This document shows positions 1 to 64,000 of a stretch of 64,000 nucleotides of DNA, one piece after another. The notes below the pieces were generated by a model. That model saw only the letters and a program-made list of their open reading frames with translations. It did not search any database and was not told the origin of the DNA. The stretch comes from an uncultured delta proteobacterium (GTDB lineage: Bacteria > Myxococcota > Myxococcia > Myxococcales > Anaeromyxobacteraceae), in contig CAWHDZ010000028.1 of NCBI GenBank assembly GCA_963828255.1, forward strand, positions 8,489-72,488. The letters are read 5' to 3'. Every line of letters starts with the position of its first letter. Position 1 is the first letter of the stretch. The position numbers and the translations under genes are program-made.

Positions 1-1
1 C

Positions 2-1285
2 GAGGAGCAGCGCCTCGCCACCGAGGCTGCCTCCCGCCACATCGGCCGCGTTCCGCCCAAGGAGCGGTCCCTCATCCGTGCCTGGGTCGCCCACTTCGAC
101 GGCCGCGACGACGAGGCGCTCGAGCACCTCACCTCCCTCGTGGCGTCGAACCCCACCGACGAGGAGGCGATCTACGAGGCCGGCGACCTGCTCTACCACC
201 GGTCGGAGTTCGAGCAGGCCGCTCCCTGGTTCGAGCGGCAGCTCCACCTCGACCCGCAGCTGGCCCACGGCTGGGGGCTCGAGCACCTCGCCCATTCCCT
301 GGGTGCGCTGGGGCGACGCGAGGAGCTGCAGCGTCTGGCCCTCCGGTGGAGCACGGGGCCGGTGAACGTCGCGAACCTGCACGCGCTCGCCACCGCGCTC
401 GCCTGGCTGGGAGACCTGCCGGGCGCGGCGGCGGCCGCCCGGAGGGAGGAGGCGGCGGGCGGCGGGCTCTCGGCCCTGGAGGACCAGGCCTACGTGGCCA
501 TCATGGCCGGCCAGTACGACGACGTCCGCCAGGCCCTCGAACCGCTCACCAGGCCGGGGAGCCCGGCCCGGGCCTTCGGGTACCTGGCGCTCGTGGCCAT
601 GGACGGGTACCAGGGGCGGCGCGCCGAAGGGCGGAGCAGGCTCGACGCCATGGCGCGCGAGCTCGGCCCCGCCGGGCAGGACGCCCTGGTCCGGGGCATG
701 CGCATCCAGTACCTGGCCGGGGACGGCGACGAGAAGGCGCTGCGCCAGGAGGTGGAGGGGCTCCGGGCGCTCGACCCGGAGGCGGCGGCCGTGCACGCTC
801 CGCTCCTCGCATGGCTGGGGATGGTGGAGGACGCGACACGACTGGCTCCCCACCTCCGCAAGGGGTCGCCCCGGCAGCGCACCCTCGATGCGGTGCTCCT
901 CTGGCAGGAAGGCCGGCGCGAGGAGGGGCTCCGGCGCCTCAGGGAGATCGCGCGGACGTCGCCGTACGACGTGGACTTCGGCCTGGCGCCGGCCTTCATC
1001 GTCGCCGACCTGGCGGCGCGGTCGGGCGCCGACGCCGAGGCGGTGGATGGATTCCGCCGGTTCCGCGCGCTCGTCATCCCCACCTCGATGTGGCGGAGCT
1101 GGGCGCTTCCCCGCTCGCTGGTGCTGGAGGCCGAGGCGCTCATGCGGCTGGGGCGGGTCGCCGAGGCGCAGGAGACCCTCGGGAGATTTGACGCGGAGTG
1201 GAGCATGGCCGACGACGGCCTGCCGCTGCTCGCGCGCGCCGACGAGGTCGCCGGGCGGATTCCTGCGGCCGGGGGCGGGAACTGA
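2..1285 (+). CDS. TPR-repeat protein, 5'-truncated (possibly the C-terminus of a Ser/Thr kinase-TPR protein)
   Basis: Frame is open from base 2 to TGA at 1285; helical TPR-like repeats (AIYEAGDLLYHRSEFEQAAPWFERQL); directly upstream of an ECF sigma gene. Any kinase domain would lie outside the window. Confidence 0.7.
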   Translation, partial: EEQRLATEAASRHIGRVPPKERSLIRAWVAHFDGRDDEALEHLTSLVASNPTDEEAIYEAGDLLYHRSEFEQAAPWFERQLHLDPQLAHGWGLEHLAHSLGALGRREELQRLALRWSTGPVNVANLHALATALAWLGDLPGAAAAARREEAAGGGLSALEDQAYVAIMAGQYDDVRQALEPLTRPGSPARAFGYLALVAMDGYQGRRAEGRSRLDAMARELGPAGQDALVRGMRIQYLAGDGDEKALRQEVEGLRALDPEAAAVHAPLLAWLGMVEDATRLAPHLRKGSPRQRTLDAVLLWQEGRREEGLRRLREIARTSPYDVDFGLAPAFIVADLAARSGADAEAVDGFRRFRALVIPTSMWRSWALPRSLVLEAEALMRLGRVAEAQETLGRFDAEWSMADDGLPLLARADEVAGRIPAAGGGN

Positions 1286-1286
1286 C

Positions 1287-1847
1287 GTGACGCTCGACCT
1301 CCGCGTCCGCGAGCTCCTGTCCGGGGCCGACCTCGACGGCGCAGCCACGGTCGCGCTCGAGGAGCTGGGGCCGCACATCCTGGGCTGGCTCCGGGCGCTC
1401 CACGGAAAGGACGACGGCGACGAGGTCTTCGCCGAGTTCGCCGAGCGGGTCTGGAAGGGGCTTCCCGCCTTCCGGGGCGAGAGCCCGCTGCGCGCATGGG
1501 CCTACCGGATCGCCTGGAACGCCTCCAACAGCTTCCGCGACGACGCCTGGCGGCGCCGCCGCCAGCGCCTCGCCACCAGCGCGGCCAACAATCTGGCGGT
1601 GCGGCTCAGCCAGTCGGCGGGGGTGGGCCGCGAGGAGCTTCGCCTGGCCCGCCTCCGAGAGCTGCTCCCGGCCGAGGACCACGCGCTGCTCGTGCTCCGG
1701 CTCGACCGGGAGATGGCCTGGGAGGAGATCGCCCACGTGCTCTCCGCGTCCGGGCCGCTGGTCTCGGCGGCTGCGCTCCGCAAGCGCTACGAGCGGCTGA
1801 AGGAGCGGCTGGCGCGCCGGGCGCGCGACGAGGGGCTGGTGGACTGA
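1287..1847 (+). CDS. ECF-type sigma-70 family RNA polymerase sigma factor
   Basis: GTG 1 nt after the upstream stop; region 2 motif (VWKGLPAFRGESPLRAWAYRIAWN) and region 4 (LLVLRLDREMAWEEIAHVL). Confidence 0.85.
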   Translation: MTLDLRVRELLSGADLDGAATVALEELGPHILGWLRALHGKDDGDEVFAEFAERVWKGLPAFRGESPLRAWAYRIAWNASNSFRDDAWRRRRQRLATSAANNLAVRLSQSAGVGREELRLARLRELLPAEDHALLVLRLDREMAWEEIAHVLSASGPLVSAAALRKRYERLKERLARRARDEGLVD

Positions 1848-2104
1848 ACATCGCCGTGGTGGTCGTGGTGGTCTTCTGGGCGCTGGCGATGCGCCCCGTG
1901 CTCCGGCTCATCCACCCCTCTGCGGCCTCCGGCGCCCGCCGCGCCCCGGACGGACGCGGCGTCGAACCGCTCTCCGGGTCCCGTTGATCCCCCCGGCCTG
2001 GGCCGGACTAAGCGCTCGACGCCGGGGGTTGGCGATGCGAGAATCCGCCGCCCCGTATGCCCCGTTTGGGGCGCACCCGGTTCACGCACCCCAGGACGGT
2101 CACG

Positions 2105-4384
2105 ATGAAGACGTTGCTCGCGTTCCTCGCCTCGCTGAAGCTCGCAGTCATCCTGCTCGTCCTGCTGCTCGTGGGGCTCTCGGCCGGGACCATCGTCGAA
2201 TCCCGCGCCGGCGTGGAGGTGGCGGGAAGGGTCGTCTACTACTCCTGGTGGTTCCTCTTCCTGCAGGGGCTCCTCGCGGTCAACGTGGCGCTCTCGATCG
2301 CCGACCTCTTCCCGTGGGGAAAGAAGCGGATCGGATTCGTGGTCCTGCACGCCTCGCTGCTGCTCATCTTCGCCGGCTCCGCCGTCACCTACTTCTTCAA
2401 GACCGAGGGTTCGCTCTTCCTCTGGGAGGGGGAGACCGGCTTCCAGATCGTCGAGCGGGACCGCGAGAACCGGGTGGTGTCCACGCACGACCTGCCCTTC
2501 GCCGTGACCCTGCAGGACTTCGTGCTCGAGACCTACGAGGGCACGATGCGGCCGTCCGGCTTCAAGAGCATCGTCAAGGTCACCGACCGTGACACGGGCA
2601 CGCTCTACGATGCGAAGATCTGGATGAACAACCCGCTCGAGCACCGGGGCTACACGCTCTTCCAGTCGAGCTACCAGCAGGACGGCGGCCGGGAGGCCAC
2701 GGTGCTGTCGGTGGCCAAGGACCCCGGCCAGAACATCGTCTTCGCCGGCTACATCACCCTGGTGCTGGGCATGATCGTCGTGCTCTTCACCCGGGTCGGG
2801 CAGTCCCGCGAGCGGGCCGCGCAGGAGGCGCGCGACGCCCTCTCCGGGGCCGGCAAGGTCGCGGTCGGGTTGCTCCTCGCCGCCCTGTCGGGGACCGCGC
2901 TCGCCGCCACCCCCGCCGACGCCCTGCGCCGCCTGCCGGTCCAGCACGACGGGCGGAGCATGCCGTTCGACACGCTGGCGCGCGAGGCGGTCTGGAACGT
3001 CACCGGGGCCTACTCCTGGCACGGGGAGGACCCGGTGGTCACCGTCATCGGCTGGATCACCGACCCTGCGGCCGCCGCCAACGCCTCCCTCGTGAAGGTG
3101 GGAAGCGCCGACCTGGCCCGGGAGATCGGGCTGCCCACTGGCACCACCCACGCCTCCTTCCTCCAGATCGTCCGGACGCAGCGGGCCATCCAGCTCATGG
3201 AGCAGGCCCGCCAGGAGGAGCAGCAGGGGCGCCCGCGGACCGGGGTCGTCCAGGACGCCGAGAAGCTCGAGCCGCGCCTCATGAAGCTGCAGTCGTTCCT
3301 CTCCCGCGAGGCGGTCCGCATGGTGCCGGTGGTCGGCAATCCCAACGCGCGCTGGGGCGCCCCCGAGACGCTGACGGCCGACGTCATGGGCGCCATCGCC
3401 GCCGGGCCCCGCCTGCCCGGATGGCCCGCCCCGGAGAAGATCGAGACCGAGATCCGCTACAACCAGGTGAACCCGGTCCGGCTCTCCTGGATCATCCTGC
3501 TGGCCTCGCTGCTGGTCTCGATCGTCGCCATGGTGCGCGGGAGCAAGCTCCTCGACTGGGCGGCCTTCGGGTTGCTCGTGGCCGGTTTCGTCATGATGAG
3601 CTGGGGCATCCTGCTCCGCTGGGAATCGGGCGACCGGATCCCGGCCGCCAACATGTACGAGTCGATGCTCTTCCTGGCCTGGGGCGTCGGCTTCTTCGCC
3701 GTGATCGCCTACGCCTTCATGCGCAACAAGGTGGTGGTGCTGAACGCCGCGGTCATGGCCGCGCTCACCATGGCGCTCACCGACCTGCTCCCCATCGACC
3801 GGTTCATCCACCCCATCGCGCCGGTGCTGGCCGGCACCCCATGGCTCGCCATCCACGTGCCCATCATCATGGTGGGCTACGCGGTCCTGGCGCTGGGACT
3901 CGTGGTGGCCCACATGCAGATCGGGTTCACCATCTTCGCGCCCCGGAAGGTCGAGGTGATCGACCGCATGTACGACCTGCTCTACTGGTACATGTTCGTG
4001 GGCTCGATCCTGCTCATCGCCGGGATCCTCACCGGCTCGATGTGGGCCGCCTCCTCCTGGGGGCGCTACTGGGGCTGGGATCCCAAGGAGGTCTGGTCGC
4101 TCGTGGCCTTCCTCTGCTACATGGCCATCCTCCACGCCAAGGTGGACAAGATGATCGGCCAGTTCGGGGTGGCCGCCATCAGCATCGCCGCCTTCCAGAC
4201 CATCCTCTTCACCTACCTGGGCGTGAACTTCGTCCTCACCACCGGCATGCACTCCTACGGCATGGGTGATTCACCCGTGGTGATGTGGATGCTCATCACC
4301 GCGCTGGTGGAGCTGGCCTTCCTGGCCTGGGGCTGGGTGGCCTTCCGGAAGAACCGGGCGCTGCTCGAGGGCGCCTCGGCGTAG
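2105..4384 (+). CDS. ccsBA: Fused system II cytochrome c biogenesis protein (ResB/CcsB-CcsA, heme lyase)
   Basis: N-terminal ResB-like TM region (LASLKLAVILL...VYYSWWF...IWMNNPL), C-terminal CcsA WWD motif WGRYWGWDPKEVW and GMHSYG. Confidence 0.9.
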   Translation: MKTLLAFLASLKLAVILLVLLLVGLSAGTIVESRAGVEVAGRVVYYSWWFLFLQGLLAVNVALSIADLFPWGKKRIGFVVLHASLLLIFAGSAVTYFFKTEGSLFLWEGETGFQIVERDRENRVVSTHDLPFAVTLQDFVLETYEGTMRPSGFKSIVKVTDRDTGTLYDAKIWMNNPLEHRGYTLFQSSYQQDGGREATVLSVAKDPGQNIVFAGYITLVLGMIVVLFTRVGQSRERAAQEARDALSGAGKVAVGLLLAALSGTALAATPADALRRLPVQHDGRSMPFDTLAREAVWNVTGAYSWHGEDPVVTVIGWITDPAAAANASLVKVGSADLAREIGLPTGTTHASFLQIVRTQRAIQLMEQARQEEQQGRPRTGVVQDAEKLEPRLMKLQSFLSREAVRMVPVVGNPNARWGAPETLTADVMGAIAAGPRLPGWPAPEKIETEIRYNQVNPVRLSWIILLASLLVSIVAMVRGSKLLDWAAFGLLVAGFVMMSWGILLRWESGDRIPAANMYESMLFLAWGVGFFAVIAYAFMRNKVVVLNAAVMAALTMALTDLLPIDRFIHPIAPVLAGTPWLAIHVPIIMVGYAVLALGLVVAHMQIGFTIFAPRKVEVIDRMYDLLYWYMFVGSILLIAGILTGSMWAASSWGRYWGWDPKEVWSLVAFLCYMAILHAKVDKMIGQFGVAAISIAAFQTILFTYLGVNFVLTTGMHSYGMGDSPVVMWMLITALVELAFLAWGWVAFRKNRALLEGASA

Positions 4385-4400
4385 GCGGGAGCGCCACGGC

Positions 4401-4718
4401 TCAAGGCTGCCGTCCGGGGAAGGTGATCCCTTCCTCGGGGCAGCGCGCCGCGCATTTCCCGCAGGTGTCGCGGCAGTCCTGCGGCCGGGCCACCCGGGCG
4501 TGCTTGTCGTGCCGGCCCATGGCGAAGACGCCCGCCGGGCACTCGTCGAGGCAGGTGCCGCAGCCGCGGCAGGCGCCGGCCTCGATGTTGGGCGCCCAGG
4601 AGACCCCGCCGGGGACGCCGTGCGAGGAGGAGGCGGCGGGCGCGGACGGAGGACGGGCCGGGGCGTCGATCGCGCCCTCCCCCTTCCTTCCGATTCCCAG
4701 CGAATCCCAGAGTCCCAT
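4401..4718 (-). CDS. Small 4Fe-4S dicluster ferredoxin (105 aa)
   Basis: C-terminus of the long antisense ORF; ATG at 4718 with GGAGAAG upstream; motifs CRGCGTCLDECP and CRDTCGKCAARCP. Confidence 0.85.
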   Translation of the reverse strand: MGLWDSLGIGRKGEGAIDAPARPPSAPAASSSHGVPGGVSWAPNIEAGACRGCGTCLDECPAGVFAMGRHDKHARVARPQDCRDTCGKCAARCPEEGITFPGRQP

Positions 4719-4856
4719 TCCGCTTCTCCGCGCCCGTGGAACCCGGGAAACTAGCGGATCCTTCCTCCGATCGGAAGCCGGCGGGGTGGGGCGCCGGGGG
4801 TCGGGCGGCCGGCACCTTGCGATCGGTCCGCCTTCGTGGAAAGTTCCGGCCCCTCC

Positions 4857-6521
<1,665 letters not shown>

Positions 6522-6535
6522 GAGGATCCCCCGCG

Positions 6536-7777
6536 ATGACCACCGCCGCCCTTCCCGCTGTCGCCGCGCTGCTCCTCGGCGCCTCGTTCACGTCGCCCCC
6601 CAAGACCAGCGTGGCTTGCGTCGAATGCCACGCCACGAGCACGCCCGGGATCGTCTCCGACTGGAGGCTCTCCCGCCACGCCGCGGTCTCGGTGGCCTGT
6701 GCCGACTGTCACGGCACGGAACACGAGGGGCCCGCCGACGCGGCGAAGGCCCGGCTGCCCGGCCCGGACACCTGCGCCCGCTGCCACGCCACGCAGGTGA
6801 AGCAGTACCAGGGGTCGAAGCACGCGCTGGCCTGGGCCGCCATGATGGCCATGCCCACCTTCCACTACCAGCCTGCGGTGCTCACCGACGGCCTCAAGGG
6901 CTGCGGCGGCTGCCACGCCATCGGGCTGCGGGAGCCGGCCGACCAGAAGGCCATCTCCCGGGAGTCCGGACGCGACTACGGGGCGGGGAGCTGCGACTCC
7001 TGCCACACCCGCCACACCTTCTCGGTGAAGGAGGCCCGCGAGCCGCAGGCGTGCAAGAGCTGCCACATGGGGTTCGACCACGCCCAGTGGGAGATGTACG
7101 ACGCCTCCAAGCACGGCGTGCGCCACGAGCTCGTGAAGCTGGGCGCGCTGCCTCCCACGGCCTCCGCCCCCACCTGCCAGACCTGCCACATGCAGGGCGG
7201 GGACCACGGCGTCATGACCGGCTGGGGGTTCCTGGGAGTGCGCCTGCCGCTCCCCGAGGACCCACAGTGGAAGGCCGACCAGACCACCATCCTCAAGGCC
7301 CTCGGGGTCCTCGACCCTTCGGGCAAGCCCACCACCTTCCTGGAGGTGGTGAAGGGGGCCAAGGTGGCGCGCCTCACGAACGACGAGTGGCAGGCGCAGC
7401 GCGACCGGATGATCGTGGCCTGCAAGGGGTGCCACGCCGAGGGTTTCGCCCGGTCGCAGCTCCAGCGCGGCGACCGGACGCTCCGGGAGGCCGACCGGCT
7501 CATGGCCGAGGCCATCGAGATCGTGGCCGGGCTCTACCGCGACGGGCTCCTCCAGAAGGGGAAGGAGCAGCGCTTCGCCTACCCCAACGTGCTGCAGTTC
7601 CACGACGCGGGGAGCCCGATCGAGCTCCGGCTCTTCGTGATGTTCATGGACCACCGGATGAAGGCCTTCCAGGGCGCGTTCCACGAAAGCCCCGACCACG
7701 CGCTCTGGTACGGATGGAGCGAGATGCAGCGCGACCTCGTGGAGATCCGGGCGGCGGCGAAGGCGATGCGGCGCTAG
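6536..7777 (+). CDS. Octaheme cytochrome c, hydroxylamine oxidoreductase (HAO)-family
   Basis: Signal peptide; 8 CxxCH motifs (CVECH, CADCH, CARCH, CGGCH, CDSCH, CKSCH, CQTCH, CKGCH); HAO-type CHTRHTFS...EAREP..C..CHMGFDH and C-terminal GAFHESPDHALWYGW. Confidence 0.88.
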   Translation: MTTAALPAVAALLLGASFTSPPKTSVACVECHATSTPGIVSDWRLSRHAAVSVACADCHGTEHEGPADAAKARLPGPDTCARCHATQVKQYQGSKHALAWAAMMAMPTFHYQPAVLTDGLKGCGGCHAIGLREPADQKAISRESGRDYGAGSCDSCHTRHTFSVKEAREPQACKSCHMGFDHAQWEMYDASKHGVRHELVKLGALPPTASAPTCQTCHMQGGDHGVMTGWGFLGVRLPLPEDPQWKADQTTILKALGVLDPSGKPTTFLEVVKGAKVARLTNDEWQAQRDRMIVACKGCHAEGFARSQLQRGDRTLREADRLMAEAIEIVAGLYRDGLLQKGKEQRFAYPNVLQFHDAGSPIELRLFVMFMDHRMKAFQGAFHESPDHALWYGWSEMQRDLVEIRAAAKAMRR

Positions 7778-7786
7778 GATCCGGCC

Positions 7787-8473
7787 GTGACCGACATCCA
7801 GAAGCGGATCGAGGAAGGGCGCGCGGCGCTCCGGCAGCGTTTCGGCGCTGCCATGCAGGCCACTCCATCGCTCTCCGACGCCACCCCCCAGGGCGAGGGA
7901 CCGAAGAACCGGCACGGGATGCCCCAGGTTCCGCCCCGCCAGAATGTCCTCGCGAGCTGGCCCGTCCTCGACTGCGCCGACCAGCCGGTCGTCTCCACCG
8001 AGCGCTGGGAGCTTCGCATCGAGGGGGAGGTCGAGGAGCCCCTGCGCTTCACCTGGGCCGATTTCCAGGCGCTCCCGCAGGCCGAGGACGTGTCCGACTT
8101 CCACTGCGTCACCGGGTGGAGCAAGCTCGACATGCGCTGGGAGGGGGTTCGCTTCGAGACGCTGGCCGCGCTGGCGCGCCCGACGCTGGCCGCAACGCAC
8201 GTCATGTTCCACTCCTACGACGGCTACTCCTCCAACCTGCCGCTCGAGGAGGCGCTCAAGGCCGACGTGATCCTGGCGCACCGGGTGGACGGCGAGCCGC
8301 TGCCCACCGAGCACGGCGGACCGGTCCGGGTGGTGACGCCGCAGCTGTGGGCGTGGAAGGGGGCCAAGTGGGTGCGGCGCGTGGAGTTCATGCCCCACGA
8401 CCGGCGCGGCTACTGGGAGATCCGCGGCTACTCCAACACGGCCTGGCCCTGGCGGGACGACCGGGACTGGTAG
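7787..8473 (+). CDS. Molybdopterin-dependent oxidoreductase (sulfite oxidase/YedY-like family)
   Basis: DFHCVTGWS, YSSNLPL, EHGGPVRVVTPQLWAWKGAKWV and GYWE motifs; no signal peptide. Confidence 0.9.
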   Translation: MTDIQKRIEEGRAALRQRFGAAMQATPSLSDATPQGEGPKNRHGMPQVPPRQNVLASWPVLDCADQPVVSTERWELRIEGEVEEPLRFTWADFQALPQAEDVSDFHCVTGWSKLDMRWEGVRFETLAALARPTLAATHVMFHSYDGYSSNLPLEEALKADVILAHRVDGEPLPTEHGGPVRVVTPQLWAWKGAKWVRRVEFMPHDRRGYWEIRGYSNTAWPWRDDRDW

Positions 8474-8487
8474 GGGCGCGGGCGCCG

Positions 8488-8868
8488 CTACTTCTTGGCG
8501 AAGCGCCGGTAGAACTCGACGACCTGCGCGGCGGCGCCCTTCCGGTCGAGGGTCTCGGGGATGTCTCCCTCCTCCGGCCCCTCCACCCAGATGCCGCCGC
8601 AGGCCTCGCAGGTGTCGTAGTGGAGCGACTTCTTCTCGCCGCCCTCGACCTCGACCAGGTCCACCTGGCAGGCCGGGCACAGGCCGGCCATCTCCTCGGT
8701 GTTCAGGAACCCGCCGATGGAGGTGAGGGCGGGGAGGTTGCCGTGGACCAGGAAGCGGTTGACGTCGCCGTTCTCCAACCAGAGCCCACCGCAGTCGGAG
8801 CACCTCTGCATGACGCTGTCGTCACCGGGGATCTCCGTCATCTCGACACTGCAACGTGGGCAATCCAT
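8488..8868 (-). CDS. Double zinc-ribbon (zf-TFIIB-like) protein
   Basis: CPRC...CSDCGGLW and CPAC...CEACGGIW repeats; GGAGG RBS upstream. Confidence 0.8.
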   Translation of the reverse strand: MDCPRCSVEMTEIPGDDSVMQRCSDCGGLWLENGDVNRFLVHGNLPALTSIGGFLNTEEMAGLCPACQVDLVEVEGGEKKSLHYDTCEACGGIWVEGPEEGDIPETLDRKGAAAQVVEFYRRFAKK

Positions 8869-8994
8869 GAGAATTGGTCCTCCTCCAGGACCGGGCTCCG
8901 CAACGGGTATGGGGGGCTTGGTATGGCTCGTCGGGAAGCGCTGTGCGGATGATAACGAGAAGCACCGCCGCGGATCAACGTACTTGGACGTCCG

Positions 8995-9620
8995 TCAGGC
9001 CTCCGCGACCGATCGGAGGGCCTCGACCAGGCGTCGGAGCCGCTCGGCGTGGAGCTTCAGGGCCACCCGGTTGACGATCAGCCGGGCCGAGACCTCGAGG
9101 ACCGTCTCCTCGACGACGAGGCCGTTGGCGCGCAGGGTCTCGCCGGTCTCGGTGATGTCCACGATCAGGTCGGCGAGCCCCAGCGACGGGGCGACCTCGA
9201 TCGACCCGTGCAGCGGGATGATCTCGGCGGGGATGCCCTTCCGGGCGAAGTGACGGGCGGCCAGGTTCACGTACTTGGTGGCCACGCGCGGGGCCACGCC
9301 GCGGGGCAGGAGGCGCGCGCTGCGGGGGCGCCCCACGATCACCTTGCAGCGGCCGATGCCCAGGTCGAGTGGCTCGTAGAGGTCGCGCGGGTCCTCGCGG
9401 AGAACGTCGAGGCCGGCCACGCCCACGTCGGCAGCCCCGTGCTCCACGTAGCTCGCCACGTCGGCGGCGCGGATGGAGATGAAGCGCAGGCCGTGCTCGG
9501 GCGAGTCGGCGGCGAGCTTGCGGGTGTTCTCGAGAAGGCGCTTGGGGGAGACGCCGAGCGCGCGCTCGAAGAGCAGGGAGGCCTCACCGAGGAGCCGACC
9601 CTTGGGGATGGCGACGGAGA

Positions 9621-9624
<4 letters not shown>
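8995..9624 (-). CDS. hisG: ATP phosphoribosyltransferase, short form
   Basis: GTG overlaps the murA stop; [41 protein letters not shown]; ~209 aa, no C-terminal regulatory domain. Confidence 0.95.
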
Positions 9625-10889
<1,265 letters not shown>

Positions 10890-10917
10890 CGGTGATGGGT
10901 CTCGGAGGGCTGCGATT

Positions 10918-11775
10918 CTAGGACGGGGCTGGGAGGCGCGCCACCACCCAGCGCGGGAGGCCGGCCAGATCGCGCCCGACCTCGGCCGTGGCGAAGCCGG
11001 CGGCCAGGCACAGCGCCGGCAGCGCCGTCGCATGGCTCTCGTGGATTTCCAGACACAGCAAGCCCTCCGGGCGGAGCCGGGAGGGCGCGCAGGACACGAT
11101 GCGACGCAAGAGATCCATCCCGTCCACCCCCCCATCCAGCGCGATCACGGGCTCCCTCCGCACCTCCCGTGCGAGCCCGGCGATCTCGCCGGAAGGGATG
11201 TAGGGCGGATTCGCGACGATCACGTCGAACCTCTCCCCCGCGGGGATCGGCCCGTCCAGATCCCCCTCGAGGAACTCGACCCCGGCCCCCAGCGTCCCCG
11301 CGTTCTCCCGCGCCACCGCCAGCGCCTCCGGCGAGATCTCGGTCGCCACCACCCGGGCGTCGGGCCGCGAAAGCGCCACCGAGACCGCGATGCACCCCGA
11401 TCCGGTGCACAGGTCGAGCAGCGCGCCCCCCCGAGGAAGGGCCGCGATGGCCGCCTCCACCAGGAGCTCCGTCTCCGGCCTGGGCACCAGCACCGCGGGC
11501 CCGACCCGGAAGTCGTTCCCCAGGAAGGCCCGCCGCCCGGTCAGCCAGGCAGTGGGCTCGCCGGCGGCGCGGCGGCGGACCAGTTCCCGGAAGGCGGTGA
11601 GCTCGGTCGGCCCCATCGGCTTGTCGAAGTCGAGGTAGAGCCTCACCCGGTCGCAGGACAGCGCGTGGGCCAGCAGGATCTCGGCGGTGAGCCGGGGCGC
11701 GTCCACGCCCCCCTTGGCGAAGAAGCCCTGCGTCCAGGAGAGGAGCCGGAGCGGGGTCCAGGCCTCGTCGGTCAA
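10918..11775 (-). CDS. prmC: Release factor glutamine methyltransferase
   Basis: [21 protein letters not shown] and ALDGG motifs; downstream of prfA. Confidence 0.95.
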
Positions 11776-11797
11776 GGCGCCCCCAGGCCCGCCGTCT

Positions 11798-12913
<1,116 letters not shown>

Positions 12914-12921
12914 GGGAGCGG

Positions 12922-13124
12922 TTACTTACCCCCGGCGGGACCGGGGGCAATACCGGGCCGCCCTCGCCCTCGGCCCGGGGGGCGCGCCCGGCGTCGTGGA
13001 GCGCGCGCCGGAGCAGGTACTCGATCTCCCCGTTCAGGCTGCGCAGGTCGTCGTCCGCCCAGCGCTGGAGCGCGGAGAGGACCCGGGGGTCCATGCGCAG
13101 CAGGAAGGGCTTCCGCTCGGCCAC
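12922..13124 (-). CDS. Small Arc/ribbon-helix-helix DNA-binding protein; no in-frame stop as assembled
   Basis: [42 protein letters not shown] is the typical RHH partner of SPFH genes. TAA codons at 12922-12924 and 12926-12928 lie in the two other frames just after a G5 run, so the end coordinate is inferred. Confidence 0.75.
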
Positions 13125-13133
13125 GCGCGCCGC

Positions 13134-14000
13134 CTAGTAGATGGTCCCGGCGTTGATCACCGGGTGGGGGGACCGGTCGCCGCAGAGGACCACGAGAAGG
13201 TTCGAGACCATGGCCGCCTTGCGCTCCTCGTCGAGCTTGACGGTGCCGTGCTGGAGGAGCCGCTCGAGCGCCATCTCCACCATGCTCACCGCGCCCTCCA
13301 CGATCCGGGTCCGGGCGGCGATGATGGCGGCGGCCTGCTGCCGCTGCAGCATGGCCTGGGCGATCTCCGGGGCGTAGGCCAGGTGGCTGATGCGGGCCTC
13401 GAGCACCCGGACGCCGGCCGCGTCCACCCGCTCCTGGACCTCCTTCTGGAGCTGCTCGGCGACCAGCGCCGTCGAGCCGCGCAGGGAAGTCTTCTCCTCC
13501 TCGTGCACGTCGTAGGGATAGCGCGTGGCCAGCCCGCGCAGCGCCGCCTCGCTCTGCACCCGCACGTACTCCGCGTAATCGTCCACCTGGAAGACCGCCT
13601 CCGCGCTGTCCACCACCTTCCAGACCACGATGGCGGCGATCTCCACCGGGTTGCCGTCGAGGTCGTTCACCTTGAGCTTGCCCGACTCGAAGGAGACCAC
13701 GCGGAGCGAGACCTTCTTCTTCATGTAGAACGGGTTGGCCCAGCGCAGTCCGGGCTCCCGCGCCGAACCCACGTACTTGCCGAAGAGCTGGAGCACCTTG
13801 GCCTCGTTCGGGTTCACCACGAACAGTCCCGCGAACAGGAAGGCGACGAAGGCGACCAGGAGCCCGCAGACGAGGATGAGGCCCGGATGGCCGATCCCCA
13901 CCGAGATGACGAGCATCGCCGCGGAGCCCAGCAAGGCGGGAACGAGGAAGAGCAGGACGGTGATGCCGGAGGGGGGGTGCAGCTCCTTTTCGCGGATCAT
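13134..14000 (-). CDS. SPFH/band 7 domain membrane protein
   Basis: Two N-terminal TM helices; [45 protein letters not shown]. Confidence 0.92.
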
Positions 14001-14017
14001 TTTGGTTCTCCTGGAGG

Positions 14018-14047
14018 TGATGTCGAAATGATATCAGTTCGACATCA
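14018..14047. promoter_or_regulatory. 30-bp palindromic operator candidate TGATGTCGAA-A-TGATATCA-G-TTCGACATCA
   Basis: Perfect 10-bp inverted arms around an inner TGATATCA palindrome; 17 bp upstream of the SPFH start; AT-rich in a GC-rich background. Confidence 0.75.
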
Positions 14048-14115
14048 GTCGACAAGTCTCGGATGGGTCGCTTCCGGAATCCTCAGCCTTTACGGGGAGA
14101 ACGGGGCGGGTCAGG

Positions 14116-15438
14116 ATGGCGCGGGTGTCCACACGACTGGTGATCCGCAGGGCCCGCCTGGTTCGCGACCCGCCCGCCAGCGGCGCCACCGTGGTCGTCG
14201 AGGGAGGGCTCGTCACCAGGGTGGCGCTCCCCGGAGAGCCGGTCTCCGCCGAGCCGGGCGACTGGGAGATCGACGCCGACGGGCGCCTGCTCGTGCCCGG
14301 ATGCGTGGACGCCCACACCCACCTCGCCGTGGGCGCGCTGCTCCGCTTCGCCGGGCTGCCGGGGCGCTACCCCGGTTCACCGCGGGCGCTGCGCCAGGGA
14401 TTCAGGCGCCCAGTGGAGGAGCGGCTCGCCCCCGCCGACGTGGAGGCGCTCGCCGGCGCCGCGGCGCTCGCCGCGCTCCGGGCCGGTACGACCACCGTGA
14501 TCGCGCTGGAGCGGGCCATGCCCGGTGAGGAGCTCGCCACCCTGGAGGCCGCGGAGCGGGCGGTGCGGGCCGTGGGCATCCGCGCGATCCTGGCCCACGG
14601 AGCGAGCGACCTGGGCGGCGCCGCGCGAGGCCTGGCGTCGGCGCGGGCGGCGATGGAGTTCGCCGGGCCGCGCGCCGGGGACCCGCTGGTGCGCGGGATG
14701 GCCGGGCTCGACGGGCTCCACGCCACCACCCGCGAGACCCTCGAGGCGCTCGCCGGGCCGGCAGCCCGCTTCGGGATCCACGCCTCGGTGGCCGAGGACG
14801 GCTCCGACCTGGACCGGTCCTGGGGGCTCGAGGGGAAGTGGCCGGTGCAGCTCCTCGACGACTCCGCCCTCCTGGGACGCTCCACCATCGTCGCCCACGG
14901 GTCCACCCTCTCCACCCCGGAGGCCGAGGCGATCCGCGCCGCCGACGCCGTGCTCGTGGTGCCGCTCCGCGCGGCCCGCCACTGGGGCGTCGAGCCGGCC
15001 GGCCTCGGCCTCGCCGCGGCGGCGGAGGTCCCGGTCGCGCTCGGGACCGATGGCCTCTTCCCCGACCTGGCCGGCGAGGCGGTGGAACTGGCCGGATACC
15101 TGCGCAGCCGCCGCTCCGCACCACCCCCCGGGTCGGAGTTCCTCGAGGAGTCGGTCTGGCCGACCGGCGCCGCGCTGGCGAGCCAGCTCCTCGGAGCCCG
15201 GCTCGGAGCGGTGCAGGAGGGAGCCGACGCCGACCTCGTCATCCTGGACTGGCGCCCGTCCGGCGTGGAGCCGGAGGGGCGGGGCGGGAATGCGGCAGCC
15301 CTCTGGGCTGGAGCTCCGGCCGCGTGGGTCATCGTGGCCGGGGAGGTGCGCCTGCGCGAGGGGGTGGCGCTCGGGGTGGATCCGGTCGAGGTGTCGGCGA
15401 AGGCGGTCGAGGCGGCGCGAAGGGCGCTGGCCGACTGA
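14116..15438 (+). CDS. Metal-dependent amidohydrolase (SsnA/cytosine deaminase-like)
   Basis: PGCVDAHTHL, RAGTTTV, VAHG, LGTDG and ADLVILD motifs. Confidence 0.8.
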   Translation: MARVSTRLVIRRARLVRDPPASGATVVVEGGLVTRVALPGEPVSAEPGDWEIDADGRLLVPGCVDAHTHLAVGALLRFAGLPGRYPGSPRALRQGFRRPVEERLAPADVEALAGAAALAALRAGTTTVIALERAMPGEELATLEAAERAVRAVGIRAILAHGASDLGGAARGLASARAAMEFAGPRAGDPLVRGMAGLDGLHATTRETLEALAGPAARFGIHASVAEDGSDLDRSWGLEGKWPVQLLDDSALLGRSTIVAHGSTLSTPEAEAIRAADAVLVVPLRAARHWGVEPAGLGLAAAAEVPVALGTDGLFPDLAGEAVELAGYLRSRRSAPPPGSEFLEESVWPTGAALASQLLGARLGAVQEGADADLVILDWRPSGVEPEGRGGNAAALWAGAPAAWVIVAGEVRLREGVALGVDPVEVSAKAVEAARRALAD

Positions 15439-15476
15439 AGGGGCGGCGCCAGGCGCCTATCCGCGCCTGCGCCCGC

Positions 15477-16346
15477 TCACCTTTGCCCCCCGATCAAGAT
15501 CCCGGCGATGGCGCAGAGGGCGAAGGCCACCGAGGCGAAGGCGTTGAAGTCGAAGAAGGCCTTGCCGATGCGCTCGGCCTTGAGCTCCCCGTTCGGCGCG
15601 ACGTAGAGGTGCTCGACCAGCAGCACGGCCGCCAGGATGGAGGTGCCGAGGAACCAGGCCGGCCCCTGCCGGCCGGAGATCCCCGCGCCGTAGATGGCGG
15701 CGACGGCGAGGACGTGAAGCCCCCGCGCCCAGGCGAGCGCGCCGCCGACGCCGAAGCGGGCCGGGATGGACCGGAGGCCGCGGGAGCGGTCGAACTCCAT
15801 GTCCTGCATCGAGTAGAAGACGTCGAAGCCGGCGATCCAGGCGCCCACGCCCAGGCCGAGGAGCAGCGCCGACGAAGGCGCCGTCCCGGTGAGGGCGATG
15901 GCCACGCCGATGGGGCCGAGCGCCTGGGCGACCCCGAGCCAGAGGTGGCAGCCCCAGGTGAAGCGCTTGGCGAAGGAGTAGCCGAGCAGGATGGCGAGCA
16001 CCGGGAGCGAGAGCCATCCGGTGAGCGGGGAGATGAGGGCCGCCGCGGCCACGAAGGCCAGGCTCGAGCCGGCCAGGAGCGCCCAGGCCGCCGACGGGGA
16101 GACCTCGCCGGTGACCAGCTCGCGCGCCGCGGTGCGCGGGTTCTCCGCGTCGAAGGGGCGATCGGCGATGCGGTTCATGGCCATGGCGGCGGTGCGGGCC
16201 GCCACCACCGCCGCGGCGACCAGGAGGAGCCGCCCGGTGTCGAGCCGTGCCTGCCCGGCCACCAGCACCACCGCCGAGACCGCGAAGGGCAGGGCGAAGA
16301 GGGAGTGGGAGAACTTCACCATCCGTGCAATAGCTCCGGCGGTCAC
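15477..16346 (-). CDS. mqnP: UbiA-like polyprenyltransferase of the futalosine pathway
   Basis: VKFSHSLFALPF, ARTAAMAMNRIADRPFDAENPRTAAREL, YSFAKRFT, GFDVFYSMQDMEFD; GTG overlaps the upstream stop. Confidence 0.88.
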   Translation of the reverse strand: MTAGAIARMVKFSHSLFALPFAVSAVVLVAGQARLDTGRLLLVAAAVVAARTAAMAMNRIADRPFDAENPRTAARELVTGEVSPSAAWALLAGSSLAFVAAAALISPLTGWLSLPVLAILLGYSFAKRFTWGCHLWLGVAQALGPIGVAIALTGTAPSSALLLGLGVGAWIAGFDVFYSMQDMEFDRSRGLRSIPARFGVGGALAWARGLHVLAVAAIYGAGISGRQGPAWFLGTSILAAVLLVEHLYVAPNGELKAERIGKAFFDFNAFASVAFALCAIAGILIGGQR

Positions 16347-17545
16347 GCGCGAGCCTCCGGCCGGTGGCGGGCCAGCCACGCGATGGGCCGGGCCAGCCCT
16401 TCCTCGAGGAGCCAGGCGAAGGGGTCATCGGGGACCGCGGAGCCGAGCGGGACCGCGAGGACCCCGGGGGCCGAACCCGGGAGGAGCCGCCCCACCGCGG
16501 GCGCCCCCACCGCGGCCCCGTTCCAGGCCAGCGAGAGCAGGCGCGAGGGCGCGACCGCCGGGAAGGCCTCGCGCAGGACGGCCAGCTCCTCGAGCGGCGA
16601 GAGGGAAGGGGAGGAGGCCAGCGAGTCGGTTCCCACGCCGAGCGGGATGCCCGCGTCGAGGAACCGGGGGAGGTCGGGGAGCCGCCCGGAGATGTGCCGG
16701 TTGGAGCGGGGGCAGAGGACCACCGTGGCCCCGGAGCGGACCAGCGCCGCCACGTCCAGGTCGTCGAGGTCCACCGCGTGGACCACCAGCGTCTCCGGCC
16801 CGAGCCAGGGGGCCACCGCGTCCACGGCGGAGCGGGCGAAGGGGCGGAGCGCGCCCGGCTCGAGGCCGAGCCGGAGCACGAGGTCGGCGAAGGGGCCGGC
16901 CGCCCCGGCCACGAAGGAGCGCTCCTCCGGGACCTCGGCCAGGTGGATCGACGAGGGCCCGGCGCCGAGCAGCTCCGCGGCGGCCCCCAGGAAGGTGGAG
17001 TAGACGGCGTGCGGACACGGGGCCACGCGCAGGCCGGGGCCGGGGTCGCCGGCGCGGTCGCGCACCCCGGCGGCGGCCCGCATCGCCTCGGCCGCACGCA
17101 CCTCGGTGAAGCCGTAGATCTCGTGGAAGAGGGTGCCGGCCAGCCCCTCGCGGGCCAGGTGGCGCGCGGAGCCGAGGCCGTTCGTCACGTCTCCCACGGC
17201 GGCGACGCCGGCCTCCCGCAGCGACGCGGCGCCCCGGGCCATGCCCTCCTCGACGGCCCCGCCCAGCGCGCGATGGGCCACCAGCGCCTCGATCCAGGGG
17301 ACGAGGCCGCGGCCGCCGGGGATCTCTCCGGCCAGGTGGGAGAGCTCGAGGTGCAGGTGGGCGTTCACGAGAGCCGGGAGGATCACCGCCTGCCGCACCT
17401 CGGCCGGACCGTGGCGCGCCTCGACCTCCGCGCGCGGGCCGACCTCGAGCACCACGTCCCCGTCGAGCGCCACGGCGCCGTCCCGCACCGGCGGGATGTC
17501 CGGTCCGGGGAGCACCCAGGTGGCTGCGACGACGCGGACCGTCAC
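16343..17545 (-). CDS. Amidohydrolase, putative aminodeoxyfutalosine deaminase
   Basis: LPALVNAHLHLELS, PHAVYS, IHLAE, VHAV, CPRSN and LGVGTDSLAS; located inside the mqn operon. Confidence 0.8.
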   Translation of the reverse strand: MTVRVVAATWVLPGPDIPPVRDGAVALDGDVVLEVGPRAEVEARHGPAEVRQAVILPALVNAHLHLELSHLAGEIPGGRGLVPWIEALVAHRALGGAVEEGMARGAASLREAGVAAVGDVTNGLGSARHLAREGLAGTLFHEIYGFTEVRAAEAMRAAAGVRDRAGDPGPGLRVAPCPHAVYSTFLGAAAELLGAGPSSIHLAEVPEERSFVAGAAGPFADLVLRLGLEPGALRPFARSAVDAVAPWLGPETLVVHAVDLDDLDVAALVRSGATVVLCPRSNRHISGRLPDLPRFLDAGIPLGVGTDSLASSPSLSPLEELAVLREAFPAVAPSRLLSLAWNGAAVGAPAVGRLLPGSAPGVLAVPLGSAVPDDPFAWLLEEGLARPIAWLARHRPEARA

Positions 17546-17553
17546 GGCGCGTC

Positions 17554-19425
17554 CTAGGCCGCCTGGCCGACCAGCTGGTAGCGCATGTTGCGCCGGGCGG
17601 CGCGGAAGCCGGCGTCGCGGATGTGCCGCTCGACCTCGTCCGAGTCCATCTGGAAGGTGGTGCCGGCGGCGCTGACCACGTTCTCCTCGATCATCACGCT
17701 GCCGAAGTCGTTGCACCCCATGTGAAGGGCGGCCTGGGCCACCCCTCCACCCATCGTCACCCAGGAGGCCTGGAAGTTGGGGACGTTGTCCAGCACCAGG
17801 CGGGCCAGGGCGTTCACGCGCAGGTAGGCGTGGGCGCTGTTGTCGGACGGCTCGAGCCGTGTGTTCTCCGGCTGGAAGGTCCAGCAGATGAAGGCGGTGA
17901 AGCCCTTCGTCTCGTCCTGCAACTCGCGCAGCCGGAGGAAGTGGTTGACCCGGTGCTGCGCCTCCTCGCCCACCCCGAACATGAGCGTGGCGGTGCTGCG
18001 GAGCCCCTTCACATGCGCGGCCCGCATCACCGTGAGCCACTCGTCGGTCGAGCACTTGAGGGGCGCGATGCGACGGCGCACCTCGTCGTCGAGCACCTCC
18101 GCGCCGCCCCCCGGGATGCTGTCGAGGCCGGCGGCCACCAGCCGGTCCACGGTGGCGTCGAGCGAGAGCTGGCTCGTGCGGGCGATGTGCCAGATCTCCT
18201 CGGGGGAGAGGGCGTGCAGGTTGATGGCCGGGTAGGTGGTCTTCACCCATCGGAAGAGGTCCTCGTACCACTCGATCCCCAGGTCGGGGTGGAGGCCGCC
18301 CTGCAGCAGGACCTCGATGCCGCCCAGCGCAAGCGTCTCCTCGATCTTCCTGCCCATCTGGCCGCGGTCGAGCACGTAGGCCTCGCCGTGGCCGCGGGGG
18401 CGGTAGAAGGCGCAGAAGGAGCAGGCCGTCGTGCACACGTTGGTGTAGTTCATGTTGCGCGACACGATGTAGGTGACGACGCCGTCGGGGTGCAGGGCGC
18501 GCCGGCGCATGTCGGCGGCCAGCCCCAGCTCGAGCAGCGGCGCCTTCTCGTCGAGGGCCTCGGCCTCGTCGGCGTCGAGCCGCTCGCCGTCGGCGCCCTT
18601 CTGGAGCGCGGTGTCCACCGACACGGAGCGCCGGATGCGGCGGCTGCGCACCACGTCGTCGGCGAAGCGCAGCCGGGAGGGCGGCACGAGGCCGGCGACG
18701 GCGGCGCGGGAGAGGAAGGTCTCCAGCCCTTCCAGCTCGTGCGGCCCCAGGCCGTAGCGGATCTTCCGGGTCAGGTAGCGGCGGTAGTGCTCGGGGTCGC
18801 CGCCGGCCTCGCGGGCGAACTGCTGGGCCAGCTCGGTGCGCATCCCCAGGCCGACCTGGGCCCCGCGGGCCAGCTCCTGCACGTCCTCGGGGCGGAGCAC
18901 GCCGGGGCGGGCCGCCCAGACCGCGAAGACCATGGGGAGCTTCGTCAGCCGGTTCCACTCGCGCCCCAGGTCGAGGACCACCTTGCGCTTCACCTCGAAG
19001 GCCCGGTCGCCGATGACCAGCGCCCCCTTGGTCCCCACCGCGCGGGCCAGCCCCTCGAGCGCCGGGAGGTGGGTGTAACGGGGAGTGATTCCCCGCTCGT
19101 GGAGCACGAGCTGGGCCAGGATCTGCGAGGTGCGCGAGGCGGTGTCGAGGAAGACCTCGTCCCAGGTCTCGGGCGGCTCCTCGCCGGCCAGCACCACGGT
19201 CTCCACCGGCCCGTCGGCGCCGATGCCGATGCCCGGAACCACCTCCCAGTCGCGACCCGGCAGGGCCCCCACCGGGAGCAGCGCCAGGTCCACGTCGCCG
19301 GCCTCGAGCATGGATGCGCACAGGGAGGGCTCGGCCAGCACCAGGTCGATGAGCGGGCTGCCGGAGAGCCCCGCGGTGAGCGGGCGCGCGTTCAGGAAGG
19401 AGACGGCGGCGGCGCGGAGCTTCAT
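17554..19425 (-). CDS. mqnA-mqnC: Fused chorismate dehydratase (MqnA) - cyclic dehypoxanthinyl futalosine synthase (MqnC)
   Basis: N-terminal VSFLNARPL...LVIGDRA...DLGREW..LTKLPMVFAVW (MqnA); C-terminal NYTNVCTTACSFCAF radical SAM motif, FQASWVT, DFGSVMIEENVV (MqnC); one 623-aa ORF. Confidence 0.9.
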   Translation of the reverse strand: MKLRAAAVSFLNARPLTAGLSGSPLIDLVLAEPSLCASMLEAGDVDLALLPVGALPGRDWEVVPGIGIGADGPVETVVLAGEEPPETWDEVFLDTASRTSQILAQLVLHERGITPRYTHLPALEGLARAVGTKGALVIGDRAFEVKRKVVLDLGREWNRLTKLPMVFAVWAARPGVLRPEDVQELARGAQVGLGMRTELAQQFAREAGGDPEHYRRYLTRKIRYGLGPHELEGLETFLSRAAVAGLVPPSRLRFADDVVRSRRIRRSVSVDTALQKGADGERLDADEAEALDEKAPLLELGLAADMRRRALHPDGVVTYIVSRNMNYTNVCTTACSFCAFYRPRGHGEAYVLDRGQMGRKIEETLALGGIEVLLQGGLHPDLGIEWYEDLFRWVKTTYPAINLHALSPEEIWHIARTSQLSLDATVDRLVAAGLDSIPGGGAEVLDDEVRRRIAPLKCSTDEWLTVMRAAHVKGLRSTATLMFGVGEEAQHRVNHFLRLRELQDETKGFTAFICWTFQPENTRLEPSDNSAHAYLRVNALARLVLDNVPNFQASWVTMGGGVAQAALHMGCNDFGSVMIEENVVSAAGTTFQMDSDEVERHIRDAGFRAARRNMRYQLVGQAA

Positions 19426-20585
19426 CGGAGACCTCCGGAGACGGCGGTGGCGGAGGCGGGCGCGTCGTGGACGCGCAGCACGTTGTAGAGGCTGTCGCGC
19501 TCCACGGGCACGCGCCCGGCGAAGCGGATCATGCGGTGGAGCTGGGCCTCGGAGAGGGCCTGCGGCGTGGTGGCCCCGGCCATGTGGTAGATGCGCTCCT
19601 CCAGCACCGTGCCGTCCACGTCGTCCACGCCGAACGACAGCGACGCCTGGGCCAGCCGCTCGCCCAGCGAGACCCAGTAGGCCTTCACGTGGTCGAAGTT
19701 GTCGAGGAAGAGGCGGGCCACCGCGAAGGTGCGCAGGCCGTCGTAGCCGGTGGGCTTGGGGAAGGCCTTCCCGATCATGTTGTGCTCGGGGTGGAAGGCC
19801 AGCGGGATGAAGACCTGGAAGCCGTGGGTCTGGTCCTGGAGGTCGCGCAGCCGGGCCATGTGGTCCACCCGCTCGGCCAGCGTCTCGATGTGGCCGTAGA
19901 GCATGGTGGCGTTCGACTTCAAGCCCAGCCGGTGCGCGGTGCGGTGCACCTCGAGCCACTGCTCGGCGGTGGCCTTGTCGTCGCAGATCTTCCGGCGCAC
20001 CCGCGCGGCGAAGATCTCCGCGCCGCCGCCGGGGATGGTGGTGAGGCCGGCGTCGATGAGCTCGCGCAGCACCTGCTCGAGCGACTTCCCGAACTTCTCG
20101 GCGAAGAAGTGCAGCTCCACCGCGGTGTAGCCCTTGATGTGCAGCTCGGGCCAGGCCTGCCGGATCCGCAGCACGGTCTCGAGGTAGTACTCCCAGGGAA
20201 GGTCGGGGTGCAGGCCGGAGACGATGTGCACCTCGGTGATCCCCAGCGCCCGCTTCGACACCACGTGCTGCACGGCCTGGTCGAGGGACATGGTGTAGCC
20301 CTCGCTGGCCTGCCGGTCGTCGGGGCGCGCGAACGAGCAGAACTTGCAGGTGGCCACGCAGACGTTGGTGGGGTTCAGGTGGACGTTGCGGTTGTAGTAG
20401 GTGAGGTCGCCGTGCCGGGCCTCGCGCACGTGGTTGGCGAGAGCGCCCAGCGCCGCCAGGTCGGTGGCCTCGAAGAGCGCGAGGGCCTCGGCCTCGCCGA
20501 GGCGCTGGCCCGCGAGCACCCGGTCGCGGATGGGGCCGAGCCCGTCGCGCTCGAGGGCGCGGTGTGCCAGGGCTGAGAGCATCAT
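19422..20585 (-). CDS. mqnE: Aminofutalosine synthase (radical SAM)
   Basis: HLNPTNVCVATCKFCSF, PGGGAEIF, NATMLYGHIE, FIPLAFHP, HVKAYW, DGTVLEERIYHMAGA. Confidence 0.93.
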   Translation of the reverse strand: MMLSALAHRALERDGLGPIRDRVLAGQRLGEAEALALFEATDLAALGALANHVREARHGDLTYYNRNVHLNPTNVCVATCKFCSFARPDDRQASEGYTMSLDQAVQHVVSKRALGITEVHIVSGLHPDLPWEYYLETVLRIRQAWPELHIKGYTAVELHFFAEKFGKSLEQVLRELIDAGLTTIPGGGAEIFAARVRRKICDDKATAEQWLEVHRTAHRLGLKSNATMLYGHIETLAERVDHMARLRDLQDQTHGFQVFIPLAFHPEHNMIGKAFPKPTGYDGLRTFAVARLFLDNFDHVKAYWVSLGERLAQASLSFGVDDVDGTVLEERIYHMAGATTPQALSEAQLHRMIRFAGRVPVERDSLYNVLRVHDAPASATAVSGGLR

Positions 20586-21172
20586 TCCTCCGTGGGTTCG
20601 CCGCAGCCGTGGGGGGAGATCCCGTCCCAGCGGCGCATCAGCTCGTTGGGGATCCCGAGCCGGTCGAGGACGCGCGACACAACGGTGTCCACGAGCGCGT
20701 CGATGGTCCTGGGCTTCGAGTAGAAGCTGGGCGAGGCCGGCATGACGAAGGCGCCGGCCTCCACCACCTGCGCGATGGCGCGGGCGTGGATGAGGGAGAT
20801 GGGGGTCTCGCGGAGCAGGAGGACGAGCCGCTTGCGCTCCTTCAGCATCACGTCGGCGGCGCGACCCACCAGGTCGGTGGAGACGCCGTAGGCCACCCGG
20901 GCCAGGCCGGCCGCCGAGCAGGGAACGATGGCCATGGCGTCGTAGCCGGCGCTGCCCGAGGAGAACGGGGCGGTCAGGTCCTGGTTCTTCCAGACCTTGA
21001 ACGGGTAGTCGGGGGGCGACCCGATCTCGTGGGTCCAGATCTGGCGCGCCGTGGTGGTGAAGACCAGGTCCACCGACACGCCGGCCGCCGGCCCCTCCCG
21101 GGCCAGGAAGTCGAGGAGCCGCTTCGCGTACGGGGAGCCGGAGGCTCCGCCCACTCCGACGACCAGCTTCAC
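20582..21172 (-). CDS. ubiX: Flavin prenyltransferase UbiX family
   Basis: VGVGGASG, SSGS, VPCS, RAADVMLKERKRL, RETP, PASPSFY. Confidence 0.92.
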   Translation of the reverse strand: MKLVVGVGGASGSPYAKRLLDFLAREGPAAGVSVDLVFTTTARQIWTHEIGSPPDYPFKVWKNQDLTAPFSSGSAGYDAMAIVPCSAAGLARVAYGVSTDLVGRAADVMLKERKRLVLLLRETPISLIHARAIAQVVEAGAFVMPASPSFYSKPRTIDALVDTVVSRVLDRLGIPNELMRRWDGISPHGCGEPTEE

Positions 21173-21873
21173 GCGCGCACCCCCGTCACCAGCCCGCACA
21201 CCCCGGGGAAGAGCAGTTCCCCCTTCACGTCGCGAAAGCCGGCCCGCCCCGCCGCGTCGAGGAACTCGGGCAGGGAGGCGAACCGCTCCATCGACTCGAC
21301 CAGGTAACGGTAGGCCCCGGCGTCGGCGGAGAGCAGCCTCCCCATCACCGGCAGGGCGAGCTTGTTGTACGCTCCGTGAAAGGCCCGCGTGCCCGTGGAC
21401 TCGGGCCGGAAGAACTCCAGGATGGCGAGCCGGGCGCCGGGCCTCATGACCCGGGCCATCTCGGAGAGCCCCACCTCGTGGCTGTCGAGGTTGCGCACGC
21501 CGAAGGCCACGGTGACGCCGTCCACCGAGCCGGTGCGGAAGGGAAGGTGGAGCGCGTCGGCGGTGGCGGCCGGCAGCCCGGTCTTGGCCGCTCCGCGCGA
21601 GAGCATGGGGATGGAGAAGTCGCTCCCCAGGACCACCGCCTCCGGGTACTGGCGCCGGGCCTCGGCGGCCACGTCCATGGTGCCGGCGCAGACGTCGAGG
21701 AGCCGCTCGCCCGGGGCGAGGCGCAGGGTGCGGACCGCGCGCCTGCGCCAGAGCTGGTCCACCCGCAGCGTCATGACCCGGTTGAGCAGGTCGTAGGTGG
21801 GGGCGATGCGGTCGAACATGGCGCGCACCGCCTGGGCGCGCTCGCCCTGCCCGGGCAGGGGGACGCCGGTCAT
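21169..21873 (-). CDS. ubiE: Menaquinone biosynthesis C-methyltransferase (UbiE/MenG)
   Basis: MFDRIAPTYDLLNRV, LDVCAGT, AFGVRN, ILEF, AYRYLVES. Confidence 0.92.
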   Translation of the reverse strand: MTGVPLPGQGERAQAVRAMFDRIAPTYDLLNRVMTLRVDQLWRRRAVRTLRLAPGERLLDVCAGTMDVAAEARRQYPEAVVLGSDFSIPMLSRGAAKTGLPAATADALHLPFRTGSVDGVTVAFGVRNLDSHEVGLSEMARVMRPGARLAILEFFRPESTGTRAFHGAYNKLALPVMGRLLSADAGAYRYLVESMERFASLPEFLDAAGRAGFRDVKGELLFPGVCGLVTGVRA

Positions 21874-23384
21874 GCCCCGCCTCCGCGGCGCGGGATCCAG
21901 CTGGCCGCCGGCGGCGGCGCGATGCGGGGGCGCGACGGCCTCGGCGCCCCGGGCACCAGCGTCTCGTAGAGGGCGTCCATGCGCGCGAGCACCTCGGGCG
22001 GGTGGACGCAGGGCTCGGGCCACTCCCGCCCGCCCTCCTCGACGAACTTCTTGGTGGCGTCGATGCCCACCTTGGCGCCCAGGCCGAAGGCGGTGGAGGC
22101 GTGGTCGAGCACGTCCACCGGGCCGTCCACCACCACCATGTCCCGCTTGGCGTCCACGTTCGCGAAGGCGCGCCAGGCGCACTGGGAGAAGTCGTGCACG
22201 TCCACGTCCTCGTCGAAGACCACCAGCGTCTTGGTGGCCGACATCTGCCCCGAGCCCCACAGCCCGTGCATGAGCTTGCGTGCGTGGCCGGGGAAGTCCT
22301 TCCGGATGGAGAGGAAGCAGAGGTTGTGGAAGACCCCCTCGGGCGGGAAGGCCATGTCCACCACCTCGGGGAAGACCAGCTGGAGCATGGGCAGGAAGAG
22401 CCGCTCGGTGGCGGTGCCCATCCAGTAGTCCTCCATGGGCGGCGGCCCCACCACGGTGGCCGGGTAGACGGCGTCGCGGCGTCGCGTGATGGCGGTCACC
22501 TCGAGGAAGGGGTAGTCGTCGGCCAGGGAGTAGTAGCCGGTGTGATCGCCGAAGGGCCCCTCGCGGACCACCCCCTGCTCGGAGACGTAGCCCTCGATGA
22601 CCACGTCTGCGTCGGCGGGGACCTCGAGGTCCACCGTGACCCCCTTCACCATGTGCACCGACTCCTTCCGCAGGAAGCCGGCGAAGAGGTACTCGTCGAT
22701 GCCCGGCGGGAGAGGGGCCGAGGCGCAGTAGGTGAGCGCCGGGTCGCCGCCGAGCGCGATGGCCACCGGCATGCGCTCGCCCCGCTTGCGGTAGGCGCGC
22801 CACTGGGCGTTGGCGGTCTTGTGGAGCTGCCAGTGGAGGCCCACCTTGCGCGGCCCCATCACCTGGCAGCGGTACATCCCCACGTTGCGGATCCCGGTCT
22901 CCAGGTCGCGGGTGATGACCTGCGGAAGGGTGATGAAGGGGCCGCCGTCGTGGGGCCAGGTGGTGAGCACCGGGATCGACGCCATGTCCGGCTCGCGGTC
23001 CACGATCTCCTGCACCGGCCCCGACGAGACGTGCTTCGGGGGGAGCGACGCCAGCTTCCCCAGCTTCGGGATCATCTTGAGCTTGTCCCAGAGCCCCTGC
23101 GGCGGCGCCATCTTGAGCAGCGCCCGGAGCTCGCTGGCCGGCTCGTCGAGGTCCTCGCAGGAGAGCGCCCAGGCGGCGCGCCGCCTGGTGCCGAACAGGT
23201 TCATGGCCACCGGCATGGCGCCGGAGGAGGGCTTCTCGAAGAGGAGCGCGGGCCCCTGCTGCTTGGCGGCGCGGTCGGCGAGCGCCGCCATGTCGAGCTT
23301 CAGGTCGACGGGTTCGCGGACGCGGACGAGCTCGCCGGCCCGCTCCAGTCGATCGAGGAAATCGCGCAGGGACCGGTAAGCCAT
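21870..23384 (-). CDS. ubiD: UbiD-family menaquinone biosynthesis decarboxylase (MqnL)
   Basis: WPHDGGPFITLP, RNVGMYR, EGPFGDHTGYYS, VGPPPMED, DVLDHA. Confidence 0.93.
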   Translation of the reverse strand: MAYRSLRDFLDRLERAGELVRVREPVDLKLDMAALADRAAKQQGPALLFEKPSSGAMPVAMNLFGTRRRAAWALSCEDLDEPASELRALLKMAPPQGLWDKLKMIPKLGKLASLPPKHVSSGPVQEIVDREPDMASIPVLTTWPHDGGPFITLPQVITRDLETGIRNVGMYRCQVMGPRKVGLHWQLHKTANAQWRAYRKRGERMPVAIALGGDPALTYCASAPLPPGIDEYLFAGFLRKESVHMVKGVTVDLEVPADADVVIEGYVSEQGVVREGPFGDHTGYYSLADDYPFLEVTAITRRRDAVYPATVVGPPPMEDYWMGTATERLFLPMLQLVFPEVVDMAFPPEGVFHNLCFLSIRKDFPGHARKLMHGLWGSGQMSATKTLVVFDEDVDVHDFSQCAWRAFANVDAKRDMVVVDGPVDVLDHASTAFGLGAKVGIDATKKFVEEGGREWPEPCVHPPEVLARMDALYETLVPGAPRPSRPRIAPPPAASWIPRRGGGA

Positions 23385-23438
23385 GGGGAGCCGGGATCTA
23401 CTCCCATCCCTCCCTTGTTTCAACGATTGCTGAAAGAT

Positions 23439-24293
23439 ATGAGTGCGCCCATGCCGCAGACGATCCGGGTGGCCCACAGCCCCGATTCCGACGACGCGTT
23501 CATGTTCTGCGGCCTCTTCAACGGAGCCGTGGGGGTCGACGGCCTCGCCTTCGTCCAGCAGACGGGCGACATCGAGTCGCTGAACCACGAGGCCCGCAAC
23601 GTCACCCACGACATCACCGCCATCTCGGTGGCCGCCTACGCCCACGTTCACGACCGGTACGTGCTCCTCGACGCCGGGGCCTCCTTCGGCGACGGCTACG
23701 GCCCCACCGTGATCGTGAGCCCGACCTCCCGCTTCCTCCGGCTGGAGGAGCTGGGACAGGCCCGCATCGCCGTGCCCGGGGAGTGGACCAGCGCCTACCT
23801 GGCCCTCCGCATGCGCATCCCCGGCTTCGACCCCATGTTCGTGGACTTCAAGGACGTGGGACGCATGGTGAAGATGGGCAAGGCCGAGGCCGGGCTGGTG
23901 ATCCACGAGGGGCAGCTCACCGCCCGCGAGGATGGGTTCCGCGTGCTCGAGGACCTGGGGGCGAGCTGGAAGGAGCGCACGGGCCTGCCGCTGCCGCTCG
24001 GCATGAACGCGCTGCGGCGCGACCTGCCCGATCCCCTGCGCCGAACGCTGGCCAGGGTCATGGCCGAGACCGTGGCCTGGGGGCTCGACCACCGCAAGGA
24101 GGCCCTCGACTACGCCATGGGCTTCGCCCGCGGCCTGGACCGCGAGAAGGCCGACCGGTTCGTGGGGATGTACGTGAACGAATGGACCCGCGACGCCGGG
24201 CCCAGGGGGAAGGAAGCTGTGCGCCTCTTCCTCTCCGAGGCCGCCGACCTCGGGCTCGTCCCACGGGTGACCCCGGAGTTCCAGGAGCGCTGA
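23439..24293 (+). CDS. mqnD: 1,4-dihydroxy-6-naphthoate synthase
   Basis: IRVAHSPDSDDAFMF, GASFGDGYGP, IHEGQLT, TGLPLPLG, FVGMYVNE; divergent from the mqn operon. Start could be 23451. Confidence 0.92.
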   Translation: MSAPMPQTIRVAHSPDSDDAFMFCGLFNGAVGVDGLAFVQQTGDIESLNHEARNVTHDITAISVAAYAHVHDRYVLLDAGASFGDGYGPTVIVSPTSRFLRLEELGQARIAVPGEWTSAYLALRMRIPGFDPMFVDFKDVGRMVKMGKAEAGLVIHEGQLTAREDGFRVLEDLGASWKERTGLPLPLGMNALRRDLPDPLRRTLARVMAETVAWGLDHRKEALDYAMGFARGLDREKADRFVGMYVNEWTRDAGPRGKEAVRLFLSEAADLGLVPRVTPEFQER

Positions 24294-24297
24294 TCCC

Positions 24298-24939
24298 GTG
24301 CCGGCCCTCGACCTCGCCCAGCCCTGGCGCAGCGACCGTCCCTGGGACCCGGCCGGGGAGCCCGGAGACCTGGACCGGCGGGGGCGGCGGGTGCTCTGGT
24401 GGGGGCTCGCCTCGGCGGCGGTGCTGCTCCCCTGGAACGCGCTCTCGGCGGGGCGCCCCGACCTGCTCTGGCCCGGGGTGGTGGCGGTGGCCGACCTCGT
24501 CCCGGCGGCGCTGCTCCTGCGCGGCGCCTGGATGCGCCGGGCCTGGCGCACCAGCGGTGCGCCCCGGCTCCGCTTCGACCGCTTCCCCTTCTTCCTCGGA
24601 GAGCCCTTCGAGGCGGTGCTGACGCTCGACGCCGCGGACGAGGGGAGGGGCGCGGTGGAGGTCACGCTGGCCTGCTCGGAGCGGCGGCGCGAGGACGGTG
24701 CGGCGGCATGGCCCGAGGTGGAGGTGTACCGGACGACCCAGGTGATCCTCCCGGCGGCGGAGACGGAGATCACCTTCGAGCTCCCCGGCGCCGGGCGGGA
24801 TCTCGGCACGGCGCTCCGCGCTCCGGAGGCCCGCCGCTGGGAGCTCCGGGTGCAGGGGCGGGGGGGCGCCCGGGCGCAGGCCATCTTCCCGGTGCCGGTC
24901 TACGCTCCGCCGGTGGACGGGGAAGACCGGCCCGGTTAA
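24298..24939 (+). CDS. Hypothetical membrane protein
   Basis: Two hydrophobic segments then a soluble domain ending FPVPVY; 4 nt after mqnD. Confidence 0.6.
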   Translation: MPALDLAQPWRSDRPWDPAGEPGDLDRRGRRVLWWGLASAAVLLPWNALSAGRPDLLWPGVVAVADLVPAALLLRGAWMRRAWRTSGAPRLRFDRFPFFLGEPFEAVLTLDAADEGRGAVEVTLACSERRREDGAAAWPEVEVYRTTQVILPAAETEITFELPGAGRDLGTALRAPEARRWELRVQGRGGARAQAIFPVPVYAPPVDGEDRPG

Positions 24940-24970
24940 CCCCACTGCTCCACCCCCGCGGGAGGAGCAC

Positions 24971-25531
24971 GTGGCCGACCTCGACGTCATCGGAATCGCA
25001 GGGAGCTTGCGCGCGGGCTCCCACAACCGCGCGCTCCTGCGCCTGGCCCGGGAGATCGCGCCGCCCGGGATGGCGGTCCGCGCATGGGAGGGGCTCGGGA
25101 CCGTTCCGTTCTACGACGGTGACCTGGAGGAAAGGGGCATCCCCGGTCCGGTCGCCTCGATGAACGAGGAGATCCAGCGCGCCGGGGCTGTGCTCGTCGT
25201 CACGCCCGAGTACAGCACGTCCGTCCCGGGGGTGCTCAAGAACGCGCTCGACTGGGCGGCGCGCCCCCCGGGCAAGTCGCCCTTCCGCGGCAAGGTCGTC
25301 GCCATCACCGGCGCGTCCCCCGGGGCGCTCGGCACGGCCCGCGCGCAGATGGACCTTCGCCGCATCCTCACCGCCATGGGCGCACTGGTGGTCCCTTCAC
25401 CCGAAGTGCTGGTCTCGCAGGCGCACCAGAAGCGGGACGCCACCGGCGCCTTCACCGACGAGGGGACGCGCAAGTTCCTGGGGAAGCTTCTCGAGGAGCT
25501 GGCGCGCTGGGCGGCGCGGTTCGCGGCGTAG
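24971..25531 (+). CDS. NADPH-dependent FMN reductase
   Basis: GSLRAGSHNR, VTPEY..SVPGVLKNALDW, GASPGALGTARAQ; GGAGGAG RBS. Confidence 0.92.
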   Translation: MADLDVIGIAGSLRAGSHNRALLRLAREIAPPGMAVRAWEGLGTVPFYDGDLEERGIPGPVASMNEEIQRAGAVLVVTPEYSTSVPGVLKNALDWAARPPGKSPFRGKVVAITGASPGALGTARAQMDLRRILTAMGALVVPSPEVLVSQAHQKRDATGAFTDEGTRKFLGKLLEELARWAARFAA

Positions 25532-25630
25532 CGCGGGGGGGACGGGGCCCACCGGTGGAGCGCGTGCTGGACCCGGATCGAGAGCGGGCGCACTATTGCC
25601 TGAAGCGGACCTGCGCGGAGGCGCCACGGA

Positions 25631-28492
25631 ATGTCAGGCGGGAAAGCCGAGCCAACGATGCCTCCGGACGCGGCGCGCAGCCCGTACCTGGCTGGACTCC
25701 TCTGGAGCGGCGGGGCCTGGGTGGATTCGATGTTCGAGGACACACCCGGCGGGCGGCGCCGGCTGGTGCTCGCCCTCTACGGGCTGGCTGGCCCTGTCTT
25801 CCTGGGCTCCCTGGTGATCCTCGGTTCCGGCCGGGGCGGCCCCGGCCCGATCGGCGTCATCGCCGCCCTGATCATCTCCGGCGCCATCTGGATGCTCGTG
25901 CGACGCAGGCCCAGGGTCAACGACTGGATCTTCACCGTCGCCGTCCTGCCAACCGTCTCCTGCGGGATCGCCTACGCGACGTCCGGCCTCACGGGGGTCG
26001 CCTACCTGGCCCTGCTCGGGGCCCCGCTGGCATGCGCCGCCGCGCTCTTCGAGCGCCCCGTCATGCTCGCCGCCCTCGCCACGGTCATTCCGACGGCGAT
26101 GGTGTCCCTGTCGTTCCAGCTGGGCGTGCCCGCGGCTGCGGTGAGCACGCTGCTGCTCGCACCGGCCGCCGCCATGACCGGCTGGGTGGTCCACTCCTCG
26201 GCCGTCCAGATCCGAAGCACGCGCCGGAGGCTTCGGGAGCTGGCCGGTCGGGACCGGGCGCTCCTCCGGAGCCTGCCCGACGTCCTGGTGCGCGCCGACC
26301 GCCTGGGACGGGTCCTCGACATTCACGTTCCGTCAATTGGCGGCCTGCCCTTGCCACGCGAGGATCTGATCGGACGAAACATCCTCGACCTGGTTCCTGG
26401 AGACGTGGCCGGGAGCATGCGGGATGCCCTGGGCAGGGCCGTGGAGGTCGATGAACCCCAGACCGTCGAGTACACCAGCCCCGGCCCGAAGGAGGAGCGC
26501 GTCTACGAGGCGACCCTCCTGCGCTCGAGCCCGGACGAGGTCACTCTCATTCGGAGGGACATGACCGAGCGCAGCCGCGCCGAGGAGGAGCGTCGCTTCT
26601 CGGCCGCGCTCCTGGGGAGCATGCAGGAAGCGGTCATCGCCGTCGACACCGGGCTGAAGGTGGCGTCCTGGACCGGGGGCGCCGAGCGAATCTACGGCTG
26701 GACCGAGGCCGAGGTGCTCGGGAAGCCGGTCGCGTCCTTCCTCCAGCCGGATCTCGCCGAGGCCGATGCGACGGCCTATGCGGCGCGCCTGGCAGTGAGG
26801 GGAACGGACCGCGCCGTTGTGGGACAGCGCCGGAAGGACGGAGCCTGGATCACCGTCGACTCGAACGTGGCCGTGCTCCACGACGCGGGAGGGAGGCCGA
26901 AAGGCTACCTGGCGGTCTGCCGGGACGTCACGGTCCAGAGGACCGCCGAGCGTGGGCTCAAGGAGAGCGAGGCGCGGCTTCGCGCCTACTTCCAGTCTCC
27001 GGCCGTCGGGATCGCCATCACGAGCCCGACGAAGGGATGGATGCAGGTCAACGACCGCGTGTGTTCGATGCTCGGGTACTCGCGAGAGGAGCTCACCGCC
27101 ACGACCTGGATGGAGTTGACCCATCCCGACGACAGGCCGGCCAACCTGGCCGTGTTCGACCAGCTCCTGGCCGGCGAGATCGATCGCTACTCCCTCGACA
27201 AGCGGTTCATCCGCAAGGATGGCACGATCCTCTGGACGCTGGTCTCCGCCAGCTGCGTCCGGGCGGAGGACCGAAGCGTCAGTTACGTGGTGTCCATCTT
27301 CCTGGACATCGACAGGAGGAAGGAGGCCGAGGGGGCGCTCCTGGAGAGCGGGCGATGGCTGCGCATGAGCCAGGACATCGCCCGGATCGGGCACTACGTG
27401 TACGATCTCGAGAAGGATCACTGGACCAGTTCCCCGGCCCTGGACGCCATCTTTGGCATCGACGCCTCCTTCCCCCGCAGGGCGGCGGACTGGATCTGGA
27501 TCGTCCATCCCGACGATCGGGAGGAGATGCGGACCTACCTGGCCGAGCTCCTCGCGAGCGGGACCCGGTTCGACAGGGAGTATCGGGTCGTGAACCAGGC
27601 CACCGGGGCGACGTGCTGGGTCCACGGACTGGGCGAGCTCCAGCGCGCCCCGGGCGGGGAACCGATCCGGCTCGTCGGGACGATCCAGGACGTCACCGCC
27701 CGCCGGACGGCCGAGGCCGAGCGCAACGCGCTGCAGGCGAAGCTGTCGCTCGCGGCTCGCCTCTCGGCAATGGGGACGCTGGTCGCGGGGGTCGCACACG
27801 AGATCAACAATCCGCTCGCCGCCCAGCTGGCGGGCCAGGGATACGCCCTCGATGTCGCCCGTGAGTCCCGGAGGAGGCTCGCTGCGCAGCCGCCGCCCCC
27901 ACCGGAGGACCAGGCGCGACTTCTCGGCGAGGTGATCGAGACGCTGGAGGACGCGCAGGCGGCCGGGATGCGCATCGCGCAGATCGTCAAGGACCTCTCG
28001 GCGTTCGGGCGTCCCAACCCGGCGAGGACCAGGGTCCGGCTCGCCGACGTCGTCGAGCAGGCCGTGAACTGGATGCCCGCCACCACCTTTCAGGCCGCCA
28101 CCGTCGACGTGGAGGACCTGGGTGCGCCGGACGTGCTCGCCTCGAGCAGCCAGGTCGAGCAGGTGGTCATCAACCTGGTGACCAACGCGGCAAGGGCCGT
28201 CCCCGAAGGAAGGAAGGGGAAGATCGTCATCCGACTCGGGACGAGCGGAACGGGCATGGCCCGCCTGGAGGTGATCGACGACGGCGTGGGGATTCCGGAG
28301 GCCATCCTCGATCGGATCTTCGAGCCCTTCTTCACGACCCGCCCGGTTGGAGACGGGCGCGGGATCGGGATCGGCCTGGCCATCAGCCATTCCATCGTGG
28401 AAGCCCACGGGGGAGCGGTGACCGTCACGAGCGAGGTCGGCAAGGGCTCCACGTTCCGGGTCGAACTGCCTGCCGCCGGCGACCCGGCCTGA
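25631..28492 (+). CDS. Membrane-bound multi-PAS sensor histidine kinase
   Basis: About 6 TM helices, four PAS/PAC-like segments, H-box AGVAHEINNPL, N box NLVTNA, DDGVGI, FEPFFTT, GIGLAI. Start uncertain (25631 or 25658). Confidence 0.92.
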   Translation: MSGGKAEPTMPPDAARSPYLAGLLWSGGAWVDSMFEDTPGGRRRLVLALYGLAGPVFLGSLVILGSGRGGPGPIGVIAALIISGAIWMLVRRRPRVNDWIFTVAVLPTVSCGIAYATSGLTGVAYLALLGAPLACAAALFERPVMLAALATVIPTAMVSLSFQLGVPAAAVSTLLLAPAAAMTGWVVHSSAVQIRSTRRRLRELAGRDRALLRSLPDVLVRADRLGRVLDIHVPSIGGLPLPREDLIGRNILDLVPGDVAGSMRDALGRAVEVDEPQTVEYTSPGPKEERVYEATLLRSSPDEVTLIRRDMTERSRAEEERRFSAALLGSMQEAVIAVDTGLKVASWTGGAERIYGWTEAEVLGKPVASFLQPDLAEADATAYAARLAVRGTDRAVVGQRRKDGAWITVDSNVAVLHDAGGRPKGYLAVCRDVTVQRTAERGLKESEARLRAYFQSPAVGIAITSPTKGWMQVNDRVCSMLGYSREELTATTWMELTHPDDRPANLAVFDQLLAGEIDRYSLDKRFIRKDGTILWTLVSASCVRAEDRSVSYVVSIFLDIDRRKEAEGALLESGRWLRMSQDIARIGHYVYDLEKDHWTSSPALDAIFGIDASFPRRAADWIWIVHPDDREEMRTYLAELLASGTRFDREYRVVNQATGATCWVHGLGELQRAPGGEPIRLVGTIQDVTARRTAEAERNALQAKLSLAARLSAMGTLVAGVAHEINNPLAAQLAGQGYALDVARESRRRLAAQPPPPPEDQARLLGEVIETLEDAQAAGMRIAQIVKDLSAFGRPNPARTRVRLADVVEQAVNWMPATTFQAATVDVEDLGAPDVLASSSQVEQVVINLVTNAARAVPEGRKGKIVIRLGTSGTGMARLEVIDDGVGIPEAILDRIFEPFFTTRPVGDGRGIGIGLAISHSIVEAHGGAVTVTSEVGKGSTFRVELPAAGDPA

Positions 28493-28535
28493 GACCGGGT
28501 GCGGGGTCCCGGAGGCGCCGCCTCCCGCCAGGCCT

Positions 28536-29435
28536 TCACCTGCCCAGGAGCAGGGGCAGCTTCACGCGGACGTTCTCGCCCCCGCTCTCCGGGAAGGCCA
28601 TCCGCGTGGCTTGCCTCTTCACGCAGGCGCCCAGGGCGGTCCCGTTGAGCTGGGCGTCGTCGAGCGTGGGATAGATCACGTTGCCGGTCGGTCGGACCGT
28701 CATGGTCACCACGACCGGCCGGGGATTCGCGAGCAGGTCCGGCTCGTCGCGGCGCGCGTCCGCCACGCAGCCGTCGAAGCTCCCGGTGTGCAGCGCGAGC
28801 GTGGCCTGGATCTGCTGCTCGTCGCGCGGAGGGAGATCGGGTCGGGGCGCAACGGGCGCCGTGGCCGCCGGCTGCGGCGCCGGCTTGCTCACCGGCACGG
28901 GAGCCGGAGGGCTCGTCGCGGGAGCCGCGGCGGCAGTCTTCGGGGGCGCGCGCGTCTTCCCGTCAGCAAGCTTCACCGGTGGCGAGGGGGGCGGGGCTTC
29001 CACCTTGGCCTCCACGGGCGCGGCGGGCGCCGCCACGATCGGGGCCGGTGGCTCCGAGGGTGCAGGGGCCGCCGGGACGGGCGCGGGTGAGGTCTCGGGA
29101 CGGCGAACCGCCTGCGGCGGCACGCGCGGGCTCGGGGAGGTGGCGAGGTACCAGGCGCTCCCGCCGATCGCGGCGAGGATGACCACGCCGACGAGGGCGA
29201 GCGGCCCCGCCCCGCGCTTCCGGGGGGCGGGAGGGGCCTCGGCGACCATCAGGGGCTCGCTGGCAGGGTCCGGACCGGCGACCGCCCCGGGTTCAGCCGG
29301 GTTGGGGGTCGGCGAGGGCGTCCCCTCCACCGAGATGATCTGGCCGCAGCGCCGGCACGGCATCTTGAAGGAGCGCCCCTGGATCCGGTCGTCCGCCACG
29401 TAGGCCCGGCCGCAGTTGCCGCAGGTGAATCGCAC
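28536..29435 (-). CDS. Zinc-ribbon (MJ0042-like) / TM / Pro-rich linker / AgmX-PglI-type C-terminal domain protein
   Basis: MRFTCGNCGRAY...CRRCG, single TM helix, Pro/Ala linker, C-terminal domain with two Cys (FDGCV...LGACV...FP). Confidence 0.8.
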   Translation of the reverse strand: MRFTCGNCGRAYVADDRIQGRSFKMPCRRCGQIISVEGTPSPTPNPAEPGAVAGPDPASEPLMVAEAPPAPRKRGAGPLALVGVVILAAIGGSAWYLATSPSPRVPPQAVRRPETSPAPVPAAPAPSEPPAPIVAAPAAPVEAKVEAPPPSPPVKLADGKTRAPPKTAAAAPATSPPAPVPVSKPAPQPAATAPVAPRPDLPPRDEQQIQATLALHTGSFDGCVADARRDEPDLLANPRPVVVTMTVRPTGNVIYPTLDDAQLNGTALGACVKRQATRMAFPESGGENVRVKLPLLLGR

Positions 29436-29690
29436 GGCGCCATCCTACGTTCGGGCGGAAGGAGGTGGCAAGGATGCTCCCCGGCGCCCCGGGGCAAGCC
29501 GCGGGAGGGAGTCAGCGACCCTTTACCTTCGATCGAACCGGCCGGGCCCTTCGCGCCCACCCGTCCCCACTTACACCTACAGTGAAGTTTCTCGCGCGTG
29601 GCCGGGCTCGGGACCTTGCCGGGCCGCGCGGACCGTGAGAAAGCTGCAATGCAACCCCGGTCGCGTCTCGACGCGTGGAGGACGGCACGA

Positions 29691-30746
29691 ATGGCGTGGG
29701 CGAAGATCCTCGTGTCGGTGGCATGCGCCGCGGCGCTGGCGCTGCCTGGCCCGGCGGCGGGCGCGCCGTCCGCGGAGCCGAAGGCGCTCAAGAAGCACAC
29801 GTTCAAGGTGAACCCGGGCCCCCTGCCCGCCAAGGAGAAGGCGGCCTGGAGCCACGCACCCTTCGAGGCGGGCGACTGCACCATCTGCCACGCCAGCGCG
29901 GATCCGAAGAACCCCGGCCCGGTCACGACGAGCGGCAACGCGCTCTGCTACTCCTGCCACGACGAGTTCCAGGAGATCATGAAGCGCCCGTACCAGCACC
30001 CGCCCGCCGTGGAGAGCTGCCTCAACTGCCACAACGCGCACAACTCCCGGGAGCGAGGGCTCCTCCATACCGAGCTGGCCACGGGCTGCAAGGACTGCCA
30101 CCGGCAGATCAAGGAGATCGCCGAGAACTCGAGGGTGAAGCACGGCGCCCTCGACCAGGGCGCGAAGTGCGCCAACTGCCACAACCCCCACGGAACCTCG
30201 GTGGAGAAGCTGCTCATCCAGCTCCCCTACGACCAGTGCGTGAACTGCCACGGGGTGGACGACATGAAGGACCACGAGGGGGTCGTCCTCACGAACTACA
30301 AGAAGTGGCTGGAGGAGAACAAGGTCAAGCACGCGCCGGTGCAGGCCAAGGACTGCTCCGCCTGCCACCGGACGCACGGCGGCGAGAACTTCCGCCTGCT
30401 GATCGCCGAGTACCCGGCCACCTTCTACTCGGCGTACGACCGCAAGAACTACGCGCTGTGCTTCAGCTGCCACAACGAGAAGGTGGTGAGCGAGCCGGAG
30501 ACGCGCACGCTCACCAACTTCCGCGACGGCTCCCGCAACCTGCATTTCCTCCACGTGAACAAGGCCGACCGCGGCCGCGCCTGCCGGGCCTGCCACGAGG
30601 TGCACGCCTCCCGGCAGCCCCTCCACGTGCGCGACGGAGTCCCCTACGGCCCCACCGGCTGGGTCCTCAAGATCAACTACACGAAGACCCCCACCGGCGG
30701 GCAGTGCGCCAGGACCTGCCACGACACCAAGAGCTACGAGAGGTAG
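29691..30746 (+). CDS. Periplasmic multiheme cytochrome c (9 CxxCH + 1 CxxxCH)
   Basis: GGAGGA RBS, signal peptide; CTICH, CYSCH, CLNCH, CKDCH, CANCH, CVNCH, CSACH, CFSCH, CRACH and terminal CARTCH. Confidence 0.92.
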   Translation: MAWAKILVSVACAAALALPGPAAGAPSAEPKALKKHTFKVNPGPLPAKEKAAWSHAPFEAGDCTICHASADPKNPGPVTTSGNALCYSCHDEFQEIMKRPYQHPPAVESCLNCHNAHNSRERGLLHTELATGCKDCHRQIKEIAENSRVKHGALDQGAKCANCHNPHGTSVEKLLIQLPYDQCVNCHGVDDMKDHEGVVLTNYKKWLEENKVKHAPVQAKDCSACHRTHGGENFRLLIAEYPATFYSAYDRKNYALCFSCHNEKVVSEPETRTLTNFRDGSRNLHFLHVNKADRGRACRACHEVHASRQPLHVRDGVPYGPTGWVLKINYTKTPTGGQCARTCHDTKSYER

Positions 30747-30752
30747 CGGCGG

Positions 30753-31600
30753 ATGGGCGGCCAGGCGAGGCGACGGCTGATCCTGGGGGTCCTCGGGGGG
30801 CGCTCTCCGGCGCGCTCTGGCCGCTCACCGGCTCGGCCTTCGCCAACGTCGAGGTGGGGCAGCGGGTCGAGAACGTGGAGCTTGCGACCCTCGACGGACG
30901 CCGCGAGATGCTCCTGTCCGGAAAGGCGCTCGCCAACGTCCTCGTCTTCTTCCGGCCCGGCCATGATCGGTCGCTCGACACGCTGAAGGCGATGGCCGTC
31001 TGCGAGAAGGAGTTCACCGCGAAGCCGGTGCGCTGGGTGGCCATCGTCTCCGGCAGCCACGCGCGCGACGAGCTGAGGGCGTTCGTGGCCGAGTCGGGCA
31101 TCCTCATGCCGGTCCTGCTCGACGAGGGGGACGCCCTCTACGGCAAGCTGGGCGTGCGGTTGCACCCGGTGATCGGCATCGCCGACGAGACGGGGGCGCT
31201 GCGCGACTACGTGCCGTACCACCGGATCAACTACTGCGACATGATCCGGGTGCGGATCCGCTACGCGCTGCACGAGGTGGACCTGGCGGCGGTCGAGCGG
31301 GTGGACCAGCCGCCGAAGGCCCTCTTCCCCAGCGCGGTGCCGGGCGCCGTGGCGGGGCGGCGCGTGAAGCTCGGGGAGATGTTCCTGGAATCCAGGCAGT
31401 GGACCAAGGCCGCGGAGCAGGCGCGCATCGCGATGGAGAAGGAGCCCGGGCTGGCCGCGGCCCACGTCCTCCTGGGCCAGGCGCTTTCCGGGCAGGGGAA
31501 GTGCCGGCAGGCCCTGCCCGCCTTCGACAGGGCGTTGAAGCTCGACCCGGGGAGCGCGTCTGCCGCCGAGGGCAGGCGCGGCTGCGAGGGGAAGAAATGA
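30753..31600 (+). CDS. Exported thioredoxin-fold (redoxin-like) + TPR protein with an apparent frameshift at G6 (30795-30800)
   Basis: ATG 30753 gives MGGQARRRLILGVLGG; the rest of the signal peptide (ALSGALWPLTGSAFA) and the protein body continue in another frame; C-terminal TPRs (AAAHVLLGQALSGQGKCRQALPAFDRALKLDP). Confidence 0.75.
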
Positions 31601-32337
31601 CGGCGAATGCGGGAATGCTGTTCGCGCTGGCGGCCGCGCTGCTCGGGGCGCCGGCCGCGGCCACGGGGCACGTCGAGGCCGGGACCGTGGTGGAGGGCGC
31701 CGACCTCCCGACCCTTTCGGGCGGCCGGGATGCGCTGCTCGTCCCGGGGAAGGTCAACGTGCTGGTCTTCTTCCGCCCCGACCAGGACCGCTCGGCGGAC
31801 ACCCTGCAAAGGCTCGCCCAGTGCGAGCCCCTCCTCGCGGGCAAGCCGGTCCACACGGTGGGCGTGGTGCCGGCGAGTGCGCCGCGCGAAAGGGTGCAGG
31901 CGATGGTGGCCGGGTCGCGGGTGAAGTCGCCGATCCTGCTCGACGAGGGGGACCGGGTCTACGGCCGCCTGGAGCTGCGGCAGCACCCGGTCATCGTCAT
32001 CGTGGCCGCGGACGGGAAGGTCCACGCGGTCGAGCCCTACCAGCGGCTGCGCTACTGCGAGATCGTCCGGGCGCGGGTGGGGCTCCTGCTCGGCGAGATC
32101 GATCAGGCGGCGGTCGATCGCATCGTGAACCCGGAGCGGGCCGCCTTTCCCAACGAGGTGGGCGGCGGGAGCGCGGCGCGCTACGTGAAGATGGGCGACC
32201 AGGAGCGGGCCAAGGGCAACTGCAAGCTCGCCATCAAGGCCTACGACGACGCCCTCCGGCGCGATCCGCTGAACGCGAAGGCGGTGGAGGGGCGGATGAG
32301 GTGCGGCGGCGCCGCGCCCCAGCCGCCGAAGCGGTAG
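31597..32337 (+). CDS. Exported thioredoxin-fold + TPR protein, paralog of the upstream gene
   Basis: ATGA overlap; signal peptide; shares LVFFRP..DRS.DTL, LLDEGD..YG.L, HPVI and YC motifs with the upstream gene. Confidence 0.8.
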   Translation: MTANAGMLFALAAALLGAPAAATGHVEAGTVVEGADLPTLSGGRDALLVPGKVNVLVFFRPDQDRSADTLQRLAQCEPLLAGKPVHTVGVVPASAPRERVQAMVAGSRVKSPILLDEGDRVYGRLELRQHPVIVIVAADGKVHAVEPYQRLRYCEIVRARVGLLLGEIDQAAVDRIVNPERAAFPNEVGGGSAARYVKMGDQERAKGNCKLAIKAYDDALRRDPLNAKAVEGRMRCGGAAPQPPKR

Positions 32338-32353
32338 GGGGCCCGTTCCGAGA

Positions 32354-33235
32354 TCAGGGAGCCGAGGAGAAGGTGTCGCAGGCGTCGAGCCGGCCGCTCT
32401 CGAGCCCCTTCCGGAACCAGTGGCTTCGCTGGGCCGACGAGCCGTGGGTGAAGGTCTCCGGCGAGGCCCGGCCCCCCGAGCGCTGCTGGAGCCGGTCGTC
32501 CCCCACCGCGGCCGCCGCACGGAGCCCGGATTCCAGATCTCCCGGGTCGAGGAGTTGCCGCTCCTGGGCAGACCGGGCCCACACCCCCGCCAGACAGTCG
32601 GCCTGGAGCTCCATCTTCACCGAAAGTGAATTCCGGCTCGCCGGGTCCCGTTGCTGGGCCGCGCGGACCTTCGCCTCGATGCCGAGCACGTTCTGCAGGT
32701 GGTGCCCCACCTCGTGGGCGATCACGTAGGCCTGGGCGAACTCCCCGGGCGCGCCGAAGCGGGTGGCCAGCTCCCGGTAGAAGCCGAGGTCGATGTAGAC
32801 CTTCTCGTCGGCCGGGCAGTAGAAGGGGCCCATCTCCGCGCCCGCCTGGCCGCAGCCGGAGCGGGTCTGGTCCCAGAAGAGCACGAGCGTCGCCTCGGGG
32901 TAGCCGCCCTGCCTGCGCGCCAGCTTGGTCGACCAGGTGCGCTGCGCGTCGTTGAAGGAGGCGACCGCGGTGCGCTCCAGCTGCCTCTCGGCGGCCTGGC
33001 GCCGGTCCACCTGGGCCGAGGAGGCCGGCGGGGAGGGCGCCGCCGCCGGGACTCCCGCCGGCGACGCGCCGAGGTCCGCGAAGAGGTCGCGGCCGAACAC
33101 CAGGGAGAGCGCCAGGACGATCACGGTGCCGCCGAGGCCGAGGCGGACGCCGCTTCCGCCCATCGGAGAGCCCCCGCCGCCCGACCCGCGGCGGTCCTCC
33201 ACGTTGCTGCGATCGCCGTCGTCGTCGAGTCGCAC
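32354..33235 (-). CDS. Neutral zinc metallopeptidase (YpfJ-like)
   Basis: SNVEDRRG, GPFYCPAD, AYVIAHEVGHHLQ, ELQADC, FTHGSSAQR. Confidence 0.92.
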   Translation of the reverse strand: MRLDDDGDRSNVEDRRGSGGGGSPMGGSGVRLGLGGTVIVLALSLVFGRDLFADLGASPAGVPAAAPSPPASSAQVDRRQAAERQLERTAVASFNDAQRTWSTKLARRQGGYPEATLVLFWDQTRSGCGQAGAEMGPFYCPADEKVYIDLGFYRELATRFGAPGEFAQAYVIAHEVGHHLQNVLGIEAKVRAAQQRDPASRNSLSVKMELQADCLAGVWARSAQERQLLDPGDLESGLRAAAAVGDDRLQQRSGGRASPETFTHGSSAQRSHWFRKGLESGRLDACDTFSSAP

Positions 33236-33250
33236 GGTTCCTCGGATCCG

Positions 33251-34297
33251 TCAGAACGCCCGCTCGGTGAGCATCACCGCGGCCTCGACCAGCGCGCGTC
33301 GGTGCACGCCGTCGGGCAGGGTCTCGAGCGCGGCGAGCGCCCCCCGGGTGTGCTCGCGGGCCAGCGCCCGCGCCGCCTCGACGCCCCCGGTTCGCTTCAC
33401 GGCGGCGATGACCTCGAGGCAGATCGCGTCGGTGGGGTCGGCGCCGTCGGCGATGGGGGCGAGCCGGGCGTGCAGGGCGGGCTCGGAGAGGAGGGCGCGA
33501 ATGAGGGGCAGCGTGGCCTTCCCCTCCACCAGGTCGGCTCCGAGCCGCTTGCCCAGCTTCTCGGGGTCGGCGGCGTAGTCGAGGGCGTCGTCCACCAGCT
33601 GGAACGCGGTGCCGATGCCCTCGCCGAACCGGGAGAGCGCGGCCGGGATGGCGCCCTCCTGGCCGGCGGCCCACCCGCCCGAAGCGCAGGCCCAGCCGAA
33701 GAGCGAGGCGGTCTTTCCCTCGATGACCTGGAAGTAGTCCTGCTCGGTGGCGCGGAAGCCGCCGCGGAGCGAGAGTTGCTTCACCTCTCCCTCGACCAGG
33801 CGCCGCATGGTGGAGAGGAGGGCCGGGAGCGCACGTGCGGCGGCGGGGTGGCCCGCGGTGATCTCGAGCGAACGGGTGAGGAGCCAGTCGCCGGCCAGCA
33901 CCGAGACGGTGTTCCCCCAGATGACGCGCGAGGCGGGCATGCCGCGCCGCAGCGGGCCGTCGTCGATCACGTCGTCGTGGAGCAGCGTGGCCGAGTGGGT
34001 CAGCTCGGCGGCCACGCCGAAGGGAACCGCGGCCGACATGTCGCCGCCGCTGGCGCCGCAGGCGAGGAGCGCCACCGTGGGGCGGATGCGCTTGCCACCG
34101 GCCGCCACGAGGTGGCGGGCGGCCGCCTGCAGCGTGGCCTCGGCGTCGGAGGTGGCCCGGGTGAGCTGGACCTCCAGCGCACCGAGCTCGTCGAAGAGGC
34201 GGGGGACCTGCGCGAGGGCGGCCTGGGCCTTCTCGGGCCGGGCGCCGCGCCGGGCGGCGTCCTCCAGCTGCTCGCGGATCACGTTGTCGTTCGCCAC
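33251..34297 (-). CDS. Long-chain polyprenyl diphosphate synthase (IspB/HepT family)
   Basis: GGKRIRP, LLHDDVIDD...RRG, GKTASLF, AFQLVDDALD. Confidence 0.92.
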   Translation of the reverse strand: MANDNVIREQLEDAARRGARPEKAQAALAQVPRLFDELGALEVQLTRATSDAEATLQAAARHLVAAGGKRIRPTVALLACGASGGDMSAAVPFGVAAELTHSATLLHDDVIDDGPLRRGMPASRVIWGNTVSVLAGDWLLTRSLEITAGHPAAARALPALLSTMRRLVEGEVKQLSLRGGFRATEQDYFQVIEGKTASLFGWACASGGWAAGQEGAIPAALSRFGEGIGTAFQLVDDALDYAADPEKLGKRLGADLVEGKATLPLIRALLSEPALHARLAPIADGADPTDAICLEVIAAVKRTGGVEAARALAREHTRGALAALETLPDGVHRRALVEAAVMLTERAF

Positions 34298-34314
34298 TGA
34301 CGGCGCGATATAGC

Positions 34315-35472
34315 ATGACCGCGCCTGCCCCGGGAGGTCCCGCGCTGTCCGATCGTGTCCGACGAATGACCACCGCCCTGCTGCTTGCCGCCTGCGGGAC
34401 CGCGGCGGCGTCGCCCGGCCAGGAGCCGCTGGGCGTCCGCACCCCGGGCTCGCTCCGCGACCTCTTCCTCGACGTGGTGCAGTGGGATGCGCGCGCCGTG
34501 ACCGCGCTCCGGCTCGACATGGGATGGGCCGTGGCCAACGACTGGAGCACGCCCACCACGCTCACCCGGGACGGGCAGGTCGTGCAGGTGCGGCTCGACG
34601 AGCAGGCCGACTCCCTCACCGCCGCGATCCGCGTGCCCTGGGGGGCGGTCCTGGGGTCGCCGGAGGGGTCGTTCCTGCGCCGGCTGGCGACCGCGCTCGA
34701 GATCCGGGGAACCGTGCACTGGGGCGGGTGGAGCGACCCGGTCATCGACGCCTGGCACCGGGTCTTCGCCTACAACGACTTCGCCCGGCCCACCTTCCCC
34801 GCGAACGAGATCCACCTGGCGCTCCACCCCGCCCCCGGCACGGGCCCGGTGGACCTGGGCCAGGCCACCTTCGCCTTCGGAGACGTGGTGCTGCGGAACC
34901 AGCTGCTCCTCTGGGAGGGCGGGGAGCCTCTCCGGGAGGGGCCGGGGGCGCGGGCCGGGGTCTCCCTGCGACTCGACGTGAAGATCCCCACCGGGTCGCT
35001 CTCGCGCATGGGCGGCTCGGGGGGATGGGACCTGGGGCTCGCCCTGCTCGGCACCTGGCAGGCCACCCCCTGGCTGGTCGGGCACGCCATCGTCACCGGA
35101 TCGCTCAGGTCGCCCATGGCGGGCGGCCTGCCGCTGCAGCCGCGCACCTGGCAGGGCAGCGCCGGGTTCTCGCTGGCGGTCCTCCTGGGCGGGTGGTCGC
35201 TCCTGCTGGAGGACCGCTGGGCCACCGCCCCCTTCCAGGCCGGCTGGGGCTTCGTCGAGGTGAACCCGGAGTGGAATCTGCAGTCGAGCGCCTTCGCCGC
35301 GGTGACCCTCCCGCAGAACCAGATCACCGGCGGGGTGCGCTACGGCCCCGTCACCTTCTGGTTCCAGGAGGACTTCACCATCGGATACGTCCCGGGGCTG
35401 GGGCCGACCTGGTTCCACGACTCGAACGCCCCCGACGTCGCCATGGGGCTCACGCTCACCCTCCGGCCCTGA
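34315..35472 (+). CDS. Putative outer-membrane beta-barrel protein (DUF3187-like)
   Basis: Signal peptide-like segment, GGWSDPVIDAWHRVF, KIPTG..S...GSGGWD, alternating beta strands. Start may be 34366. Confidence 0.65.
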   Translation: MTAPAPGGPALSDRVRRMTTALLLAACGTAAASPGQEPLGVRTPGSLRDLFLDVVQWDARAVTALRLDMGWAVANDWSTPTTLTRDGQVVQVRLDEQADSLTAAIRVPWGAVLGSPEGSFLRRLATALEIRGTVHWGGWSDPVIDAWHRVFAYNDFARPTFPANEIHLALHPAPGTGPVDLGQATFAFGDVVLRNQLLLWEGGEPLREGPGARAGVSLRLDVKIPTGSLSRMGGSGGWDLGLALLGTWQATPWLVGHAIVTGSLRSPMAGGLPLQPRTWQGSAGFSLAVLLGGWSLLLEDRWATAPFQAGWGFVEVNPEWNLQSSAFAAVTLPQNQITGGVRYGPVTFWFQEDFTIGYVPGLGPTWFHDSNAPDVAMGLTLTLRP

Positions 35473-35503
35473 AGCCGCCGCGGCGGCGTGCTACGGTCGT
35501 CCC

Positions 35504-36247
35504 GTGTCCTGGGTCAAGCTCGTCCTCTCCTACGACGGCACCCGCTACGTGGGCTGGCAGCTCCAGGCCAACGGGCCGTCGATCCAGGCCGAGGTGGAGC
35601 GGGCGCTCACCGTCCTCCACAAGGAGCCGGTGCGCGTGACCGCGGCGGGGCGCACCGACTCCGGCGTCCACGCCCTCGGGCAGGTGGCGAGCTTCGCGGT
35701 GGAGCACCCCATCCCGGTGACGGCCTACGTGAAGGGGATGAACGCCCACCTGCCGGAGGACATCGCGGTTCGCGAGGCCGAGGTCCGCGGGTCGCCCTTC
35801 GACGCGCGGCGCGACGCGCGGGGCAAGCGCTACCGCTACCGGATCGAGAACCTCCCCACGCGCCATCCGCTGGGCAGGCTGCAGGCCTGGCAGGTCTTCC
35901 GCCCCCTCGACGTCGCCGCCATGCGGGCCGCCGCCGCACCGCTCCTGGGCCGGCACGACTTCGGCGCCTTCCGGGCCGCCGACTGCGACGCCGCGCACGC
36001 GGTGCGCGAGCTGCGACGGCTCGAGGTCCAGGAAGGGCCGGAGGGGCGCATCGAGGTGGTGGCCGAGGCCACCGCCTTCCTGAAGCACATGGTGCGCAAT
36101 CTCGTGGGGACGCTCGTCGAGGTCGGCCTGGGAGCCCGGAGCGCCGGATCGATGGAGGACGTGCTGCGGAGCCGCGACCGGAAGCTCTCGGGCCGGACCG
36201 CGCCGCCGCAGGGGCTGGTGCTCGACCGGGTCTTCTACGACGAGTGA
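35504..36247 (+). CDS. truA: tRNA pseudouridine(38-40) synthase
   Basis: YDGTRYVGWQLQ, AGRTDSGVHALGQ, AFLKHMVRNLVG, TAPPQGL. Confidence 0.96.
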   Translation: MSWVKLVLSYDGTRYVGWQLQANGPSIQAEVERALTVLHKEPVRVTAAGRTDSGVHALGQVASFAVEHPIPVTAYVKGMNAHLPEDIAVREAEVRGSPFDARRDARGKRYRYRIENLPTRHPLGRLQAWQVFRPLDVAAMRAAAAPLLGRHDFGAFRAADCDAAHAVRELRRLEVQEGPEGRIEVVAEATAFLKHMVRNLVGTLVEVGLGARSAGSMEDVLRSRDRKLSGRTAPPQGLVLDRVFYDE

Positions 36248-36263
36248 AGAGGAGCCCGGCCCC

Positions 36264-37040
36264 TCACCTGGCCGGCGCGCCCATTCCCAGCGCCTGGGAG
36301 ATCTCCCGGGCCTTGGCCTGGAGGATGCGGGCGTTGCGCGGCCCCATCCGCAGGATCTGCTTCTCCACGTCGCCGAGCCCCTCCAGTGACGGATCGGCGA
36401 AGGCCCAGGTGGCGCCCGTTCCCTCCACCACCGCGACCTCCCCGTCGCGGACCGGGCTCACCTCGATGCGGTGGAGCGCCCGCGCCGCCGCCTTGTCGAT
36501 CGAGCCGTCCGGGTAGCCGAGGGCGCGGTAGGCGGCCTCCAGCGCCGGGCGCAGCGCGGCGTAGGCGATGACGAACGCGTCCACGTTCACCGAGGCCACC
36601 GCGTCTCCCACGGTGTCGAAGCGGGAGTACGACTGCGGGTCGATGGAGGCCTTCCCGTCCCGGCGCACCACCGCGAAGGCGCCCTTGGGTGCGAGGGTCT
36701 CGAGCTGCTTGCGCGGCACCATGTCGTTGGCCAGGTTCTCGACCGCCACGGCCCAGCGGCGCGCCACGTCGGGCGCGACGAGGAGCCCGCGGAGCAAGGG
36801 GTTCGCCGACACGGCCTCGAGGAGGGAGAGCTGCCTGGCCGGGTCCACCGCCGGGCCGGTCGCCCCGGCAGGAGCCTCGACCGCCGGAGGCGCCGCCGCC
36901 CCGGGGGCGGGTGGAGGCGGGGTCGCGCCGAGGAACCACCAGAGCCCGCCAGCGGCGGCCACGACCACCCCGAGCCCGGCGAGCACCAGCGGAACCGCGC
37001 TGGGCGGGCGAATCGAGGTCTTCGGTCTCTCCGATTCCAT
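36264..37040 (-). CDS. DUF3014-like membrane-anchored protein
   Basis: N-terminal TM helix; SYSRFD, AYRALGYP, FADPSLEGL...KQILRMGPRN; GGGAG RBS. Confidence 0.8.
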   Translation of the reverse strand: MESERPKTSIRPPSAVPLVLAGLGVVVAAAGGLWWFLGATPPPPAPGAAAPPAVEAPAGATGPAVDPARQLSLLEAVSANPLLRGLLVAPDVARRWAVAVENLANDMVPRKQLETLAPKGAFAVVRRDGKASIDPQSYSRFDTVGDAVASVNVDAFVIAYAALRPALEAAYRALGYPDGSIDKAAARALHRIEVSPVRDGEVAVVEGTGATWAFADPSLEGLGDVEKQILRMGPRNARILQAKAREISQALGMGAPAR

Positions 37041-37109
37041 GTGTGCTCCCTCCCCTTCGGTGAACCCTCCGGCGCTGGCGCGAATTCTCCCTCGAATCGC
37101 CTCCGACGG

Positions 37110-37144
37110 AAACGACGAGGCCGGCGGCTCTCGCCACCGGCCCC
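37110..37144 (-). terminator. Intrinsic terminator-like hairpin
   Basis: Minus strand GGGGCCGGUGGC-GAGA-GCCGCCGGCCUC then GUCGUUU; 12-bp stem with two G-U pairs that form only on the minus strand; GNRA loop. Confidence 0.7.
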
Positions 37145-37265
37145 GAAGGTCTTGGGTCTATGAGAGGGCTCGCGTCTACCTGGACTCCTTTGGGATCGTT
37201 TTCCGGATCCAGGAGCAAGCCCCGTTCCGAAACCACGCCTCCTGGAACGCCAGCAATGTCAGCTG
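37110..37265 (-). ncRNA. Candidate structured sRNA or cis-regulatory leader
   Basis: Consecutive hairpins at 37223-37249, 37166-37222 and 37117-37144; promoter-like TTGCAC-N16-CATTTT upstream; lower GC than the flanks. Confidence 0.5.
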
Positions 37266-37328
37266 GTTGAAAAATGCGACTGCTCGAAACCCGTGCAAGG
37301 GGAGTGGAGAATCGGGGCACCACGCCCC

Positions 37329-39965
<2,637 letters not shown>

Positions 39966-40030
39966 ACCCCGGAAGCGTAAGGCCTCGGGCATGCATGGCA
40001 AGCGCCGTCCCGGGCCATTAGGGGTCGAGG

Positions 40031-41122
40031 GTGAACGACCCATCCAGGACGAGTGCAGCGCTGCCGGCGGTCCTCTCCGTGGGGCGTGCGCTCCCCGGGA
40101 ACTACGCCGACCAGGAGACCCTGACCGCGGCGCTCCGCGCCCACTGGGCCGCGCAGCACTTCAACGCCGACCGGCTCGAGGAGCTGCACCGGGCGGTCAA
40201 GGTGAAGGGTCGCCACCTCGCGCTGCCGCTCGCCGGGTACCCGGCGCTCGACACCTTCAAGAAGTCGAACGACGCCTGGATCCGGGTGGCCGAGGAGCTC
40301 GGCGCCGAGGCGGTCATGCGGGCCCTCGACGACGCCGGGCTCCGGCCGGCCGACGTGGACCAGCTGGTCTTCGTGACCGTCACCGGCCTGGCCACCCCCT
40401 CCATCGACGCGAAGCTGGTGAACCGGCTCGGGCTGCGGCGCGACGTGAAGCGGGTCCCCATCTTCGGGCTGGGCTGCGTCGCCGGCGCCGCCGGCCTGGC
40501 GCGCCTCTCCGATCTCATGTCCAGCACTCCGGGAGGGGTCGGGATCCTCCTCTCGGTGGAGCTCTGCTCGCTCACCCTGCAGCGCGACGACCTCTCGGTG
40601 GCCAACGCGGTGGCCTCGGGGATCTTCGGGGACGGCGCCGCGGCGGTGGTCCTGGCCGGATGTTCACGAAAAGTGAAAGCGACCCCGCGCCCGCGCGTGG
40701 TGGCCACCCGGGCCGCCTTCTACCCCGACACCGAGTGGGTCATGGGCTGGGACTTCCGCGACACCGGCTTCCAGGTGGTGCTCTCCGCCGAGGTCCCCCG
40801 CGTCACCCGCGAGAACATCGCCGGCGACGTGGACGGGTTCCTGGCGTCGCAGGGGCTCGGGCGCGGGGACGTGCGCCACTGGATTGCCCACACCGGGGGG
40901 CCCAAGGTGCTCGAGGCCTTCCAGTCCGCCCTGGCCCTTCCCGACGGGGCGCTGCGGCGCTCCTGGAGGTCGCTCGAGGAGGTGGGCAACCTCTCATCGG
41001 CCTCGGTGCTCTTCGTGCTCGGCGACCTCCTCGATTCGGGCGAGCCCAGGCCCGGGGATCTGGGGCTGGTCGTCGCCATGGGGCCCGGATTCTGCGCGGA
41101 GATGGTACTCCTCCGGTGGTGA
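40031..41122 (+). CDS. Type III polyketide synthase
   Basis: Cys-His-Asn triad: [24 protein letters not shown]; also FGDGAAA and MGPGF. Confidence 0.93.
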
Positions 41123-41135
41123 GAGGGATCGGCGC

Positions 41136-41687
41136 GTGACCGCACTCTGGGCCTATCTGGCGCTTCTCGGTCTCGTGGCGGCCGAGCGGGGGGCCGAGCT
41201 CTCGGTCTCGAACCGCAACGCCCGCGCCCTGCTCTCCCGCGGTGGGAAGGAGAGCGGCCGCGGGGTCTATCTGGTGATGGTGGCCTTCCACGCCCTCTTC
41301 CTCCCGGTGCTGGCGCTCGGCGCCATCGCCTACCGGGAGCCGCCCTCCACCTGGGCCCTCCTCGCCGTGGCCGGGGCCTTCGCCGCCCAGGGGCTGCGCT
41401 GGTGGGCGGTCCGCACGCTGGGCGACCGCTGGAGCACCCGGGTCATCGTGCTCCCGAAGGCCAGGCCGGTCACCGGCGGCCCCTACCGCTTCCTGCGCCA
41501 TCCCAACTACCTGGCGGTGATCGTGGAGATGGCCTGCCTTCCGCTGGCCTGGGGCATGTGGCGCCTGGCCATCCTGTTCACCCTGGGGAACGCCGCGATC
41601 CTGTACTTCCGCATCCGCGAGGAGGAGCGGGCGCTCGGCCCGGAATGGAGCCGCGCCTTCGAGGGGAAGGGGAGGTTCGTGCCGTGA
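41136..41687 (+). CDS. Isoprenylcysteine carboxyl methyltransferase-family protein (SrsB-like O-methyltransferase)
   Basis: [47 protein letters not shown]. Confidence 0.9.
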
Positions 41688-41956
41688 CCGCGCCGCCCGG
41701 CCCGACCCCACGCGAGCGGGAGGTGGCCGCCGAGATCCGGCGCATCGTCCGGGAGCAGCTGCACGCGCGGACCGAGTTCGGCGACGACGAGGAGCTGGCC
41801 TCCCGACTCGACTCGCTGGCGCTGCTCTCGCTCGTGGTCGCGGTCGAGGACCGTTTCCGCATCCTGCTCACCGACGAGGACGCCGCCAGGGCCCGCTCGC
41901 TCTCCGAACTGGCCCGGGTCGTCGCCGCGCGCTCCACGGTGCAGGTGGCGCCGTGA
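41684..41956 (+). CDS. Acyl carrier protein
   Basis: LDSL phosphopantetheine motif, VAVEDRFRI; GTGA overlaps on both sides. Confidence 0.88.
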   Translation: MTAPPGPTPREREVAAEIRRIVREQLHARTEFGDDEELASRLDSLALLSLVVAVEDRFRILLTDEDAARARSLSELARVVAARSTVQVAP

Positions 41957-43659
41957 ACCGGCTGCGGGGCCCTCCGGCGCCCGTCCCGCGCCACCAGGGG
42001 GTGGCCGCCATGCTCTCGGCGGCGGCCCGCCACCCCTCCGGCGTCACCTTCGTGGGGCTGCGCGAGGAGGAGACCCGCCTCTCCTGGGCCGAGGTGGACG
42101 CACGGGCCCGCCGCGCCGCCGGGGCGCTCGTGGCCCGCGGCGTCCGCGCCGGCGACCGGGTGGCCATCGTGCTCCGCACCGAGCCCGCCTTCCTCGACGC
42201 CTTCTTCGGCGCGCTGCACGCCGGGGCGGTGCCGGTCCCGCTCTACCCGCCGGTGCGGCTCGGGCGCATGGACGAGTACGTGCTGGCCACCGCGCGCATG
42301 CTGCGGGTGTCGGGGACGCGCGCGCTGGTCACCACGGGGGGCTTGGCCCGGGTCATCGGCCGGGCCGTGGCCGAGGCCGGGCCGGGCCTGGATCTCGGGG
42401 TGGTGGACGCGTCCGGTCTCGGGGAGGGGCGGGAGACCTCCGCGCCCCGCGCCGGCGGCGACCTGGCCCTCGTCCAGTTCTCCTCCGGATCGACGGTGGA
42501 TCCCAGGCCGGTGGCCCTTTCCCACGCCGCCCTGGTCGCCCAGGTCGATTCACTCGTGGTCATCGTGCAGCCGACGCCGCACGACGTGCTCGTCTCCTGG
42601 CTGCCGCTGTACCACGACATGGGGCTCATCGGCTGCCTGCTCGGCGCGGTCTCCTACCCGGGGCCGCTCGTGCTCATCCCGCCCGAGCACTTCCTGGCCC
42701 GCCCGGCCCTCTGGCCGCGCGCGGTGGCCCGCCACCGCGGGACCATCTCGGCGGCGCCCCACTTCGCCTACGCCTTCGCCGCCGACCGGGTGCGCGACGC
42801 CGACATGGCCGGGCTCTCGCTCGCCTCCTGGCGCATCGCCCTCGACGGCGCCGAGCCGGTCACCACCGGCGCGCTGCGGCGCTTCGCCGAACGCTTCGCC
42901 CCCTCCGGCCTCGATCCCGGGGTCCTCATGCCGGTCTACGGGCTCTCCGAGGCGGCGCTGGCCGTGACCTTCTCCCCGCCCGGGCGGCCGCCACGCGTCG
43001 AGGATGGCGCGGTCTCGGTGGGCCTGCCCATACCCGGGGTGGAGGTGGAGGTGCGCGGCGAGGACGGGGGCGCGCTGCCGGAGCGGCGCCCCGGCCGCAT
43101 CCACGTGCGCGGCCCCTCGCTCATGCAGGGCTACCTGGGCGACGCCGCCGCCACCGCCCTGGCGCTGCGCGACGGGTGGCTCGACACCGGCGACCTGGGC
43201 TTCCACGCCGGCGGCGAGCTCTTCGTGCGCGGCCGGGCCAAGGACGTCGTCATCGTGCGGGGTGCGAACCACGCCCCGGAGGAGTTCGAGGCCTGCCTGG
43301 GGGCCGTCGAGGGGCTGCGCCCCGGCTGCGCGGTGGCGCTGGGCTTCGTGCCCGAGGGAGGCGACGGCGAGGAGCTCCTGGTGCTGGCCGAGCGGACCCG
43401 CGCCTTCCGGGGCGACCCGGCCGCGCTCGTCGAGGCGGTGCGCGAGGCGGTCTCGTCGCGGTCCGGCGTGCGCCCCCACACCGTGCGGATCCTCGAGCCC
43501 GGGACCCTGCCCCGCACCTCCAGCGGCAAGATGCGCCGCGGCGAGGCGCTGCGCCGCTTCCAGGCGGGGAAGCTCCTCCCTCCACGCAAGGTGAATGTCC
43601 TCTCGCTGGTGCGGGAGGTGCTGGCCGGCCGGCTCGCCCGGGCCAGGGCCCGGAGGTGA
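41953..43659 (+). CDS. Fatty acyl-AMP ligase
   Basis: QFSSGST, SWLPLYHDMGLIG, VYGLSEAALAVT, DTGDLGF, LPRTSSGK. Confidence 0.92.
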   Translation: MNRLRGPPAPVPRHQGVAAMLSAAARHPSGVTFVGLREEETRLSWAEVDARARRAAGALVARGVRAGDRVAIVLRTEPAFLDAFFGALHAGAVPVPLYPPVRLGRMDEYVLATARMLRVSGTRALVTTGGLARVIGRAVAEAGPGLDLGVVDASGLGEGRETSAPRAGGDLALVQFSSGSTVDPRPVALSHAALVAQVDSLVVIVQPTPHDVLVSWLPLYHDMGLIGCLLGAVSYPGPLVLIPPEHFLARPALWPRAVARHRGTISAAPHFAYAFAADRVRDADMAGLSLASWRIALDGAEPVTTGALRRFAERFAPSGLDPGVLMPVYGLSEAALAVTFSPPGRPPRVEDGAVSVGLPIPGVEVEVRGEDGGALPERRPGRIHVRGPSLMQGYLGDAAATALALRDGWLDTGDLGFHAGGELFVRGRAKDVVIVRGANHAPEEFEACLGAVEGLRPGCAVALGFVPEGGDGEELLVLAERTRAFRGDPAALVEAVREAVSSRSGVRPHTVRILEPGTLPRTSSGKMRRGEALRRFQAGKLLPPRKVNVLSLVREVLAGRLARARARR

Positions 43660-43660
43660 C

Positions 43661-44746
43661 GTGAGGGACGTGATCGTCGTCGGCGGCGGCCCGGCTGGGC
43701 TCTCGGCGGCCGCCGCGGTGGCGGCGCGGGGGCTCGACGTGGTCGTCCTGGAGCGGCGGGAGCTGCCCGCCGACAAGGCCTGCGGCGAGGGGCTCCTCCC
43801 CGGAGGCGTCCGGGCGCTCGAGGCGCTGGGCGCGCTGCGCCACCTCGACCCGGGAGGCTGGTCCCCGCTGCGGGCCATCCGCTGGATCCAGGAGGATGGG
43901 CGCCTTGCCGAGGCGCGCCTGCCCTCGCCGGGCGGGATGGGGATCCGGCGGCTGGCGCTCTCCGCGGCGCTCTCGGCCCGGGCGCGCGAGGCCGGGGCCG
44001 AGGTTCGCGACGGGGCCGGGGTGGAGTCGCACCGGCGCGACGGCGACGGCGTGACGGTCCGTCTCGCGTCGGGCGAGGAGCTGCGGGCCCGCTTCCTCGT
44101 GGCCGCCGACGGGCTCTCCTCGGCGGTCCGGGAGCGGGAGGGGCTCGACCGGCCGGCGGCCACGCCCCGCCGCTTCGGCCTGCGGCGACACTTCGCGATC
44201 GATCCCTGGACCGACGCGGTCGAGGTCCACTTCTCGCCCGGAGTCGAGGCCTACGTCACCCCGGCGGGAGCGCGGCGGGTGGGGCTGGCCTTCCTCTTCG
44301 AGGAGGGGATCGCGTCCGGCTTCGACACGCTCCTGGCGCGCTTCCCGGCGCTCGCCTCCCGCCTCGCCGGTGCGCCCTTCGACTCGGCGCTGGCCGGGGT
44401 GGGCCCCCTGGGGAGGAACGCGTCGGCCCGCATCGCCGACCGGCTCGTCCTCGCCGGTGACGCCGGCGGGTACGTGGACGCCATCACCGGCGAGGGGGTG
44501 TCGCTCGCGCTGCTGGAGGCCGTGCTCCTGGGGGCGCTCCTCCCGGACGCCCTCTCCCGGGGAGCCAACCGGGAGGCGCTCCTGCCCTGGGATCGGGCGG
44601 TCCGGGCCCGCCACCGGCGCCACGCCGCGGTGACGCGACTCGTCCTGGGGATGGCGCGCCGTCCGGCCGTTCGACGCAGCGCGGTGGCGCTGCTCGGACG
44701 GGCCCCGCGCCTCTTCGACGTCCTGGTGGCCGGGGCGGTCGGTTGA
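43661..44746 (+). CDS. FAD-dependent monooxygenase/oxidoreductase (SrsC-like)
   Basis: VVGGGPAG, DKACGEGL, AADG, EAYVTP, GDAGGYVDAITGEG. Confidence 0.9.
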   Translation: MRDVIVVGGGPAGLSAAAAVAARGLDVVVLERRELPADKACGEGLLPGGVRALEALGALRHLDPGGWSPLRAIRWIQEDGRLAEARLPSPGGMGIRRLALSAALSARAREAGAEVRDGAGVESHRRDGDGVTVRLASGEELRARFLVAADGLSSAVREREGLDRPAATPRRFGLRRHFAIDPWTDAVEVHFSPGVEAYVTPAGARRVGLAFLFEEGIASGFDTLLARFPALASRLAGAPFDSALAGVGPLGRNASARIADRLVLAGDAGGYVDAITGEGVSLALLEAVLLGALLPDALSRGANREALLPWDRAVRARHRRHAAVTRLVLGMARRPAVRRSAVALLGRAPRLFDVLVAGAVG

Positions 44747-44815
44747 TCGCCCCCGAGATTCGAGCGCAAGCGCGCCGGTCCGTGGTTAACTGAGCCCCTT
44801 TCAACGGAGGCAACA

Positions 44816-45814
44816 ATGCGCTCGACGGTGCTCGGAGCGGGATCCTGGGGTACGGCCCTCGCCTCCGTGCTGGCCAGCAAGGGGTATCCGGTCACGCTCT
44901 GGGGACGCGACGTCCCGGTGCTCGACGCGGTGGTGAAGGACCACGAGAACCCGCGCTACCTGCCGGGCGTCAAGCTGCCGCCTTCGCTGGGGGCCTCCGC
45001 GAGCCTGGCCCGCGCGCTCGAGGGAGCCGAGCTGGTCGTGTTCGCCGTCCCCAGCTCGGGGATGCGCCAGGTCGCCATCGAGTCGAAGCGCTACCTCCAC
45101 GCCGGAACCGCGGTGGTCTCGGCGGCCAAGGGCATCGAGGAAGGCAGCCTCATGTCCATGGCCGAGGTGCTCGAGGACGTGCTGCCGGTGGCCATGCACC
45201 CGTACCTGGCCTACGTCGGCGGCCCCTCCTTCGCGAAGGAGGTGGTGCAGCAGATGCCCACCGCCATCACCGTGGCCGGGCGCTGGGACCGGGTGACCCG
45301 GTCGGTGCAGGACGCCTTCCACACCCGCTGGTTCCGGCCCTACACCTCCAACGACGTCCCCGGAAACGAGCTGGGCGGGGTGGTGAAGAACGTCATCGCC
45401 ATCGCGGCCGGCATGTCCGACGGGCTCGGGTTCGGCGCCAACGCGCGGGCCGCCCTCATCACCCGCGGGCTGGCCGAGGTGACCCGCCTGGCGGTGCGAA
45501 AGGGGGCGAACCCGCTCACGCTGGCCGGGCTCTCCGGCGTCGGCGACCTCGTCCTCACCTGCTCGTCGGACCTCTCCCGCAACCGGCGGGTGGGGTTCGG
45601 GCTCGGCAAGGGACGCACCCTGGCCGAGATCCAGGCCGAGGTCGGCCAGGTGGCCGAGGGCGTCGTGGCCGCACGCACGGTGCGTGAACTGGCCCACCGG
45701 CTCCACGTCGAGATGCCCATCACCGAGGTGGTCTACCGTGTGCTCCACCAGGACCTGACGCCCAAGCAGGCCGTGGTGGACCTCATGACCCGGGAGACCA
45801 AGGCGGAGATCTAG
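44816..45814 (+). CDS. gpsA: NAD(P)H-dependent glycerol-3-phosphate dehydrogenase
   Basis: [38 protein letters not shown]...SRN; GGAGG RBS. Confidence 0.96.
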
Positions 45815-47718
45815 TGGCGGAGCCGAGCCAGGCGACGGCCCGGGAGGCCATCCGCGCCGCCGGGGAGAAGGCCGAGCGGCTCCGCGCCTCGACGGGGCTC
45901 TCCCGCGACGAGGCGCTCGGGCTCTTCGACGACGCCTTCGCCGGGCTCGGGAACGCCGCCGCCCAGGCCAGCCTGCTGCGCAACGTCCACCCCTCTTCCG
46001 AGGTCCGGGACGCCGCCGAGCGGGACGAGCAGGAGATCGACGCCTTCCAGACCGGGCTCTCGCTCGACCGCGGCCTGTACGAGGCCCTCTCCCGCCTGGA
46101 CCTGGCCGGCGCCGACCCCGCCACGCGCTTCCTGGTCGAGAAGAGCCTGCGCGACTTCCGGCGCGCGGGGGTTGACCGCGACGAGGCCACCCGGGAACGG
46201 GTGCGCGCGCTGCGCGACGAGCTCGTGCGCATCGGGCAGGAGTTCGGGCGCAACGTCCGCGACGACGTGAAGGAGCTGCGGGTGGACCCGGCCGAGCTGG
46301 CCGGCCTGCCCGAGGACTGGCTGCGGGCGCGGCCGCCCGGCCCCGACGGCAAGGTGACGGTCACCACCGACGCCACCGACTACGTGCCGGTGGTGACCTG
46401 GGCCGGGAGCGCCGCCCTGCGGGAGCAGCTCTGGCGCCTGCAGCGGCAGCGGGCCCACCCGGCCAACCTGGAGGTGCTGGCGCGGATGCTCTCCCGCCGG
46501 ACCGAGCTGGCCCGGCTGCTCGGCCACCCCACCTGGGCCGCCTACGCCACCGAGGACAAGATGATCGGCGGGGAGGCCCAGGCCGCCGCCTTCGTCGAGA
46601 AGATCGCCGACGCGGCGGGGGACCGCATGCGGCGCGACCACGCCGACCTGCTGGCCCGCAAGCGGCGCGACGAGCCCGGGGCCGGGTCCGTGGATCCGTG
46701 GGACTCGGCCTTCTACGCGGAGAAGATCAAGGCCGAACGCTTCGGCGCCGACGCCCGCGCCGCCCGCCCGTACCTCGAGTACCGGGCCGTCCGCGACGGC
46801 ATCCTCGCGCTCACCGGGCTGCTCTTCGGCGTCGCCTACCGGCGCGTCGAGGTCCCGGACGCCTGGCACCCCGAGGTCGAGGTCTTCGACGTGGTCGAGG
46901 GGGACCGGGCGCTGGGGCGCATCTGGCTCGACATGCACCCGCGCGAGGGCAAGTACAAGCACTTCGCCCAGTTCACCCGGGTGAACGGACAGGCCGGGCG
47001 CCGCCTGCCCGAGGGGGTGCTGGTCTGCAACTTCCCCCGGCCCGGCGAGGCCCCGGCGCTCCTCGACCTCTCCGAGGTGCGCACCCTCCTCCACGAGTTC
47101 GGGCACCTGCTCCACCACGTCCTGGGAGGCCACACCCGCTGGAGCGCCCACTCCGGGGTGGCCACCGAGTGGGACTTCGTGGAGGCGCCCTCGCAGCTGC
47201 TCGAGGAGTGGGTGCGCGACCCGGTGGTGCTGCGCCGCTTCGCCCGGCACGTCGAGACCGGCGAGCCCATCCCCGAGGAGCTGGTGCGCCGCCTCGACGC
47301 CTCCGAGGAGTTCGGCAAGGGGCTCACCGTCCGGCAGCAGATGTTCTACGCGGCGGTGAGCCTGGAGCTGCACCGGCGCGACCCGGATGGGCTCGACACC
47401 ACGGCGCTGGTGGCCGGGCTGATGGAGCGCTACACGCCCTTCCGCCACGTGCCCGGGACCTTCTTCCACGAGTCCTTCGGCCACCTCGACGGCTACTCGG
47501 CCCTCTACTACACGTACATGTGGTCGCTCGTCATCGCCAAGGACCTCTTCTCGCCCTTCCAGGAGGAGGGGCTGCTCACGCCGGCGCCGGCCCTCAGGTA
47601 CCGCAGGGCGGTGCTCGAGCCGGGGGGCTCGAAGCCGGCGGCCGAGCTGGTCCACGACTTCCTCGGGCGCGACGCGAGCTTCGCCCCCTTCGCGCGCTGG
47701 CTGTCGTCTGGAGGCTGA
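45814..47718 (+). CDS. M3 family (thimet-like) oligopeptidase
   Basis: LDMHPREGKYKH, LLHEFGHLLH, WDFVEAPSQLLEEW, FGHLDGYSALYYTYMWS. Confidence 0.92.
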   Translation: MAEPSQATAREAIRAAGEKAERLRASTGLSRDEALGLFDDAFAGLGNAAAQASLLRNVHPSSEVRDAAERDEQEIDAFQTGLSLDRGLYEALSRLDLAGADPATRFLVEKSLRDFRRAGVDRDEATRERVRALRDELVRIGQEFGRNVRDDVKELRVDPAELAGLPEDWLRARPPGPDGKVTVTTDATDYVPVVTWAGSAALREQLWRLQRQRAHPANLEVLARMLSRRTELARLLGHPTWAAYATEDKMIGGEAQAAAFVEKIADAAGDRMRRDHADLLARKRRDEPGAGSVDPWDSAFYAEKIKAERFGADARAARPYLEYRAVRDGILALTGLLFGVAYRRVEVPDAWHPEVEVFDVVEGDRALGRIWLDMHPREGKYKHFAQFTRVNGQAGRRLPEGVLVCNFPRPGEAPALLDLSEVRTLLHEFGHLLHHVLGGHTRWSAHSGVATEWDFVEAPSQLLEEWVRDPVVLRRFARHVETGEPIPEELVRRLDASEEFGKGLTVRQQMFYAAVSLELHRRDPDGLDTTALVAGLMERYTPFRHVPGTFFHESFGHLDGYSALYYTYMWSLVIAKDLFSPFQEEGLLTPAPALRYRRAVLEPGGSKPAAELVHDFLGRDASFAPFARWLSSGG

Positions 47719-47721
47719 CCG

Positions 47722-48612
47722 ATGACCGAGACCCGGTTCCACGAGAGCGGCCCGCGCCGCCGCATCAAGGAGATGGAGGTGATGGTGGCGGATCTCAAGG
47801 TGGAGGCCCACGACACCGTCACCCTCATCCTCTTCACCGGCAACGATCACCTCGAGTACAAGGCCGGCCACTTCCTCACCATCGACCCGCACCAGTTCGA
47901 GGCGCTCGACCGCTTCATCACCTTCTTCGAGGACGTGAAGGGGACGACGGAGCCGACGCGGGCCTACTCGATCTCCTCGGCCCCGCACGAGCGTTACCTG
48001 GCCATCACGGTCAAGGAGGAGCGCTACGTCTCCGGCGTCACCAGGTACCCGCCGCTGCTCTCCCCGCTCCTGGTGAAGCGGACCACGCGCGGCATGCGGC
48101 TCGTCATCACTGGATTTACCGGCCCGTACGTGCTCCCCGACGACGTGGAGCAGCAGACCGACCACGTGGTGCACGTGGTGGCCGGCTCCGGCGCGGTGCC
48201 CAACTTCGCCATGGTGAAGTGGGCCCTCGTTCACTGTCCGTCGATCTGCCACACCTGGGTCTGCTCCAACAAGGGCTGGCAGGACGTGCTCTTCCGCGAG
48301 GAGCTGGCCCAGCTGGAGCGGGAGAACCCCTCGCGGCTCCGGGTCGTGAATCTCCTGACCCGGGACCCGGTCACCCCGGTCTCGCAGGGGGTCTGGAAGG
48401 GGAGGATCAGCGCCGCCAGCCTGAAGGAGCTGGTGCCGGATCCGCGGGCCGCGCTGGTCTACGCCTGCGGCCCGGCCAACGGTCCCCACGAGAGGGCGGC
48501 CGCCAAGGCCAGGGGGGAGGAGCCGCAGCCCCGCTTCCTCGAGTCGGCCCTGGCCGCCATCCGCGAGGCCGGTGTCCCCGGGGACCGGATCAAGATGGAG
48601 TCGTGGGGGTGA
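47722..48612 (+). CDS. Ferredoxin-NADP reductase-like FAD/NAD(P)-binding oxidoreductase
   Basis: RAYSISS, GFTGPY, VAGSGAVP, YACGP; no Fe-S domain. Confidence 0.8.
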   Translation: MTETRFHESGPRRRIKEMEVMVADLKVEAHDTVTLILFTGNDHLEYKAGHFLTIDPHQFEALDRFITFFEDVKGTTEPTRAYSISSAPHERYLAITVKEERYVSGVTRYPPLLSPLLVKRTTRGMRLVITGFTGPYVLPDDVEQQTDHVVHVVAGSGAVPNFAMVKWALVHCPSICHTWVCSNKGWQDVLFREELAQLERENPSRLRVVNLLTRDPVTPVSQGVWKGRISAASLKELVPDPRAALVYACGPANGPHERAAAKARGEEPQPRFLESALAAIREAGVPGDRIKMESWG

Positions 48613-49412
48613 ACCCGGGCCGGACGCTCCGCGCCGCCCCGACGCTCCTGCGGGTGGGGTTCTCCGAGGCGGTCGCGTACCGGGCCGAGTTCCTGGTCTG
48701 GCTGCTCTCCACCAACATGCCGCTCGTCATGCTGGCGCTCTGGAGCGCGGTGGCGCGGGACGGGCCGGTGGGGCGGTTCAGCCAGGCCGACTTCGCCGCC
48801 TACTACCTGGCCGCGCTGGTGGTCCGGCTCATGACCGGCGCCTGGGTGGTCTGGGAGATGAACTTCGAGATCCGGCAGGGGACGCTGGCCTTCCGGCTGC
48901 TGCGCCCGGTGCATCCACTGGTGGCCTACGCCGCCGAGAACGTGGCCGCCATGCCGGTGCGGCTGGCCGTCTCGCTGCCGGTGGCGCTGCTCGCCCTCTG
49001 GATCCTGGGGAAGGATCACGTCACCCACGACCCGCTGCTCCTGGCCCTCTTCCCGGTGACGGTCTTCTCGGCCTGGCTCATCACCTACCTGGCCATGGCC
49101 GCGGTGGGCTGCCTGGCCTTCTGGCTCGAGTCGGCCACCTCCCTCTTCGACGTCTGGCTTGGGTTCTTCGGGATCTTCTCCGGCTACCTGGTCCCGCTGG
49201 AGCTCTATCCACGATGGGTGAATGAGGTCTCCTTCTTCCTGCCCTTCCGCTACATGCTGGCCTTCCCGGTGGAGCTGGTGACCGGGGGGCTCACCCGGTC
49301 CCAGGCGCTGGCCCAGCTCGCCGCGCAGCAGGCCTTCGTGCTCCTCCTGCTCGGGGCGGCGGCCGGGATGTGGCGGCTGGGCACCCGCCGCTTCGCCGCC
49401 TTCGGAGGATAG
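48609..49412 (+). CDS. ABC-2 family transporter permease
   Basis: AVAYRAEF, EIRQGTLAFRLLRP, SGYLVPLELYP, LPFRY; ends AFGG. Confidence 0.88.
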   Translation: MNPGRTLRAAPTLLRVGFSEAVAYRAEFLVWLLSTNMPLVMLALWSAVARDGPVGRFSQADFAAYYLAALVVRLMTGAWVVWEMNFEIRQGTLAFRLLRPVHPLVAYAAENVAAMPVRLAVSLPVALLALWILGKDHVTHDPLLLALFPVTVFSAWLITYLAMAAVGCLAFWLESATSLFDVWLGFFGIFSGYLVPLELYPRWVNEVSFFLPFRYMLAFPVELVTGGLTRSQALAQLAAQQAFVLLLLGAAAGMWRLGTRRFAAFGG

Positions 49413-49417
49413 GGCAG

Positions 49418-50215
49418 GTGCACTGGGCGCTCCGCCACCTCCGGCTCCTGGCGGTCCAGTTCCGGGCCTCCCTGCAGACCTCCATGCAGTACCGCATGGA
49501 CTTCCTGGTCCAGGGGGCCATGTCGTTCTTCTGGATGGCCTGGGCGCTGGTGCCGCTGCTCGTCGTCTTCGGCAAGCGCGACCGGGTGGCCGGCTGGGAC
49601 CTCGATCACGCACTCGTGGTGATGGGCTGGTTCCTGGCCATGAAGGGGGTGCTGGAGGGGGCGGTGAACCCGTCGCTGGCCAGCGTGGTCGAGCACATCC
49701 GCAAGGGGACGCTCGACCTGGTGCTGCTCAAGCCGGTGGACGCCCAGTTCCTGGTCTCCACGGCCAAGTTCGCGCCCTGGCACGTGGTGGACGTGGCGGC
49801 CGGCGCGGGGGTGATCGCCTGGGCCTTCTCCCGGCTCTCGCGCTGGCCGGGAGCGGCCGACGTGGCCTCGGCGCTGCTCCTCACCTTCTGCGCCGTGGCC
49901 GTCCTCTACTCGATGTGGATCCTGGTGGTGTCGGCCGCCTTCTTCGTGGTGAAGGTGGACAACCTGTCCTTCCTGTTCCTCTCCATCTTCGACGCGGCCC
50001 GCTGGCCGGTCTCGGTCTTCACCGGCTTCTGGCGCTTCCTCTTCACCGTGGTCATCCCGCTGGCCCTCATGACCACCTTCCCGGCCGAGGCGCTGCTGGG
50101 GCGCATCCGGCCGGTGGCGGTGCTGCTGGCGGTGGCCGGGTCGCTCGCCTTCGTGGCCTCCGCACGGTTGGTTTGGCTGCGGGCCATCGCGCGGTATACC
50201 TCGGCCTCGTCCTGA
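49418..50215 (+). CDS. ABC-2 family transporter permease
   Basis: MQYRMDF, IRKGTLDLVLLKPVDAQF, WPVSVF; ends YTSASS. Confidence 0.88.
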   Translation: MHWALRHLRLLAVQFRASLQTSMQYRMDFLVQGAMSFFWMAWALVPLLVVFGKRDRVAGWDLDHALVVMGWFLAMKGVLEGAVNPSLASVVEHIRKGTLDLVLLKPVDAQFLVSTAKFAPWHVVDVAAGAGVIAWAFSRLSRWPGAADVASALLLTFCAVAVLYSMWILVVSAAFFVVKVDNLSFLFLSIFDAARWPVSVFTGFWRFLFTVVIPLALMTTFPAEALLGRIRPVAVLLAVAGSLAFVASARLVWLRAIARYTSASS

Positions 50216-50224
50216 CCGACCGCC

Positions 50225-51142
50225 ATGCTCCGCCTCACCTTCCTCGGCACCTCGGGTGCCATGCCCACGGCCGCCCGCAACCTGTCGGGGCTCTCGGTGC
50301 GCCACGGGCGGGAGCACTACCTCTTCGACTGCGGCGAGGGCACGCAGCGCCAGATGATCCGGTACGGCACCGGGTTCGACGTGACGGCCATCTGCTTCAC
50401 CCACTTCCACGCCGACCACTACATCGGCGCCATCGGCTTCGTGCGAACCCTCTCCATGCTGGGGCGGGGCCGGGCCCTCGACGTCTACGGCCCGGCGCCG
50501 GCGCGGCGGTTCCTGGAGGAGCTCTTGCTCGGGGGCACCGACCCCATGGCCTTCGAGATCCGCATCCACGAGGTGAACCCGGGCGACGCCGTCCGGCGCG
50601 ACGGCGCCACGCTGCTTCCCTGGGCCACGAGCCACCGCGTCACCTCGGTGGGGTGGGTGCTCCAGGAGGACATGCGCCCGGGGCGCTTCCACCCGGAGCG
50701 GGCCCGCGAGGCCGGCGTTCCCGAGGGGGAGCTGTGGGGGGAGCTGCAGCGCGGGCGGCCCGTGACGCTGGCCGGCGGGCGCGTGGTTCACCCCGGGTCC
50801 ATCGTCGATCCGCCCCGGCGGGGGCGGCGGGTGGCGGTCACCGGCGACACCCGGCCCTGCCCGGAGACGGCGGCGGCGGCGCGCGGGGCGGACCTGCTCG
50901 TGCACGAATGCACCTTCGGCGACGCCGAGGCCGACCGCGCGGTGGAGACCACACACTCCACGGCGCGCGAGGCGGGCCGGATGGCCCGGGAGGCGGGGGT
51001 GGCGCGGCTCGTGCTCACCCACCTCTCCACCCGCTACGACACCGTGCCCGGGCCGCTTCTCGAGCAGGCGGCCCAGGAGTACGCCGGTCCGGTCGAGGTG
51101 GCCCGCGACGGGCTGGTCGTCGAGATGGCGCGCGCGGAGTGA
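50225..51142 (+). CDS. rnz: Ribonuclease Z
   Basis: FLGTSGAMPT..RN, FDCGEGTQRQ, THFHADHYIG, exosite region, GDTRP, HST, LTHLSTRY. Confidence 0.93.
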   Translation: MLRLTFLGTSGAMPTAARNLSGLSVRHGREHYLFDCGEGTQRQMIRYGTGFDVTAICFTHFHADHYIGAIGFVRTLSMLGRGRALDVYGPAPARRFLEELLLGGTDPMAFEIRIHEVNPGDAVRRDGATLLPWATSHRVTSVGWVLQEDMRPGRFHPERAREAGVPEGELWGELQRGRPVTLAGGRVVHPGSIVDPPRRGRRVAVTGDTRPCPETAAAARGADLLVHECTFGDAEADRAVETTHSTAREAGRMAREAGVARLVLTHLSTRYDTVPGPLLEQAAQEYAGPVEVARDGLVVEMARAE

Positions 51143-52329
51143 ACGTGGGAACCCCCTCCGACGACCTGCGCCGCTGGATTCCCGGGCTGCTCGCGGCCTG
51201 GCGGGGACTGCGCCGCGAGGCGCACCGCGGTGCGCGCCCTCCGCCGGATCGGCTCCTCCCGGACGAGCTTCGCGAGGTGGCCGCGGCCGTGCAGCGCCTC
51301 TCGCTGGGGCTCACCCGGGATCGGAAGCTCATCGGGGCCCGCTACCTCGACGACGACCGGCTGCTCGGCGCCTACCTGCTCTTCTACTGGCCGGTCTCCT
51401 ACCTCCAGGCCCGCGGGGTCCTCTCCGAGCTTCCGCGGAGGCCGCGGTCGGCGCTCGACCTGGGCAGCGGGCCCGGGCCGGTGGCCTTCGCCGCGCTCGA
51501 CGCCGGGGCCGCCGAGGTGGTGGCCGCCGACCGGTCGGCCCGGGCGCTCCTGGCGGCGCGACGGCTGGCCGCCGAGGCCGGCGAGCCCATCTCGACGCGG
51601 GAGTGGGACCCGCAGCGGCGCGGCGGCCTCTCCGGCCTGGCCGGCGGCCGGAAGTTCGACCTCGTCACCATGGGTCACGTGGTGAACGAGCTCTTCCAGG
51701 GGGATGGGGCGGCGACGCGGCGGGCGGCCCTCCTCGAGGAGGCGCTCGGCCTGCTGGCGCCGGGCGGGTCGCTGGTGGTGATCGAGCCGGCGCTGCGCGA
51801 CACCTCCCGGGCGCTGCTCGAGGTGCGCGATCTCCTGGTCGCGGGCGGCGTGGCGGTCCGCGCCCCCTGCCTGTTCCGCGGCGCCTGCCCGGCGCTCACC
51901 CGCCCCACCGACTGGTGCCACGCCGAGCGGCCGGTCGATCCGCCCCTGCTGGTGGACGAGATCGGGCGGCGCGCCGGGCTCCGCAAGGAGGCGGTGAAGA
52001 TGAGCTACCTCGTGCTGGCGCCGCGGGGGGAGGGGTGGAGCGAGCCGCCGACGGGGCTCGCCTTCCGCATCGTCTCGGAACCGCTGCCGTCCAAGGGGCG
52101 GCTTCGCTACATGGGGTGCGGGCCGGAGGGGCGCAAGGGGCTCGCGCTGCAGGAGAAGGACGTGACGACGCGCAACCGGGCCTTCGAGGGGCTCCTGCGG
52201 GGGGACGTCGTCGGGATCACCTCGGTCGAGCCGCGGGGGGACGGGCTCCGGCTGTCGCCGGAGTCGGACGTCCGGGTGATCGCGGCGGCCGGGATGCCGG
52301 TGGCGAAGAATTTCCAGGGAGAGGGGTGA
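51139..52329 (+). CDS. Rsm22/METTL17-family SAM-dependent methyltransferase
   Basis: AYLLFYWP, LDLGSGPG, VVNEL, VIEPA, APC...CP...WCH. Confidence 0.8.
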   Translation: MNVGTPSDDLRRWIPGLLAAWRGLRREAHRGARPPPDRLLPDELREVAAAVQRLSLGLTRDRKLIGARYLDDDRLLGAYLLFYWPVSYLQARGVLSELPRRPRSALDLGSGPGPVAFAALDAGAAEVVAADRSARALLAARRLAAEAGEPISTREWDPQRRGGLSGLAGGRKFDLVTMGHVVNELFQGDGAATRRAALLEEALGLLAPGGSLVVIEPALRDTSRALLEVRDLLVAGGVAVRAPCLFRGACPALTRPTDWCHAERPVDPPLLVDEIGRRAGLRKEAVKMSYLVLAPRGEGWSEPPTGLAFRIVSEPLPSKGRLRYMGCGPEGRKGLALQEKDVTTRNRAFEGLLRGDVVGITSVEPRGDGLRLSPESDVRVIAAAGMPVAKNFQGEG

Positions 52330-52333
52330 GTCG

Positions 52334-53566
52334 ATGGGCAAGCGACGCGTGGTGGTGACGGGGATGGGGGTGGCGAGCCCGCTGGGGTGCGACGTCGCGT
52401 CGTTCTGGCGACGGCTCCTGGCGGGAGAGTCGGGCGTGGTGGCGCTCGAGGATCCCGAGTTCGCGTCCTTCCCGACGCGCGTCGGCGCGCGGGTCCAGGG
52501 CTACGTCGCGGCCGACCACTTCGAGGTCAGGGAGGCGCGCCGCACCAGCCTCACCTCCCAGTTCGCGGTCGTGGCCGCCACCCAGGCCGTGGCGCAGGCG
52601 CGCCTCCTCGACGGTGGGGTCGATCGGCAGGAGACCGCGGTGCTCATCGGGAGCGCCATCGGTGGCTTCAGCGCCTCCGACCACTTCTACCGGGACTTCT
52701 ACCTCAAGGGGCGCGCCGGACCGCTCATCATCCCCACGTCCATGAACAGCGGCCCCTCCGCCAACGTGTCGATCCGCTTCGGCCTGGGCGGCCCGCTCTT
52801 CAACGTGGACGGGGCCTGCGCCTCGGGGACGCACAGCATCGGGCAGGCCTTCCAGATGATCCGTTCGGGCCTGCTCGACGTGGCCCTGGCCGGCGGCGCC
52901 GACACCTCGTTCACGCTGGGTGTCATGACGGCCTGGAGCGCGCTGCGCGTGCTCTCGAAGCTCACCGACGAGCCGGCCCGGGCCTGCCGCCCGTTCAGCG
53001 CGGATCGCGACGGCATCGTCCTGGGGGAGGGGGCGGGCGTCCTCGTCCTCGAGTCCGAGGAATCGGCCCGGAGGCGTGGCGCGGAGATCCTGGCCGAGGT
53101 CCTCGGGTACGGGGCCTCGGCGGACTGCCACAGCCTGACGCAGCCCTCGCCCGAGGGGCCCACCCGGGCGCTCCGCAAGGCCCTCACCGACGCTTCCCTC
53201 CGCCCGGAGCAGGTCGGCTACGTGAATGCCCACGGGACCGGGACCGACTGGAACGACCGGACCGAGACCACCGTGATCAAGAACGCCCTCGGGGACCAGG
53301 CCCGGAGGACGATGGTGGTCGCGAACAAGGGAGCGCTGGGGCACGGCATCTCGGCGGGCGGGGCCCTCGAGCTCATCGGCTGCATCCTGACCCTGCGCGA
53401 CCGGTTGGTTCCCCCGACCATCAACCACACCGTCGCCGATCCGGAGTGCGACCTCGACTACGTGACCACGGGCGCCCGCGCCTACGAGGGGGACTTCGCC
53501 GTGAGCAACTCCTTCGCCTTCGGCGGGAGCAATGCGGTCGTGGTGGTGGGGAGGTATCGGAGCTGA
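52334..53566 (+). CDS. Beta-ketoacyl-ACP synthase II (FabF-like)
   Basis: RVVVTGMG, GACASG (Cys), NAHGTGT (His), KGALGHG (His), SNSFAFGGSN. Confidence 0.92.
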   Translation: MGKRRVVVTGMGVASPLGCDVASFWRRLLAGESGVVALEDPEFASFPTRVGARVQGYVAADHFEVREARRTSLTSQFAVVAATQAVAQARLLDGGVDRQETAVLIGSAIGGFSASDHFYRDFYLKGRAGPLIIPTSMNSGPSANVSIRFGLGGPLFNVDGACASGTHSIGQAFQMIRSGLLDVALAGGADTSFTLGVMTAWSALRVLSKLTDEPARACRPFSADRDGIVLGEGAGVLVLESEESARRRGAEILAEVLGYGASADCHSLTQPSPEGPTRALRKALTDASLRPEQVGYVNAHGTGTDWNDRTETTVIKNALGDQARRTMVVANKGALGHGISAGGALELIGCILTLRDRLVPPTINHTVADPECDLDYVTTGARAYEGDFAVSNSFAFGGSNAVVVVGRYRS

Positions 53567-54056
53567 TCGCGAGGCGCCTTCGTTCCGGAAGGCCGGATGC
53601 CGCCGGCGCCTGGGCGTCCCTCTCCGCGGCGCTGGTCCTTCCGGCGATATCGTACGGCGAGTGAATGGCGCCGGGTCACACCGGGCCAGAGCATCGCCAG
53701 TTCCCGGCGCCCGGTGCGGAGGCGCCGCTGCGAGGGGCGCCCGAGCCGGCTGGGACGGCCCGGGCCGAAGGCGACGCGAACAGCGCGCCTCGTGGGGGGA
53801 TCCGGGCGGCCACTCGCGGGCACTCGTTCAAGAGCGGCGAGCCGCGAGACCGTGCGGCCGGCGCGCGATCGCGGGTGACGCCCCTCCGCCAGGCGCCCGG
53901 GGTGGCCTCGGCGCGGGGCGCCTCCGCAGCGGCGACCCGTTCTTCCCCCTCCTCCGCTGTGCGCGCCGCGAGGACAAGCGCCCCCTGCGACGAGGCGCAC
54001 CCACGGGGCGCCGGCACCACGGTGGGACGTCACCCGCGACCGCTCCGTGCGGCCGC

Positions 54057-55040
54057 CTACGGCCCCGCCGCGCGCCGCCCCTGGAAGAGCTCGCTCATGA
54101 TCTCCTCGAGCGGGGGCTCCTCCACCGTGAGGTCCGTGACCGGGAGCGAGGAGAGCAGCCGGCCGACGACGGTTGCCACCTGGTCACCGGGGACGCGGTA
54201 GACGGCCTGCCCGTCGGCGTGGGAGACGACCACGCCGAGGCGGGAGAGTTCCGCCTCCGGCACCGGCTGGCCGAGCCGGACCACCACCCGCTTGTCGGGC
54301 CGGACCTCGCGGGAGAGCGTCCGCAGATCGCCGTCGTGGATGAGCCGCCCCTTGTCGATGACGACCACCCGGGGGCAGAGCGCGATCACGTCGTCCATGT
54401 AGTGGCTGGTGAGGACCACGGTGGCGCCGTGCCGCTCGTTGTAGGAGCGGATGAACTCGCGGACCGTGGCCTGCATGGTCACGTCGAGTCCGATGGTGGG
54501 CTCGTCGAGGAAGAGCACCCGCGGGCGGTGGACCAGGGAGGCGGCCAGCTCGCACTTCATCCGCTCCCCGAGGGAGAGCTGCCGCGTCGGCTTGTCCACC
54601 ACCCCGCCCAGGTCGAGCAGGTCGGAGAGCTCGCGGATGCGCGACTCGAACTCGGGGCGCGGGATCTCGTAGATGGCCCGGTTGAGGGCGAAGGTCTCGG
54701 AGGGGGGGAGGTCCCAGAGCAGCTGCTGCTTCTGCCCCATCACCAGGGTGATCGACTTGAGAAACGCGGTCTCGCGGCGCGAGGGCACGAAGCCGGCCAC
54801 CCGCACGTCGCCGGCGCTGGGGTGGAGGAGCCCGGAGAGGACCTTCAGCGTGGTGGTCTTCCCGGCCCCGTTCGGGCCGAGGAAGCCGACCCGCTCGCCG
54901 GCCGCCACCGAGAAGGAGATGCCGTCCACCGCCTTCACCGCCTCGTAGCGGCGCCGGAAGAGAGAGCGGATCGAGGCGCCCAGCCCCGGCTGGCGCCGGT
55001 GGACCTTGTACTCCTTGCGCAGCTCGCGGACCTCGATCAC
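54057..55040 (-). CDS. ABC transporter ATP-binding protein
   Basis: GPNGAGKTT, VMGQKQQLLWDLP, LSLGERMKCE, LDEPTIGLD, TSHYMDD. Confidence 0.93.
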   Translation of the reverse strand: MIEVRELRKEYKVHRRQPGLGASIRSLFRRRYEAVKAVDGISFSVAAGERVGFLGPNGAGKTTTLKVLSGLLHPSAGDVRVAGFVPSRRETAFLKSITLVMGQKQQLLWDLPPSETFALNRAIYEIPRPEFESRIRELSDLLDLGGVVDKPTRQLSLGERMKCELAASLVHRPRVLFLDEPTIGLDVTMQATVREFIRSYNERHGATVVLTSHYMDDVIALCPRVVVIDKGRLIHDGDLRTLSREVRPDKRVVVRLGQPVPEAELSRLGVVVSHADGQAVYRVPGDQVATVVGRLLSSLPVTDLTVEEPPLEEIMSELFQGRRAAGP

Positions 55041-55093
55041 GGCAGGCCACGATAAGGGCGTGCGCGCGGCACGGCAATGGTTAGGGGATCTCC

Positions 55094-55618
55094 ATGCGAA
55101 GACTCGCCTTGCTCGCCACGCTCCTCGCCGGGTGCGCGCACGCCCCTTCCGGTCCGCCGCTCCGGACCGTCGAGCGGGTCGATCTGCAGCGCTACCTGGG
55201 CAAGTGGTTCGAGATCGCCACCATCCCCATGTCCTTCCAGAAGGGCTGCGTGGGCGTCACCGCGACCTACTCGCTGCGCAAGGACGGCGACATCGACGTC
55301 GTGAACACCTGCCGCAAGGAGACGCTCGACGGGCCCGAGCGCTCGGTCGAGGGCAAGGCGTGGTCGGTCAATCCATCCAACGCGAAGCTGGAGGTCCAGT
55401 TCTTCTGGCCCTTCCACGGCGCCTACTGGGTCGTCGACCTCGACCCGGACTACCGGTGGGCGGTGGTGGGCCACCCCAGCCGCACGTATCTCTGGATCCT
55501 CTCCCGGACACCTCAGATGGACGAGGCCACGTACCAGGGCATCCTCTCCCGGCTCCGGGCCCAGTCCTACGACCTGGCACTCCTGGTGAAAACCCCGCAA
55601 CTCCCCGCGAAGGGCTGA
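55094..55618 (+). CDS. blc: Bacterial lipocalin lipoprotein
   Basis: Lipobox LLAGC; DLQRYLGKWFEIA, YWVVDLDPDY, YLWILSRTP. Confidence 0.92.
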   Translation: MRRLALLATLLAGCAHAPSGPPLRTVERVDLQRYLGKWFEIATIPMSFQKGCVGVTATYSLRKDGDIDVVNTCRKETLDGPERSVEGKAWSVNPSNAKLEVQFFWPFHGAYWVVDLDPDYRWAVVGHPSRTYLWILSRTPQMDEATYQGILSRLRAQSYDLALLVKTPQLPAKG

Positions 55619-55625
55619 TCGTCCC

Positions 55626-56597
55626 ATGGCCGCCAGGAAGCGCCCCGCAACGAAGTCCGGACGCCCCCGCCAGCGGCGCGGGGTGAAGCTGCAACCCACC
55701 ACGCTGGCTGCCGCCGACCTGCGCATCGTCGATCCCTCGCCCGAGCTGGCCGAGCTCTCCCGGGCCATCGAGGCCGACGGTGGAGCCGTGCTGGCCGCCT
55801 ACCGGGAGCCGCTGGGCGGCCACGCGCTCCTCTTCGCCGCGCTGCCGCTCGACAAGGTGGAGCGGACGAGCTTCCAGCGCGATGTCTCCGACGGCCACGT
55901 CCGCAAGCTCACCGTGGCCATGGACAAGACCCGCCGCTACCTCGACCCGATCATCGCCGTCCGCGTCGGCGACCGCTACCTGACGCCGAACGGCGGCCAC
56001 CGGCTCACCGCGCTGAAGGAACTGGGGGCCAAGGCCGTGCTCGCGCTGGTGGTGCCGGAGAAGGCGGTCGCCTACCAGATCCTCGCGCTCAACATCGAGA
56101 AGGCCCACAACCTCCGGGAGCGCGCCCAGGAGGTGGCCCGGATGTACCGTGACCTGGCGGCGACGGGCGAGGCGCGCGAGACCGAAATGGCACTCGAGTT
56201 CGAGGAGGCGGCCCTCGCCACGCTGGGCTTCGCCTACGAGAAGAGGCCGCGCCTCTCCGGCGGCGCATACCACCCCATCCTTCGCAAGGTGGACGCGTTC
56301 CTGGACCGGAAGCTCTCCGCCGCGGCGGTGGAGCGGGAACGGCGCGCCGACGTCGTCCTCGCCTTCGACGAGGCGGTCACCGCGGCGGTGGCTCGCCTGA
56401 AGGAGCGCGGCTTCGACTCCCCGTACCTGCGCAACTTCGTGGTGGCGCGGGTGAACCCGCTGCGCTTCGTCAAGGGCCAGCCGCCGGGATTCGACGAGCT
56501 CTTCGCCCAGATGACGAAACGCGCGACCGGGATGGACCCGGGCAAGATCAGGAGCGAGGACGTGGCCCGTAGCGGGGGCGCCGCGGATCCCGAGTAG
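55626..56597 (+). CDS. ParB/Srx N-terminal domain protein
   Basis: FQRD, LDPII, TPNGGHRLTAL, ILALNIEKAHNLRER. Confidence 0.8.
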   Translation: MAARKRPATKSGRPRQRRGVKLQPTTLAAADLRIVDPSPELAELSRAIEADGGAVLAAYREPLGGHALLFAALPLDKVERTSFQRDVSDGHVRKLTVAMDKTRRYLDPIIAVRVGDRYLTPNGGHRLTALKELGAKAVLALVVPEKAVAYQILALNIEKAHNLRERAQEVARMYRDLAATGEARETEMALEFEEAALATLGFAYEKRPRLSGGAYHPILRKVDAFLDRKLSAAAVERERRADVVLAFDEAVTAAVARLKERGFDSPYLRNFVVARVNPLRFVKGQPPGFDELFAQMTKRATGMDPGKIRSEDVARSGGAADPE

Positions 56598-56629
56598 CGG
56601 CGTGTTCGCTCCGGGCGCCTTCGGAGGCG

Positions 56630-57115
56630 TCACGAGGAGGGGCGCTTGCTCCCCTTGCCCGCGACCACCAGGCGCTCCTCCAGGCCGTGCCCGATCGCCG
56701 CGAGGTCGCCCGGCGCGACGCTCTCCTCGAGCCGCCCGAACAGCTCCCGCTCCTCCCACCGCACGTGCCGCTCGAGCAGGTCGGCGAACGCGAGCAGCGG
56801 CGCCCGCCGGCTCGCCTGCCGGGCGGACCGGGCCTCGACGAGCAGGTCGCGCAGCTGCCGGTGCTCGTCCTTCAGGCGCCGTCCGTCCTCCGAGGTCAGG
56901 TGGCGGCCGAGCAGATCCTCCTCGGCCTGGAGGTGGACGAGGAACACCGACTCCTCGAACCGCCTCGCCAGGACGACGAGCCCGTCCAGGTCGCGCGGGG
57001 CCCCCGCCGTCTCGGCGTGCCCCGCGATCGCCTTCTTCAGCTGGAAGGCGACGAGCAGGGCCTGATGATGCTCGCTCGAGAGGGGACGGAGCTCCCGGCT
57101 GCGCTTCGCGGCCAT
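56630..57115 (-). CDS. Hemerythrin-domain protein
   Basis: LRPLSSEHHQAL, HLQAEE, EH, HVRWEERELF. Confidence 0.85.
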   Translation of the reverse strand: MAAKRSRELRPLSSEHHQALLVAFQLKKAIAGHAETAGAPRDLDGLVVLARRFEESVFLVHLQAEEDLLGRHLTSEDGRRLKDEHRQLRDLLVEARSARQASRRAPLLAFADLLERHVRWEERELFGRLEESVAPGDLAAIGHGLEERLVVAGKGSKRPSS

Positions 57116-57261
57116 GCGGGGTTTCTAATGCCGCCGCGGCTGGCGGGCCCGACTTGGAGGCCTTTCCGCGAGGGATTGCCTTTCCAAGGAGGGGTCGCAC
57201 ATGCGACGGTCCACCTCGACCCGTTCGGTAGGATGGCCGCCACCTGTCGAGCCCCCGTCAC

Positions 57262-58257
57262 ATGATGCAGCCCGGACAAGCGAGGCCCCCGGAGGCCGAC
57301 GGAGAGAGGGCCCCTTCTGCCCCGCATTCCGGACCGGGTGCCTATGTGCGCCTGGCAAGGCCAGACAACTGGTTCAAGAACATCTTCGTCATCCCCGGTG
57401 CCGTGGTCGCCGCGAAGCTGACCGGTGCATCGCCGGCGACGTGGTGGTGGCCCTTCGTCATCGCGATGGCGTCGACCTGTGCCATCGCATCGGCGAACTA
57501 CGTCCTCAACGAGTGGCTGGATCGCGACTTCGACCGCCATCACCCCGAGAAGTCGAAGAGACCGTCCGTGAGGCAGCCGCTCAATCCCTGGATCGTCTAC
57601 CTGGAGTACGTGGTGCTCGCCGTGGGAGGGCTGGCCGCCGCGGCGACGGTGTCGGTCGAGCTGGCCGTCGCCGAGGCTTCCCTGCTCGCCATGGGCGTCG
57701 TCTACAACGTGAGGCCGGTTCGATCCAAGGAACGCGCCTACTGGGATGTGCTCTCGGAGGCCATCAACAACCCGATCCGGCTCCTGATCGGATGGTTCTC
57801 GGTCGCGCCGGGTACCTTCCCTCCTTCCAGCTTCCTCTTCGCCTACTGGATGGGGGGCGCCTACCTGATGGGCATCAAGCGTTACTCCGAGTTCCGGGCC
57901 ATCAACGACCCGGAGATCGCAGGGCTGTACCGGCGGTCGTTCCGATCCTATTCCGAGCCGAAATTGCTCCTGATGGCGATCCTCTACGCGCTCCTGGCCG
58001 TCTCCATGGGGAGCGTGTTCCTCGTCAAGTATCGAATCGAGCTCATCCTCGCGGTGCCCTTCGTGTGCGTTCAGTTCGCCTGGTATTTCGCCATCGGCCT
58101 GAAGCCGAACTCCGCGGCGCAGCATCCGGAACGCATGTGGCGAGAGGGACCCTTCTCCCTGTACTCGCTCTTCGTCGTCCTGCTCCTGCTGTTCGGCCTG
58201 TTCGTGCGCATCCCGGCACTTCACGTGCTGCTCCGGCAGGCCTTCGTGGTGGACTAG
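57262..58257 (+). CDS. UbiA-family prenyltransferase, decaprenyl-phosphate phosphoribosyltransferase-like
   Basis: RPDNWFKNIFV, YVLNEWLDRDFDRHHPEKSKRP, KRYSE; multiple TM helices. Confidence 0.85.
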   Translation: MMQPGQARPPEADGERAPSAPHSGPGAYVRLARPDNWFKNIFVIPGAVVAAKLTGASPATWWWPFVIAMASTCAIASANYVLNEWLDRDFDRHHPEKSKRPSVRQPLNPWIVYLEYVVLAVGGLAAAATVSVELAVAEASLLAMGVVYNVRPVRSKERAYWDVLSEAINNPIRLLIGWFSVAPGTFPPSSFLFAYWMGGAYLMGIKRYSEFRAINDPEIAGLYRRSFRSYSEPKLLLMAILYALLAVSMGSVFLVKYRIELILAVPFVCVQFAWYFAIGLKPNSAAQHPERMWREGPFSLYSLFVVLLLLFGLFVRIPALHVLLRQAFVVD

Positions 58258-58335
58258 CCAGCGGGCTCCCGGGCACGAGGAACGTCCTCCGTCCCGCCGG
58301 CAGCCCCATGCTAGGTTCCCGGCCCGAGGCTGCCA

Positions 58336-59049
58336 TTGAAGGAACACTCCCCGTCGCAGAGCGCGATCCGCGGCCGCCTCCTCTGGGCAGGGGGAATCAC
58401 GGTCGCCGCGGTGGCGGTGTTCGTGCTGGCGGAATGGCACGGGCGTGTGTCGCGCGCCCAATTCCACCCGCCCCCCGCGCTCGCGCAGCGCCCGGCGGGC
58501 AGCGTGGGCAGTGCGGCCGACGCGTTCGTGATCTGGAAGGGGTCGGGCGTGAGGGGGCGGCGGCTCGTCCTGCTCACGGGCCAGTGGGGGAACCCGGGTC
58601 GAGCACCCGGCGCCGCGGGGGCGACCGGCGGCGTCAGTGCGGCCGGCGCCCCGTACTGGGCGGCCCGCCTGGGACTGGTGCGGTCGTTCGACGTGGTCAT
58701 GCCGCCTGCCGCCTTCGAAGGGCAGCGCGCCGCGGACGCGGCCCACAGCGTCTTCCGGCCGGAGGACGGCGCCTACCGGCACGACCTCCACGGGCTCCGG
58801 CTCCGCTTCTCGCTTCCTGGCGCGCTCGTCCCCCCGGCCGAGCCCGCGCTCGTGCTCATCGAGCCGACCTGGTTCCGGCCGGGCGCGCCGGCGGACCCGC
58901 TCGCCTGGCTCGCCTCCGTCGGCGTGCGAACCGACCTGGCCCTCGTCGCGCTGGACGACCCGGCGGCAACCGAGTCGGATCGACGCGCCGCGGAGGAGTA
59001 CGTCCGGGCCGCTCGCGTGCCCCGGCTCGAGGTCGAGTGGACGCCGTGA
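58336..59049 (+). CDS. Hypothetical membrane-anchored protein
   Basis: TTG start, single N-terminal TM helix; stop overlaps the next gene's GTG. Confidence 0.55.
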   Translation: MKEHSPSQSAIRGRLLWAGGITVAAVAVFVLAEWHGRVSRAQFHPPPALAQRPAGSVGSAADAFVIWKGSGVRGRRLVLLTGQWGNPGRAPGAAGATGGVSAAGAPYWAARLGLVRSFDVVMPPAAFEGQRAADAAHSVFRPEDGAYRHDLHGLRLRFSLPGALVPPAEPALVLIEPTWFRPGAPADPLAWLASVGVRTDLALVALDDPAATESDRRAAEEYVRAARVPRLEVEWTP

Positions 59050-60356
59050 GTGCACCGGGCCTGGACCGCCGACTGGGGATCGCGCTCGCCGCGGTGACCC
59101 TGGTCGCGCTCGCCCTGCGCATCGCCGGGCTCTCCGACCAGCCCGTGCACGGAGACGACCTGCTCGCCGGCCAGACCGCCCGCAACTTCGTCGAGTTTGG
59201 CTGGCCCGGCCCGACCATGTGGCACCACCCCCGGCTCCGGGACCTGCTCGTCTACTGGAGCACCGACGCGCTGGGCGCGGGCCCGTGGGGGCTCAAGGTC
59301 TGGAGCGTCCTGCTCGGAACGCTGTGCGTCCCCGCGACCGGTTGCCTGGTGTGGGGCGTCGGCAGGAACCGCACGGGCGCGATCCTCGCGGCCGCGATCG
59401 TCGCGACCGATCCCCTCCACATCGATTTCTCCCGGCAGGCCATCAACGACGTCCACGTCGCCTTCTTCCCGGTCGCTGCGATCCTCGCGCTCCTGGCCTA
59501 CGCGAAGCACCGGCGGCCGTGGCAGGTCGTCGCCGCCGGGGTCCTCCTGGCGCTCGGGATGGCCTCGAAGTGGAGCGCCGCGTTCCCGGTCGCCGCGGCC
59601 GCCGCGCTGACGATCCCCGCCGTGGTCGCGGCGGCGGGCTCGCGGCGGGCGAGGGCCGCCGAACTCGCGCTCGACGTCGCCGCGCTGGTCCTGCTTCCCG
59701 CCGCCCTGTACGTGCTCACGTTCTGGCCCTGGTTCGGCCGGGGCCACGACCTCCTCGAGTTCGTCCGCTTCCAGGGCGCCATGGGGAAGACGGCCGTCAC
59801 GACCACCGGCTACGCCGGGACGATGGTCGCGGGATACCAGGGCTACCTCATCGGTGCATGGCGGTGGTTCCTCCAGCCGGTCTGGTGGGTGGACGCCGCC
59901 CCGGCGGCGGGCGGTGGCGGTGGCGTTCTCTTCCTGCCCGGCGTCGGGAACCCGGTCACCTGGATGGCAACCTTGCCGTCGGCGGGATGGGCCGCTTGGC
60001 GGTGGTTCCACTCGCGGGACCGCGCCGCCGGCACCCTGCTGGTCCTCTGGCTCGCCGCCTACCTTCCGTTCGTGCTCGTTCAGCGGCCGATCTGGGTGAA
60101 CGCCGCGGTCATCGTCGTCCCGTTCTGGGCGGCGCTGGTCGGGCTGGCGGCTGCCAGCCTGTGGGAGCGTGCCCGCATCCTGGTGGCTGCGTGGGCTGCG
60201 GTCGCGGCGGTGGCCGCGCTGCTGCTCTGGGTCCCGGTGACCGGGCGCCGGTTCGGCCCCTCCGACGCCGTCGTCCGGGCGCTCGTACCCCCCCTCGCCC
60301 TCGATCCGGCATCCCATCCGGAGACCTCGTTCTTCGGCGTGGACGTCGGGCCGTGA
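59046..60356 (+). CDS. GT-C fold glycosyltransferase (PMT/ArnT, GT39-like)
   Basis: DD after TM1, HHP, DPLHIDFSRQAIND, ASKWS, GNPVTW; many TM helices. Confidence 0.82.
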   Translation: MSAPGLDRRLGIALAAVTLVALALRIAGLSDQPVHGDDLLAGQTARNFVEFGWPGPTMWHHPRLRDLLVYWSTDALGAGPWGLKVWSVLLGTLCVPATGCLVWGVGRNRTGAILAAAIVATDPLHIDFSRQAINDVHVAFFPVAAILALLAYAKHRRPWQVVAAGVLLALGMASKWSAAFPVAAAAALTIPAVVAAAGSRRARAAELALDVAALVLLPAALYVLTFWPWFGRGHDLLEFVRFQGAMGKTAVTTTGYAGTMVAGYQGYLIGAWRWFLQPVWWVDAAPAAGGGGGVLFLPGVGNPVTWMATLPSAGWAAWRWFHSRDRAAGTLLVLWLAAYLPFVLVQRPIWVNAAVIVVPFWAALVGLAAASLWERARILVAAWAAVAAVAALLLWVPVTGRRFGPSDAVVRALVPPLALDPASHPETSFFGVDVGP

Positions 60357-60386
60357 CCGGAGCCAGGTGCCGGCATCGCCCAGCCC

Positions 60387-60415
60387 TTGACGCTGTGCGT
60401 CGAAGGGACTAAACA
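60387..60415 (+). promoter_or_regulatory. Sigma70-type promoter candidate for fadIJ
   Basis: TTGACG-N17-TAAACA, 42 nt upstream of the fadI ATG. Confidence 0.55.
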
Positions 60416-60427
60416 GATCAAAGGGCT

Positions 60428-60445
60428 GTTGATTCAAAAATCAAC
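60428..60445. promoter_or_regulatory. Palindromic operator candidate GTTGATT-CAAA-AATCAAC
   Basis: Perfect 7-bp inverted arms between the promoter and the fadI start. Confidence 0.6.
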
Positions 60446-60457
60446 CCGGGGGTCGCC

Positions 60458-61804
60458 ATGTCCCGTAACCGGAAGCACCGGCACCATCACTCGCGCTCCC
60501 CGTCCGACGGCTCGCCCCCTTCCCGCGTGGCGGTGGTGGCCGGGCTGCGCACCCCGTTCCTCAAGTCCGGGGGAGACTTCAAGGACCTGACCGCCGTGGA
60601 TCTCGGCGCCGTCCTGGTGAACGAGCTCGTCGCCCGCAGCGGCCTCGCCCTCTCCGAGTTCGACGCCCTCATCTTCGGCCAGGTCATCCCCTCGCAGCTC
60701 TCCTCGCTCATCGGACGCGAGGTGGTGCTGCGCACCGAGCTGCCGCGGACGCTTCCGGCACACACCACCTCCCGGGCCTGCGCCACCTCGATCCAGGCGG
60801 CCACCGAGGCGGCCGACCAGATCCTCCTCGGCCACGCCGACACGGTCATCGCCGGCGGCGCCGAGTCCCTCTCCGACGCGCCCATCTTCGCGTCTCACAA
60901 GCTGGCCCAGGCGCTCGTGAACGCCTCCCGTGCGCGCAGCGTCCCCGAGCGAGTCCGGGCCTTCGCCGGCCTCTCCCTGAAGGACGCGGCGCCGGTCCCG
61001 CCGGCCCTGAAGGAGCCGACCACCGGCCTCACCATGGGCGAGAGCGCCCAGAAGATGGCCTGGGAGAACGGCATCAGCCGCGAGGCCCAGGATCGCTTCG
61101 CGCAGGAGAGCCACCGCAAGGCTGCCGACGCCTGGGCCAGCGGCAAGTTCGCCGAGGAGGTGATGGCGGTCGAGGTTCCCCCCCGCTTCCTGAAGGTCTC
61201 CGCCGCCGACAACAACGTCCGCGCCGACACCACCTTCGAGGCGCTGGCTGCGCTGAAGCCGGTCTTCGACCGTCGCTACGGCACCATCACCGCCGGAAAC
61301 GCCTCGCCCCTGACCGACGGGGCGGCCGCGGTCATCCTCATGTCGGAGGGGCGGGCCCGCGAGCTCGGGGTCACGCCGCTCGGGTTCCTGCGCGCCTACG
61401 CCTACGCCGCCACCGACCCCGGCGACCAGTTGCTCCAGGGGCCAGCCTACGCCGCACCCATCGCCCTCGACCGCGCCGGCCTGGCCCTCGGAGACATGGA
61501 CGTCGTGGAGATGCACGAGGCCTTCGCGGCCCAGGTGCTCTCCAACCTCCAGGCCTTCGCCTCCCGGAAGTTCGCCGAGGAGAAGCTGGGGCGCCCGGGC
61601 CCGCTCGGCGAGATCGACCCGGCCCGGCTCAACCCCAACGGCGGGTCGATCCCGCTCGGGCACCCCTTCGGCGCCACCGGCGCCCGCATGATCACCCAGG
61701 CGCTGCGCGAGCTGGCGCGCCGCAAGGGGCGCCACGCGCTGCTCACCGTCTGCGCCGCCGGCGGTCTCGGCGCCGCGGTCGTCCTCGACGGTCCGGAGGC
61801 CTGA
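60458..61804 (+). CDS. fadI: Acetyl-CoA C-acyltransferase (thiolase)
   Basis: GLRTPF, RACATS, NASPLTDGA, MHEAFAAQ, GHPFGATG, CAAGGLG. Confidence 0.92.
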   Translation: MSRNRKHRHHHSRSPSDGSPPSRVAVVAGLRTPFLKSGGDFKDLTAVDLGAVLVNELVARSGLALSEFDALIFGQVIPSQLSSLIGREVVLRTELPRTLPAHTTSRACATSIQAATEAADQILLGHADTVIAGGAESLSDAPIFASHKLAQALVNASRARSVPERVRAFAGLSLKDAAPVPPALKEPTTGLTMGESAQKMAWENGISREAQDRFAQESHRKAADAWASGKFAEEVMAVEVPPRFLKVSAADNNVRADTTFEALAALKPVFDRRYGTITAGNASPLTDGAAAVILMSEGRARELGVTPLGFLRAYAYAATDPGDQLLQGPAYAAPIALDRAGLALGDMDVVEMHEAFAAQVLSNLQAFASRKFAEEKLGRPGPLGEIDPARLNPNGGSIPLGHPFGATGARMITQALRELARRKGRHALLTVCAAGGLGAAVVLDGPEA

Positions 61805-61805
61805 C

Positions 61806-63980
61806 ATGACCACCAGTGAATGGAAGAACTACCGGGTCGAGATCCAGGACGGCGTGGCCACCGTCCTCGTTGACGTGCCCGGCGAGCCCGTGAACACCCT
61901 CTCCCGGGAGACCGGCGCCGAGTTCGGCGCGGTGCTCGACGCGCTGGAAAAGGACGCGGCCGTGAAGGCCGTGGTGGTCGCCAGCGGCAAGAAGGACGGC
62001 TTCGTGGCCGGGGCCAAGATCGAGATGCTGCGCGACGTGAAGGACGCCGCCGAGGCCGCCGAGCTCTCCCGGGACGCCCAGGCCGGCTTCGACCGGCTGG
62101 AGAGGTTCGGCAAGCCCGTGGTGGCGGCGATCCACGGCGCCTGCCTGGGCGGCGGGCTCGAGTGGGCCATGGCCTGCCACTACCGGGTGGTCTCGAACGA
62201 CAAGAAGACCCAGCTCGGCCTCCCCGAGGTGCAGCTCGGCGTCATCCCCGGCGCGGGCGGGACGCAACGCCTTCCCAGGCTGGTGGGCATCGCCACCGCC
62301 CTGGACCTCATCCTGGCCGGCAAGACGGTCAAGCCGAAGAAGGCGCTCTCCATCGGCCTGGTGGACGAGTCGGTGCCGCCGGCGCTGCTGCTGGACGTGG
62401 CCCAGGCCCGGGCCCGCGCGCTGGCCGACGGCGAGAAGCTGCGCCCCGCCGCGCCAGGGGTGGTGGACCGGCTGAAGAAGGACCCCCAGGCCACGTTGCA
62501 GAAGCTCGCCCTCGAGGAGAACTTCCTGGGGCGCGAGGTGCTCTTCCGCCAGGCCAGGAAGACGCTCCTCGAGAAGACGAAGGGGCACTACCCGGCGCCG
62601 GTGGCCGCGCTCGAGGCCATCCAGGCCGGGGTGGAGAAGGGCATGCAGGCCGGGCTCGAGATCGAGGCCCGCCTCTTCGGCGACCTGGCCGTCTCCCCGG
62701 TGGCCCGGGAACTCATGGGGATCTTCTTTGCCACCACGGCGCTCAAGAAGGACAACGGCACCTCCGACCCCTCGGTGCGGGGGCGCGAGGTCCAGTCGGT
62801 GGGAATCCTGGGCGGGGGCCTCATGGGCTCGGGCATCGCCTACGTCACCGTGAACGCCGGCGTCCCGGTGCGCATCCGCGAGAGGGACGACGCCGCGGTG
62901 GCGCGCTCCTTCGCCGCGGTGGCCGGGATCTTCGACGGCCGGGTCAGGAAGCGCTCCATGGACCGGCTGGAGAAGCTGGCCCGCATGCGGCTCCTCACCG
63001 CCGGCACCGGCTGGGAGGGCATGGAGCGGGTGGACGTCCTGGTCGAGGCGGTCTTCGAGGACCTGAAGCTGAAGCAGGAGATGCTGCGCACCTTCGAGAC
63101 CCTGAACCCGAAGGGCATCTTCGCCACCAACACCTCCTCGATCCCCATCGGCGACATCGCGTCTGCGTCCGGCCACCCCGAGACGGTGCTCGGAATGCAC
63201 TACTTCTCCCCGGTGAACAGGATGCCGCTGCTCGAGGTGATCGTGACCCCGCGCACCTCCGACGAGGTCACGGCCACCGCGGTGGCGCTCGGCAAGAAGC
63301 AGGGGAAGACGGTCATCGTGGTCGGCGACGGCCCGGGTTTCTACACCAGCCGCGTGCTCGCCCCGTACATGAACGAGGCGGTCCTGCTGCTCATCGAGGG
63401 GGCGTCGGTGGAGGACATCGACGGGGCGCTGACCGGCTTCGGCTTCCCGGTGGGGCCGATGACCCTGCTCGACGAGGTGGGGATCGACGTGGGCGCCAAG
63501 GTGGCCAAGGTGATGCACGGCGCCTTCGGGGAGCGCATGTCGGTGCCCGAGGTGATGGGCAAGGTCATCGAGTCCGGAAGGCTCGGCCGGAAGAACGGCA
63601 AGGGCTTCTACACCTACGGTGATCCAAAGCGGAAGAAGGTCGTCGACGTCACCGTCTACGACGGGCTCCCCGGCGGGCGCCGGCGCAAGAGGATCGACCG
63701 GGACGAGATCGTCGAGCGCTGCGTGCTGCAGATGGTGAACGAGGCGGCGCTCACCCTCGGTGAGGGGATCCTGCGCAGCGCGCGCGACGGCGACGTGGGC
63801 GCGGTCTTCGGCCTGGGCTTCCCACCCTTCCGGGGTGGTCCGTTCCGCTGGATCGACGCCGAGGGCAGCGCTCGCGTGCTCGAGCGCATGCGCCGCCTCG
63901 AGGGGCGCCTCGGCCTGCGCTTCCGTCCCGCACCGCTGCTCGTCGAGCGGGGACTGTCGGGCCGACAATTCCACGAGTGA
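61806..63980 (+). CDS. fadJ: Fatty acid oxidation complex alpha subunit
   Basis: Enoyl-CoA hydratase (GACLGGGLE, LGLPEVQLG..PGAGGTQRLPRL) plus 3-hydroxyacyl-CoA dehydrogenase (GGGLMGSG, EAVFEDL, NTSS, MHYFSPV). Confidence 0.93.
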   Translation: MTTSEWKNYRVEIQDGVATVLVDVPGEPVNTLSRETGAEFGAVLDALEKDAAVKAVVVASGKKDGFVAGAKIEMLRDVKDAAEAAELSRDAQAGFDRLERFGKPVVAAIHGACLGGGLEWAMACHYRVVSNDKKTQLGLPEVQLGVIPGAGGTQRLPRLVGIATALDLILAGKTVKPKKALSIGLVDESVPPALLLDVAQARARALADGEKLRPAAPGVVDRLKKDPQATLQKLALEENFLGREVLFRQARKTLLEKTKGHYPAPVAALEAIQAGVEKGMQAGLEIEARLFGDLAVSPVARELMGIFFATTALKKDNGTSDPSVRGREVQSVGILGGGLMGSGIAYVTVNAGVPVRIRERDDAAVARSFAAVAGIFDGRVRKRSMDRLEKLARMRLLTAGTGWEGMERVDVLVEAVFEDLKLKQEMLRTFETLNPKGIFATNTSSIPIGDIASASGHPETVLGMHYFSPVNRMPLLEVIVTPRTSDEVTATAVALGKKQGKTVIVVGDGPGFYTSRVLAPYMNEAVLLLIEGASVEDIDGALTGFGFPVGPMTLLDEVGIDVGAKVAKVMHGAFGERMSVPEVMGKVIESGRLGRKNGKGFYTYGDPKRKKVVDVTVYDGLPGGRRRKRIDRDEIVERCVLQMVNEAALTLGEGILRSARDGDVGAVFGLGFPPFRGGPFRWIDAEGSARVLERMRRLEGRLGLRFRPAPLLVERGLSGRQFHE

Positions 63981-64000
63981 GCAACTCTCTGACACCGGGC

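Follow-up and report, generated by a model that had tools for sequence, protein, structure and literature searches.

Small RNAs that descend from the mRNA of a protein gene have a described precedent. OxyS evolved from the 3' end of a peroxidase mRNA, an event which its description, in the sections available to us, treats as one inferred replacement at the family level with low sequence conservation (PMC8825220). The same sections name two routes from mRNA to sRNA, in which the regulatory function appears before or after the gene decays, and choose neither (PMC8825220). For the mode of action, the portion of the source used here describes how RoxS protects yflS from RNase J1 (PMC5419742). In this work we have examined a window of 64,000 nucleotides, the whole stretch of DNA analysed, from an uncultured member of the Anaeromyxobacteraceae, together with the corresponding loci of its relatives. 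The 288-bp gap between clpB and a DUF3014 gene (37041-37328) has a GC content of 0.635, compared with 0.749 in the DUF3014 gene and 0.686 at the end of clpB; an earlier sequence-only reading of the window had noticed that its GC is lower than that of the flanks. Comparison with relatives places a conserved element in this gap, although its anatomy differs from the one drawn in that reading. We propose that a predicted sRNA, born by deletion of a small protein gene, pairs with and shields the 5' end of the mRNA of a glycosyltransferase, GT2; taken as a whole, this account is tentative and falls a little short of an even chance. The features of the locus are the following.

35504..36247, plus strand: truA (PF01416), convergent, the synteny anchor for reading the locus in other genera.
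36264..37040, minus strand: the DUF3014 gene (PF11219), downstream neighbour in this genus only.
37084..37112, minus strand: sigma-70-like -35/-10 boxes predicted for the DUF3014 gene, overlapping the terminator tail.
37108..37145, minus strand: a 13-bp terminator-like stem with a weak U tail, from folding and alignment.
37109..37203, minus strand: the predicted sRNA of about 95 nt, both ends inferred (fold z -3.0).
37149..37168, minus strand: the predicted seed (37158-37149) and a second, C-rich pairing stretch (37168-37162), from complementarity to the GT2 mRNA 5' end.
37176..37190, minus strand: AAGGAG...TAG, the remnant of the deleted ORF's last codons, from sequence comparison with relatives.
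37214..37229, minus strand: a predicted sigma-54 -24/-12 promoter, present in 16 of 16 loci.
37260..37272, minus strand: a weakly conserved spacer motif, from a partial consensus over 29 cassettes.
37304..37319, minus strand: the right half-site for predicted binding of a sigma-54 activator (bEBP), from sequence comparison.
37324..37338, minus strand: a possible, speculative substitute for the left half-site, overlapping the clpB stop, from sequence comparison.
37329..40043, minus strand: clpB, from its ORF and Pfam Clp_N/AAA/ClpB_D2, upstream neighbour outside the cassette.

Two other parts of the window deserve mention. Positions 40031-44746 hold a type III polyketide synthase (Pfam) followed, by eye, by a methyltransferase, an acyl carrier, an acyl-AMP ligase and a flavin monooxygenase, and positions 29598-32337 hold a multiheme cytochrome c with many CxxCH motifs and then two redoxin/TPR-like proteins (by eye). 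Several genes occur twice on different contigs of the assembly (C17/C18, C31/C32, C7/C33 and C23/C40), which fits its reported 6.6% contamination or strain mixing.

The conserved parts, which together we call the cassette, follow each other in a fixed order: an inverted repeat, the sigma-54 -24/-12 box, a variable middle, AAGGAG, a C/A-rich stretch ending in CAAGAC, and the terminator. Of 61 genomes searched at the DNA level, 27 had a match at E 0.01, among them the 13 remaining genomes of the genus, and the strong matches spanned only about 37193-37050, the closest genome (G010) excepted. The pattern of half-site plus box, built from 16 such loci, occurs once each in 14 of 14 genomes of this genus and 3 of 3 of a sister genus, and in none of the other 75 of 92 family genomes; a reversed control gave no match. 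All 17 genomes with this pattern also carry the CAAGAC-terminator tail. When the tail alone was searched for, the 42 metagenome matches comprised 17 with a box upstream (16 of them also with the half-site), 3 that were too short and 22 unrelated terminators; 28 genome matches included 15 with a box, and these 15 are labelled Anaeromyxobacteraceae, Anaeromyxobacter sp. or deltaproteobacteria. Half-site and box are 87-90 nt apart in each of the 29 distinct cassettes compared (two near-duplicates removed), while the spacer between them diverges. A covariance model scored 64-105 bits in its 17 training genomes, the next best score in the family being 48, and found nothing in 107 sampled genomes from other families of the order; 13 of its weak matches in other genera were inspected and proved to be ordinary terminators of other genes. 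No cassette was seen at 17 of 18 truA loci inspected in other genera, the exception being the outgroup G023, with an ORF and the promoter motifs. Judged by these comparisons, the cassette is a real, clade-restricted element of two Anaeromyxobacteraceae genera. In many relatives another gene separates it from clpB. A conserved gene of about 270-300 codons, which we take to be DUF72-like, faces clpB from this position in many relatives (L003, L004, L008, L011-L013, L015, L016) and is missing in this genome and several others.

How much of the earlier drawing is retained? The GGGGC/GCCCC hairpin after the clpB stop was found at 37328-37314, and the letters TTGCAC-N16-CATTTT do stand at 37298-37271, but as a promoter the latter are not conserved and a sigma-70 scan found nothing. 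Since the sigma-54 box lies at 37229-37214, the RNA would begin only downstream of hairpin 1 and of the 5' arm of hairpin 2. As drawn, hairpin 1 is absent from the minimum free energy structure, is not conserved, and has its 3' arm inside the sigma-54 box; a 17-nt match to it in three relatives falls inside the gene adjoining clpB and was set aside as chance. Hairpin 2 is present in the minimum free energy structure, but its arms are not conserved and its 5' arm is the -12 element of the sigma-54 box. Its arms pair at -28.5 and -26.9 kcal/mol only in this genome and G010, compared with -7.9 to -19.2 kcal/mol in the other 29 of 31 cassettes. The stem of the GAGA-capped terminator was confirmed (13 bp, 37145-37116) and is kept, nearly invariant, in 16 of 16 aligned loci; its U tail is weak and a terminator scan found nothing. 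As for the several GGA motifs that had been pointed out, AGGAGG among them is not conserved and a single GGA motif is.

With a start at 37203, 12 nt after the -12 element as in the usual sigma-54 geometry, the predicted transcript would be about 95 nt long. The idea of a standalone sRNA is supported in this shorter form, and not as an RNA of about 155 nt that includes hairpins 1 and 2. At the level of motifs it has a conserved promoter and terminator of its own, as a trans-acting sRNA should. The minus strand of 37100-37270 folds with a z of -3.3 against shuffles, compared with -1.9 for the plus strand. The search for covariation in relatives, suggested with the earlier drawing, revealed a conserved element whose consensus fold is the terminator only, with a two-sided change in 1 of 13 pairs. 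Stems of this style also end unrelated genes in the family, and CAAGAC also precedes unrelated terminators in other taxa; the same terminator style accompanies an unannotated family of membrane proteins of about 150 aa in the family's largest genus (L098, L104, L107-L109). In accordance with the view that no familiar RNA class is present, Rfam gave no match anywhere in the window, the best value close to the locus being E 0.38, and none in nine related loci, and ARAGORN found neither tRNA nor tmRNA. 6S RNA (RF00013), suggested by eye, was rejected since the 6S RNA of this genome is on another contig (57.5 bits), and Pxr (RF01812) gave three sub-threshold matches in the genome, none of them at this locus. 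We found no description of an Anaeromyxobacter sRNA in the literature, where our coverage was mostly open-access and where supplementary motif or sRNA catalogues could still list the element.

One contig from an RNA library, 92% identical, spans clpB into the element and matches 37162-37455 without gaps; it may derive from DNA or read-through. It alters the A of the supposed -10 box (37275), AGGAGG (37239) and one pair of hairpin 2 (37211), and none of the 17 listed differences, out of 19, is inside the sigma-54 box or the activator half-site. The assembled contigs of the RNA-library runs X2-X4 leave the element uncovered, from which no conclusion follows.

Where does such an RNA come from? 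As the cassettes are read here, the predicted sRNA of about 95 nt is almost certainly the leftover of a deleted small protein gene, with the promoter joined to the 3' tail of the old mRNA. In the middle of the cassette, four of the 17 genomes have a full ORF, two have mini-ORFs of 17 and 30 aa, one has a remnant, and ten, among them the genome studied here, have none. New cassettes from metagenomes add nine full ORFs (two near-identical to that of G011), one mini-ORF of 39 aa and five ORF-less copies. The full ORF encodes 121-134 aa with a signal-like N-terminus and a body rich in Ala, Pro and Lys. The mini-ORFs of 17 and 30 aa are fusions of its start and end, and the remnant still holds a few body codons. 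In this genus AAGGAG...TAG corresponds to the last codons of the ORF (K-E-A/V-K-stop in intact copies), and these letters also close both the complete ORFs of relatives and their mini-ORFs of 17, 30 and 39 aa; in the sister-genus type, AAGGAG occupies the position that the ribosome-binding site has in G023. In this outgroup the locus has the ORF and shares the promoter motifs, but the tail differs. The lost protein has no Pfam or NCBIfam family over cut-off, and no relative of it was found on viral contigs. Asr-like periplasmic proteins likewise consist of an N-terminal signal-like peptide followed by a poorly folded chain rich in Ala, Pro and Lys; the Asr cluster came only at rank 20 (0.82 in the atlas), which is a lead and not membership.

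The deletion seems to have been repeated. With groups taken from the ORF states and tests run once the first tree was known, AU tests rejected a single clade of reduced copies both on clpB (p 2e-4 for all copies, 0.022 within the genus) and on four genes (p 5e-89 and 1e-4). Unordered parsimony counts three changes. If the ORF was never regained, for which the fragments argue, loss at least four times in two genera would be needed. Each type of junction occurs in several assemblies and the RNA-library contig is gapless, so a collapse of the assembly is unlikely. Further copies of the small-protein gene exist outside the cassette: in G004 one lies between clpB and the cassette (L189), back to back with the latter and with its own sigma-54 box and half-site, and another, apparently frameshifted, lies at the kinase locus of the same genome.

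It is highly likely that the box is indeed a sigma-54 promoter. The genome encodes sigma-54 and 24 proteins with the activator motif. Relative to G010, this genome lacks the usual left half-site as well as part of the spacer; across this region an independent contig aligns gap-free. The weak spacer motif at 37260..37272 is, we assume, possibly an IHF site. When the pattern of half-site and box was loosened, exactly two promoters of the genome were matched: the one in the cassette and one in front of a paralogous ORF, behind which a sensor kinase and an NtrC-family regulator are encoded. Chance alone would give 0.125 per distance bin, and the paralogue was already known when the pattern was loosened. 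On the basis of this one second promoter, the bEBP for the cassette is most likely the NtrC-family regulator behind the paralogue (C40:238014-240905). The arrangement of paralogue and kinase recurs in both genera and beyond, and we infer that the paralogue made the second copy of the protein dispensable. At kinase loci that have no paralogue the pattern found a sigma-54 box in 0 of 8, and the same pattern missed the box in five ORF-bearing loci. The module as such, found at C40:238014-241415 (L201, L209, L210) and recurring across the family, consists of a sigma-54 promoter, a small ORF rich in Ala, Pro and Lys with a signal peptide, a sensor kinase and an NtrC-family regulator; its small ORF is frameshifted in this assembly, possibly through an assembly error in low-complexity sequence. 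At the kinase locus of G025 (L232) the small ORF is gone while the terminator and an extended -10 motif are kept, another deletion in the gene family. Pairing of the sRNA with the 3' UTR of the paralogue was considered and rejected, since the motif has the look of an extended -10 box belonging to the kinase gene and is still there when the paralogue is lacking.

What could the RNA pair with? Scanning 3849 predicted start regions for simple duplexes produced no usable target. A target screen listed 75 sites in or near predicted genes that are complementary to the core; the four best were followed and one was conserved. In two of the four the site is not conserved, and in the leader of a B12 radical-SAM gene it is lost in most of the 17 genomes. 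In this genus that leader shows conservation of a hairpin and, before it, of a sigma-54-like box whose -24 element is unusual (L322-L336, L345). The conserved site belongs to the leader of a GT2 glycosyltransferase (PF13641) that has a distant likeness to cellulose synthases; its gene is single-copy and is present in 82 of 92 family genomes. Transcription usually starts 7-8 nt past a -10 box, and in 17 of 17 cassette genomes the seed-complementary site begins 7-8 nt after a conserved -10 box, at the inferred GT2 start. All 17 cassette genomes have the site, and none of the 33 leaders examined among the 65 other genomes with the gene does; this split amounts to one clade, on which the motif was also defined. 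Among 104 sigma-70-like promoters of the genome, just one carries the site at the start. In all 50 family leaders examined, GT2 has a sigma-70 promoter that is strongly conserved (L272-L301). The leader is about 90-110 nt long with no obvious ribosome-binding site, and a G-rich run at its 5' end is able to pair with C-rich sequence close to the start codon.

Pairing between the predicted sRNA and the GT2 mRNA is likely to be real in this clade. Two columns changed on both sides. One column is C-G in thirteen genomes, U.G in one (G011) and U-A in the three of the sister genus; the other is C-G in sixteen and U-A in G002 only, its sister G003 being unchanged on both sides. These two-sided changes are two events only, and the coincidence in G002 has a chance probability of about a few percent (10 of 146 leader columns differ). 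The U.G pair of G011 was considered as an evolutionary intermediate and discarded, since G011 is not basal; in G011 the helix is extended to 15 bp. Both G002 and G011 have an intact ORF. Cognate duplexes have a mean of -26.0 kcal/mol, compared with -12.5 for outgroup leaders. The two weakest are those of this genome and G010 (-17.4 and -12.3), the others ranging from -24.2 to -34.3; three g7 leaders pair at about -21.5 kcal/mol, and 3 of 4 g10 leaders have a 7-nt partial match further in. In a scan of 9-nt registers against the GT2 leader, one of 6900 reached 90% pairing (96.7%, with two two-sided columns), and in five other leader sets, just one of which had been picked by the same screen, none did. 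The predicted accessibility of the seed is 0.24-0.55 in this genus, and co-folding formed the 5'-end duplex in 17 of 17. In the consensus of the GT2 leader positions 2-8 have no internal partner; in some individual folds the 5' end and the start region are paired.

According to the mechanism that we propose, the kinase-activated bEBP would switch on the sigma-54 promoter of the sRNA, and a 9-bp seed helix with a second helix of 4-8 bp would form on GT2 mRNA positions of about +1 to +20. The duplex may then block RNase J or the conversion of the 5' end, so that GT2 expression would rise when the kinase is active. RNase J is present in the genome (TIGR00649 over cut-off). Activation by opening of the start region is not supported, since the changes in its accessibility are not consistent over the 15 valid leaders, two rows with a mis-set start codon having been left out: accessibility rises by at least 0.05 in 6 of 15, stays within 0.04 in seven and falls by more than 0.1 in two. 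We chose 5'-end shielding because of this lack of consistent opening, the position of the site far from the start codon at the predicted 5' end, the presence of RNase J, and the closeness of the RoxS-yflS case. Given pairing, a protective sign is the rather better supposition. Could the same sRNA and the same pairing lower GT2 instead, through recruitment of a nuclease, a refolded leader or premature termination? All the evidence for pairing is blind to sign, in two of 15 valid leaders blocking of +1 to +21 cut the predicted start-region accessibility by more than 0.1, and CpxQ, the best-studied 3'-derived sRNA of an envelope-stress mRNA, represses its targets in the part of its description that we draw on (PMC9438474). 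We consider repression unlikely nonetheless: the site is about 80 nt from the start codon and would not directly cover the ribosome site, the helices are short and interrupted, and in the available account of RoxS-yflS and FasX-ska pairing at the extreme 5' end stabilises (PMC5419742).

It is improbable, to a degree beyond repression, that the cassette is a relic, in which promoter and terminator are left over, the hairpin is kept as a terminator between clpB and truA, and the complementarity is due to chance or has decayed in this sub-lineage. Such a reading would be at ease with the family style of the stem, the CAAGAC before unrelated terminators in other taxa, the paralogue that still supplies the protein, and the assembled RNA-library contigs, in which no transcript was seen. 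It is also suggested by this genome itself, where the lost left half-site and the weak duplex indicate that the copy may be decaying. It does not explain why all ORF-less copies, in either genus, keep the box and the right half-site at one fixed distance across a diverging spacer, nor the two-sided pairing changes in register, and other genera have clpB and truA without any cassette.

The sequence-only reading had offered a terminator-based leader of the DUF3014 gene as its other choice, and read-through from the sigma-54 promoter into such an attenuator is now very improbable. DUF3014 does lie downstream on the same strand in 12 of 14 genomes of the genus (the other two loci end early or gave no match), and the weak U tail makes some read-through plausible. 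On the other hand, six intact cassettes (in three sister-genus genomes and three further metagenome loci) face a convergent truA with no DUF3014, and the question whether homologs stay upstream of that gene is answered by its absence downstream in the sister genus and G023. Moreover, DUF3014 has sigma-70-like boxes of its own (in 17 of 23 cassettes of this genus type and 0 of 6 of the sister-genus type), and the consensus fold contains the terminator only, with no alternative helix. Just as improbable is a reading at the level of DNA, in which a single transcription factor binds the cassette at the seed and the GT2 start at the complement of the seed; the position at GT2 would suit a repressor and a shared DNA site also looks reverse-complementary, but the change found at both sites in G002 only would require a species-specific shift in protein specificity, and the U.G column of G011, like the interruption in the second helix, agrees with pairing between RNAs. 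An RNA that sequesters a protein, as CsrB and RsmY do, is what the earlier suggestion of CsrA binding would imply; it is hardly credible, for although an AGGAG-type motif is kept in nearly all cassettes, CsrA was not found in this genome or in 5 of 5 relatives (a control search found it in 3 of 14 known genomes), no conserved hairpin surrounds the motif, and the one conserved GGA is explained by the old Lys-Glu codons or the old ribosome-binding site.

If the preferred reading, a deletion-born sRNA that shields GT2, is true, the locus would offer a replicated natural experiment in sRNA birth. It would also provide a candidate sRNA-target pair with natural compensatory alleles, in a family for which we found no described sRNA in the literature, and a possible case of 5'-end shielding outside the Firmicutes. 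The full-ORF, mini-ORF and ORF-less states, which exist side by side, bear on the question of order named in the available sections of the OxyS paper (PMC8825220). The strongest evidence for pairing, the compensatory change of G002 and the 15-bp helix of G011, comes from species with an intact ORF and points to function first. The fullest version of our proposal, in which the 3' tail gained its GT2 target before the ORF was lost, the paralogue-backed ORF was deleted at least four times in parallel, and the shielding from RNase J takes place without Hfq in a Gram-negative bacterium, is more tentative again than the account as a whole.

The comparisons below rest on those parts of the cited papers that were available to us. 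RoxS-yflS of B. subtilis and FasX-ska of S. pyogenes pair at the 5' end of the target (PMC5419742), as the predicted sRNA may do at the predicted GT2 start. Those two are experimentally shown in Firmicutes (PMC5419742), whereas ours is predicted only, in a Gram-negative relative of the myxobacteria; also in contrast to them, no consistent opening of the start region is predicted for GT2. The intact-ORF relatives resemble CpxQ from the cpxP mRNA (PMC9438474) and UhpU from the uhpT mRNA (PMC12704781), in that a conserved 3' tail serves as a second output of one promoter at the level of RNA; in these relatives the undivided mRNA, in place of a 3' fragment cut by a nuclease, could also be the regulator. 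CpxQ differs in needing Hfq and RNase E, in repressing its targets and in keeping the parental ORF (PMC9438474), while in this genome Hfq was not found and the ORF is dispensable. Like Pxr of Myxococcus, the predicted RNA is a myxobacterial sRNA of about 100 nt with a predicted sigma-54 promoter, but Pxr adjoins the bEBP gene nla19 on its downstream side and has three stem-loops, whereas the cassette is at clpB-truA and has one conserved stem (PMC5568312). The likeness to OxyS is one of origin: in both, an sRNA, predicted in our case, is made from the last codons of a lost gene, its 3' UTR and terminator, at the same locus and from the promoter of the parental regulator (PMC8825220). At this locus relatives have an ORF with a 3' end that agrees with the sRNA, and the parental regulatory sites are retained, save for the left half-site in this genome. 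As there is no Rfam match, no sequence relation to OxyS was found, and regulator and target differ as well. This type of origin is already known from OxyS; what is new here is a predicted mRNA-born sRNA with repeated losses, intermediates and a covarying predicted target. Unlike the OxyS case as far as its source describes it (PMC8825220), there would be at least four losses in two genera, with living intermediates and with the pairing of seed and target already present in species whose ORF is intact.
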